Origin: Heterodontus francisci
Lineage: Eukaryota
NCBI RefSeq assembly: GCF_036365525.1
Contig: NC_090386.1
Location: 83,596,999-83,660,998 of the forward strand
Reading direction: 5' to 3'
Length of the DNA: 64,000 nucleotides
The translations under genes were made by a program, and so were the position numbers. Positions within the stretch are counted from its first letter, which is position 1. Each line of letters starts with the position of its first letter. Below are positions 1 to 64,000 of this stretch, in pieces. The notes under the pieces were generated by a model. That model was not told the origin of the DNA, ran no database searches, and was given only the letters and a program-made list of their open reading frames with translations.

Positions 1-1830
1 TCATTAGCATGTTGATTGGCTATATCTGTTTAACAAATTAAAGTACTGAACATTTGCAAAGCATCTTTGCGCTTTGGACCCAAGGATGTCAGCTCACTAG
101 GGGCTAGCATACTGCATGAATCAGAAATCCTTTGCTGTAGTATTTTGACGATATCAAATAACACTTGTTACTCAACAACTACTCAATATAAAAGATAAGA
201 ACATCTGGACAGTGATCTTTATAATTCAGAGTAGAGATGAGCTCCAATCTAAGTCATGTCCTAATGACATTAACAGATGAAAAGGTTCTTTTGAATCAAG
301 AGTCCAGAAATGTCTATTATACCATGCTTCAACTATTGACCAGTTTCGTTTCTTGTGGAAATTAATGACACATTATTGAAATATCACAGATGCTCTGCAA
401 TAATGATCATATTCAGTCTCTTGGTGCCTCCATAAGAACTGTGTTTACATTGTAAAATTGATGATTTTTAGGAATTCCAATGGTATGATGTTGGTTCATT
501 TAAAGTATCTTTATAAGTATCTTATAATTCAGGTTTTCTTTGTCAAGGAAGAACTTGGAATCATCAAGAGTGGACAGCAGCAAGCTGCTTATACTTAGAG
601 CGTGAAGGATTGTTTAGCATCTGTGTTTATCTGGAGCTGTGATTCTTTTTATCTTGATGGAGAGTTTTCAAAACATTAATATCTTGGAAAAATAACTTTT
701 GGAGTGTGAACAAGAAGCACTCAAGGAATTTAACCAGTTTTGCTTGCCCCCTTCTCCCCCTGCTCCCCAAAACTTCCATCCATATTGTAAATGTCTCCAG
801 CCCACAGTCATCTGCGTAGATACTGTTGATAACCAATCATTGTTTGATCCATGCAGCAGCTGCTTCCTTCCCAGGCTAATTCCCTTCCCTTCCCCATCCC
901 CTGATGGTTTGGCTGAAACTTGTCCTCTTAGGGACCTCGCTTGTTATGTCAATATAGAGACTGGGATTGGGGACGGTTGAATAGTTTAACCACAAGTTTG
1001 TAACTGTGCCATTGTTGCTCTTTACATGGCAACTTCACTTGCTTAATGTTGAACTACACACACTATACTGCAATGGACAACATGATGCAGACATGTTCCC
1101 CTGGTGAAGTAAGGCACAGTAAGAAAATGCTTTTCATCTTTGTTCCTTCAGTAGAGTTACAGTGATTTTACACGTTCTTTGGCCTGGAATAATGCAGCAG
1201 TTCTGGAGTCACGTCCCATTTGTGTAAAGAAGGATGCCACAGAACTGTTTCTTTACACTACATCTCTTTCGTCAACACTGCCTCTACATGTGTTCCCTCA
1301 GCACTTAAAACACTTTCCCCTTCAGGCTTCCGGGACATCATTGTTCCCAGCGTGATACAATGCTGCTGCTGTCTGCAAGGATTAATAATAAAGTACCCTG
1401 AATGGGGGTTTCCTTGGAAGCCAGGGGTCTGAGGAATTCCTCTGGCAACAATGTAGGTCACCCCCTTCCTCTTCCCCTAGACTAAGTGACATCACTAAGT
1501 CACCTCATTGGTAATCTGAGTGTCAGAAGCCTGGCTCTGTTGTTAAATTCTCACAGTAATTTGACGGAAACTCCTGCAGTTGATTTTGACTCTCTTGGCC
1601 TACTGGTTACAGTTGGGTTCTCATATTGCAGTTACTGAGCACCTTTTTGTAAGATTTTCATTGCAGTAAGCAATGGCTTTTGAACACTTTATTTCCTCTG
1701 TCAACTGGATTAATTTACTGTTTTTTGACACTTGCATTTCTGCAACCGAACAAGATTGGAGTGCAAGGTCGTCAAGACAATTTACAAACTCAGGGGTCTT
1801 TTCCTGTCTTTTTTCATAAGAGTGACTTTT
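1..1830 (-). mobile_element. Heavily decayed Gypsy-like LTR retrotransposon internal region (gag to start of RT)
   Basis: Manual minus-strand translation across frameshifts gives, in the expected order: gag-like QEKTPEFVNCLDDLAL (~1750-1800), zinc-knuckle-like CP..GKCFKC..THVEAV (~1275-1340), and RT N-terminal-like ISDSCS-YASP..GPKRKDALQM..FNLLN (~30-135). Many stops. Confidence 0.5.
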
Positions 1831-1859
1831 TAATGCTGCAAGAACCAGTGTTTACCTAA

Positions 1860-2050
1860 GGATATTGGAAATTGTGAAGGCAGGGCCAGGAGACATGGGT
1901 TTGGTAAATATCTGATGTCAGGAAGCATTTCTTCACACAAAGTGGAGGCAAAAACCATTAAATCATTCAAAAGGCAGATAGAGACTTTAACAGGGGAGTC
2001 ATTACTCTTATAGAAGGACAAATTGGATAGGCAGAAGGGCCTCCACATCT
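1860..2050 (+). mobile_element. Old CR1 LINE 3'-end remnant
   Basis: RKHFFTQ..EAKTIKSFKRQI-like coding remnant, followed by a GGCAGAAGGGCCT-type CR1 tail. Confidence 0.5.
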
Positions 2051-2069
2051 GGATGTCCCCTTGTGGCAG

Positions 2070-5000
2070 TTCTTTTGGGCCTCCTTATCTCGAGAGACAA
2101 TGGATACGCGCCTGGAGGTGGTCAGTGGTTTGTGAAGCAGCGCCTGGAGTGGCTATAAAGGCCAATTCTGGAGTAACAGGCTCTTCCACAGGTGCTGCAG
2201 AGAAATTTGTTTGTTGGGGCTGTTGCACAGTTGGCTCTCCCCTTGCGCCTCTGTCTTTTTTCCTGCCAACTACTAAGTCTCTTCGACTCGCCACAATTTA
2301 GCCCTGTCTTTATGGCTGCCCGCCAGCTCTGGCGAATGCTGGCAACTGACTCCCACGACTTGTGATCAATGTCACACGATTTCATGTCGCGTTTGCAGAC
2401 GTCTTTATAACGGAGACATGGACGGCCGGTGGGTCTGATACCAGTGGCGAGCTCGCTGTACAATGTGTCTTTGGGGATCCTGCCATCTTCCATGCGGCTC
2501 ACATGGCCAAGCCATCTCAAGCGCCGCTGACTCAGTAGTGTGTATAAGCTGGGGATGTTGGCCGCTTCAAGGACTTCTGTGTTGGAGATATAGTCCTGCC
2601 ACCTGATGCCAAGTATTCTCCGAAGGCAGCGAAGATGGAATGAATTGAGACGTCGCTCTTGGCTGGCATACGTTGTCCAGGCCTCGCTGCCGTAGAGCAA
2701 GGTGCTGAGGACACAGGCCTGATACACTCGGACTTTTGTGTTCCGTGTCAGTGCGCCATTTTCCCACACTCTCTTGGCCAGTCTGAACATAGCAGTGGAA
2801 GCCTTTCCCATGCGCTTGTTGATTTCTGCATCTAGAGACAGGTTACTGGTGATAGTTGAGCCTAGGTAGGTGAACTCTTGAACCACTTCCAGAGCGTGGT
2901 CGCCAATATTGATGGATGGAGCATTTCTGACATCCTGCCCCATGATGTTCGTTTTCTTGAGGCTGATGGTTAGGCCAAATTCATTGCAGGCAGACGCAAA
3001 CCTGTCGATGAGACTCTGCAGGCATTCTTCAGTGTGAGATGTTAAAGCAGCATTGTCAGCAAAGAGGAGTTCTCTGATGAGGACTTTCCGTACTTTGGAC
3101 TTCGCTCTTAGACGGGCAAGGTTGAACAACCTGCCCCCTGATCTTGTGTGGAGGAAAATTCCTTCTTCAGAGGATTTGAACGCATGTGAAAGCAGCAGGG
3201 AGAAGAAAATCCCAAAAAGTGTGGGTGCGAGAACACAGCCCTGTTTCACACCACTCAGGATAGGAAAGGGCTCTGATGAGGAGCCACCATGTTGAATTGT
3301 GCCTTTCATATTGTCATGGAATGAGGTGATGATACTTAGTAGCTTTGGTGGACATCCGATCTTTTCTAGTAGTCTGAAGAGACCACGTCTGCTGACGAGG
3401 TCAAAGGCTTTGGTGAGATCAATGAAAGCAATGTAGAGGGGCATCTGTTGTTCACGGCATTTCTCCTGTATCTGACGAAGGGAGAACAGCATGTCAATAG
3501 TCGATCTCTCTGCACGAAAGCCACACTGTGCCTCAGGGTAGACGCGCTCGGCCAGCTTCTGGAGCCTGTTCAGAGCGACTCGAGCAAAGACTTTCCCCAC
3601 TATGCTGAGCAGGGAGATTCCACGGTAGTTGTTACAGTCACCGCGGTCACCTTTGTTTTTATAGAGGGTGATGATGTTGGCATCGCGCATGTCCTGGGGT
3701 ACTGCTCCCTCGTCCCAGCACAGGCATAGCAGTTCATGTAGTGCTGAGAGTATAGCAGGCTTGGCACTCTTGATTATTTCAGGGGTAATGCTGTCCTTCC
3801 CAGGGGCTTTTCCGCTGGCTAGGGAATCAATGGCATCACTGAGTTCCGATTTGGTTGGCTGTATGTCCAGCTCATCCATGACTGGTAGAGGCTGGGCTGC
3901 ATTGAGGGCAGTCTCAGTGACAGCATTCTCCCTGGAGTACAGTTCTAGGTAGTGCTCAACCCAGCGGTCCATCTGTTTGCGTTGGTCAGTGATTATGTCC
4001 CCCGATTTAGATTTGAGGGGGGTGATCTTCTTGATGGTTGGCCCAAGAGCTCTCTTCATGCCATCATACATTCCTCTGATGTTTCCGGTGTCTGAGGCCA
4101 GCTGAATATGACTGCATAGGTGTTGCCAGTAGTCGTTTGCGCAACGCCTAGCTGTTCTTTGTGCAGTACTTCTGGCTGCTTTAAGTGCTGCGGATGTTAA
4201 ATCGCTGGGGGCTTTCTTGTAGTTCAAAAGTGCAATGCGCTTAGCGGCTATGACAGGTTCCAGCTCTTCATTATGAGATTGAAACCAGTCTGCATTTCTC
4301 TTCGCACTTTTGCCGTAGGTGGTCAAAGCTGACTCATAGATGGCGTCTCTGATGTGGGCCCACTTGGTCTCAGCATCCCCTGTGGGAGTGTTTTGAAGGG
4401 CTGTTACAAGTGAATTTAGAAATTTTTGTAACAGCTGTGGGTGAGAAATTCTGCTCGTGTTGATGCGCGGGTGGCCCTTCTGCTTGGAATGATGCAACTT
4501 CTTTGGTCTGAGTCTAACCTTGCTGCATACCAGGGAGTGGTCGGTGTCGCAGTCCGCACTGTGGAAGCTGCGTGTGATTTGAACACTGTTTAAGGCGGCT
4601 CGCCTTGTGACAATGAGGTCTAGCTGGTGCCAACGACGTGATCTTGGGTGCCTCCATGAAACCTGGTGACAGGGTTTAGTGTGAAAGAACGAGTTGGTGA
4701 TGCAGAGGTTATGATAGGTGCACAACTCAAGCAGTCTCTGCCCGTTCTCATTCATCCTTCCAACGCCATAGCGCCCAAGGCAGGAGGGCCATGAGTCATG
4801 GTCGGCCCCAACCCTGGCATTAAAGTCCCCCAGCAGGAATAGGTGTTCGGTGTTGGGGATGCTGCTAATGATGTTATGGAGTTGTTCATAGAACTGGTCT
4901 TTAGCTTCAGGTGCGGAACAGAGTGTTGGAGCATAGATGCTGAGTAGGTGTACTGGACCAGAGGTGGTGAGCAGTCGGATGGACAGTATGCGTTCCGAGC

Positions 5001-5652
5001 CATTTGAGGGAGGCTCTATCATGCTGAGCAAGGAGTTTCTGATGGCGAAGCCCACTCCATGCTGTCTTGGTTCTTCAGGATCCCTGCCCTGCCAGAAGAA
5101 GGTGTAGTCTTGCTCTGCTAGAGAGCCACTCGCGGGGAGGCGAGTCTCCTGAAGTGCTGCAATGTCCACATTGAGTCTACTGAGCTCGTTGTTAATGATG
5201 GCGGTCTTCCGAGAATCGTTGATTTGTGTAAGGTCTTCCGACAGGCCAGGACACATAGTTCTGACGTTCCAGCTTGCAAAGCGAAGGGCTGGTACCTTCT
5301 TTCCTTTTTTCATGTTGTTTGGTGCGGTGTATCAGTCCACCTTTCGGGCAATGACCCTGAGCTCCAAGCACCCATTGAAGCAGGCAGACTGTGGCGGGAC
5401 AGAACCTTATTGACCGGGGGCTGCCCGGTTTGAGGCGGGCGGTAGCTGTCCAGTGAGGTGCAATGACCTCTCCCACCGACAAAGGCAACCCGTGGCGCCC
5501 AGTTTTACGCCAATTTATCTGGACTTATAACCCGTAACTGCTGCCTTCCGTGTTGTTTCAGTCGCTGTGAGGCAACTATGGAGTGACCTCTCCATGGCGC
5601 ATGCCTGGGCAAATTTATGGAGGTTGAGAGTTGCCCAGTCGTCAAAACCCCC
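2070..5652 (-). mobile_element. RTE-clade LINE copy 1, truncated in the 5' UTR
   Basis: Single APE-RT ORF, short 3' UTR ending GAGGCCCAAAAGAA, high identity to the copies at 12671 and 46736. Confidence 0.97.
2122..5313 (-). CDS. RTE ORF, 1063 aa: AP endonuclease, reverse transcriptase and C-terminal C2H2-like finger; RT motif is FADN
   Basis: SWNVRT, ALQETR, LGDFNA and TDH endonuclease motifs; KAPGKD, YRGISLL, QCGFR, FIDLTKAFD, GVKQG, FADN and YLGS RT motifs; C-terminal CSTCGRAC..GLYSH. Confidence 0.95.
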   Translation of the reverse strand: MKKGKKVPALRFASWNVRTMCPGLSEDLTQINDSRKTAIINNELSRLNVDIAALQETRLPASGSLAEQDYTFFWQGRDPEEPRQHGVGFAIRNSLLSMIEPPSNGSERILSIRLLTTSGPVHLLSIYAPTLCSAPEAKDQFYEQLHNIISSIPNTEHLFLLGDFNARVGADHDSWPSCLGRYGVGRMNENGQRLLELCTYHNLCITNSFFHTKPCHQVSWRHPRSRRWHQLDLIVTRRAALNSVQITRSFHSADCDTDHSLVCSKVRLRPKKLHHSKQKGHPRINTSRISHPQLLQKFLNSLVTALQNTPTGDAETKWAHIRDAIYESALTTYGKSAKRNADWFQSHNEELEPVIAAKRIALLNYKKAPSDLTSAALKAARSTAQRTARRCANDYWQHLCSHIQLASDTGNIRGMYDGMKRALGPTIKKITPLKSKSGDIITDQRKQMDRWVEHYLELYSRENAVTETALNAAQPLPVMDELDIQPTKSELSDAIDSLASGKAPGKDSITPEIIKSAKPAILSALHELLCLCWDEGAVPQDMRDANIITLYKNKGDRGDCNNYRGISLLSIVGKVFARVALNRLQKLAERVYPEAQCGFRAERSTIDMLFSLRQIQEKCREQQMPLYIAFIDLTKAFDLVSRRGLFRLLEKIGCPPKLLSIITSFHDNMKGTIQHGGSSSEPFPILSGVKQGCVLAPTLFGIFFSLLLSHAFKSSEEGIFLHTRSGGRLFNLARLRAKSKVRKVLIRELLFADNAALTSHTEECLQSLIDRFASACNEFGLTISLKKTNIMGQDVRNAPSINIGDHALEVVQEFTYLGSTITSNLSLDAEINKRMGKASTAMFRLAKRVWENGALTRNTKVRVYQACVLSTLLYGSEAWTTYASQERRLNSFHLRCLRRILGIRWQDYISNTEVLEAANIPSLYTLLSQRRLRWLGHVSRMEDGRIPKDTLYSELATGIRPTGRPCLRYKDVCKRDMKSCDIDHKSWESVASIRQSWRAAIKTGLNCGESKRLSSWQEKRQRRKGRANCATAPTNKFLCSTCGRACYSRIGLYSHSRRCFTNH

Positions 5653-6034
5653 AGTATTGAATTATAAATGGAGGAGTGGGCTTCCTTGAATGCACATATG
5701 GGGCTGGATTTAATATTTGTGTTGTGGCTTCCGGTGGCATACCTGGAAGTGGGCGCCATTGCCGCTTGGACCGTGTGTGGCCAGTCCACCACAATCACGC
5801 GGCAGTCAGCCAATTATAATAATGGAGGAGTGGGGCCCCGCCAATCATGCGATGGGGGTGGGATTCAAGGTGCCGAATGCGGTGTCGAATGACTCTGGAG
5901 CAGGTGCTGGCACCATTTTTAAGCCCTGCCAGCCCTGCTTTCATTGCTGCCTGAGAGTGAACTGTCGTTTGCTGCAGAGACTGATGCTGCCATGGCTGCA
6001 GGACCCCTCACCCCTCTGTTAAGGAAACTGCAGG

Positions 6035-6273
6035 ATGGCTCAGGCAAGATACTGGATGGCGCTATGGTTTAGCGATGCCTGTCTGGAGATTCTCCTCCAG
6101 GGTGCAAGGGAAAGGTGGGAGGACCTCTTCCCCAGGGATGGCAAGCTGAGGTCCTCCCACCTGACCAAGCAAGACTAGATGGAGATTGCAGAGGAGGTCA
6201 GCAGTCGTTGGGTCACCCCAGAACATGGGTTAAGTGCAGGAAGAGAGTCAATGACCTTGTTCGGTCTGCCAAG
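6035..6273 (+). pseudogene. Myb/SANT-like (MSANTD/NAIF1-type) DNA-binding exon of a Harbinger accessory gene, disrupted
   Basis: MAQ..FSDACLEILL..LFPRDG..TKQD*MEIAEEVSSR..RTWVKCRKRVNDLVRSAK followed by a GTGAGT donor; one stop and one frameshift. Confidence 0.8.
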
Positions 6274-8174
6274 GTGAGTGCTCCATGCCGCACTCCTTTA
6301 TGGGGATTTCATGTGACTCTGCGGGACGGTGCACAACATGGGGAGGGAGGCACAACAAAGGCGCTTGCAAAGGGGGTTAGGCATGCACATCCTGCCAGAT
6401 GCATGGCGCAGTCCACTTTCTTTCACAGCTCACCCCCATGACTTCCTCCTGACAGCTGGAGTGGTAAGGAGCCGTATAGGAAACCCCAGCAGGGGATGAG
6501 GGGCTGCCATTCGCACACCTGTCCTGAAGCTCTTCCTGTGAAGTATGACAATCTCCCTGTTTCCACTGGCAGGACAGGAGACCTCACAGACTGGTGGAGG
6601 AATTGCTGACACAAGGCATCTTTCAACAGCTGCGAATGAAGCACTGGAGATGACCAGGACCCAAGGTAGTTGCTCAATCGCGGATGGTGCAAGACAGTGA
6701 GGTTTGTCTTCCATTGACATTCAGCCCATTTCTGGAAATTCTCAGAATGCAAGGATATCATATGGTCTGCAATGCCCAATCCACACATATTTATGTTCTC
6801 TCATGCAGGTCGACATCTGCAGGAGACTCAATCCAAAGGGTGCATCAGTCAAACTCTGAGAATGAGCACTCAGAGGATGCACTGTCCCATGACTCTCCTG
6901 CACCTTCCACCAGCGCAGATACACTTCACCTCGGTGGGCTTGCACTTGACTTTAGAATCAGGATAACCAGCTGGTAGGAGCAACACACATGCACCCAAGC
7001 TGCTGGCTGAGGCTGAGGCAGCCCAGGCCCCTGACAATTGGAGGGCTGTGGGTGGCCAGGCCCATGCTGAGCCCCAGGCTGATGATGAGACTCTGGTGCT
7101 GACATCTCAGGGCAGGTTGGAGTTGCACAGAGAGGTAAGGCAACATCAGGTGGAGATGCCATAGGCCATGCATAGCCATGCACAGATGATGGAGGAGTCC
7201 ATCCATGCCATGATTGCTGCCATGTCTCAGGCATGTGAATGCATGGCTTCCTCCATCGAGAGATTGGTGACCCTCATGGAGAGCCAGATCCCACAGATGC
7301 GCGCAGACCTGCACACCATCACCTTGGCCAATGAGCTCAATGCAGCAGTGGCAAGTTGAGGGAAGGATGAGGCACATGGAGTCTTCTCCAGGTCCTCGTC
7401 CTTCTATGGTGAGCAGGGAGGTTCAAATGAGCCTCGAAAGGGAGGAGAAGAGGCTGACTTCCACATCTGGGGGCTCCTCTCAGGGCGCTCTGAGTGTAGA
7501 TATTGGCTCCTCAGCCCCTCCACAAGTGAGCCTAGCTCCAGTAACTAGGCACTAGGCACGGAACCCTAACAGATAAGTGACAGACTGAATGCTTTTACGT
7601 AAGTTTATTGCTTTCAATCTGAGAGATAAGCATGATTGCTGGAAGTAGGTAAATATGAGACGGTCTCTTGCCGGAGGTGCTGTATCACGACACAGGGGTC
7701 CACTAAGACAGGGTGTATGAAACCCATGCCAGGTGATCAGTAGGTCTCCAAAATGCTGTCCTTGCAGAGACAAAGTTGCCCTGGAATCTTTGCCTTTGCT
7801 ACTCCTCTTGACTTATGTGCTGCTGGTCCTCAGTGCCCACCCTTATTGACAGCCAAACTTCTCACCTGATAATATGGCTACCCAACCCTTTCGCCCAGCT
7901 GTATGGACATCAGTGCCTACCACCCGAGGCTATGCCCACCTGTACCTACCATCCAAGACCCAAGCCCACCCATGCAGAGTGTACAGCACTGCAGGCCAAC
8001 AATGATCTCCTTCCCCTATCCCCCCCCCACCCTATCCAATACTGTTCATGTTTGCCTTTTCCTTGCTGCACTGAGATTTCAACAGCTGGGGTTCCAAAGG
8101 CATGTGAGGGCCGCCTGTCGTCAACTTAATTCCAAAACCCCCATTGAATCATGATCAATTGCATTCAAATGTAT

Positions 8175-8503
8175 TTTTTTTATTTTATTTTTATTTAGAG
8201 ATACAGCACTGAAACAGGCCCTTCGGCCCACCGAGTCTGTGCCGACCAACAACCACCCATTTATTCTAACCCTACAGTAATCCCATATTCCCTATCACCT
8301 CCCTACACTAGGGGCAATTTACAACAGCCAATTTACCTATTACCTGCAAGTCTTTGGATGTGGGAGGAAACCGGAGCACCCGGTGAAAACCCACACAGAC
8401 GCAGGGAGAACTTGCAAACTTCGCACAGGCAGTAGCCAGAATCGAACCCGGGTCCCTGGAGCTGTGAGGCTGCAGTGCTAACCACTGCACCACTGTGCCA
8501 CCC
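8175..8503 (-). mobile_element. HE1-type tRNA-derived V-SINE nested in the Harbinger element
   Basis: A box TGGTGCAGTGG, B box GGTTCGATTC, V-domain GGGTGCTCCGGTTTCCTCCCAC, CR1-like tail; TGTATTT on both flanks. Confidence 0.9.
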
Positions 8504-9559
8504 ATTGTATTTAAACTAACTGTTCAGCAATTCAAATTGCACTCCGATTGCATCGGGGCAGCGAGGCAGCCTTGGCGCTTTACCGCCGCTGGCTACATCT
8601 GGAACCAACGTCACGACGTTGGATTTCCAGGCGGAAGTGTCCATCACTATTCTCCCGTCCCTCACACCTCGATTCTCACTCTATACAGTCTCACAAAATT
8701 CCGTCCATGGTTCTCTACTAACCAATATCCAAATATCAGTGAAATTTTTAATGTTAATCAAGAACTAAAGGCTCTTAAAAATACCTGATCTGAAAAAGAT
8801 TAGGTTTGCGATGTGGATTGCCAGCAAACCTTTTAATACTTGCTTGCCAGTTACAGTTATACTGGCATTGGTGTGAAACTGAAGTGATGCCAGTCCACCT
8901 TCTGGGAATAAGCATATTCTCAACAGTCAAATCCGATTGGACCAGTTTGCCTGCAGTTGCACTGCACATTTTGCATATCTGTGAAAATAAAGCCTCTCTG
9001 CAGAGACACAAATTGTACAGTTTAACTACACTATTAGCCTGTGTGAGTAATGATAGAACTTTCATTTATATAACACAGTTCACAACCTCAGGTCATCCCA
9101 AAAGGCTTTACAGCCAATGAGGTATGTTTGAAGTGTAGTCACTGTTGTAATGTGGTAAAGTACCAATTTGTCAGCTACTCTTTAGGAATGCTGGCAACGT
9201 CTCCACTTTGTCATGCTGCCCACCTAATCTCTATATCTGAGACTGTTCCTAGCTGTCAGCTTCAAACTTTTTTCCCTTCCCTGACTGCTCAACATATGCT
9301 TCAAATATTGCATGCTCTATGACACATATGCTTTCCATTGTTTGCTACTCCTGTCTTCCCTTTCATTGATAATTCTTATACTGCTTCCTCTCACTTTGCT
9401 CTCACAGAGTCAGGGAGTGCTGTGAGGTATAGCTATTAGTCCTGTATTTCTATATTCCTATTTCCTGCACTTTGGTAGTGAAAGTGATTGTCTGCTTTCA
9501 CCAAATTTGAGGATACCACAATAACCTTTTGACAGAGAGTTTCCCACCTTGAGCCTGGT

Positions 9560-9910
9560 ATCAGCTGTGGCTCAGTTGGTAGCGTTCCTACCCTGAGTTA
9601 GAAAGCCATGGGTTCAAATGCCACTCCAGAAACTTGACCATGTAATCTGGGCGGACACTCCCTGCAGTACTGAGGGAGTGCTGCACTGTCAAAGGTGTTG
9701 TCACTAAAATGGACGTATAACGTTCGATGGCACTATTTTGAAGAAGAGTTCTACTCAGTTTCCTGGCCAATATTTATTCCTCAACTAACACCACTAAAAC
9801 AGATTATCTAGTCATTATCACATTGCTATTTGCAGAACCTCTCAGAAGCTGTAAAGCCCTTTAAGGTTACGAAAGACACTATAAAAATGCAAGGCTGTTC
9901 TTCTTTCTTT
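9560..9910 (+). mobile_element. SacSINE1/DeuSINE-like SINE
   Basis: tRNA-like head TGGCTCAGTTGG..GGTTCAAATGCC, CAGTACTGAGGGAGTGCTGCACTGTC core and L2-like tail. A minus-strand tail fragment of the same family lies at ~9053-9155. Confidence 0.8.
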
Positions 9911-10564
9911 CACTGTGTGATGTAGTGTTGATGGATGAAAACAATTGTAGCAAAAATGTGGTGAATGGGGTCTAAATTGTGAGAGTAGTTAAGATTAACC
10001 AAGAAAGGAAAGATTCAGAAGGCGGGGAGCATGGATACTTATATCACATGGCAGGTGTTGCACGTTTTAGAGATACTGTATGTTTCCACAGCCAAATAGG
10101 AAGTGGGCAGAAAATGGGATACACTGAATTGGAGGATGATGTTTAAGCAATGGAGTCCATTTTAGAGAGTATGAGAGAAATATGTGAATATGAGCTGGTA
10201 GAAAAGTGAATCTTGGTGTCCAAAAAGATTTTATAAGTCACCAAGCAAGTGAAAGGGACAAACAACCAAAGCCTTTGAGTCCATGTCATTTTGGAATAGA
10301 GTATTCCTGTAAAGGAATAAGCTAATATGACTGATTCCTTACCACTTGGAAACTAGTGATGGAATTGTCCACTTTCCTGTGCTGTATGAGAGATAGGAAG
10401 ATAGTAAGTGGATGAAAAAGGCCGGAAGAGAATAGCAATATGGTGCACAGGTGTGGATAATTGGGGTTAGGTGATCTTTTCTTGTCAAAACACCTCCTGC
10501 AAGGTTTCACCAAGGCACAGGTGCTCCAATGGGTGCCCTGTTACAGCACCTTCACATTCTCCTA

Positions 10565-10662
10565 CGAGAGCAAAATACTACAGAAGCTGGAAATTTGAAA
10601 TAAAAACAACAATGCTGAAAATACTTAGAAGGTCAGGCAGCAACTATGAAGAGAGAAACAGA
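10565..10662 (-). mobile_element. Penelope-like terminal remnant, interrupted by a MITE (resumes at 11478)
   Basis: Reverse complement matches the Penelope tails at 40640-40760 and 44470-44570; GAGAGAAACAGA|GTTAACG is split by the insertion. Confidence 0.7.
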
Positions 10663-11477
10663 AGGCTGGATTTTACCGGCCCCTGCCCCCCAATGTCGGG
10701 TGTCATGGCCCGGGGGGCCCGGAAAATACCTCCGAGAGAGGCCCACCACAGGCTTCGATGCTGGGAAGGTCCCGCCCCATATTACCGGTGGCAGCGAGGC
10801 CTCGTGGTGGACGGGAACCACACTTAAATATGGAAACAAATGTTAATTAATGAATAAATACTTACCTTGTCGCGACGGCTGTCCCGCTCTGATATTCCGG
10901 CTGGTTACCGGAATTCCCATGCCTTTGGATTTCCGTTTGGAGATACGAAGCGGAACACTGGTGGGGAGGTGGGAGGAGTTACATTTTCAGGGCTGGGGAG
11001 GGTGGCAGGGAATACTCTTACGATTGGTGGAGGGGATGGTAGGAAGGGGTTGAAGGTGAAAGTGAATAAAGTTCGGGGGGAGGGTCGGGATTGAAACGTT
11101 GCTTTTTGGGGGGCGAGAGGGCAACTAATAAAGTTTTTGCTGATGGGGTGGGGGGAGGTTTGGAGAGGGGATTGAAACTGTTAATAAAGCTGTCAATTTA
11201 ATTTTTCATGGCCTGCAACTTTAAAAATGTCAATTGAACTGAAGAGCTGGAAGCCCTTTAACAATGGCGCCGGTGCATGCGCAGTGGCGCTAGATGCCGT
11301 TATCGAGGACAGGGCGCTGGCCCCCTCCACATCATTGGTGATGGGTGTTCTGCCACCTCCATGTAAATGAGCCAATGCACTAAATATTGCGACAGCTCCG
11401 TGGGACAAATCCCATGCGCGTGCCCCGCCATCTGTGAAGCTCGCCGCCGACCTCGGCGAGCTGGAAAAATTCCAGCC
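10663..11477. mobile_element. Harbinger-type MITE
   Basis: TIRs AGGCTGGATTTT / AAAATTCCAGCC, 3-bp TSD AGA, GC-rich interior. Confidence 0.8.
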
Positions 11478-11486
11478 AGAGTTAAC

Positions 11487-12050
11487 GGTCAAGATTTTCC
11501 CTGTGGACTTCAGGACCCCGTCATCAGGGTCAAATGCGGGTCAGAAGCCTGCATTGTGCGGAAAACAGTCACTCACCTCTGATTTCCCCTGAACTAGCCA
11601 ATTAATAGCCAGAGGCTGGGCTTGTTGTCCAGTTAAGGATGGCTGGCAGGCTCTTGAAACTAGAGGGCCTTTCGGAGGCCCTCCAGATTAAAAGCAGCAG
11701 CAGAATGGATGGCAGGTAAGTGAAGGAGACAGTGCCCTATGATGGAGGCACCGTCTCTCCAACTTTTTGAAATTAAAATTAAAATAGGCCTTTGCAGCCG
11801 CCACGCCATAGGGTGTCCTGCGGCTGTAGCAGGAAGGCAAGGAGGGCCTCTGAGCATGCCTAGAGTGCTGTACCCTGGTCTGCCGCTGGGAGAATGCTTC
11901 CAGGCAGCTGTCCTGTTCCCTGCTGCCTGAGGTGACCTAGAGGTGGCCTCTTAATTGGCCATCTCCCGGAAGATTTCCCAGGCGGGCAAGCTGACAGCCT
12001 GTGCAGGGTTTTTTAAAGAGCACAAGGTTCCGCCCAGTGAAAGCACAGCT
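11487..12050. mobile_element. Partial GC-rich MITE-like element
   Basis: Begins GGTCAAGATTTTCC, resembling the GGGCNGRATTTT termini of the other MITEs; the right end was not found. Confidence 0.4.
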
Positions 12051-12059
12051 GCTCTGCGA

Positions 12060-12495
12060 CCCAACTCCATATACTTGCGTTTCCCCCTTATCCTTTAAAA
12101 CATTTGGTTAACAAAAATCTATCAATTTCAGATATAAAATCAACAATTAATGTCGCAACAACTTCCATTTGCGGTAGAGTTCCAAACTTCGACCACCCTT
12201 TGCGTGTAGAAGTGTTTCCTAATTTCACTCCTGAAAGTTCTGCCTCTAATCTTTCGACTATGCCCCTTAGTGCTAGACTCTCCAACCAGTGAAAATAGTT
12301 TCTTTCCATCTACCTTATCTGTTCACCTTAATACCTGATAACTTCAATCAAATCATCCCCTAACCTTCTAAATTCCAATGAATGCAATCCTAGGTTGTGT
12401 AATCTCTGTTCCTAATTTAACCCTTAGGTTCCAGGTATCATACTGGTGAATCAACACCGTACTCACTCCAAGGTAATATATCCTTTCTAACGCTT
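12060..12495 (-). mobile_element. CR1 LINE 3' remnant
   Basis: Minus strand gives RKHFYTQRVVEVWNS..FISEIDRFL, typical of the CR1 ORF2 C-terminus. Confidence 0.75.
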
Positions 12496-12670
12496 ATAAT
12501 ACGATTATGACCGCGTTGGGAGGAGTGCACTGTCTTTTCTAGTTCCACTTCTCCACAGGTCACAACATATATTTAAATGTTTACCCAATGACCGATATGG
12601 TCAATCATATACTCGACTCTTGATCCCAGAATAAAATACACCAACCAGGTTTGTTTAATAAACAACAAAA

Positions 12671-15600
12671 TTCTTCTTCTTCTTTGGCCTCCTTGTCTCA
12701 AGAGACAATGGGTAAGCGCCTGCAGGTGGTCAGTGGTTTGTGGAGCAGCGCCTGGAGTGGCTATAAAGGCCAATGCTAGAGTGACAGACTCTTCCACAGG
12801 TGCTGCAGATAAAATTGGTTGTCAGGGCTGTTTCGCAGTTGGCGCTCCCCTTGCGCTTCTGTCTTTTTTCCTGCCAACTGCTAAGTCTCTTCGACTCGCC
12901 ACACTTTAGCTCCACCTTTATGGCTACCCACCAGCTCTGGCGATCGCTGGCAACTGACTCCCACGACTTGTGATCAATGTCACAGGACTTCATGTCGCGT
13001 TTTCAGACGTCTTTAAAGCGGAGACATGGACGGCCGGTGGGTCTGATACCAGTGACGAGCTCGCTGTACAGTGTGTCCTTGGGGATCCTGCCATCTTCCA
13101 TGCGGCTCACATGGCCAAGCCATCTCAAGCGCCGCTGACTCAGTCGGGTGTATATGCTGGGGATGTTGGCCGCCTCGAGAACTTCTGTGTTGGAGATACG
13201 GCCCTGCCATCTGATGCCAAGGATTCTCCGGAGGCAGCGAAGATGGAATGAATTGAGACGTCGCTCTTGGCTGACATACGTTGTCCAGGCCTCGCTGCCG
13301 TAGAGCAAGGTACTGAGGACACAGGCTTGATACACTCGGACTTTTGTGTTCCATGTCAGTGCACCATTTTCCCACAGTCTCTTGGCCAGTCTGGACATAG
13401 CAGAGGAAGCCTTTCCCATGCGCTTGTTGATTTCTGCATCTAGAGACAGGTGATAGTTGAGCCTAGGTAGGTGAACTCTTGAACCACTTCCAGAACGTGG
13501 TCGCCGATATTGATGGATGGAGCATTTCTGATGTCCTGTCCCATGATGTTCGTTTTCTTGAGGCTGATGGTTAGGTCAAATTTGTTGCAGGCAGCCGTAT
13601 ACCTGTTGATGAGATTCTGCAGACACTCTTCAGTGTGAGATGTTAAAGCAGCATCATCAGCAAAGAGAAGTTCCCTGATGAGGACTTTCCGTACTTTGGT
13701 CTTCGCTCTTAGACGGGCAAGGTTAAACAACCTGCCACCTGATCTTGCGTGGAGGAAAATTCCTTCTTCTGAAGACTTGAATGCATGTGAAAGCAGCAGG
13801 GAGAAGAAAATCCCAAACAGTGTAAGTGCGAGAACACAGCCCTGTTTCACACCACTCAGGATAGGAAAGGGGTCTGATGAGGTGCCACTCTGCTGAATTG
13901 TGCCTTTCATATTGTCATGGAATGAGGTGATGATACTTAATAGCTTTGGTAGACATCCGATCTTTTCTCGCAGTCTGAAGAGACCTCGTCTGCTGACGAG
14001 GTCAAAGGCTTTGGTGAGATCAATGAAAGCAACGTAGAGGGGCATCTGTTGTTCTAGGCATTTCTCCTGCAGCTGGCGAAGGGTGAACAGCATGTCAATG
14101 GTCGATCTCTCTGCTCGAAAGCCACACTGTGCCTCAGGGTAGACACGCTTGACCAGCTTCTGGAGCCTGTTCAAAGCAACTCGAGCAAAGACTTTTCTCA
14201 CAATGCTGAGCAGGGAGATTCCACAGTAGTTGTTGCAGTCACTGCGGTCACCCTTGTTCTTATAGAGGGTGATGATATTGGCATCGCGCATGGCCTGTGG
14301 TACTGCTCCCTCATCCCAGCACAGGTAAAGCAGTTCGTAGAGTGCTGAGAGTACAGCAGGCTTAGCACTCTTAATTATTTCAGGGGTAATGCCGTCCTTT
14401 CCAGGGCTTTTCCGCTGGCTAGAGAATCAATGGCATCACTGAGTTCCGATTTTGTTGGCTGTACGTCCAGCTCATCCATGACTGGCAGAGGCTGGGCTGC
14501 ATTGAGGGCGGTATCAGTGACAACATTCTCCCTGGAGTACAGTTCTAGGTAGTGCTCAACCCAGCGGTTCATTTGGATACGTTGGTCAGTGATTGTGTCC
14601 CCTGATTTAGATTTGAGGGGGGCGATCTTCTTGATGGTTGGCCCAAAGCTCATTGGCCATCATACATTCCCTCTGATGTTTCCGGTGCCTGAGGCCAGCT
14701 GAATATGACTGCATAGGTGTTGCCAGTAGTCATTTACGCAGCGCCTGGCTGTTCTTTGTGCAGCGCTTCTGGCTGTTTTAATTGCTACGGATGTTTACTC
14801 GCTGGGGGCTTTCTTGTAGTTCAGCCATGCAATGCGCTTAGCGGCTATGACAGGTTCCAGCTCTTCAAAGTGAGATTGAAACCAGTCTGCATTCTGCTTC
14901 ACGCGTTTGCCATAGGTGGTCATAGCTGACTCATAGATGGCTTCTCTGATGTGGGCCCACTTGGTCTCTGAATCTCCTGTGGGAGTGTTTTGAAGGGCTT
15001 CTTCAAGTGAATTTAGAAATTTTTGTAACAGCTGTGGATAAGAAATTCTGCCCGTGTTGATGCGCGGGTGGCCCTTCTGCTTGGAGTGATGCAGCTTCTT
15101 TGGTTTGAGTCTAACCTTGCTGCACACTAGGGAGTGGTTGGTGTCGCAGTCCGCACTGTGGAAGCTACGTGTCATTTGAACGCTGTTTAAAGAGGCTCGC
15201 CTTGTGACGATGAGGTCTAGCTGGTGCCAACGACGTGATCTTGGGTGCCTCCAAGAAACCTGGTGACGGGGTTTACTGTGAAAGAACGAGTTGGTGATGC
15301 AGAGGTTATGATAGGTACACAACTCAAGCAGTCTCTGTCCATTCTCATTCATCCTTCCAATGCCATAGCGCCCAAGGCAGGAGGGCCATGAGTCATGGTC
15401 GGCCCCAACCCTGGCATTAAAGTTCCCCAGCAGGAACAGATGTTCAGTATTGGGGATGCTACTAATGATATTATGGAGTTCCTCGTAGAACTGGTCTTTA
15501 GCTTCAGGTGGGGAGCTGAGTGTTGGAGCATAGATGCTGAGTAGGTGTGCTGGACCGGAGGCGGTGAGCAGTCAGATGGACAGTATGCGTTCTGAGCCAT

Positions 15601-16455
15601 TTATAGGTGGCTCTATCATACTGAGCAAAGTGTTTCTGATGGCGAAGCCCACTTCATGCTGTCTTGGTTCTTCAGGATCCCTACCCTGCCAGTAGAAGGT
15701 GTAGTCTTGCTCTCTTAGAGATCTGCTCATAGGGAGGTGTGTCTCCTGAAGTGCTGCAATGTCCACATTGAGTCTACTGAGCTCGTTGTTAATGATGGCA
15801 GCCTTCCGAGAATCGTTGATTTGTGTAAGGTCTTCCAACAAGGCAGGACACATAGTTCTGACGTTCCAGCTAGCAAAATGAAGGGCTGGTACCTTCTTTC
15901 CTTTTTTTACCGTGCTGTTTGGTGCGGTGTTGCAGTCCGCTTTTCAGGCAACGACCCTGAGCTCCAAGCACCCATTGAAGCAGGTGGACTGTGGCGGGAC
16001 AGAACCTTATTGACCGGGGGCTGCCTGGTTTGAGGCGGGCGGTAGCTGTCCAGTGAGGTGCGATGACCTCTCCCACCGACAAAGGCAACCCGTGGCGCCC
16101 AATCTCTACGCCAATTGAGCTGGACTTATAACCCGTAACTGCTGCCTTCCGTGTTGTTTCGGTCGTTGTGAGGCGACTATGGAGTGACCTCTCCATGGCG
16201 CATGCCTGGGCGAATGTATGGGGGTTGTGAGTTGCCCAAGCATCAAAACCCCCCCCTCGGCCTTTCTAGTGGGGTCCAAAGGAGTGCAGAGCATGACGTT
16301 TGGCACCGGTATGGCTGCAGGAACTGCCGGAAACATGCCAAAGATGACACATGACTGCCTACGGGGTTCCGCTCCGGATTTTCTGTTAGGGTTTACTCCC
16401 TTAGCCTTGGAGTCTCCCGAAACGCCCACAAGGTAGTGGGGTTGTTAGGGCCCCT
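12671..16455 (-). mobile_element. RTE-clade LINE copy 2, apparently full length and frameshifted
   Basis: (GAA)n tail, fragmented APE-RT ORF (pieces 15572-15853, 14795-15352, 14375-14653, 13440-14291, 13003-13419, 12730-12993) with FADD, and a longer 5' UTR than copy 1. The 5' boundary is approximate. Confidence 0.95.
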
Positions 16456-16484
16456 GCTCAGGCACAGGTGGATGCCGGTGGCAG

Positions 16485-16623
16485 GAGGGGGTGCGAAAGG
16501 GAGGGGTGGAGGGAAGGGGGTGCTAGGGGGAGCTGGGAAGGGGGCTGCAGGGGGTAGGGGGTGGGGGAAGAGGTTGCGAGGGGAGAGCTGGGAGGGGGGA
16601 GCGGGGTGGGGGGGGAAGTGGGT
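16485..16623 (+). repeat. G-tract low-complexity segment with G-quadruplex potential
   Basis: More than a dozen runs of 3 or more G separated by short loops. Confidence 0.8.
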
Positions 16624-16880
16624 GCAGGTAATAAAACATTTCATCAGTTCCCACCATCCCAGAAGACCTCGCTGTTCCTGGTGTGTTGGTTGCTGCTGTT
16701 TTTAACAGGATTCCTCATAAGGATTACTAATGGAGATGACAAAGGGGAATGGTTCATAACCCAGCACAAAACCACTGCTGCACATCAATTGTCATCAGTC
16801 TGGGAGAATGTTATCAGTGGAGTCCCACAGGGGTCTGCATTGCAACCTGTTTCATATCTTCATAAAAACTTTGCAGCTAG

Positions 16881-17081
16881 GAGTCACAGCTCATCCGTGT
16901 CCTCCGGGAGGTGGGCGACAGCCTCGGGTGCCAGAATCAGCAGAGGTTCGCCGCCATTGCGCTGCAGATGCGCTATGAGCCGCACATCTCCCGCGGGCGC
17001 TTTGAAGTTGTGGCCGAGGAGCCGTTCCGTGATGGAGTCAACAGGGGCCGGGTCGTGGCTTTTTACATGTTATGGGGCACC
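16881..17081 (+). pseudogene. Bcl-2-family (Bcl-2/Bcl-xL/Bcl-w-like) BH3-BH1 fragment
   Basis: ESQLIRVLREVGDSLGCQNQQRFAAIALQMRYEPHISRGRFEVVAEEPFRDGVNRGRVVAFYMLWGT aligns without gaps to the recalled Bcl-2 segment [33 protein letters not shown]. Confidence 0.9.
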
Positions 17082-18749
17082 TTTTTCTCAACGCTTCCCC
17101 TCTGTACTAGGTCTTATTACCCTAGGGTTCCGCTGCTCCTTCCTCTCTGCCTCTCTGCACTGGACTTACCGCACGCCGTGGCCACGGACAAAAAATTACC
17201 AGTTTATTATAAAACAAGACATAACCAGTAACGAAGCAAAGCATTAACACACAGAGTGAAATATGAAAGTTCCCTTTTATCTTAGTCCCTCACACACACA
17301 CACAGGTACGCACACACACACACACACACACACTGGTTAACCGAAAAAAAAATAGATTTTCTTTTTAGAGCTCTGTTGCAAAAAAAAGACTAAAAAAAAT
17401 ACTTTGGCCAAATACTTGCTAATTCTTGAAGGAAAAAGAGAAGATATGGAAAGATGCCAGTTGTCCCTTTTTTGGTTTGGCATCCCAAATACGCGTACGC
17501 GTAGATGGCTGTCACTGGGATCTTTCTAGAACAGTTCTTTTCAGGCGATGTTGAAGATCAGTTTGGCAGGTTTTCTAGGCAAAATGAGGCAACAGGGGTT
17601 TCTGGTAGGCCTTTCAGGAGATAGAAAAGGCTGAACTGAGGTGACTGTTCTCTTGGCTTTTTTTAAAGAACTCTTTTTAAAATACTCCACACCCCAACTC
17701 ACTGTCCAAAGTGAAACCAAAAACAACATCTTAAGAGTCAAGCCTCCTGACCCCTATAAATCTTGACTTGTCACTTCTCTGTTAACATCTTCCCCAGGTC
17801 AAAAAAAACCCCTGATGGGTATTTATCTGAAGACAGGTGACTTGCAGCAAATGTTCTTTTCAAACAAGACCTCTCAGTGTCCGTTCAATGACCCCAGTCA
17901 AAAAAACCTCCATGGAATCCTTTTCAGTTTTCCCAAATAAAAAATGTCCATAATTCTAAAATACATAAGTCTTCAAAAAATACTGAACAAAAAACATAGA
18001 AGTACCATCATAACAATACGTTTTATAATTCTGTCACTATAATGATGTAATTGCATAAACCACCACTCATAATATACTCCCAAATATAGTTTTATAAAGA
18101 AAGAAAAGTAATTCTAATAGCTTTATCATAAGGCTCTTAAGTAGCTAACTCAACATTCATGCTCACCTTGTCCATGTAAATATTTACATTCCAGTCCTGT
18201 TTTGCATAGTACGAACATATCTCTTGCAGAGCAGATTATATAGAGACCTTGAATTTAATTATATGCTAGTCAATTCTTTACTTTCCCAAGTGATACATAC
18301 AAACATTAACCAAAGGAAATATCCATTTGAAAACTAAATCTCTTTTTGCTTTGGGCACTTCAGATGCTTTTGGATCAGGACTGTGATGTTGCTTCTAACC
18401 AGAATTCATTGTGAGGGGAACCCCTTTAATCAAGATCTATAGGATTTCAGGCCTACATTGCCTTGATCCTATTGACAGATTGTACATAGATTTAAATATC
18501 AAACACTCAATCACATTCTCTGTTGCTCAGCAGAGAAGCTCTGATATAGATTTTATGAGCTGACAACAAATACAACAGATTTGCCATTGGCAGGGTCTTT
18601 TGCATTGATGAGCATGCTCAGTGCAATCACAACTACTTTAGCTCCCCAGGATTCACTGAGGAGGGAAAAAATGTTTCTCATTTCATGCTTTTGTCAAGTT
18701 AAGGCTAACAATCATGGCTCGACTACATCAGCAATTTAGAACACATCCA

Positions 18750-19250
18750 ATCCATTGTCAAGGGTGCTTTCATTCATATCGTGGAGCATTGTGTGTCTTG
18801 GCCACTTCCTGTGCTCACCGCACCTGAAACCTGAAGTTATGTCTTCAAGGCTTGACTTCTCTAACATTTCCCTGCTGCTCCCCATACATCCAGAAAGTCC
18901 TACTTATTTAGAGATCCTCATTTTGTGCCTTCTACCAAGTAAATTTCCACACTCCGATTCTCTCCCTCTTCCTGGTCATCCTCCCTGTACTTTAGTGAAC
19001 TGATTTTAAGATCCTCGTGTTCACCTTCAAATCTGACTTTAGCCTTACGCAACCCAACCTGAACAATCTACCCAGCCACTCTTCTCCTCTGTACCTCCAA
19101 AACTGGATTCATGCTTGCTTCATGTTTCCCTCCACTCCACAACAATAGCTTTTCCTTCAATTCTGATACCACCCCGGTTCTGAAACTCGCTCACAAAATC
19201 TCTCAACCTTGTCTCTTCCCTTCCTTTCTTTAAAAATTTCCTATAAAGAA
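18750..19250 (+). mobile_element. Very old L2 LINE remnant
   Basis: SRLDFSNISL and FKILVFTFK-like remnants of the L2 ORF2 C-terminus. Confidence 0.5.
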
Positions 19251-19409
19251 AAATCCTCTTTGCTCTATTGCTAAGCTCATTTTGCCTTGGTTCTGTTGGC
19301 TTCCATCACAGATCTCATGCAGCCAGTAGCAACATCAATGGGTAAGATTGCCAGATTGGCTGAGGCTGTGTAGATTGTAAATTGGTGAGAAGTAGATGTG
19401 GGAAATGAG

Positions 19410-19596
19410 GGCCAGAATTTTATGCCCCCTGCAGGAGCTGGCTGGAGGTGGGGTGGTGGTGTAAATTGAGTGGGAGGTGGGGAGTGACGTTCCCGTCAGA
19501 CGGGCGGATGTCCTGCTCCAGGTCCGGCGGAGGCGGGCTCGCCCCCGACTTTTTGCCCGGTGGACGGTGCCTCCAGCCCAACGTAAAACTCCAGCC
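19410..19596. mobile_element. Short Harbinger-type MITE
   Basis: TIRs GGCCAGAATTTTA / TAAAACTCCAGCC, GAG on both flanks. Confidence 0.7.
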
Positions 19597-21026
19597 GAGG
19601 TATTCACTGAACAGGACCTGACAAGTTCATCTTTGATGTTGGTTCCAGCTGTGCAAGGGTGCACATCTGATTCCAGTGGCATTAACCATATACAGAAGTG
19701 ACTTTTTTTTCAATCCAGCCAAAGAAAAGATACCCAGTTGGCTGCATCCAATCGTGTAAACAATCCAAGCTCCTTTATTGCAATGGCATTATGGGCCCCC
19801 GAAAATATGGGTTCATGATTGAGTAAGACAGTGGCCTTAACAATGCAAAACCAGGAATCTAATCCTGCGCATTTGGTCTCTGCCAGTTTCCTTTGAAAAG
19901 TAAAGTCCAGCCTTACAATCTGAATATCAAACAGGCAGAGCAATGGCCAGATGTCGCTCTCCCGAGACTGGAAGTATTATATGAAAATATAAAAGCAATC
20001 AAACTGCTATCAAGCTGTAGAAAGGACATGAAATCTAGGGTTAACCACAAGGCACACTGTCCCAGTCAAATAGCTTGCTGACCATGCACATTATCTCAAA
20101 TAACATTTTAGGGAGAACAAACAGAAAATGTTGAAAGCACACAGTTGGTCCTTCGACATCTGTAAAGAGAAAAGGCAGGTTAAAGTTTTAGGTGTAGACG
20201 AGTCCGCAGAAATGGAAAATAAGTGAGCCCTTTAATGGTACTGAACAAAATGGAGGGAAGAAAGAAAGGGAAATTATAGGTAAGGTACCCAAACACGTTT
20301 TTTGAAAAGTTGGTTAGGAATGAAAAGTGGTGGAGACAATCTAAGTGAAGCATTTAAAATGATTAAAAGAACCAAAAGTAACAAAAGTGGCTATGTACCT
20401 CAGTGAAATATAAACAGAAAATACTGGAAACAGATATACCATCACTCAAAAAGAGAATAGACAGATCAATGCCTTGCCCCTGACACCCCTGTGCTCTTGC
20501 AAGGTGAAGTGTTATAGCCAGAATGTATTATTTTTATTGACAATAAACAAACATTTTTATTAATACTGTTCTGATGAACTTATCTTTTCTCCTTCAGAAA
20601 CTGATAAATCTGCTTTGAGTTTTCTTTCTTCAGATTCTAGCATTCACAGTTTTTCTTTATCTATATTTTATGATGCAATCTCATCAAATATAGTTTCCTG
20701 CAAAGTTTACAGGAGAAGCTACAATTCTGTGGCAGGGAAAAAGATAAACAAACTTGAATCCTTAAGGAAAAGCCTTTCTTTCTCAGCTCTTGTGTTGATT
20801 GCCTGCCTTTACTACAGAACATCATTCACACTGGTACATCAGTCACTTGCCAAACATTCTTCTTTCATCAACTTAAGAAGAACGTTCACTCACTTCAAAG
20901 CTAACTAACTTCTAAGTAGTTTGGAAAAATAGGTTTAGTGACTTCTCTGAACAATGGATCTTCATAATATGCCTTGATTAGCTGACTTGAAGAAGAACCT
21001 AACCAAAATGGAAATAAATCAAATTT

Positions 21027-21432
21027 AGAAAGAAAGAACTTGCATTTGTATAGCGCCTTTCATGACCTAAGGCATCCTCAAATACATCAGAGCTAATGAA
21101 GTACTTTTTAAATATGCTAACTGTTGTAACATAGGCTAACATGGCAACTGATTTGTGCACAGCAAGGTTCCACAAATATCAATGAGAGAAATGACCAATA
21201 AAGCTATTTTTAACTGCTGTTGGTTGAGGGACCAATATTGGCCTTGACATAGGGGAGAAATCCATGTCCTTCTTCGAATAGTGCCATGCATTTTTTTTTC
21301 CATCTGAGAGAACAGGTGAGGCCTGCACTGCACTGGGAGTGTCAGCCAACATTATGTGCTCATGTCCCTGGAGTGGAGCTTAGACAGCCTGACTTATAAG
21401 TAAGAATGCTACCACTGAATAAAGGCTGACGC
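21027..21432 (-). mobile_element. SacSINE1/DeuSINE-like SINE
   Basis: Reverse complement of the family seen at 9560 and 46068; AGAAAGAACTTGCATTT tail. Confidence 0.8.
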
Positions 21433-21849
21433 TATAGAAGAGCAAACTGCAAGCATGAGAGAGCCTGCAGCACATGAGTTCTTGTAATTGCGGCTGTAAG
21501 ATTTGCAACTAAGTCACACTGAGGAGTGACCTTTTAATATTACATTCAATATGCAGCAAGCTTGGCCAAGAAGTACATGCATGCTGGTCATTCCTGAAAA
21601 TTACCCTTTCATCCTTCATCTCCCTCCACTGTTACACAATACCCTATGTCCTGGCTGATTGGATAAGTAGGAAGCCTACTTACTAATTCAAGGAGGTGAG
21701 CTAAATCAGGCTAATATGACACACCATGGTTTACCATACAGGAAACATATACCTCTCCTAACACCATGGTCAAGATTGGGGACTCACACTGAGTCCAACT
21801 ACCCCAGTGTAAAACTTGTTCTGATGATAGGTCACTGACCTAAAACATT

Positions 21850-22521
21850 GGGCTGAATTTTTAGCCCCCAATGGGGGCGGGCCACCATGGAATTTCGCAC
21901 TGCCGACAGGCATGCTGGTTCCCGGGCTCCATCTTGCCCCCGGGTCATTTTCCCAGAGGTTGGATGGGGGGACAAGAGTGCTATCCAGCACTTGCGGCCA
22001 CTGCAGGAAGGGGACGATGAAGAGGCCTCCATCTTGAGGTGCTTTCTGAAGAGGTATGAAGTTTAATTAAATAAACGGTGGCTAGCAGGCCAACTCTGTG
22101 GAGGGGAAACCAGGCTAGGCACTGATAAGCCACCTCCAGGCACCTACCGGGCCTGGCCCTCAGTGGGAAGGTCCATCAGCCACCTGGCAGTGCTCCCAAC
22201 CAGCCCACAAATCTCCCATTTGAGAGCAGGTTGCTAACTCTGTCAGTAAGATGCCCAAAAATGGATGCTCCTGAATTTCAAGGTCACTTTATTTGCTGAG
22301 TAAACAACTCCTAGGGTAAAGAATAAATGTGCTTTTTTTGTTTTTCAGCAAAGATGTCTAAGAAAAAGGTTTAAGATGTCATGATTTACCTTGTTTTGAT
22401 GTTGGTGACGTACTGGCTCCGGGAAGATCTCTCAGAGGCTGGAATGCTTCGGTATTATTTCAGATTTTCCTCCCAGCCCCGCCTTCAAGTCTGCCCCCGA
22501 GGGACTGGGAAGACTCTGCCC
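21850..22521. mobile_element. Harbinger-type MITE
   Basis: TIRs GGGCTGAATTTTT / GAAGACTCTGCCC, 3-bp TSD ATT. Confidence 0.7.
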
Positions 22522-23274
22522 ATTGATTGACAGAACAAGCTTGAAGGGCTAAATGGTCTACTCCTGTTTCTATGTTCCTAAGAGTGGTTTATGGCATTCC
22601 ACAACAATATCTTCGAACCGATGATTTTAATAGTCTCTAGTACTTGCTTTTGACGGGTTAAATCCTGATTTTCACATATTTTCAATCTGTTTAGATTTAT
22701 TTTGGCTTTTTTTATTCTCACGCTGAGAAGGGAACTTGCTGGTGTCAGGTAACTCAGCATGACAGGTAGCTGTAGACAGGAATTTCCTGTTGCAAACATT
22801 TTTTTGGTATCGGGAAAGCCAAATGGAACTGGGTAGGAAGTTCCTGTCTATTGTTCCTTTGTCTTACTGTGAATAATACAAAGATTTTTTAAAAATAATA
22901 AAAGTCAATATGGCACAATTTGTTAAATTATTGCGATTAAAAAGTGAAACTGTAAATGATGGGAATCTCCAATAAAAACAATAAACGTTGGGAAAGAAAA
23001 GCAGGTCAGTCATTATCTGGCAAAGACATTTTGTGTGGGATCTTGCATCAGAACATGAATGTGAAGGAGGAAAGCTCTTTATATTGTCTTTGTAGACCTA
23101 TCAATAGTGCCTCTCTAGACCAGGTTTATTTGGTCAAAAGTTGCAACCTCAAGCGTCTCCTTGAAATACAAGCTAGGTCATACTCTATTGTGTCTTATTA
23201 TCTTTGAGCAACAGATATATCCTCCCAGGGAAGGAATCTACTGAAGGGGAATACCTAGAGTTTCTAGGACAGTG

Positions 23275-23915
23275 GAAAAAAAATTGCATTTAAATAGCCC
23301 CTTCCATGACTTCAGGAAGTCCCAAACTGAATTCGACAACAACTTACATGCATATAGAAACTTTAATGCAGTAAAACATGCCAAGAAATATCACAGGAGC
23401 GATTATCAAACAACATTTGACACCAAGCCACTTAAGGAGATATTAGGACAGGTGACCTACCAAAGAGGTAGGTTTCAAGGAGCATTTTAAAGGGGAAAAG
23501 AAAGGTAGAGATTCGGAGAGGTGTAGGGAGGGAATTCCAGAGCTCAGACTGTATTCACCGTTGTAATGTAGGAAACATGGCCAATTTGTGCATAGCAATG
23601 TTCCACAAACAGCAATGAGATAATTACCAGATTATCAGTTTGAATGAGGTTGTTTGAGGAATATATATTAAATAGGACAGCGAGGACAACTCCCCTGCTC
23701 TTCTTCAATATTGTGCCATGGGGTCTTTGATATCCACCTGATTGGGCAGACAGGGCTGAACATCTCATCTGAAAAATTGCACCTTTGACAGTGTAGTGCT
23801 TCCTCAGTACTGCATTAAAATGTCAGCCTAGATTTTGTGCTCAAGGCTCTGGAATGGGATTTGAACCTACAACCTTTAGACTCAAATGTGAGAGAGCTAC
23901 CACTGTATCATAACT
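23275..23915 (-). mobile_element. SacSINE1-like SINE with a nested L2 3' fragment (~23335-23543)
   Basis: SINE tail at 23275-23330 and body at 23545-23915; the insert matches the L2 3' end at 33795-34020. Confidence 0.7.
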
Positions 23916-24611
23916 CATGCCTAATGTTCCAAAATAACTACTACAAAACAAACTTTGTGTTTGGAAGTGTGGAAAAATTGATTGGTGGGGCAGGACTGTA
24001 GCACTTAAAGGTAGTATAATTCTGATCTCTAATGCTTATACTGCAAACAGGTCCAGGAAATAGCTGGTCTCCTTGATGAATTTTTTTTAAAGTTCTCAAC
24101 TCATGCTTTGTGACACTGAAACAAGCGATATTACAACAATGAAACTATTTAGATTGCAGGAGCAGTTTCATCACTGCACCAAGTATAAGCATTTAAAATT
24201 CAATTTGAATAATGGCTAGCTTCTCGTGACTCACCTGAAGAAGTTAGTTTAAAATTGGGGTAGGGCACCTTGGCAAACGTTGATGCCCAAGGTCCACCTG
24301 ATGCAATTTTCAGGTGGGCATGTAGATAAGCAAGCAGCCCACCTCCCTGAAACAGGCAGAAAACTGTTTGAATATGCAAATCACAGTTCATTGTCAGTTA
24401 TAGGATCCAGCCTGCAATTTTCACGTACAAGTGAGCAGACAAAACACATACACACCCCAAGTTCATCATCAATGTGAAGTGAAAAACACTCTACATCAGA
24501 ATTAAAACCATATATTGCTAATCCAGTGTTAAGGCCTGATCAAATTTCTTCCTCCATGAAGTTCCACTCCAGCTCAGTCCACTGTCAGGTTAGGATTTAA
24601 CTCTGGATTTA

Positions 24612-25678
24612 AACCTTAGTTACACTTGCTATGCTGAATGGTGATTTTTTTTCATCCATCGGTTGGAAACCTGAATTAATTTTAAAAAGAAACAGGAGAC
24701 AAAAAAACTGATGAAATACCACTGCTGGCAGCTAAAATGACCACTGTAATTTGCATCTAAATGCCCTACATAACAATGTATTGAGGTGGAAACATAGATA
24801 AATCTCCCAGCAGAACAATGGCTTGAGAATTTTGAATGGGGTACTTGCCCTGCCTTCATTAACAAGACATTCAAAGCCATCTGGGAACAGTAATACTGGT
24901 GCAGACGAGTGACTCAAAGGATAATCCTGGAACAATGGGCCTCTGAGAGATTGGAATTCTTAGACCTAATCTAATTAATTTGCAACAGAAAGAATACACT
25001 GGGCAATCATGTGACAGACTCTCCATCTGTGTTAAAACTTGCAGTTCCTTCATTCTACAGAAGACAAGCACCTGATCTCAGTCAGTGAAGGACATAAGTG
25101 GGGTTTCCTCTCTCTCTCTTTGTCCCAAGGTAACCTTGCAAGTTCAAATCTGCTGGCTGCAAAACATCGAAGTCTATCATTGCTGCAGACAGAGAGCCCA
25201 GGAAGAAAAATCATCTTCATCATTGTCTCCAAGAAAACCCTGAACCAGTTGGTCACATCTACCAGCCAGGAATTTCAGAATCACCGAGTTCATCCAGAAG
25301 ACCACTGAATTACCAGACTCCACAGACTGTATATATATTTTTTGATCTGGGATCTAATCCAACCAATCTATTCTTCTCCACTCTGTAACCTATTTGTGTG
25401 TGTGTGATTTTCATGTGTGTGTATATGCGAACTTTGGAGCATAGTTTATTATTTTACTTAAATCAGGTTTTGGTTTTAAGTCAATAAACTAACCTTTTTC
25501 TTGTTTAAACGCAAGAAAATCTGTCTGTTTGGTTCTTTTATAATCATAGCACATAAAGGGTTAAACAATCACTATTGGTAAGCATATCCACTGTTTAAAA
25601 GAAATAAACCCTGTTGCGGTCAAACAAGAAAAAGGACAAAAGGGGAGTCTTTTGACCCCTCCTCACCTGATCTTAACA
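24612..25678 (+). mobile_element. Solo LTR of the same family as 61404-62369
   Basis: The 3' end TTTGACCCCTCCTCACCTGATCTTAACA and the 5' part align with the reverse complement of 61404-62369; (TG)n and AATAAA present; 5' terminus degraded. Confidence 0.75.
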
Positions 25679-25689
25679 ATACACCAGAA

Positions 25690-28600
25690 TACACCAGATG
25701 AATGCGTGGCTGGAGAGATGGTGCAGGAGGGAGGGTTTCAGATTTCTGGGACATTGGGACCAGTTCTGGGGAAGGTGGGACCTGTACAAGCCGGATGGTC
25801 TATGCCTGAACAGGACTGGGACACTCATTCTTGCAGAAAGGTTTGCTAGTGCTGTTGGGGATGGTTTAAAGTAGTTTGGCAGGGGGATGGGAACCTGAGG
25901 GCAGTTTCAGATAGGACAATTTCAGGCCAGGAAACAGAAGGCAGAAAACTAGTGAGTGACTTGCTAATTTGGGCGGCACAGTGGCTCAGTGGTTAGCACC
26001 ACAGCTCCAGCGACCCGGGTTCGGTTCTTGGTACTGCCTGTGTGGAGTTTGCAAGTTCTTCCTGTGACCATGTGGGTTTCTGCTGGGTGCTCCGGTTTCC
26101 TCCCACAGTCAAAGACTTGCAGGTTGATAGGTAAATTGACCATTATAAATTGCCCCTAGTGTCGGTAGGTGGTGGGAGAATGGTGGGGATGTGGTAGGGA
26201 ATATGGGATTAATGTAGGATTAGTATAAATGGGTGGGGTTGTTGGTCGGCACAGACTCGGTGGGCCGAAGGGCCTGTTTCAGTGCTGTATCACTCTATGA
26301 CTTGGAAAGACAATAGGAGCAAAGGCTAAAAAGTGTGCAGCACAGGAATTTGGCAGTGCTAAAAGGTGTTCATTTAAATGCAAGGAGTATAGTAAATAAA
26401 GCCAATGAGCCAATAGATAGACACAAGGCAACACGATATTGTTGCTATAACGGAAATGTGGCTTAAAGTGGGGCAAAAATGACAGATGAACATCCCTGGA
26501 TATAGAGTTTTCAGGCATGATAGAGAGGCAGATAAAAAAGGAGGGGGTGTAGCATTATTGGTTAAGGAATCAATAACAACTATGAGGAGGGATGATATGC
26601 TAAATGAATCATCAAATGAGGCCATTTGGGTGGAGATCAGAAATAAAAAAGGGGCAGCTACACTACTAGGAGTGTACTACAGACCTCCAAATAGTGAGAG
26701 GGATCTGGTGAAGGTGGACTGGACACAGCTACTCGAAGGAAAATTAGTGGCAAGCCAGTGGGAGGCATTCAAAAGCGAGATTCTACAGGCACAGTGTAGG
26801 CATGTCCTCACAAAGATAAAGGGTGGTACTGCCAAATCTAGAGCCCCATGGTTATCTGGAGCCTTACAGGCTATGTTGAAGCAGAAAAAGAAAGCTTATG
26901 GCGATCACAAAACTTAATACTTTAGCAAGCCTGGAGGAGTATAAAAAGTTCAGGGGTGACGTAAAAAAGGAATTAGAAAAGCAAAAAGAGGACATGAAAA
27001 AATATTGGCAGGTAAGATCAAGGAAAACATGAAGATGTTTTATCAGTACATTAAGAGCAAGAGGATAACTAAGGAAAGGGTAGGGCCTATCAGAAATGTA
27101 CAAGGGTACTTACATGTGCTTGCAGATGATGTGGGCAGTGTTCTTAGTGAGTGTTTTGCCTCTGTCTTCATAAAGGAGAGGAATGATGCAGACATTGTAG
27201 TAAAAGAAGAGGAGTGTGAAATATTAGATACGATTAATATAATGAGAGAGGAAGTACTAGAAGGTCTGACATCCTTGAAAGTGGATACATCACCATGGCC
27301 AGATGGATTGTATCTCAGGCTGTTAAAGGAAGCCAGGGAAGAAATAGTGGATGCGCTGAGGTTCATCTTCAGATCTTCACTGGATATAGGCGAGATTATA
27401 CCATTGTTTAAAAAGGGTGCAAGGGATAGGCCAAATAATTATAGGCCGGTCATTCTGACCTTGGTGGTGAGTAAATTTTTAGAATCAATTCTGAGGGACG
27501 GGATAAACTGCCACTTTTAGAGGCACGGACTGATCAGGGATAGTCAGCATGGATTTGTTAAGGAAAGGTCATGTTTACTAACTTAATTGAATTCTTTGAG
27601 GAAGTAACAAAGAGGATTGATGAGGGTAGTGCAATGGATGTGGTCTACATGGATTTTAGTAAGGCATTTGACAAGGTCCCACAGGGCAGACTGGTCAGTA
27701 AAATGAAAGCCCAGGGGATACAGGGGAATGTGGCAGGTTGGATCCAAAATTGGCTCAGTGACAGGAAACAAAGGGTAGTAGTTGATGGATGTTTTTGTGA
27801 ATGGAAGCTGTTTTCAGTGGCCTTCCACAGGGCTCAATGTTGGGTCCCTTGCTGTTTGTGGTATATATTAATGATTTGGACTTAAATGTGGGAGGCATGA
27901 TTGGGAAATTTGCTGATGACACAATAATTAGTCTTGTAGTTGATAGTGAAGAGGATAGGTGTAGATTCCAGAATTATATCAATGGTTTGGTTGAGTGGGC
28001 AGAAAAGTGGCAAATGGACTTCAATCCAGAGAAGTGTGAGGTAATACATTTGGGGAGGGCTAATAAAGTGAAGGAATACACAATAAATGGGAGGATATTG
28101 AGAGGGGTAGAAGAAGTGAAAGACCTTGGAGTACATGCCCACAGGTCCCTAAAGGTGGCAGGACAGGTAGATAATGTGGTGAAGAAGGCACATGGAATGC
28201 TTTCCGTAATTAGTCGAGGTATAGCATACAAAAGCAGGGATATGATGCTGGAACTTTATAAAACGCTGGTTCGGCCACAGTTGGAGTCGGCGTACAGTTC
28301 TGGTCACCACATTACAGGGTGGACATAGTTGCTCTGGAGAGAGTGCAGAGGAGATTTACAAGAATGTTGCCAGGGCTTGAAAGTTGCAGCTATGAGGAAA
28401 GATTGGATAGGCTGGGCTGAGGGGTGACTTAATTGAGGTGTACAAAATTATGAGGGGCCTAGATAGAGTAGACAGGAAGGACTTGTTTCCCCTAGCAGTG
28501 AGGTCAATTACCAGGGGGCACAGATTTAAGGTGATTGATAGAAGGATTAGAGGGGACATGAAGAAAATCGTTTTCACCCAGAGGGTGGTGGGTGTCTGGA

Positions 28601-28790
28601 ATTCACTGCCAAGAATGTTGGTGCAACATTCTTTTAAAATGTACCTGGACATGCACCTGAAGTGCTGTAACCTGCAAGGCTATGGACCAGGTGCTGGAAG
28701 GTGGAATTAGATTGGGCAACTAGTTTTTCAGCTGGGATGGACAAGGCGGGCTGAATGGCCTCCTTCTGTGCTGTAATTTTTCTATGGTTC
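25690..28790 (+). mobile_element. CR1 (HER1-like) LINE, 5' truncated and decayed: end of ORF1 esterase plus ORF2 APE-RT
   Basis: MNAWLERWCRREGFRFLGHW..DLYKPDGL (SGNH-like ORF1); IPGYRVFR.DR..KKGGGV, YYRPPN, NYRPV, YMDFSKAFDKVP, PQGSMLGP, KFADDT; CR1 tail. Confidence 0.93.
25971..26297 (+). mobile_element. HE1-type V-SINE nested in the CR1
   Basis: Same family as 8175-8503, with A/B boxes and V-domain. Confidence 0.9.
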
Positions 28791-29069
28791 TAACTCTATT
28801 ACATTGGTGCAAACCCAAATCACTTCACACTGACCTTATATAGTTATAGTGTTAATGTGCTGTAAGTCAGTGTGAATTTAATGAAAGACAGATCACACCT
28901 ACAAATCAGTTAACATTTTTGGTGGATGGAGGTATGTGATGAACATTTACTAACTTTTTTTTTCACATAACATCTTCTATAATAAATACAAATTATTGTC
29001 TCTTTCCTCTACATGTTCTGCTGTTAGTTATTAAAAGTGTGATTAGCTTTCTTACCCAGTGTGGCTAAA

Positions 29070-29280
29070 GTGTGGAATTTAAGGAGTAGTTGAGCCAAAT
29101 AGCATAGATGCATTTAAGGGGAAGCTAGATACATACATGAGGGAGAAAGGAATAGCAGGTTATGCTGATAGGGTTAGATGAAATAGAGTAGGAGGAAGCT
29201 TGTGTAGACTATAACTCAGCATAGACCGGTTTGGCTGATTGGCCTACTTCTGTGCTGTACATTCTATGTAATTCAATGTA
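29070..29280 (+). mobile_element. CR1 3' tail fragment
   Basis: SIDAFKGKLD coding end followed by a CR1-type 3' UTR; similar to 32580-32740. Confidence 0.7.
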
Positions 29281-29731
29281 ACAAAGGTCCTAGAGGCCAT
29301 GATACAATGTGTAGTTGTACCATTTCTTTCTATGCTGCATGTGCAAATATATAACTGAATCTAAAAGTGTATTGGAACTTGGTGAGGAAACCAAACCTTT
29401 TATGTTATTCCAGTTATATGACATATAAATCTTACGCAGTCAACTACACTGGTAAACACAAACTTATTCATTTTCACATGACCAATGGCAGTGAAGACCC
29501 ATTTTTGCATGGGCCTTCTGATCTATTGCCAACAATGAGTTGCCTCATTGGTTTAGCTGGCATGGTCAAACAGGGGCTCTTCTTTGAACTACTCCGCAGG
29601 GGCTCAATGACCTGAACTGCACCAATAGTACTGAAGGTGTTATCTGACCAGGACACTCTTCAGTTTGAACACGACTTCCACTGACATGTATTCTACTGTT
29701 TTGATCATTTAAATCAAGGGATTGTTTTGAT

Positions 29732-30640
29732 CCCCTGACATCGAGGCAGCATTTGACCAAGTGTGGCATCAAGGAGACCTAGCAAAACTGGAGTCACTGG
29801 GAATCAGGGGGAAAAGGCTCCGCTTGTTGGAGTCATACCTAGTGCAAAGGAAGATGGTTGTGGTTGTTGGAGGTCAATCATCTCCATCCAAGGACATTAC
29901 TGCAGGAGTTCCTCAGGGTAGTGTCCTAGGCCCAACCATCTTCAGCTGCTTCATCAATGACCTTCCATCCATTCATAAGGTCAGAAGTGTGGATGTTCGC
30001 TGATGATTGCACAATGTTCTGCATAATTTGCGACTCCTCAGATACTGAAGCAGCTCATGTAGAAATGCAGCAGGACCTGGACAATATCCAGGCTTGGGCT
30101 GAAAAGTGGCAAGTAACATTCATGCCATCAAGGGCCAGGCAATGACCATCTCGAACAAGAGAGAATCTAACCATCTCCCCTTGACATTGGCATTACGATC
30201 GCTGAATCCCCCACTATCAACATCCTGGGCATCACCATTGACCAGAAAATGAACTGGACCAGCCACATAAATGCTGTGGCTACAAGAGCAGGTTTGAGGC
30301 TGGGAATTCTGTGGTGAGTAACTCAACTCCTGACTCCCCAATTCCTATCCAAGTCAGGAGTGTGATGGAATACTCTCCACTTGCCTGGATGGGTGCAGCT
30401 CCAACAACACTCAAGAAGCTCAACACCATCCAAGCCAAAACAGTCCGATTGATTAGCACCCCATCCACCACCTTCAACATTCACTCCCTTCCCAACAGCA
30501 CCGGAGGTGTACCTACCCCACATGGACTGCAGTAGTTCAAGAAGGCAGCTCACCATCACCTTTTCAAGGGCAATTAGGGATGGGCAATAAATGCTGGCCT
30601 AGCCAGCAACGCCCACATCCCCCGAACAAATAAAAAAATA
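29732..30640 (+). mobile_element. CR1-group LINE family B, 5' truncated, with an internal deletion
   Basis: DI.AAFDQVWHQG, AGVPQGSVLGP, MFADDCT; tail GGGCAATTAGGGATGGGCAATAAATGCTGGCC plus an A-rich end. Confidence 0.88.
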
Positions 30641-31744
30641 GTTCAGCTTTCTATTTGCTGTGTTAATGGTTGCTCTGCGGAGATTGGACTTGTTGAGCAT
30701 TGAGTCTCTAAATCACCTTCAGTTATTTTAACACCAAAGATGGAGTACGTGATAATGAGGTGCCATTCTAGAATGCTCTAAACAATCAAAAAGAAAAATG
30801 AAAGCTTGTTAAATTTTGGCTGCAGTGCAAAAATTATACTGCAGACTTCAAAGGGTAAATTGATACTTTCAGGTTGGTGTGTAAGCTGCCTGGGATGCAG
30901 GTAAATTCATGACTTTTACAAAGTAATTAGATTTATTGACTCACAATAAGGTCCTGAAAGGATATTAAATGGGATGCCATTCATTCTGAGTCCTGATATT
31001 GTGAAGTGAGTATATTACTCTGAGTCAATATAGAGTGGATCAAATCAAAGGTTACAGTTACAAAGAAAATGGATGGAGAGGAAGGATTATCAAATATGGG
31101 AGTATAAAGTGTCGTAATCTCAGACTCAAGTGCCTTATCTTTCTAACGCATCATTGAAGAGCTCATGGTCATGCAATGCATCACTGTGACCAGCATTCAG
31201 CTCCCTGTGATTATAAGTATTGAACAAAGTTACATATATATATTCGCTGGCTCTGGTTGCCACAATATATCTTCTTGGGTTTGTTATTAGATAATGTCAC
31301 TGTCATTGTGTGCAGTCCTGAATTTATTCTGTCTGTCGCTCACCTCTGCCACAGAAGATCACACCTTGCGTCTTTGTTCATTTTGTATTGGCTTGGTCTC
31401 AGGACTACTGAACTCCAGCATAGAACTCTTAAAAGGTATTTTGCGGGGGCAGTATGGTGGTAGTGGTGGGGCAGAGGGGGCTGGTTGGTGGTGGGAGTTT
31501 GCTGAGCGCTGGAGAGTTCCTAATATTTGAGGAAAATCTTTATTTGGGATTCCTGTTCCTAGAAAAGTTCAACACATCACAAATAGACTCCAAGGGGGAG
31601 AATTCTTCTCTATGGTATATGTAGTGAAATTGTAAACTAGTTTATCATCGATGAATGTACACGGTTAATAGAAGTCTTGCCTCGTCAGGCTGATGTATAG
31701 ATCCCATGTTTCTGCTGCGTTCCCCAATCTCCTGGTAAGGAACA

Positions 31745-32140
31745 AAGGTGGCTCAATAGGTAGCATACCTGTCTCTGAGTTAGAGTTTCAGCATTGCTGC
31801 AGATCTTGAACATATGATTCAGGCTGACACTTTCGTTTAGTTCTGAGGGAGTGCTGCATTGTTTGAGGTGTAGTCTTTTGCATAAGATGGAGATCAAGGA
31901 TCTTTTAGCCTAATTACAAAAGATTGGAATATCAGTGTTATAGCCAACAACATCACTAAAGCAGAATAGCTGGCCAGTTATCTCATTGCTGCTTTTGGTA
32001 CCTGTCCGTGTGGAAATTGACTGCTGTGTTTGCCATACAGAAAAACAGCGATTACATTTCAAAAGTAATTCATTAGCTATGAAGTGATTTGAGGCACCCT
32101 TAAGCTATCAAAGGTGTTATATCAATGTAAATACCTTGTT
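31745..32140 (+). mobile_element. Old SacSINE1-like SINE
   Basis: Degenerate head GTGGCTCAATAGGTAGC, CTGAGGGAGTGCTGCATTG core and tail. Confidence 0.65.
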
Positions 32141-32319
32141 TATTTTAAAGTGCATTAATACGCAGGCTATAATTTTAAAGTAGTCCAAATTTGTGGAAAC
32201 TAAATTGAGTTAGGCTGACTTTTAAGTTGGCTTTGTGAAATAGGTGCCATTGAGTGGCTTCCTCCTTCTACCTGGTTGCACCCTACATAATGACCCAAAT
32301 AATTGACCACAATTACAGT

Positions 32320-32745
32320 AATGTGCACAGCTCTGGTCTCCATATTGTAATAAGGAAATGGAGGCACCAGAGAAGGTGCAAAAAAGATTTAGAAAAATGA
32401 TTCCAGAACTGAGAGGTTATACCTATTAGGAAAGATTGAACAGGCTGGGTCTGTTTTCTCGAGAAAAGAGAAGGCTGAGGGTGACCTGATAGAGGTCAGA
32501 TAGTCACAAAAAGTTCCAATGGAGAATTCAGAAAAAGCTTCTTCACCCAGAGAGTGGTTAGAATGTAGAGATCACAATCATAAGGAATAGTTGAGATGAT
32601 CAGCATAGATGCATTTAAAGGAAGCTAGATAAACACATGAGAAAGAAATAAAAGGTTATGTTGGGAGGTTGGATAAAATAGGAGGAGGCTCATGTGGAGC
32701 ATAAAAGCCAGCATGGACCAGTTCTGCTGTACATTTTATGTAAAA
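32320..32745 (+). mobile_element. CR1 3' fragment
   Basis: EKVQKRF, LFSREKRRLR and FFTQRVVR motifs. Confidence 0.8.
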
Positions 32746-32747
32746 AA

Positions 32748-33061
32748 ATTTTAAATTTATTTAGAGATACAGCATTGAAACAGGCCCTTCGAGTCTGTGC
32801 CAACCAACAACCACCCATTTATACTAACCCTACAGTAATCGCATATTCCCTACCACCTACCTCCACCAGGAGCAATTTACAATGGCCAATTTACCTATCA
32901 CCTGCAAGTCTTTGGCAGTGGGAGGAAACCAGAGCACCCGGCGAAAACCCACGCGGTCACAGGGAGAACTTGCAAACTCCGCACAGGCAGTACCCAGAAT
33001 TGAACCCGGGACCCTGGAGCTGTGAGACTGCAGTGCTAACCACTGCGCCAATGTGCCACCC
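32748..33061 (-). mobile_element. HE1-type V-SINE
   Basis: Near-identical layout to 8175-8503. Confidence 0.9.
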
Positions 33062-33794
33062 ATGAATTGTAAATGGATTGTAAATGTAAATGGTAATCAA
33101 GCAGTATGCTTTTATCACAGGCAAGCCTATTTACAAATGAAGAAACCTGCCTATTTGGGGGACTGCTTTCAGTTGAAATAGTAAATATGATGTTAGGTTT
33201 TGCAAAGGTTACTTGTGAGCAGGACTATCTTGATGGTGGGGCTGAATGGCAAAGTGTGACTTTCTCTCTGGTATAACAAAATCAAATGTCTATGGTACAA
33301 GGTTTGCATTCCACTTTATGGAGACTGAGAATTTATTATCTTTTAAAATCATCCAAATTTGTCAAATTTGTCAAGCTTGTCAATTTTTTGTTTTCAGTTG
33401 AGGAATGCGCATGCTGGGGAATGAAAATCCTTTTCAGCTTTGACCGAATGGGCTGAATTTGCACATTGTGATTTTAGTAATGAAAGTATTAACACACTTG
33501 TGTGAAATTCCTTTTCTGCTATTCTCACAAAGTGAGCCATTTTCATTTGTACCAGTTAGGTCACATTAAAGGAGCTTTGTATGAATGTGTTAATGTGTTC
33601 ATTATTACTACAGCACAGCAGAATTTCAGATCATGTATTAATGTCAAGCACCCTCAAATTAGAAGGAGCACTTTCAGCCAGAGTAAAACTCTAGTCTATC
33701 CCAACCTTGAACGGATACCTCGCTACTACGTGAGTGCAAACCTTTTTTCATTTCCCACTGAAGCCTCCCCTCTGGTCTCTTTTAAGGAAGTCAA

Positions 33795-34615
33795 ACAACA
33801 ATAACAGCAACAATTTGTATTTATATAGTGCCTTTAACATAATAAGACATCCCAAGGCACTTCACAGGAGCATAAGAAAACAAAATATGACACCAAGCTA
33901 CATAAGGAGATATTAGGTGAGATGACCAAAACCTTGGTCAAAGAGATAGATTTTAAGGAGTGTCTTAAAGGACAAAAGTGATGTAGAAAGACAGAAAGGT
34001 TTATGGAGGGAATTCTGGAGATTAGGGCTCAGACAGCTGAAGACATGATCACCAATGGTGGAGTGGTTAAAATCAGGGATGCTCGAGAGGTTGGAATTAG
34101 AGGAGCGCAGATATCTCAGAGGGTTGTGGGGCTGAGGAGATTACAGTGTTAGGGAGGGGCAAGGGCATGGAGGATGAGAATTTTAAAATTGAAATGTTGC
34201 TTAACGAGGAGACAATGTAGGTCAGCAAGCACAGGGCTGATGGGTGAATGGCATTTGGTGCGAGTTAGGACATGAGCAACAGAGTTTTGAATGACCGCAA
34301 GTTTACAGAAAGTTGAAGATGGGAGTCAGGCCAGGAGAGCATTAAAAAAATCATGTCTGGAGGTAACAAAGACATTAATGAGAGTTTTAGCTGTGGAAGA
34401 GCTGAGGCAGGAGCGGAGATGGACGATGTTAGGGAGGTGGAGGTGTGAATATGCGGTCGGAAGCTCATCTTGGGGTCAAGTATGATACTGAGGTTGTGAA
34501 CAGTCTGGTTCAGCCTCAGGCAGTTGCCTGGGAGAGGGATAGAATCAGTAGCGTGGGAGCAGAATTTGTGATGGGGACTGAAGACAATAGCTTCAGTCTT
34601 CTCAATATTTAATTA
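33795..34615 (-). mobile_element. L2 LINE 3' portion
   Basis: Minus strand encodes L2-type remnants (AKTLINVFVTSR.D..NALLA, IQNSVA.VL); tail ..CACTATATAAATACAAATTGTTGC. Confidence 0.8.
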
Positions 34616-34664
34616 TCGATATTTATATTTAAAAGACTGCTAATTTATGCAAGATACCGAAAAA

Positions 34665-34865
34665 GAAAACAAGCCTTGCAGTCATATCATGCCTTTCAGT
34701 GCTTTATAGCCATTAAAGTATTTTTCGAAATGTAGTCAATGTTGTAATTTGAGAAACACATCATGCAATTTGTACACAGCAAGCTCGCATGAACAACAAT
34801 CAATTAAATGACCTGCGATGTTGGTTGAGTGATAAATATTGGCCATGGCACCGAGGAGAACACCA
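34665..34865 (-). mobile_element. SacSINE1-like SINE fragment
   Basis: Tail and Deu-like core (TTGGTTGAGTGATAAATATTGGCC). Confidence 0.6.
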
Positions 34866-35649
34866 ACTTGCAGCACTATAGTGACTTCACCAGTAACATT
34901 CCAAAGGTGCCTGACAGTAGAACAGTAGTAGATGTGTGGGATTGACTAAAGGCATAGTTGGAGATAGCTTTTGAGTAGGCTCATGATAAAGATGATAGAA
35001 GTAGTAAAGCTGAAATGAATAATGGGAGCTCCAGAAACTAAGGAGGAGATGGCTGAAGGCTCTGCATCAATGGTGGAGTGGAACAAGGGCATTTCCACCA
35101 GAGCCCAGAGTCAAAAGAACAAAGTACTGGAACTGAAACATTGATCTAGAGGAGGTTCCAGAGGTAGAATGAAGTGAGGCCAGAGAGGGATTTGCAAATA
35201 AGGATTGAGACTTTGAGGTTAATAGTAGCGGTCTTACATACTAAGCTAGAATCTAACCCAGGAGACAAAAGAGAATTGTAATGGATTGGAAAAAGAGGCA
35301 GAATAGGGGGAGGTGATGGGATTATTTTCCAGATTTTGTAATCGATTTACTGGTGATAATAAATAGGCAAAATTCTTCATAACCATGATCATTTTTGGCT
35401 CCATACCCACAAATGTGGGAAGAGATAATGTTTTAAGAAAAAGTACGAACACTTGATTTTTACCATAATTACTGAATAATGAAATGACACTCACAGAAAT
35501 TGTATGTTTCAAAGCTGCAGGTTCCTACAATTCTGTTACTGGGTCATTAATTACAGGCAAAACATATTTTTAGAAGAATTTCAGCTTTGGTGTCAGGAAA
35601 TTTCTAAAATGTAAATTAGACTGAATGAGAGACTTCAGTTACGTGGATA

Positions 35650-36985
35650 GTAAAGTGATGGAAGGTGCCATCAACAGTGCCATCAAGCGGCACTTGCTTA
35701 GCAATAACCAGCTCAGTGATGCTCAATTTGGATTCCGCTAGGGCCACTCAGCTCTTGACCTCATTACAGCCTTGGTTCAAACATGGACAAAAGAGCTGAA
35801 CTCAAGAGGTGAGGTGAGAGTGACTGCCCTTGACATCAAGGCAGCATTTGACCGAGTATGGCATCAAGGAGCCCTAGCAAAACTGAGGTCAATGGGAATC
35901 AGGGGGAAACCCTCCGCTGGTTGGATTCATACTTAGCGCAAAGGAAGATGGTTGTGGTTGTTGGAGGTCAATCATCTGAGCTCCAGGACATCACTGCAGG
36001 AGTTCCTCAGGGTAATGTCCTAGGCCCAACCATCTTCAGCTGCTTCATCAATGACCTTCCTACAATCACAAGGTCAGAAGTGGGGATGTTCGCTGATGAT
36101 TGCACAATGTTCAGCACCATTCATGACTCCTCAGATACTGAAGCAGTGCATTTAGAAATGCAGCAAGACTTGGACAATATCCAAGCTTGGGCTGAAAAGT
36201 GGCAAGTAACATTCGCGCCACACAAGTGCCAGGCAATGACCATCTCGAACAAGAGAGAATCTAACCATCTCCCCTTGACATTCAATGACCTTACGATCGC
36301 TGAATCCCCCACTATCAACATCCTAGGGCCTACCATTGACCAGAAACTGAACTGAAGTAGCCATATAAATACCGTGGCTACAAGAGCAGGTCAGAGGCTA
36401 GGAATCCTGTGACGAGTAACTCACCTCCTGACTCCCCAAAGCCTGTCCACCATCTACAAGGCACAAGTCAGGAGTGTGATGGAATACTCTCCACTTGCCT
36501 GCAGCTTCAACAACGCTCAAGAAGCTTGACACCATCCAGGACAAAGCAGCCCGCTTGATTGGCATCCCATCTACAAACATTCACTCCCTCCACCACCGAC
36601 GCACAGTGGCAGCAGTGTGTACCATCTACAAGATGCACTGCAGCAACGCACCAAGACTCCTTAGACAGCAGCTTACAAACCCGCGACCTCTACCAACTAG
36701 AAGGACAAGGGCAGCAAATGTATGGGAGCACCACCACCTGCAAGTTCCCCTCCAAGTCACACACCATCCTGACTTGGAACCATATCGCCGTTCCTTCACT
36801 CTCGCTGGGTCAAAATCCTGGAACTCCCTTCCTAACAGCACTGTGGGTGTATCTACCCCACATGGACTGCAGCGGTTCAAGAAGGCAGCTCACCACCACC
36901 TTCTCAAGGGCAATTAGGGATGGGCAATAAATGCTGGCCTGGCCAGCGATGCCCACATCCCATGAATGAATAAAAAAAAAGAAAA
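35650..36985 (+). mobile_element. CR1-group LINE family B, 5' truncated, inserted in a CR1 tail
   Basis: QFGFR, LDIKAAFDRVWHQG, GVPQG, FADDCT and RFKKAAHHHLLKGN*, followed by a poly(A)-like tail. Confidence 0.92.
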
Positions 36986-37412
36986 AGATTGGCGAAGCTA
37001 GGGCTGTTCTCCATAAAAAAGAGAAGGTTGAGAGGAGATTTGATAGAGGTGTTCAAAATTATGAGGGGATTGGACGGAGCAGATAGGGAGAAACTGTTCC
37101 CATTGGCAGAGGTCGAGAACCAGAGGACACCGCCTTAAGGTGATTGGCAAAAGAACCAGAGGTGACATGAGGAAAAACTTTTATACGCAGCGAGTGGTTA
37201 GAATCTGGAATGCACTGCCTGAAAGTGTGGTGGAGGCAGATTCAATTGTGGCTTTCAAAAGGGAATTGGATTATCATCTGAAAAGAAGAGATTAGCAGGA
37301 CTAAGGGGAAAAGGCAGGGAAGTGGAATGAGCTGAGTTGTTGTCTCAGAGAGCCAGCCTGGACATGACGGGCCAAATGGCCAACTTCTGTGCTGTAACCA
37401 TTCTATGATTCT
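36986..37412 (+). mobile_element. CR1 (HER1-like) 3' fragment; its 5' continuation lies at ~35625-35650
   Basis: KLGLFS..RRLRGDLIEVFKIMRG and RVVRIWNALPE; TTCTATGA tail repeat. Confidence 0.88.
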
Positions 37413-38899
37413 ATAGATTGCTCAGCCCAAAACTGAGCAAGTGACAGCCCGAACTTAACGGAAAATACACTCAATCCCTACAGCATTCAGTCACTTAGAA
37501 AGCTACAGGTTCAGTTTATACTGGACCCAGAGGAGCCTAGGAATTAAGGGTACAACTCCACACTAATCTGAGTCTACTAAAGAGTTTCTTGCAATTTTAA
37601 TTCCAATGCTGCCAATAACATGTCATTTTCTATCCACAACTCATCGTGTTTCATCAGCATAAATAAAACAAGAGCCAGACAGGAACTTCACTTTAAATAA
37701 ATGATTACTCCAATCATGTCATTCACAGCCAAAAATAACTCTACAACTTAAGAAAATCTTCTTATTTCAAGATTGCTTTTCTGAAAACCAGAGCAATCCA
37801 AGAATAATATTCCCAGATATAAAGCATGGGTATCACTGGTTTCTTGTTTCACTCCAGCTTCTCTTGAAAGAAGTTAAATAAGATTTACTGTGTCAAGGAA
37901 ATAAATTTTAAGAGAAGTTGAAACAAGAAACTCCAGTCCATTTTCAAGCTACTGATTTTAATTATTGAGAATATTATTTTTGGAATCCTTTTCATTGTCC
38001 AATAAATAATCTTTAATGATTTGCTGAAGGTTACTTTTGGTAATGAAGCAAATAATTCAGAAACTCCATTGCTGATTTTAATTACTACAGTTTGCAGAGA
38101 CCTTGAATATCTGGGAGCATCCCAAACTGGTGCCCTTTAATCTTCATTCACATAGATCATGGTAACAAACCTATGGCACAATGCTTTATTATTCTAAGCT
38201 GCATGCAAAATGGTCACCTTTATGTATACCTTGAATATATGCTGGGGTGGAGAAACTTGGACAACTGTGGTGGAAAGGAAGATGAGTTTTGTAGCAAGTC
38301 TCTGGGGTAGGGTTTTGAAAGTTGGGATGCCTGAACACAAGATCTAACTCTTCCCAGCAGTACAGAGATATGGTGTTGATATTAATGATCAAAACAACAA
38401 TCAGTGTTTCCTGACAGGTCTGGGACCATATTCATAAAGAGCTTTGACCAGTGTATGTCTGTGAGTCCTGTTAACAATGTGTGCTTTGTTAATATGGATA
38501 GTATTATAAACACACTAATAACATTCACATCTAAATCCCCCTTAAAGAGCGGAGGTGGGCGGTGGGGAGGGGGGTGGGCATGGTGGGGAGGTGGGGTTGG
38601 GGGTGATGGTGGTTTCCAGAATGAATCATTTTAGGACATCTGTTTGAAGCTGTGCCCATATAAGATTAGCTCTTGAATGTGGATGTGCACAATATGTCAC
38701 CATGTTTGGATATTTTTGCAAATGATTAGAAGGTACGGACAATGCCGATTGGTAACAATGGAGGATAAAATAAAATTCCATCCCTGTTCAAACAGGAAAA
38801 ATGTACATGTTACAATTTGGGCTTTCCCCTAACACTTTTAAACCGTGTTCATTGGAAACATGCTGTTACTGCTTATGACTTCACACCTGATGTATACAG

Positions 38900-40200
38900 G
38901 AAAAAATTTAAATAGTTGTAGAAAGCCCCATATTTGGAGGCGTCTCCTGCCACAGTGACACTGGGCCGCATAAGAACATGCCAAATAGCCAAGACATTTC
39001 ACTAAAGGCTTGACCACAATGAGCTGGCAGAGATTCAGTGGAGTGAGCCAATGCTTGAGCATGCACAAGCTCAGACCACCTAGGGCATGAGGGGGACACA
39101 TTATGAAACAGCAGGGTGGTACAATTAGAAAGCTGAACTCTTGGCCTATCATTATAACTAAAAACCAGTTGAGGAACTGAAACCGTAAGAGCTCTGACAG
39201 ATAGTGCTACAACGGATGTACTGAAAAATGAGTCAATGATCGTGCTTTATGGGATGAAGAAAGCACCCGCCACATTCCAGTGGTCAGTGGATAATGTCAT
39301 GCCATAATAAGGCTACTTTCAGTCAAACATGAGATGGGCACTCCATCTATATACTAACCCAGTTGAAAAAAACAGGGTTCACTGTTAAGAAGCAAACATG
39401 CAACAGTAATATGACTGAGATTTGTATTTAGGCCACCATGTGGGAGGGAGAGAAACAGAGCTCCAGCCAGGCTTTGTTGGATGTCATTGCACATATACAC
39501 CTACTCTCCAACTAAGAAACTGTTGCAAGCATTCTTCAAGTTGGCCAGTTATTGTCACAGGTTCATTCCCAACAATCAATATAGTCACACTTTTATCTGA
39601 TTTCACACAGAAAGAAAATGTCAACCAAATCTGTTGAGGTAGGTCTCCAGAAACAGCTGAAGAGTGGAGCTGCCTTCATAGACTTGTCATTGGCATACAC
39701 GGTTTTCTGGTGTGATAGCCTGCTGCTGAACCTTTCAACAATCATTCAATGTTGATGCAACATTCTTCAGTACAGTTAAAGATTTTTCTGTGTGCAGATC
39801 CCACGCTAGGTAGTTAGATTATTTCTGAGCCTTCACAGTCCATACTGTCTCATTGGATATGAGTACAACCCTCAGTACTGCGCTCAATTAATCTGACTCT
39901 GTGGGGATCATGCATTTACCTGAATTGTAAGCTACTGCCATGGAAAATGGCCTAGTTAGCAATTGTAGAACAATGTTTAAGCACCATCTGGACTGCAGCA
40001 TCTACAACCTTTTTTATATGGAATTGCATTTATTGTGTATTCTGCTCACAGACCCTTAATGTGGTTACAGCCAACTCATGACAAAAATGCACATCTGTTG
40101 CAATGAAGCATTGCCTTACAAAGATATAAGATGACTATTCAACACCATGATAATTTCTAAAACAGGAATGCTGACATGCTCTCACGATAGGATTAAATAC
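38900..40200 (+). mobile_element. Decayed Gypsy pol (RT-RNase H)
   Basis: YGMKKAPATFQ (~39250), YLGHHVG (~39425), PTKKLLQAFFKLASYCHRFIPN (~39505-39575), PFTVHT (~39830) and NADMLSR (~40170), in canonical order. Confidence 0.75.
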
Positions 40201-40639
40201 GATTCTGGCTCTCACGGCTACTTTGCCAGCGGTTATGAGGAGTATTGAATCCAAAAAAGGAAGTCATGGGATAAAAGTGAAATATTATTGTTTCAGATCC
40301 AGCTTCCTGTTGGCGTTTTTAATCCTGTCATGGTACATAAAGTGGTCACAAACCAGCTTCACTCACAGATATCATGTCCCAGCTGAACATGTTACAGTGG
40401 TTCCAGAATTAGCCTGTTTATCTGAAGCTGGTATCCCGGGGAAGGACCAAGCCATTCCATTCAGCTACACATTTGGAAATTTTTAAATAATATAATTAGC
40501 CCTGGTCACTTTTTTGACAGATATTTATCAATGCCTTGTTTAAACCTGAATATCTCCCTGAAACTTGGTAAAAGAAATAGGCCAGATAACTTCCATAGAT
40601 CATGAGAAAACGAAAGGAAATTCAGTTAGGAACAAATAA

Positions 40640-40770
40640 GTTCTGACAAAAGGTCATCGACCTGAAACGTTAACTTTGTTTTTCTCTCCACAGATGCTGC
40701 TTGATCTGCTGAATATTTCCAGCATTTTCTGTTTTTATTTCAGATTTCCAGCATCTGCAGTGTTATATTT
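40640..40770 (+). mobile_element. Penelope-like terminal remnant with a hammerhead-like motif
   Basis: CTGACAAAAGGTCATCGACCTGAAACGTTAAC followed by CACAGATGCTGC..CTGCTGA. Confidence 0.75.
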
Positions 40771-41374
40771 TTGACCATATAGTTTAGTGTAGCAATTGCA
40801 AACTATTAATTACTTTTTATTCCTTGGGAGCTAACGGGCTTAAAGCTTATGTAAAAAAAAAATGTTGTGCTATTGTGCTATTCAATTGATCTCTGATATG
40901 GGTGGAGGTTAACTAGGATTCCAGTAGAGTTTGGTCTGATGAAAAAATTGACCATGGATACAGGTCCAAAGTAAAAAAGTGACACCATGGAAAGTGGCCT
41001 GAGTCTATTGACTTGTATTGTTTCCTAACTGAGACTACAAATTAAATACAACATGGATTTATCAACTGATTGAGTTTAGTGGTGTTTCTCTTCAATTTAA
41101 CTTCTTAACAAACCTGGTTGGTGATTTATAGCCTGAGATTGATGGTCTATCAGACTGGTATTTGCAAGCCCATCAGAGAGAGAAGTTGCTTATGGTATCA
41201 GTCTGTATGATTTCTACTTTGTATCCATCAGTATGAAGGTTTACTGTTCACCCTGCAGCCAATATTTAAGGGTATTTCCCATATAAAGTCAAGCTCTCAC
41301 TCACAGGGAGTGCAGCCTTGCTTGTGAAAGCATAACTTTGCAATGGGCATGAGAAAAAAGAAAAAAAAACAAAA

Positions 41375-41826
41375 AGAAAAGACTTGCATTTATGTAGTGC
41401 CTTTGACAAGCAGCAGACATCTCAAAGCACCTCTTACAGCCAATGAAATACATTTTGAAGAGTAGTCACTGTTGTAATGCAGGAAATGTAGCAGCCACTA
41501 TGCGCACAGCAAACTCTCACAGCAATGTCATAATGACCAGATAGTCTGCTTTTTTGTGATCTTGATTGAGGGATAAATATTGACTAGGGCACCAGGGATA
41601 ACTTCTCTGCCCTCCTTTGAAATAGTGCCATAAGATTGTTTACATTCACCTGAGCAAGCAGACGGGGCCTTGGTTTAACGTCTCATCCGAAAGATGGCAC
41701 CTCTGGCAGTGCAGTTGCAGTACTGCACTCAAGTGCCTTGATTGTTGTGTTGAAGCCTGGAGTGGGACTTGAATCCAGAGCCTTGGACTCAGAGACAAAA
41801 GTGCTATCAACTGAGCCACAGCTAAC
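41375..41826 (-). mobile_element. SacSINE1/DeuSINE-like SINE, near full length
   Basis: Head TGGCTCAGTTGATAGC..GATTCAAGTCCC, core and tail all present. Confidence 0.85.
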
Positions 41827-41924
41827 ACTATGCAATGAAAGCATAACAACAGTTGCCATCATTAAGGCAAGGAAAAAGTAGAAGATAACAACAGAAGAAG
41901 CTTAAACACAACTGACTTTTTAAT

Positions 41925-42770
41925 TTCTATTTATTTGTTCTTGGGATGTGGGCAACATGAGCAATGCTTCATGTATTGCCCACTCCCAGTTGCCCTGAGA
42001 AGGTGACAGTGGTAGGCCTTCTCATTAAAATTTCCTTGTGGTGCCGGTGCTCCCATAATGTTGCCATCCTGGGAATTCCAGAGCTCTGGCCCAGCAATGT
42101 TGAAGAAAGGGCAATGTATTGTCTGAGAGTGGATGATGTGTGATTTGGAAAAGAACTTGGAGGTGATCATGCTTCCACAATATTTATGCTCTTCTTCTTC
42201 TTGGTGGTAGAGGTCACAGGGGAATGAGGTGCTGTCAATGCACCCTTGGTGATTTCCTGCAGTGCGTACTGTAGATTGCCTGTAATGCATTGGCACTGCA
42301 CTGCCAGTGGAGGGGTGGACGTTGAGTCAAGTGACTGGGATATCAATCAAGCTCTGCCTTGGATGGTGTTGATCTTCTTGAATGTTGTCACAGTTGCATC
42401 CATCCAGGTGAGTGGTAAATATTCCATCACATTCCTGATGAGGCCTGTAAATGTCTGGATCAAGTGATTCTGGCAAAAGCCAAACTGAGAATTGGTGAGC
42501 AAGTTATTGACGAGTAGGTGTTGTTTGATGGCACTATTAATAGGGAGTAAATGACTATGTTAGATTTGTCCTTTGTTTTTATTAATTGGACACACCTGGG
42601 CAATTTTTCTGATTATCATGCAGATGCCAATGTTGTAGATGTACTGGAACAGTTTGGCTAGCCAAGCAGCTGACCCTGGTGCACAGGTCTTCAGCTGTAC
42701 CTGTACTTCCAGGTTGTTGCTAGAGTCAGTAGCTGCTTCTTAATATCACATGGAGTGAAGTGAAATGGCT
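41925..42770 (-). mobile_element. Old CR1-group LINE family B remnant
   Basis: Reverse complement of the family B 3' end (GGATGTGGGC..TATTGCCC..TTGCCCTGAGAAGGTG) and upstream pieces. Confidence 0.75.
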
Positions 42771-44006
42771 GGGCATATTTCACACACTTGAGCTATTTAA
42801 CCTCAGGCAAGATCTCTCTGATGTTTCTCTCCCCTCCAAAGTGAGAAATGACTTTCACTTTGTCCCTTTTCAAAATGTGGGGGAAGAGGGGGGCATCTAG
42901 GTGAAGCAGTAAAGCTTTTCATCATTGGAGCTTGAACATGGATTAGTTATTTTATTTCTGTATTTACTTAACAGTTTTCTGCTTTTCTGTGATGTTTATC
43001 AGTCAGTCAGCCAATCAGTCATTCTAACCAAACTGGCCATAAGTAAAATAAGGAGCTCCATCTACTGTCTGCCTACCTGCTATCGCTCTTCCTTTCAGGT
43101 CTTCTCAAACACCAATCCCACTGACCCAGCTTGGTCCTTGCACATGAGCTTTGTCCACCTAAGATCCCCTTCATCACCTTTCAAGAATACTGGTCTACAG
43201 TCAAACAAAATTCTTACTGCATGGTGTCTGTTCCTTCTCATTACTTAATTGTTGGTTGTGAGAAGGGGACCATCTATATAATTGTTAAAAAAATAAAATG
43301 TATTTCCCTTTCTGTGTTGCAGGTGGTTACAATTTTGAAGTTTAGTTATAGAATAACGGGCGATTGGTGGCACACCACACAATAAATTCAATAAGTGAAT
43401 ACGGGAAGGCCCAACGGTCGAGTGGGTTACGAGTTCCCGAATCCTTGAACTGAATTAGCTTGCGGTGTACTACTCTCACAAGTCAGTTATTCTATTTATA
43501 CCATTCTTTGGTTTAGTAAAATCATATTTTTTCCGCAGGCTTTTTATACTTGTGACTCCAAATAACATCAGAACTTCTTAGTTTGAATATCTCACCAATT
43601 GTATCTTGTTGGTATCTGACATATGTTCAATGAACATAGCACTATTGCTATTACCACGTAATTGCGACCCCCCCAAATTCTTTTGCTGTCAGTGGCATTT
43701 CCACAACCCACTTTATTGTGAAGGCCTCTTGATTTGCTGATTCTGTAATGTGAGTCATCCCACTCTCCACAATGTCACAGCAAGTGGAAGGCTACCGTTG
43801 GTTGTCAGAATAGTATCACTTCCATCTCTGCTAAGTCTCTCAAAGATGTTCCAATCTCCCGAAGTCTTGACTCCCACACTATTTCAGGTCCTCAGCTCTT
43901 TGTCCAATCCTTACCCTTTTTTCCTGCTCATTTATTCACACAACTCTGTGGAACTCATGATCTCCACCAGCCTTCCCTTCATCTTACGATTCAATTAAAA
44001 AAAAAA

Positions 44007-44572
44007 TTGCTGCAGTGTTCCAGTGAACATCAACGCAAGCTCGAGGAACAGCATCTCATCTACCGATTAGGCACACTACAGCCTGCCGGACTGAACATTG
44101 AGTTCAATAATTTCAGAGCATGACAGCCCCCCATTTTACTTTCATTTTTAGTTATTTTTTCTTCCTTTTTTTAACATTCTTTTTTACAATCTTTTTTTTT
44201 GCATTTATTTCATTTCATCTTAGTTTGTTCAGTTTGCTTACCCACTGTTTTTTTTCAGGTTTGCACTTGCTGCTGTTCAATATTCAGTGTATTAACACCT
44301 AATCTGTACTAATGCTTTGTCTTTCAACACACCATTAACATATTGTTTGCCTTTGCTCCGTGACCTTTTGGTCAGCTATGTGGCCTGGTCCAATCTAGAC
44401 CTCCTTTGTTATCTCTTGCCCCACCCCCACCTCACTTGCTTATAACCTGTGACTTTTCTAATATTTGTCAGTTCCGAAGAAGGGTCACTGACCTGAAACG
44501 TTAACTCTGCTTCTCTTTTCACAGATGCTGCCAGACCTGCTGAGTGGATCCAGCATTTCTTGTTTTTTTTTT
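44007..44572 (+). mobile_element. Penelope-like element 3' end: GIY-YIG C-terminus, T-rich UTR and hammerhead-like motif
   Basis: LLQCSSEHQRKLEEQHLIYRLGTLQPAGLNIEFNNFRA* (stop at 44121-44123); CCGAAGAAGGGTCACTGACCTGAAACGTTAAC at 44474-44505. Confidence 0.88.
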
Positions 44573-46067
44573 AAAAAACAGGCTTTGTGCCACCTAAGTT
44601 GAATATTTAAACAGTGCTGAAAGACATTTTTATTGGCATATTTTTTCTATATATCTATTGGTAGAGGGACAAAAATTGTTTGTATAATATTAATTTATAT
44701 CTGCATTGTATTAGTGAAATTTAAAAAATGATCACCATCAGCATAAATACATTTGCACCAATATATAAGGAAAATTAGGCCTTTCCATTGTCAACAAGGA
44801 TGACGTTACAGAGTGATTCTGCTGCATAAATTATATTCTTTGTTGTAAAAGATTTCACAAAGATTATACTATTATTTGCACTTTCACCATTTATGGAAAA
44901 ACATAGGTCTTTAATAATTATTCTAATAATTCTTAGATGATAATAAAGATTCTCTATTGTCCAATGTTGCTAATTAAGATTGTGAAGTTTGACTTCTGCT
45001 AAAATACATTAAACAGCTACCAAGCAAAATGCATTAATCCTTACTTTTCCTTCACGAGAATGCTTTCTACTTGTCAAGTTCACCAACGGCTACTGTTTAA
45101 TGTAAGAAAAGGGTGTTGATTTTAAACATTTGCACCAAACCATTTCCTTGTCATTATCTTAATAAAACATGCATCAAGTTAAAGCCCTTTGACTGCCAGG
45201 TTACAACCTCTCTCTGGATACTTACATTGAGTGTAGGCAATCTGAAAGCAGGTCTAACAGTAGGATTTCATCTCTTATCTTTTAGCATTAACTGTCTAGA
45301 TGATTTATTTGGGGACAGTTAGGAAGAGGAGTCAATAGATTCTTAAGAAGGGACAAATCAAATGACCTGCGAACAGTCAGTGATGTATTACATATAGTGC
45401 CACACATCATTCCAGTCAGCTTCTATCTTAGATTTGTTTTTGTGTTTTTTTAAGTGCAGGATTTGTTTCTCAAATGAACAGAACAATATAATTTACAATT
45501 TCAAAAACAAACTATCATGACATAAAAGCCTATTTCTTGTGTGACTTTGTCTTGGTGTTGGAAATGTGAAAGCAATTGGGTGAAGCAGGGACTGGAGAAT
45601 CTAACATTACCTACTTTGCTTGTTATTCATTGGAAGAGCTAAATGTATTGTTTAGCCTAACATTCTGCATAATCAGATCTTTTATTTCCTTATATGAATG
45701 CTTTTAGATTGTGGTATAGTACCACAGCAATGCAATAAAGCAAAAAAAAAAAAATCCAAATAGATACTTAATGTCAGATATTTTTTAAAATGCATGAACA
45801 TTTGTTAAGTTTTTTTTTACTTTCATCCAGTACTTTTTCAGGCCTGGTCCTGTTGCCTGATACTTTCTTAGGCTGTGACTACATCCCCCCTCCCAACCCC
45901 TCTGCAAATTCTCAGAGCTTGTTATAGCCAACTAGACCTGGATAAATCCATGAATCCTACATTACCATTATTTTACTTCTCTTCCTCCATTTCTGCTTTC
46001 CTCCTTCATTTCTGTTTCGCACCTCTTTCACTCTGTTTTTCTCTCCCATAAGCTTTCCATCAGGTCC

Positions 46068-46503
46068 TTCATAGCTGTGGTTCAGTTGATAGCACTCTCA
46101 CCTCTGAGGCATAAGTCTCCTAGCTCAAGACCTACTCGAGGACTTAAGCAGAAACATCAAGGCTCATACTCCAGTGCAGTACTGAAGGTGTGCTGCACTG
46201 TCAGAGGTCCTGTTGTTTGGATGAGACATTAATCTGAGGCCCCTTCTGCTGCTTTGGTGGATGTTAAAGATTCCATGGCACTATTTTGAGGATATCTCTC
46301 AATCAACATTACAAAAGCAGATTATCTGGTCATTATCACATTGAAGTTTGTGGGAATTTGCTGTGTGCGAAATTGGCTGCCATGTTTCATGCATTTACAA
46401 CAGTGACGACATTTAAAAAGTACTTAATTGGTTAAAAAGAGCTTTGAGACATCCTGTGGCCATGAAAAATGCTATATAAATGCAAGTCTTTGTTTCTTTC
46501 TTT
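46068..46503 (+). mobile_element. SacSINE1/DeuSINE-like SINE
   Basis: Head, CAGTGCAGTACTGAAGGTGTGCTGCACTGTCAGAGG core and GCTATATAAATGCAAGTCTTT tail. Confidence 0.85.
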
Positions 46504-46601
46504 AGATGTCCACTTATTTTGCCTGTCTTTCCTCAATGCCACTGGATTCAGCCATACCAAAGCTTTAGAATGATTATTTACTCACCAATATTTGCAAGAG
46601 T

Positions 46602-46732
46602 GATATGTGGAAATTTGGCAGAGCCGGTAATCAATTTCTTAAGGGCATAAACGTAGCACCTAATGAAAATAAAGAAAACCAAGGAAGCAGTTATGAAAAG
46701 GCTTTGAAAATTAGATAAAGCACCAGATACAG
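46602..46732 (+). repeat. Left copy of a 131-bp direct repeat (TSD of RTE copy 3)
   Basis: Matches 49673-49803 with 5 substitutions and no gaps by manual comparison. Confidence 0.95.
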
Positions 46733-46735
46733 AAC

Positions 46736-49672
46736 TCTTTGGCCTCCTTATCTCGAGAGACAATGGGTAAGCGCCTCGAGGTGGTCAGTGGTGTGTGGAG
46801 CAGCGCCTGGAGTGGCGATAAAGGACAATTCTAGAGTGACAGGCTCTTCCACAGGTGCTGCAGAAAAATTTGTTTGTCGGGGCTGTTACACAGTTGGCTC
46901 TCCCCTTGCGCTTCTGTCTTTTTTCCTGCCAACTGCTAAGTCTCTTCGACTCGCCACACTTTAGCCTCGCCTTTATGGCTGCCCGCCAGCTCTGGCGAAT
47001 GCTGGCAACTGACTCCCACGACTTGTGATCAATGTCACAGGACTTCATGTCGCGTTTGCAGACGTCTTTAAAGCGGAGACATGGACGGCCGGTGGGTCTG
47101 ATACCAGTGGCGAGCTCGCTGTACAATGTGTCTTTGGGGATCCTGCCATCTTCCATGCGACTCACATGGCCAAGCCATCTCAAGCGCCGCTGACTCAGTA
47201 GTGTGTAAAAGCTGGGGATGTTGGCCGCCTCGAGGACTTCTGTGTTGGAGATACGGTCCTGCCACCTGATGCCAAGTATTCTCCGGAGGCAGCGAAGATG
47301 GAATGAAGTGAGACGTTGCTCTTGGCTGGCATACGTTGTCCAGGCCTCGCTGCCATAGAGCAAGGTACTGAGGACGCAGGCCTGATACACTCGGACTTTT
47401 GTGTTCCGTGTCAGTGCGCCATTTTCCCACACTCTCTTGGCCAGTCTGGACATAGCAGTGGATGCCTTTCCCATGCGCTTGTTGATTTCTGCATCTAGAG
47501 ACAGGATTATGGTGATAGTTGAGCCTGGGTAGGTGAACTCTTGAACCACTTCCAGAGCGTGGTCGCCAATATTGATGGATGGAGCATTTCTGACGTCCTG
47601 CCCCATGATGTTCGTTTTCTTGAGGCTGATGGTTAGGCCAAATTCGTTGCAGGCAGCCGCAAACCTGTCAATGAGACTCTGCAGACACTCTTCAGTGTGA
47701 GATGTTAAAGCAGCATCGTCAGCAAAGAGGAGTTCTCTGATGAGGACTTTCCGTACTTTGGACTTCGCTCTTAGATGGGCAAGGTTGAACAACCTGCCCC
47801 CTGATCTTGTGTGGAGGAAAATTCCTTCTTTTGAAGACTTGAATGCATGTGACAGCAGCAGGGAGAAGAAAATCCCAAACAGTGTAGGTGCGAGAACACA
47901 GCCCTGTTTCACGCCACTCAGGATAGGAAAGGGGTCTGATGAGGTGCCGCTATGTTGTATTGTGCCTTTCATATTGTCATGGAATGAGGTGATGATACTT
48001 AGTAGCTTTGGTGGACATCCAATCTTTTCTAGTAGTCTGAAGAGACCACGTCTGCTGACGAGGTCAAAGGCTTTGGTGAGATCAATGAAAGCAATGTAGA
48101 GGGGCATCTGTTGTTCGCTGCATTTCTCTTGTATCTGACGAAGGGAGAACAGCATGTCAATGGTCGATCTTACTGCACGAAAGCCACACTGTGCCTCAGG
48201 GTAGACGCGGTCGGCCAGCTTCTGGAGCCTGTTTAAAGCGACTCGAGCAAAGACTTTCCCCACTATGCTGAGCAGGGAGATTCCACGGTAGTTGTTGCAG
48301 TCACCGCGGTCACTTTTGTTTTTATAGAGGGTGATGATATTGGCATCGCGCATGTCCTGAGGTACTGCTCCCTCGTCCCAGCACAGGCAAAGCAGTTCAT
48401 GTAGTGCTGAGAGTATAGCAGGCTTGGCACTCTTGATTATTTCAGGGGTAATGCTGTCCTTCCCAGGGGATTTTCCACTGGCTAGAGAATCAATGGTATC
48501 ACTGAGTTCCGATTTTGTTGGCTGTACGTCCAGCTCATCCATGACTGGTAGAGGCTGGGCTGCATTGAGGGCGGTCTTAGTGACAACATTCTCCCTGGAG
48601 TACAGTTCTAGGTAGTGCTCAACCCAACGGTTCATTTGCTTGCGTTGGTCAGTGATTATGTCCCCTGATTTAGATTTGAGGGGGGCGATCTTCTTGATGG
48701 TTGGCCCAAAAGCTCTCTTAATGCCATCATACGTTCCTCTGATGTTTCTGGTGACTGAGGCCAGCTGAATATGACTGCATAGGTGTTGCCAGTAGTCATT
48801 TGCGCAGCGCCTGGCTGTTCTTTGTGCAGCGCTTCTGGCTGTTTTAAGTGCTACGGATGTTAACTCGCTGGGGGCTTTCTTGTAGTTCAACAGTGCAATG
48901 CGTTTAGCGGCTATGACAGGTTCCAGCTCTTCAATGTGATATTGAAACCAGTCTGCATTCCTCTTCGCAAGTTTGCCGTAGGTGGTCAAAGCTGACTCAT
49001 AGATGGCGTCTCTGATGTGGGCCCACTTGGTCTCAGCATCCCCTGTGGGAGTGTTTTGAAGGGCTGTTACAAGTGAATTTAGAAATTTTTGTAACAGCTG
49101 TGGGTGAGAAATTCTGCTCGTGTTGATGCGCGGGTGGCCCTTCTGCTTGGAATGATGCAACTTCTTTGGTCTGGGTCTAACCTTGCTGCACACCAGGGAG
49201 TGGTCGGCGTTGCAGTTCGCACTGTGGAAGCTGCGTGTGATTTGAACACTGTTTAAGGAGGCTCACCTTGTGACGATGAGGTCTAGCTGGTGCCAATGAC
49301 GCGATCTTGGGTGCCTCCATGAAACCTGGTGACAGGGTTTAGTGTGAAAGAACGTGTTGGTGATGCAGAGGTTATGATAGGTACACAACTCAAGCAGTCT
49401 CTGCCCATTCTCATTCATCCTTCCAATGCCATAGCGCCCAAGGCAGGAGGGCCATGAGTCATGGTCGGCCCCAACCCTGGCATTAAAGTCCGCCAGCAGG
49501 AACAGGTGTTCGGTGTTGGGGATGCTACTAATGATATTATGGAGTTCCTCGTAGAACTGGTCTTTAGCTTCAGGTGGGGAGCAGAATGTTGGAGCATAGG
49601 TGCTGAGTAGGTGTACTGGACCAGAGGTGGTGAGCAGTCGGATGGACAGTATGCGTTCCGAGCCATTTGAGG
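46736..49672 (-). mobile_element. RTE-clade LINE copy 3, 5' truncated within the endonuclease domain
   Basis: 802-aa open segment 46785-49193 with an FADD RT motif; same 3' UTR as copies 1 and 2. Confidence 0.97.
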
Positions 49673-49803
49673 GATATGTGGAAATTTGGCAGAGCCGGTA
49701 ATCAATTTCTTAAGGGCATAAATGTAGCACCTCATGAAAATAAAGACAACCAAGGAAGCAGTTATGAAAAGGTTTTGAAAATTAGATAAAGCACCAGCTA
49801 CAG
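49673..49803 (+). repeat. Right copy of the 131-bp direct repeat
   Basis: Matches 46602-46732 and abuts the RTE 5' truncation point. Confidence 0.95.
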
Positions 49804-52134
49804 GTAACACATATTAATGAATATCGAAGGGAGAGAGGGGCCATGAAAAGCTGACCGGCTAAATCCACCATATGATATGATATTCTTCACTGGGAGGGAA
49901 TGTAGCTTCTATCATTGTGCTTATCAGCATTTCAACCTGTGATAAACACCTTTGAACTTGAATGCTCTGCCTTAGCTTTCCTTTAATTTAGAGGCTTACT
50001 GTCTATGGAAAGATCCAGCTGATGGGATTCTTAACCAGAACTTCCTCTGAGGTTATGCCATGTGAGTATATTGGAGCAGTTTCTGCTGCAGCTCACTCTG
50101 TGTGATTGCCCCCATTGGACTCTGTTGGCACCATTACATCACCATTATACTGTTGCTTAAAAACTCAGATTCCCCATTAATATCAATGGGAAACAGATCA
50201 GTCACAAAATATCCCTTGCTGACGTTTTAACAAGAGCTTTTTTGCTCCATAGACTAGTTCAATTCATGTGGAATTCCTCTGTATACTGGCAAAGAATTCC
50301 AAATTCAAATGACTGTTTGCATACCTCTAATTCCTTTAGTGATTATCTTAAATTTATGCCCTCTTGTTACCATCTCACTGACTAGTAGAAACTATTTATC
50401 TTGATGTATCACTTCATTACTGTGAAGAGTATTAAGAGGCCACTGCTTCTCAGCTTTATTGAAAAAGTTTTAATTTCTTAAGTCTCTCTTCATAATTGCA
50501 ACCTCTCATCCTTGATCAGAAACTCATGCATCAATGCTGTATCTAATCTATGCTTTTATATCTGTTCTATAATGAGTTGCCAAAAACTGCACACATGGCC
50601 ATTTATACAAAGCCAGTGTTACCTCCTTGTTTTTTTGCCCAATTCCTGTAAGTACAATACAAAGGGCTCTGTTTGCTTTTAAAAAAAAATAACCTTATCC
50701 ATTTGCACTGCTTCCTTTTAATGACCAGAGTAAGAGCATTAAAAGGTCCCATGTAAATTATACTTCCTTTCTGAAGTCTTACTCCCAAAATATATTCAAA
50801 TGTTTTCTACATTGAACTGCATTTTCTGCCTGTCTGCCCATAAATATAAACATCTCCCACAGAAGGGGCTGTTCTTAGCAATGCCAAAAATTGAGCATTC
50901 TTTTTCATATAGCTTCAGACTGTTCCAGCTTCTCACATAAATGTAAGCATTGACAGATTACTGAATCATTGGTTAAATAATTTGTATGGAAGAAATCAAA
51001 GATTACAGATCTCTGAAAATGTTCTGACATGCATCTAAACCAGAGAAAAAGGAAGATAATGCTATTGTCCAAAATGGACTTAGATTTCAATATCAAGCCC
51101 CATATTGGAAGTTGCTCATCTGCACATTGTAATGCAACTTGAAATGTAACAGAAATTGTTCTCTCTAAAAAGTTTGTGACAGATTGAGGTATATTAGCCT
51201 GGCTTTTCAGCTTGTAATGCTTAAAATAACCTATTCATTTCAAATACCCTGAAAGTTATGAATAGATAATCTAACCCAACATGTCTAGTGCAAAAGAGGA
51301 GATCACAGGGATTGTAATGATATATTTCTCCAACTATGGGTTAAGGGATGTAATGCAGGTGACGACTTGTCAAATTTACATCAAAATATTGCTGAGGTTG
51401 TAGCAGCTATCACAGGTAAAGCAAGTGTCCTATTTCAATCAAACATCTCCACCTGGTTTTGGATTCACAGAAGCTTCAGGGTCATGAAACAGTGCCTTTT
51501 TTCCCTCAGTAGTTTGTTATCTTTTATTTAAAATGCAAAAACTTCTCATAGATCATCCCCAAGTGACACACAGCACTAGTTTAGCATTATCCCTTTAAGG
51601 ACTACAGTGGATGCTGAGCTATGTGATGCAGGAGGCAGATATTTTAAAAGAGCTGTATCAAAGAAAAGGTTTTTTTTTCTTTTTCATACCATTATTCTAG
51701 TTGTATAGTCTATTCCACTTAAGTGAATATCTGATGAGTGAATATTTCTGTCAGGTAAATGTAACCTATTTCTGTCAATAGCTGTCAACTTTATTATTGT
51801 TACCTTACACAGTTCACAAGTATGAAAGCAAGTCGAGTGCCTGCATTGCTTGGGAGCTGGATGCCACTTGCACAGGGAAAATGGCTTTTTGAAGGGGAGG
51901 TAGTTGACGTTTATGTAGCTCCTAAAACTATGAGAGATTTAAACTAATAAATGCCATCGCTTCCATCAATAATCCAGCCTCTTCTGTCTCCTCTTCATGA
52001 TAGGAAAAAATGTACCCAGTTTGAACCATATGTGCCAGAGCTGACACTAAGACATATATTTATTGTACAGTCCCAGATGTTATTAAGTTTTTAGGTAATG
52101 TGAAGTGCACATTTACAATGCACAGTACACATTA

Positions 52135-52415
52135 GGGGTGAAACTGGGGGATGCCAGCAGCACGAAACAGACTCATAGCAAATCAGAAGCCAATTTTTCA
52201 CCGCGTGCAATCATCTTTCCACTGAGGTTCACAGAATGATAGCTCAAACTCTTTTTGGGGACTCATTTCTTAATCTCACTGTTGCTTTTACTTGGTTTGA
52301 ACTTAAAAAATATTTTCCAGATCAATGAAAAATAAAAACTGATGCAATGAAAGATTGGCTGCCGATTTGCTATGAGTCTCTTTCGCACTGCTGGCTTAGA
52401 CTAATTTCATCCCCC
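52135..52415. mobile_element. Hairpin MITE with ~80-bp imperfect TIRs
   Basis: GGGGTGAAA..GCCAGCAG..GAAACAGACTCATAGCAAATC versus GATTTGCTATGAGTCTCTTTCG..CTGCTGGC..TTTCATCCCC; flanked by ATTA on both sides. Confidence 0.8.
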
Positions 52416-53739
52416 ATTATGTCTTGCATTTCAGCTCTCACAGAGTTGTATTATGGCAGCATAAAAACAAGTCCATCTGTGTTACATAGGTGATGTCAGT
52501 GTTGAATGTTAGTTAGCACTTAGTTGGGAAGGGTGGGAGGATTGGGAGAGGTGGTGGTATCACAGAAATGTTTGCAAATCAGATGCAACTCAACTACCTA
52601 TGGAATCCTCTGCACTGTATTGTTGGTAAATTTCACTGTTTGGTTGAATGCTTGTTGTCATCTATGTCCTTACTTGGCCTAGCACATGCTAAGACTATAG
52701 GGGTACTTTTGACTTTGGGCGATAGTGTAAGGCAGATGATCTCGAATCAACTCCATTGTCTCTCTATCCATTGCCTTCAATGGAAATTAAAATTGCGAGA
52801 GATGTATAACGGGGCGGCTGATTTGATATTGCCTGCTCTACACCAAAGTCAAAATTACCCCCTGTCACTGACCACAGCATTATGTGAATCTAGACACCTG
52901 GTAATTTTCTGTACATTCTAAAGCTGATAATTTTTTTGTTTTGCTATGGAATACAATGTATTAAGATTTATATTTAAGTCAAGTATTCCTGCTGAGCAAT
53001 TAGGTTTATGTGACAGACAGAACACAGTATTTTTAGCAACAGCCGCTCTATTCAGTTCCACTTCAAATTACCAGCCACACATCTGTGTGCATGATAATGC
53101 TGTACAAAAAATATATATATTTATAAAGCTCTCAACATCAGCCATTGGAGTTTTAAATGCTTAATTTGGTAAAATCCTAATCAGCAGTTAAATGTATGAC
53201 TCAACCTCTAATTGAACTGTCACCTTGCCCAACAAATAATTGCATTTTAAGTTTTAAACTGGAGCTCAGTGCATCCCTAAAGCACCTTTCTGCTGCTGTG
53301 AATATATAATAAATATATTTGTTAGAGAGGCCCAGTATTTAACCAAAACCTGAGTTCATTTTACCGACGTATTTTTAGATGCTAAAATATTAATGTCTCT
53401 CCCTCATGAATGATGACACAATCAGAAGTTCAAAAGTGCTTGAAATTAGCAATTGAATAAAACATGATTTCAAAATAAAATTGTGGTATTCTTTTAAGGG
53501 CAGCGGAACTAAAAGCTCTGAGGACCTCATCGAGCAGTTCTGCAGCTGAATCCAAAATATCATCAAATAAAAATTTGTTTAGTTAATTTGGGAGCACTAT
53601 GAATGTAGTCTAAGGTCTGGCTAACAGCACATTTCTCCAATTCTGTTTCAGAACTTGCATCACTTGGGAGTGTGGAATATCATTTTTGCAGATGCCACAT
53701 GAAATAGTATAAATTTTCATGTTCCATAATCACAATTTT

Positions 53740-54690
53740 TTTAAATCATTCTTTGCGATGTGGGCATTGGTGGGGAGACCAGCATTTATTGCATATCACT
53801 AGTTGCTTTTGAGAAGGTGGCAGTGGGACAACTTCTTGAACTGCTGCAGTCTATGTGGTGAAGGTACTCCCACAATACTGTTAGGTAAGGAGTTCCAGGA
53901 TTTTGACCTAGTGATGGTGAAGGAACGGCAATGTACGTCCAATCCATGAAACAGCTTAGCTAGGCTCATGTCTTGTTCTAGAGCACAGGTCTTCAGCACT
54001 GTAGCCAGGATGTTATTGGAACCCATAGCCATTGCTGCGCACAATGCACTCAGCCATTTCTTGATGTTTAGCATGTACTCTTGTTTTGTAGCATCACTTG
54101 GATGGCACCTTGGTGCTGCTCTTGACATGCTCTTCTATACTCTTTATTGGTCACCTGGCTCGAAGGTATTGTGAGTGAGGGATATTCTGGCCCACAAGGT
54201 TACTGATTGTAGTATTCTACAATCTGCTGCTGCAGATGGCCCACAGTGCCTCATAAATGCCCAGCTTTGAGTTGCTTGATCTGTTCTAAGCTACTCCACT
54301 TAGCATGGTGGTAGTGCCACGTGACACAATGGAGGATGTCCTCAGTGTGAAGACGTGGCATGGTCTCCACAAGGACTGAGCAGCAGTCACTCCTACCAAT
54401 GCTGTCATTGGTGGATGTATCTGAGTCAGACAGATATATTGATGGGGATGAGGCCAAATAGCTTATTCCCTCTTCTTGGTTCTCTTGTTACCGGAAAGTC
54501 CAGTCTGGCAGCCATATCCTAGAGGATTTGGCCAGTTCAGTCAGTGGTGGTACTACCAAACCACATTCGGTGACGGACATTGAAATTTCCCAACTAGAGT
54601 ACATTCTGTGTCCTTGCTACACTTAGTGTATCTTCCAGGCTGAGGGAGGGTGAGAAGTTGTAATTAGCAGGAGGTGTTCTTGCCGATGCT
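53740..54690 (-). mobile_element. CR1-group LINE family B remnant with several internal deletions
   Basis: KSWNSLPNSIVGVPSPHRLQQFKK..HLLKSN tail joined to AMGSNNI..LKTCALE and endonuclease-region pieces. Confidence 0.8.
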
Positions 54691-55921
54691 TGACTTTTTC
54701 TATAAAATAAATGGTGCCTGGATGTGCATCCAGAGCAAGATGAACTGCCACATATTGGGCTGGTTTTAATATATATATTTAATATATTAGCATGTGTGTG
54801 AATGTATGTATTAATATGTATAAAATGGCACTGGGAGATGGCTCTGCATTAAATATACCTCAGCTTGACTGCCTTCTATATGTCAAAAAAGCTGGGACAC
54901 AGTATGAGAGGGATCCTGTATAAACCGCTTTCCATATGGAGGGAAGTGATGTCTGGTGCCATTATAAAACATTTTGAAAGCTGAAATTGCTGAGAGGGTT
55001 AAAAAATGAAAGTGAAAAGAAGTCAGGGCAGAGAACGTCAACTAAACCTTAGCCTATGGGTAGGGGAGAGTGGATAAGAAGATTGATTGATTTGCATTGA
55101 CACATCGGACAGTACGATTGCTTTATGCATGCATTGATTTCTGTGATGCGATTTCTGCCTAGGATTAATCAGGCTCTCAAGGGCTAAATTTCCTTTACAA
55201 ATCAGACGAGGGAGGCAACCAGTTCTATCAAAAGTGGCTTACAAAGAAGAACTTCAGTGCTGTCAGATGAAAAAACTATTGCAAATGAACAGCATCTTTT
55301 TTTTTGTTACAACAAACACAAATACCACCATTGGCAAAAAAACAAAAAGGATCCCAGGGAGCAAAACTTTTTGAGCAATTCGTTTGATTGTAAGTTTCAG
55401 TGCTCATTTCGTGGGTCACTAGGGACTGTCAAACGGCACAGCATTTGTGTTAACCATTTCCTGTCCAGATTTTCAAAAGGGATCCTGAGTGGATTATTGA
55501 CAGCCTGAAAATGCCTTCTTGGAACTAAAATGACAGAAAGAATATTTTGTAGAAGATGACATTTCTCATACACTTTTGTTGGCTCTAGTGATGGGCATGA
55601 TTTTCATGGATAAATGGATGGAATTGCACCCCTAAAAACTCTGAAATCTGATATCATAAAAACAGAATTGGACTTATTAAGTTGCTCTAAATCAATTAAC
55701 CTAATTGTAAACATACAAAATTGCAGGATGTGATCCCCAAAAATGCAACCAATAAAAATCTTTGGAGCCCATCTGATTAAAAAAATCTCTTGTTTTAATT
55801 TGATTTGTTCATTCGACATAAGTCAGTGGCCCTGGTTATGGACCTATGTTTTGAAAGGACAAAGTGAAGTAACACTTGCACCTTTGCAGTGTTTTATTGC
55901 GTTATTGAAATGTCTCCAGGT

Positions 55922-56025
55922 ACCTGATGAAAAATCATCGACCTTAAACATTAACCCTACCATACTCCCTCTATGGATACTGTCTGACTTGCTGAGTGTT
56001 TCTGGCACATTGTTTTATTTTTTAT
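55922..56025 (+). mobile_element. Old Penelope-like terminal remnant
   Basis: CTGATGAAAAATCATCGACCTTAAACATTAAC..CTGACTTGCTGAG. Confidence 0.6.
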
Positions 56026-58429
56026 TTCATGATGTGAGTCACTTTTGGAGGGCAGTGACTTAATATTTAAGTGAAAATGGCCATTCTATGCTAGCAGCAA
56101 CCAACAAACAGAAGAAGTAATTCATTAATAAATGCTGTAGATACTTGTACAAGTCAGTGTGAGGTTAATCTTGATCAGGTTTTTCACAGTCAGTTCCTGA
56201 CACCATCTCCTATAGGGGATGCTGTTGTCAGTTTCATAGCTGTCTGGTTGAGAATTTTTGTACAAAAGTTGTCAAACTGCAACAGCACCACAAAGGCGAT
56301 CATACATTGAATTGTTAGCATTCCTTTGTGAGAATGCCTATAATTGACAAATACAGTAATTGATTCATTAATGCATATTATAAATCAGTGTCAAAGGAGA
56401 TAATCTTCAGATACGTGCTTCCAATATATTGACATAGACTCAGTTTTTAACCTATAATCAAACTTCATTGTCTTGCAGATTACTGTTGATTATAGATCAG
56501 GTTATATTGACTGCTCAGATGCCATGTGACTCCTGTTCTGGTTCTGAGTACACTCAGAATAAAGTCATACTAGCCCGTTCTCATTGGTGCAAAATAGTTT
56601 TGGGTGACTTCCGAGGGTGTTAAAACAAGAAGTGTTAGACTACTTCTGGTAGGTGGTCTTGCATTGCGTGGGTTCATTGTAACACCCGCTGAGTGAAACC
56701 TCTGCGTGCTTTGTAAACTTATTTTTCAAGATTTCTGCTGCTAGGTGAAAACAGACACTCCTGCCTGTACTCCCAAGACATTAAAAATTAAGTGCTGGGC
56801 AGCAGATCTCTGAACAAATAAAGGATGCGGGAGATAGTGGTTGTGATACTGAACTAGTAATCCAGAGACCTGGACTAATGATCTGAAGACATGAATTTAA
56901 ATCCCACTGTGGGATCTGGGGGTATTGCATTCAGTTAACAAAGTAAATCTGGAATAAAAAGTTAGTATCAGTAACAAAGCTACTGTTTTGTTCAAAAAAC
57001 CCATCTGGTTCACTAATGTGCTTTAGGGAAGATAATCTGCTGTCCTTACCCAGTCTGACCTATATGTGACTCCAGATCCTCAGCAATGTGGATGACTCTT
57101 AACTGCCCTCTGAAATGACCTACAAAGCCATTCAGTTGTGTCAAACTGCTATGTAAAACTATAAGAAGAAGAAAACCGAAATGACCAGACACCATCGACT
57201 TGGGCACCAGTCATGACAAAGGCAAACTCTGTCCAAGCAACCCTGCAAAATCCTCCTCACCAACATCTGGGAACTTGTACTCAAATTCTGAGAGCTGACC
57301 TAGAGACGAGTCAAGCAACAGCCTGACATTGTCATACTCACCGAATTATACCTCACAGCCAAATTCCAGGGTCCCTCCATCAACATCCCTGGGTATGTTC
57401 CATCTCAATGGTAGGACAGACTCACCAGAGGTGCTGGCACAGTGATATACAGTCAAGAGGGAGTGGCCCTGGGAATCCTCAACATTGACTCTGGACCCCA
57501 TGAAGTCTCATGGCATCAGGTCAAACATGGGCAAGGAAACCTTCTGCCGCTTACCACCTACCACCCACTCTCAGCTGATGAATCAGTTTTCCTCCATGTT
57601 GAGCACCACTTGGAAGAAGCACTGAGGGTAGCAAGGACACAGAATGTACTCTGGATGAGGGACTTCAACGTCCTTCACAAAGAGTGGTTCAGTAGCACCA
57701 TTGCTGGCTAAGTCCTGAAAGACGTAGCTGCCAGACTGGGCCTGCAGCATATGGTGAGAGAATTAATATGAGGGGAAAAACCTATTTGACCTCGTCCTCA
57801 GCAATCTACATGTTGCAAATGAACCTGTCCATGACAGTATTGGTAGCAGTGACCACTGCACAGTCTTTGAGGAGATGAAGATTCATCTTACACTGAGGAT
57901 ACCCTCCATTGTGTTGTGTGGCACTACCACTGTGCTAAATTAGATAGATTCTGACAGATCCAACAGCTCAAAAGTGGCCATTCAGGAGGCACCATGGGCC
58001 ATCAGCAGCTGCAGAATTGTAGACCACCACAATCTGTAACCTTATAGCCCAGAAATGCTTCACTCTACCATCACCAGGAAACCAGGACTATGTCAGGCTG
58101 TTGCTTGACTAGTCACTGGGCCAGCTCTCAGAATTTTGGCACAAGTTCCCAGATGTTAGTGAGGAGGAAATTGCAGTGTCGACTGGTTCAATGAGGAGTG
58201 TAGAAGAGTATGCCAGGAGTAGCAACAGGAATACCTAGAAATGAAGTGCCAAACTGGTGAAGCTACAATACAGGACTACATGCAGCATGCTATAGACAGA
58301 GCTCAGCAATCCCAAAATCAGTGAATCAGGACAAGGCTCTGCTGGTGTGCCACATCCAGCTGTGAATAGAGATGGATAATTAAGCAACTATCGGGAGAAG
58401 GAGGCTCCATGAACATCCCATCCTCCATG

Positions 58430-58645
58430 GGACTCAAGAAGAAGAAGTGGGGCAAATACAGTGATGTTACTGAAGTGGAGGAGTTTCTGGAGGATGTGTG
58501 ACTGCAGGAGCAGACACTCGGTGGTCTTGTGTCTAAAAAGACACCTGGCAGCCTGTTCTTCATTGACACAGGAGAAGAAAAGAAAGATCTGCTCCATAAT
58601 AAAGGAAAATTGAAGCCTTTTTGAATTGACCTAATTCTGCATTCA
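58430..58645 (+). pseudogene. NOP53: NOP53 (GLTSCR2/PICT1) coding fragment, probably processed, inserted in the LINE
   Basis: KKKKWGKYSDVTEVEEFLEDV*LQEQTLGGLVSKKTPGSLFFIDTGEEKK..KLKPF*IDLIL matches the recalled NOP53 N-terminus EVDQFLEDVRLQERTSGGL..LFFVDTG..KPLRVDLIL; both stops fall at Arg positions. Confidence 0.88.
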
Positions 58646-59452
58646 TGCTGGGCTCTGCTATAAGTGGAACCCAGCGTTAGTGCAAAAGACAAGGCTGAAG
58701 CATTTGCAACTATCTTCATCCAGAAATGCGAGTGCATGATCCATCTCGATCTCCTCCTGAGGTCCCCCACATCATATAGGCCAGTCGACAGCCAATTTGA
58801 TTCATTCCACGAGATATCAAGAAATGGCTGAGTGTATTGGATATAGCCAAGGCTATGGGCCCCGACAAGATCCTGGTTGTAGTACATGAGACTTGTGCTC
58901 CAGAACTAGCCACGCCCCCTAGCCAAGCTGTTCCAGTACAGCTACAACACTGGCATCGACCTGACAAAGTGAAAAATTGCCCAGGTCTGTCCTGCCCATG
59001 GAAAGCAAGACAAATCCAATCTGGCCAATTACTGCCTTATCAGTTTACTCTCAATTATCAGCAATATGTTGGAAGGTGTCATCGACAGTCCTATTAAGTG
59101 TCATCTACTCACCAATAATCTGCTCACCGATGCTCAGTTTGAGTTCACCAAGGCCACTCAGCTCCTGACCTCATTCTAGCCTTGGTCTAAACATAGACAA
59201 AAAAGAGCTGAGTCCAGAGGTGAGGTGAGAGTGATAGCCCTTGACATCAAGGCGGCATTTGACCAACTGTGGCATCAAGGAGTGCTCGTAAAATTGAAGC
59301 TACTGGGAATCAAAGGAAAACCTCTCCACTGGTTGGAATTATACCTAGCACAAAGGGAGATGGTCGTGGTTGTAGGAGACCAATCATCTCAGCCCCAGAC
59401 CATTGTTGCAGAAGTTTCTCAGGGCAGTGTCCTAAGCTCAAACATTTTCAGC

Positions 59453-59595
59453 ATTTTTTTTATTCGTTCATGGGATGTGGGCATTGCTGGCTAGGCCAGC
59501 ATTTATTGCCCATCCCTAATTGCCCTTGAGAAGGTGGTGGTGAGCTGCCTTCTTAAACTGCTGCAGTCCTTGGGGTATAGGTACACCAACAGCGC
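59453..59595 (-). mobile_element. Short family B 3' end inserted antisense in the family B LINE
   Basis: Reverse-complement tail with a T run, splitting the host sequence TTCAGC|TGCTTCATC. Confidence 0.85.
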
Positions 59596-60964
59596 TGCTT
59601 CATCACTGGCCACCTCTCCAACATATGGTCAAAAGTGGGGATGTTCACTGGTGATTGTGCAGCATACAGTACCATTCACAACTCCTCAGATATTGAAGCA
59701 GTCCGTGCCGCATGCAATGAGACCTGGACAACATCTAGGCTTTGGCTGATAAGTAGTAAATAATATTCATGGTATACAAGTGCCAGGTAATGACCATCTT
59801 GACGGACAGAGTCTAACCACCTCCCCTTAACATTCAACGGCATTACCATCACCAAATCTTCCAACATCAACATCCTGAGGTTACCATTAACTAGAAACTT
59901 AACTGGACCAGCCACTTAAATACTGTGGCTATAAGACTAGGCCAGATGTTGGGTATTTGCAGTGAGTAATTCATCTCCTGGCTTCCCAAAACCTTTCTAC
60001 CATCTACAAAGCACAAGTCAGCAGTGTGATGGAATACTTTACACTTGTCCAGATGAGTGCAGCATCAACAACACACAAGAAGTGCGACACCATCCAGGCC
60101 AAAGCAGTCCCCTTGATCAGCACCCATTCACCACCTTAAACATTCACTCCCTCTACCACCGATACACAATGGCTGTAGTGTGTACCATCTACAAGATGCA
60201 TTGCAACAACTCACTAAAGGTTTTTCCACAGCACCTCCCAAACCCACGACCTCTATCATTTAGAAGGAAAATGTGAGCAGGCACACGGGAGCACCATCAC
60301 CTTCAAGTTCCCCTTCATGTCACACACCATCCTTACTTGAAAATATATCCCTGTTCCTTCATCGTCGTTGGGTCAAATCTTGGAACTCCCTACCTAACAG
60401 CACTGTGGGTGCACCTTAACCACATATGACTGCAGTATTTCAAGAAGGCGGCTCACCACCGTCTTCACGAGGGCAATTAAGATGGGCAATAAATGCTGGC
60501 CTTGCTAGTGCCCCTCACGTTCCATGAATGAATTAGAAAAAATGTATTTAATGCATTTCCAGTTCCGCACAAATTCTATGAAACACGTGTAATATCAAAT
60601 GTTATTTTTGCTTCTGATTTCATTGAAATTCCTGTCAATGCCTTTGACATTCTATGAATGTAACTCCAATTGTAATCTCAGTGGCTTTCATACGCATGGT
60701 CACACATTCATAGACAAACATCACACCTGACATCAATTTTCATTCTCCATATTCTGCCCAAACTTTCAAAAGTGAAATTAAAGGCAACCACAAACGTTTG
60801 ACCAAATTAAGGATTTGGAATGTGATGAATGCAATATTGCCAGTTATTTAAAGCTTTGGTTTGTTCTCCATAAGCGACTTTGGGATGTTTTCTTTCAGGC
60901 CCTTTCAGTGGGATTGTAGCAAAAAGACAGTAGGTTGTGCTTGCACACAAGATGTTCTATCTTT

Positions 60965-61356
60965 AAATTCTTTCATGGGATGTGGGCATTGCTGGCAAGG
61001 CCAGCATTTGTTGCCCATCCCTAATTTCCCTCGACAACTGAATGGCTTTCAAGGTCATTTCAGAGGGCAGTTAAGAGTCAACCACATTGTGGGTCTGGAG
61101 TCACATGTAGGCCAGATTAGGTAAGGATGGCAGATTTTCTTCCCTAAAGGGCGTTAGTGAACTAGATGGGTTTTTACGACAATTGATGACAGTTTCATGG
61201 CACCATTACTGAGACAAGCTTTCAATTCCAGATTTTTATTAATTCATTAAATTTAAATTCCACCAGCTGCCATAGTGGAATTTGAACCCATGTTCCCAGG
61301 GCATTAGCCTGGGCCTCTGGATTTCTAATGCAGTGGCATTACCACTATGCCACTGT
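60965..61356 (-). mobile_element. SINE made of the family B 5' head joined directly to the family B 3' tail
   Basis: A box TGGCATAGTGG, B box GGTTCAAATTCC, body matching 56828-57145, tail matching 60470-60540. Confidence 0.85.
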
Positions 61357-61403
61357 CTGTTCCCTTTGATGGCAAGGTTGTTGCATTTTGAAATAAGTGG
61401 GTG

Positions 61404-62369
61404 TGTTATAGTCAAGTGAGGAGGGGTCAAAGGGCATCCCTCTTTTCCCTCTCCTTGTTTGACCACAACAGGTTTAATTCTTTCTTAAAGTGGATGTACT
61501 GGCCAGTTCAGTAGGTGTTTGATTACTTACTCGTTATGATAATAAAAAAAACTATTGGATAGGTTTTCTTGAGTTTAACAAAGAGGTTAACTTCATTGTA
61601 CCTAAACTGAACTAATGAAAATAATAAACTACACACCAACTTTCACACGCACACACACACACACACACACACGAGAGTGGGGAAAGATAGATGGGTTGAG
61701 TTAGAATCCATAGAAAAAAGGAGTACACAGTCTGTGGGGTTTGGTGATTCAACTAGCTTCGAGCTGAATTTGGTGGTCCTGAGGCTTTTAGTTTGAAGAG
61801 GTGGATGAGTGGTTCAGTGAGTCTCTTGGAGATAGCGATGCAGATGATTTCCTCCAATGGGGTTTCTGATTGTAGCCAGAGTATGCAAAGGTGGTCAATC
61901 AACAGGCAGAGTTTAAAGCTTGTAAGCTGAAATGCAGAGAGAGATAGAGAAAGATAGAGAGAGAGAGAGAAGGACCCCCCCCCCCCCCCACTTTGGGTCA
62001 GCACGTGTCACAGTCCAGTTGCTTCTCTTCTGTCTGCTGCAGAAAGACACAAGCTTAGAACCACAGATGGGGAGGGACGTGTCACATGACAGTCGTTCAG
62101 TGATTTAAATATAGCTGTTAGCAGTATTTATCTCTTGCTAAAAGGAACAGGTCGTTCCCTTAAACTTCCCGGGTCTTGGTTCTTGCTGGGAAATGAGCAG
62201 ACATTTCGTCTCCCTCCTCACAAAGTAGGATACAGTGTCGCAAATCAAGTGGCCATCCTAAGTTGCCAGAAAAGTCATCTTTTTTAAATTACATGAAAAA
62301 ATATAAATTCAGATCTCTGGTCAGTGAATTGAAGAAAATTATCATTCAACAAAGCAAGTTGGCATGACA
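61404..62369 (-). mobile_element. Solo LTR, 966 bp
   Basis: TGTTAT..ATGACA termini with an exact 4-bp TSD GGTG; related to 24612-25678. Confidence 0.9.
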
Positions 62370-62384
62370 GGTGTCACAAAAGTA

Positions 62385-62665
62385 GAAACACAGGAATTGG
62401 AATTGGCCATTCAGTCCCTTGAGCCTGTTCCACAATTTACGAGATCATCGCTGATCTGTATCCTAACTCCATCTGCATGTCTTAGTTCAATATCCCTTTG
62501 TACCCTTGGCTCGCAAAAAGGTATCAATCTCAGATTTAAAATAATTAATTGAGCTAGTATCTGCTGCTTTTGTAGGAGTGGGTACCATATTTCTACAACC
62601 CATGGTGTGAAAAAGTGTTTCCTATCCTATCCTCTCCTGAATGGCTTGGCTCTGGTTTTATGGTT
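62385..62665 (-). mobile_element. CR1 3' remnant, followed by a short plus-strand L2 fragment (~62675-62772)
   Basis: GGCCATTCAGTCCCTTGAGCCTG tail; the L2 piece reads YSNALLA..KLEPIQNSAAHVLT. Confidence 0.6.
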
Positions 62666-62772
62666 ACATCATCTTGTCTATTCCAATGCACTCCTAGCTG
62701 TCCTCCGATGTTTGACCCTCCATAAACTTGAGCCCATCCAAAACTCTGCTGCTCATGTCCTAACTTGCACAA

Positions 62773-64000
62773 AGAGCAGGCTTTTCCTTCCGGTGATGGG
62801 AAATGAACATCAGGACTGTTTCCATATTCTAATCCCACCCCTGAAGGTAGCTTGGGGCCAGGTTATTAAATGGATAGAGCATGGATTTGGTGGCAAATTT
62901 GCGACTGTCAGGGTGGAAACGGAGGTGGAACTGAAAGGGACTGGACCTGATTTAAAGACACCATGGCAGCCATTACTGTGACTGCTGGGTCATTGCATTT
63001 CCTCTTGGTGGGAATATGTCTCAGGAGAGGCAGAGGCCTGGAACTGGAGGTAGGGCAGCCCCTCATTTCACAGATGTGGACCTGGAGGTCCTCCTCCTGG
63101 AGGGTGGCAGGAGAAGACTACCCTCCAAAACAAGAAGGGCTGGATGGATATCTCTGACATTATGAGCAGACGGAGTATGGTGGGCAAAAACTGGGTGCCG
63201 TGTAGGAAGAGGTTCAATGACCTCATTTGCTCTGAAGGGTCAGTGCAACTCTGAACCCCCAGGATAGGCCTCTGGATTTTCACTCTTCAGCAGACACACC
63301 AGTAGAGGAGCCTGAGGGCAAAGAATTTCAAGTCCACAGTTCCTTTGATAGCTACTGGCATAGCATGGCAATCGACCAGTGCTGCGAGGTGTGACGTCTT
63401 CTGAGACAAGGGCACAAATCTCTGTAAAAATCTAGATAGGTGCATTCTCCTCCAGCACTTGTTCTCCATCATCTCAAGGTAGCTCTGTCTTCGGTGGTAG
63501 ATCCTATGCTGAGGGTATGGCCTCTGTTACCTTCCTGCCTCTCATCCCTCTCCTCTGCCCTTCTGATGCCTGGTGCTCTGCCCTTCCTGTGGAGGATATT
63601 GCTCCTCATCGCCACTGAACCCGAAATCTGAGTGTAGTGTTCCCATTGCCAGCTGCTGCCTTCCTTGTGCTCAGGTGGAATCCCAATTGTATCAGGAAGG
63701 CTTGCCCCCTCCTCTTATACCTTCACAATGCCAGGAGGGTGATGACCCTGCGTGCTGCCAATGCACTTACTGACCACTCACCCCACAATCTCTGCTGACC
63801 TGATGGCACATGTGTGCCAATGGCTGAGTCCTCCTTTGCACCATTCTCCCTTTCATGGGGTCCACCTAATTTGTTGGGTTGATCATGACTGGCTCCCCAC
63901 TGTGTTGCCTCCTCAATGCACCTGGTCTGTCCCAGACACCACATGCAGCTCGTGTTCCCCTGCCAAATCAAACATGACCCTCAATGAGCTCACAATGAGC
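62773..64000 (+). mobile_element. Second decayed Harbinger-like Myb/SANT element, running off the window end
   Basis: TIR-like start GAGCAGGCTTTTCC; exon ~63016-63239 reads MSQ..RAAPHFTDVDLEVLL..(frameshift)WMDISDIMSRR..NWVPCRKRFNDL, then a GTCAGT donor. Confidence 0.7.

Follow-up and report, generated by a model that had tools for sequence, protein, structure and literature searches.

An inverted bcl2 exon fragment in the mosaic leaders of an RTE-like LINE family of the shark Heterodontus francisci

The fragment and its carrier element

The window, a 64,000-nucleotide stretch of Heterodontus francisci DNA (NC_090386.1, positions 83,596,999 to 83,660,998), contains a fragment of a bcl2 exon embedded in the leader of an RTE-like LINE, the leader being a patchwork of segments that we call tiles (Table 1). 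A reading made from the sequence alone had described 67 open codons at 16881-17081 with BH3-like and BH1-like motifs; translation bears this out, with LREVGDSL and EEPFRDGVNRGRVVAF both present in the one open frame. The homology to Bcl-2 that it proposed also stands: the match to Pfam family PF00452 has an E value of 9.5e-7 (29.7 bits, narrowly missing the gathering score of 31.4), a PDB search returned human Bcl-2 structures with an E value of 5e-12 and the translation is 69-73% identical to elasmobranch Bcl-2 proteins. The DNA from 16888 to 17081 is 87% identical to the host bcl2 exon, and it is this part of the originally proposed span that is Bcl-2; the first codons of the frame derive from another insert, and a 1-nt insertion near 16894 disrupts the parent frame upstream. 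The proline (CCG) and arginine (AGG) codons each lie, as had been suggested, one base away from the parent gene (CTG>CCG, TGG>AGG in the alignment), so that BH1 reads NRGR in the window copy in place of the intact NWGR. BH2, BH4 and the membrane tail are missing, again in agreement with the first reading, and the main family spans only parent codons ~51-122.

Table 1. Features of the element and its leader (positions in the window)
Feature	Positions	Strand	Remarks
RTE-like non-LTR retrotransposon copy	12670..17189	-	5'-truncated by ~370 nt; ORF broken
3' (GAA)n microsatellite tail	12671..12682	-	read from the sequence
Endonuclease and reverse transcriptase ORF	12730..15928	-	three frames, two frameshifts, at least one stop
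Core 5' leader, common to all variants	15929..16657	-	starts with a variable C-rich tract, ~16455-16630
~230-nt insert marking the window's subfamily	16658..16887		140 first-look candidates
bcl2 exon fragment, BH3 to BH1	16888..17081	+	antisense to the LINE; parent codons ~58-122; 169/194 nt identical
Short spacer tile	17082..17168	-	abuts the bcl2 piece exactly past a cryptic antisense AG acceptor
irak1bp1 exon 1, 3' end	17169..17189	-	21 nt; parent G000:C3:147639196, locus L220; sense to the LINE

The fragment does lie antisense to an endonuclease-reverse transcriptase element, as first described. The broken ORF of this element is 87-89% identical to the stop-free 1069-aa ORF of another copy at 2122-5331, in which Pfam recognizes the Exo_endo_phos, RVT_1 and DUF6451 domains. 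This minus-strand sister copy (92% identical) is 5'-truncated within the core leader and is without the bcl2 tile; a third copy of the LINE, with a short inverted piece, lies at 46735-49803. The leader holds no long sense ORF, the architecture being that of a single ORF with no ORF1, and the idea of an element ORF running in sense through the tile was rejected on finding stops in all three frames in three of three copies. Among 23 long copies checked none has a full open ORF, the longest extending over 790 codons. Degenerate LINE ORF pieces are also present on the plus strand at 26960-28328; from their motifs we take these to be CR1-like, and a weak Pfam match to Haspin there looks spurious.

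The RTE label is a putative one, taken from the architecture. The features of the RTE type that the family displays are a single ORF with AP endonuclease and reverse transcriptase, a microsatellite tail and target-site duplications (TSDs) in the 7-15 bp range; matches of the LINE in the Atlas are chordate LINE clusters without clade names. Of 15 complete elements, 11 have TSDs of 9-12 bp, compared with 11 of 210 mismatched flank pairs, and none of at least 9 bp was found around the window copy. A range of 7-15 bp is given for the TSDs of the RTE clade (PMC6007223). Complete elements share a start, marked by a CAAGATGGC motif, which lies about 480 nt upstream of the tile and ~370 nt beyond 17189, so the bcl2 piece is not the 5' end of the element that it had been thought to be. 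The motif at the start presumably resembles a YY1 site. Since the TSDs bracket complete elements, the tile was mobilized together with the rest of its element. The 5' region of the element (L089:4466-6300) was also encountered in runs X1-X5 of two organism codes, which hints at two host species.

Copies, source gene and leader composition

A protein search of the genome gave 914 first-look candidates, and all 150 of those scored passed. Exact matches to a 19-nt pattern taken from the tile number 387 genome-wide (the parent included), with 0 for the reversed control, and the pattern is carried by 89 of the 133 sampled copies that span the site; about 575 or more tile copies are thereby implied, a figure that is a floor because the sample favours good copies. 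Removal of the parent, the paralog at L035 and duplicate fetches reduced 183 hits to 138 distinct copies, and LINE sequence adjoins the tile in 136 of them. The first-pass orientation relative to the LINE was antisense in 118, sense in eight and not assignable in 12; L169, first scored as sense, proved antisense on inspection, giving ~119 antisense among 126 orientable copies and seven sense. The flanking parts of the bcl2 exon are rare (four and eight places versus 387 for the core pattern). The candidates and exact matches together rule out a one-off dead chimera, and the matches and the linkage uphold both the view that an RTE-like LINE captured Bcl-2 sequence and the conditional suggestion, made from the sequence alone, of an RTE subfamily dispersing antisense Bcl-2. 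Several hundred antisense copies of an exon of a core apoptosis gene, 87-98% identical to it, are thus spread in the genome, and matches to the tile should not be counted as an expansion of the Bcl-2 family.

A search for the parent locus, also proposed at the outset, found it at G000:C2:70329595-70330084, the first coding exon of the single intact bcl2 gene in the genome. The last exon occurs once, at C2:70498636, 168 kb downstream, and the first and last exons translate 98% and 100% like P0005 (NCBI name: Heterodontus francisci Bcl-2); naming within the Bcl-2 family follows database labels. Older copies of the tile are 92-98% identical to the host exon. On these alignments the source of the fragment is the genome's own bcl2 exon, rather than the divergent Bcl-2 paralog first suggested, and the divergence from bcl2 arose within the element. 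L035 (G000:C16:21529585-21530073), an exon of a second Bcl-2-family gene that is probably a bcl-xL-type paralog, was dismissed as a divergent source, being 47% identical to P0005 and no more than 72% alike at the DNA level. At present, no leader-bearing LINE copy or leader tile lies within the 168-kb bcl2 intron, so a cis donor element is hypothetical; the only LINE piece there is a 3' fragment on the opposite strand.

Tiles upstream of the core leader vary between variants. Host-gene tiles comprise irak1bp1 exon 1, ubiad1 (two copies), the SH2 region of a chimaerin (two copies) and a doublecortin domain (one copy), and several arrangements of the bcl2 piece were seen, which differ in their breakpoints and include both orientations. 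The original picture of a lone Bcl-2 capture was therefore right as to the capture and missed a mosaic of host exons and splice-site junctions. Credible Pfam matches were obtained for two of 27 tile translations (DCX, and SH2 weakly), and a weak match of one translation to DUF2845 was discounted; a PDB search with the doublecortin tile gave 0 matches and an Atlas search with the irak1bp1 tile gave nothing informative. For the 5'-most 370 nt, the 230-nt insert and the spacer tile, no parent was recognized among the best 40 matches and no Pfam or PDB match was found; part of the insert resembles, we assume, a CR1 reverse transcriptase motif. The backbones of the older (B-type) and the window's subfamilies differ by 0.7-1.7%, and a backbone tree of 126 copies is star-like and gives no order of the leader variants; on both counts the leaders changed fast relative to the backbone.

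Some leaders carry sense in-frame fusions of host coding pieces (L173:1344-1800, L171:1400-1711 and L166:1327-1700, each in one or two sampled copies), of the types ubiad1-linker-bcl2 and doublecortin-bcl2-spacer. A bcl2-independent spacer tile (L165:1562-1800, L175-L199) has 611 first-look candidates and at least four different upstream tiles, and a second sense-bcl2 subfamily (L193, L195, L198, L199) meets it through a 65-nt tile.

Junctions, decay and proposed history

The bcl2 piece is probably unselected antisense cargo, an exon that would have been spliced in, 5'-inverted and then reused as an acceptor for further host exons. The sense copies L165 and L166 stop at the bcl2 splice donor (L177 retains the final 6 nt), and their bcl2 sequence joins the position after a CAG seen in bcl2-free copies; the bcl2-free CAG junction has 17 exact matches, and the polypyrimidine tract there is weak and purine-rich. 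Both copies of CTGG are retained at the bcl2-to-leader join, which is thus not a microhomology junction. The ubiad1 tile ends exactly at its own donor, and the chimaerin tile ends at its donor if two substitutions are allowed and, in L063, extends beyond the acceptor on its upstream side, into what looks like the preceding exon. Tiles of three genes, counting bcl2 in its sense copies, therefore end at the parent donor, whereas the main antisense tile ends internally. In older copies the irak1bp1 tile stops where the exon stops; the junction is ambiguous because the window copy can also be aligned to the start of the intron, with a gap of 1 nt.

One of these internal ends sits at a putative splice acceptor. 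In 84 of 130 non-sense copies the tile ends at parent position 1866, right after one AG, and this AG has the richest pyrimidine tract (17/22) of the 31 antisense AGs in the exon; L082 keeps the antisense exon through to the donor, the putative acceptor included. The last ~15 nt are common to the two main upstream tiles, so any use of the acceptor counts as one event. For the joins of the ubiad1 and chimaerin tiles, no precursor was found. An origin purely by template switching or repair, with the reverse transcriptase jumping between the RNA of the LINE and RNA or DNA of the cell, bcl2 being taken from an antisense template and the splice-site matches arising by chance or microhomology, would suit the exon-internal microhomology junctions (at the inner edge of the bcl2 tile, between doublecortin and bcl2, and where a 5' tile replaces upstream irak1bp1), the recurrence of bcl2 pieces with several breakpoints and the failure to find an intronic donor element. 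We nevertheless judge it unlikely, given that the tiles of three genes end at donors, that the major breakpoint falls at the top-ranked antisense acceptor and that the bcl2-to-leader join keeps both copies of CTGG.

In the spliced-cargo reading that we prefer, the bcl2 donor would first have been spliced to the CAG acceptor in an older leader tile, in cis from an intronic copy since lost or in trans, giving the sense-oriented copies, which are scarce (seven sampled). An inversion of the twin-priming type would then have flipped and trimmed the exon, exposing the pyrimidine tract and AG to which new upstream exons could be spliced. Further exon captures and 5' transduction may have replaced the upstream part and added a new start, and the window's subfamily would have gained the 230-nt insert. 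The new 5' ends are predicted to drive transcription, with the bcl2 piece hitch-hiking on successful masters. This order rests on the logic of the junctions because the backbone tree is star-like.

In 36 of 130 copies, from a sample enriched for 5' ends, LINE body in the opposite orientation directly adjoins the 5' side; such inversions (L085, L089, L095, L068) often reach the true 5' end and lie within one TSD, in a twin-priming geometry. A perfect predicted splice donor is present on the minus strand at 17164-17170, just past the irak1bp1 tile, in the window and younger copies and not in older ones. This donor could splice the bcl2 tile out, and no splice joint removing the tile was seen among the contigs listed.

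The pattern of substitution accords with cargo. Column majorities compared with the parent show 0 nonsynonymous and two synonymous differences in the older subfamily and ten and three, respectively, in that of the window (pN/pS 1.0), the master thus drifting from two to 13 differences; purifying selection acted on the LINE ORF during that interval, with pN 0.008 and pS 0.030 between the subfamilies. L103P characterizes the window's subfamily, 32 of 35 copies having it, and W110R is near-private, NRGR occurring in five of 119 copies and intact NWGR in 74. Private changes fit a neutral model built from the LINE body (p 0.17, 0.36); naive site counting gives a private N/S of 0.56 in the older subfamily, a deficit that is gone under a mutation-aware null. 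Every one of the 19 deletions is frame-shifting. One of 36 copies of the window's subfamily, and eight of 27 of the older group, have a Met in frame ahead of BH3.

It has to be asked whether the bcl2 frame, which recurs among copies as a 164-aa open frame and keeps NWGR in most of them, is translated from an antisense promoter into a BH1/BH3 peptide. The master-lineage pN/pS, the fixation of L103P, the neutral decay with its frame-shifting deletions, the scarcity of a Met before BH3 and the lack of a chimeric protein among 14 database matches make such an ORF highly improbable. A peptide role of the tile is very unlikely, and the earlier idea of BH3-peptide effects is not supported, given the missing purifying selection and the single Met among 36 copies.

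The CpGs had been described as largely kept, and the fragment does have 17 compared with 23 in the parent. Their decay per site (0.084 and 0.125) is about that of the body of the element (0.101 and 0.140), which rules out protection as a CpG island; the CpG content reflects youth. Between subfamilies the tile changed at 11 of 188 positions and the leader core at nine of 524 (p 0.0075), and the tile is perhaps faster than synonymous ORF sites (p 0.077), a faster change that pure neutrality does not predict.

An antisense regulator, in which transcripts of the flipped exon give rise to piRNA, siRNA or dsRNA that lowers germline bcl2 and so affects the fitness of element or host, would be in keeping with the strong antisense bias and with an older master that matched the parent at all but two sites. 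Contigs with the tile joined to element flanks were found in four of four runs from two studies, their RNA status being guessed and strand and level not readable, and three of these four runs also carry what reads as spliced irak1bp1. There is a precedent in TART, directed against nxf2, aub and piwi (PMC13534243). We regard such a regulator as quite unlikely: the master drifted off bcl2, from two to 13 differences, and the host gene shows no escape evolution, differing from the older master by two synonymous changes in codons 62-121 and encoding a protein that is nearly invariant in this region across sharks. Moreover, bcl2 is not a silencing gene, making a benefit to the element hard to see. 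A fuller form, similarly improbable, would have hundreds of LINE loci, their 5' ends renewed by serial exon trapping, transcribing antisense bcl2, with germline small RNAs cutting bcl2 mRNA and tuning germ-cell apoptosis; were it true, the faster drift of the tile in younger masters would be an escape from cost. The copies make a test of TE-to-host small RNA action straightforward.

Relation to known capture systems

A search of openly accessible papers listed no description of this element. The closest parallels among SVA elements are SVA_F1 (MAST2 exon 1) and chimpanzee pt_SVA_D6 (STK40 exon 1), in each of which a subfamily was founded when the donor of a GC-rich host exon became joined to the 5' part of the element. 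Members go on to acquire exons of other genes, and a captured exon can act as a promoter; the subfamilies number 84-94 copies, carry the exon in sense and belong to non-autonomous SVAs (PMC6139936). The shark family resembles them in having a captured host exon, joined at its donor, in the 5' part, with further exons added. An acceptor AG is likewise present at the join (the CAG of bcl2-free copies, and the pyrimidine tract and AG at the main breakpoint), and no source element was found downstream of the exon, in the 168-kb bcl2 intron. The shark family differs in that its carrier is a protein-coding LINE family, its exon is inverted and trimmed and present in ~575 or more copies, and the inverted exon was apparently reused as an acceptor.

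The 5' transduction chimeras of human L1 with mRNAs (MAP3K13, FHIT, PALLD, CREM, RAP1GDS1) comprise 17 insertions, mostly single events and 15 of them in sense, for which promoter co-option has been proposed (bioRxiv 10.1101/2025.02.02.635956). They share with the shark copies donor-ending host exons fused 5' of a near full-length autonomous LINE and a long downstream intron, and the intronic source element is often missing there too (bioRxiv 10.1101/2025.02.02.635956). Unlike the shark LINE, none of these L1-mRNA chimeras gave rise to a large subfamily or to a serial mosaic.

The telomeric retrotransposons of Drosophila, as described in PMC13534243, hold captured fragments of nxf2, aub or piwi and offer the same combination of a non-LTR element, a host coding fragment in many copies and recurrent capture, the capture families having higher copy numbers. 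The genes targeted there act in the piRNA pathway, and both piRNA evidence and an acceleration of host evolution are on record (PMC13534243), whereas shark bcl2 shows no host escape: neither the comparison of the parent with the older master nor that of shark proteins revealed acceleration in the captured region.

Twin priming, or 5' inversion, is stated in PMC2912911 to be nearly exclusive to L1 in the human genome. The shark copies L085, L089, L095 and L068 share its arrangement, an inverted 5' segment abutting a 3' segment within one TSD, in contrast to the L1-bound process in that they belong to an RTE-like element, in which inversions affect 36 of the 130 copies, the sampling having favoured 5' ends. 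That 5' inversion is so frequent outside L1 gives the family a further interest.

How a LINE swaps its 5' ends is a long-standing question, and here one genome records it, in a protein-coding shark LINE family that appears to capture host exons repeatedly. Capture of host exons at the 5' end was already known from single L1 chimeras and from two SVA subfamilies of fewer than 100 copies; what appears to be new is that a LINE family of RTE-like, autonomous type captures exons serially, apparently using an inverted exon as the acceptor, and in several hundred copies.
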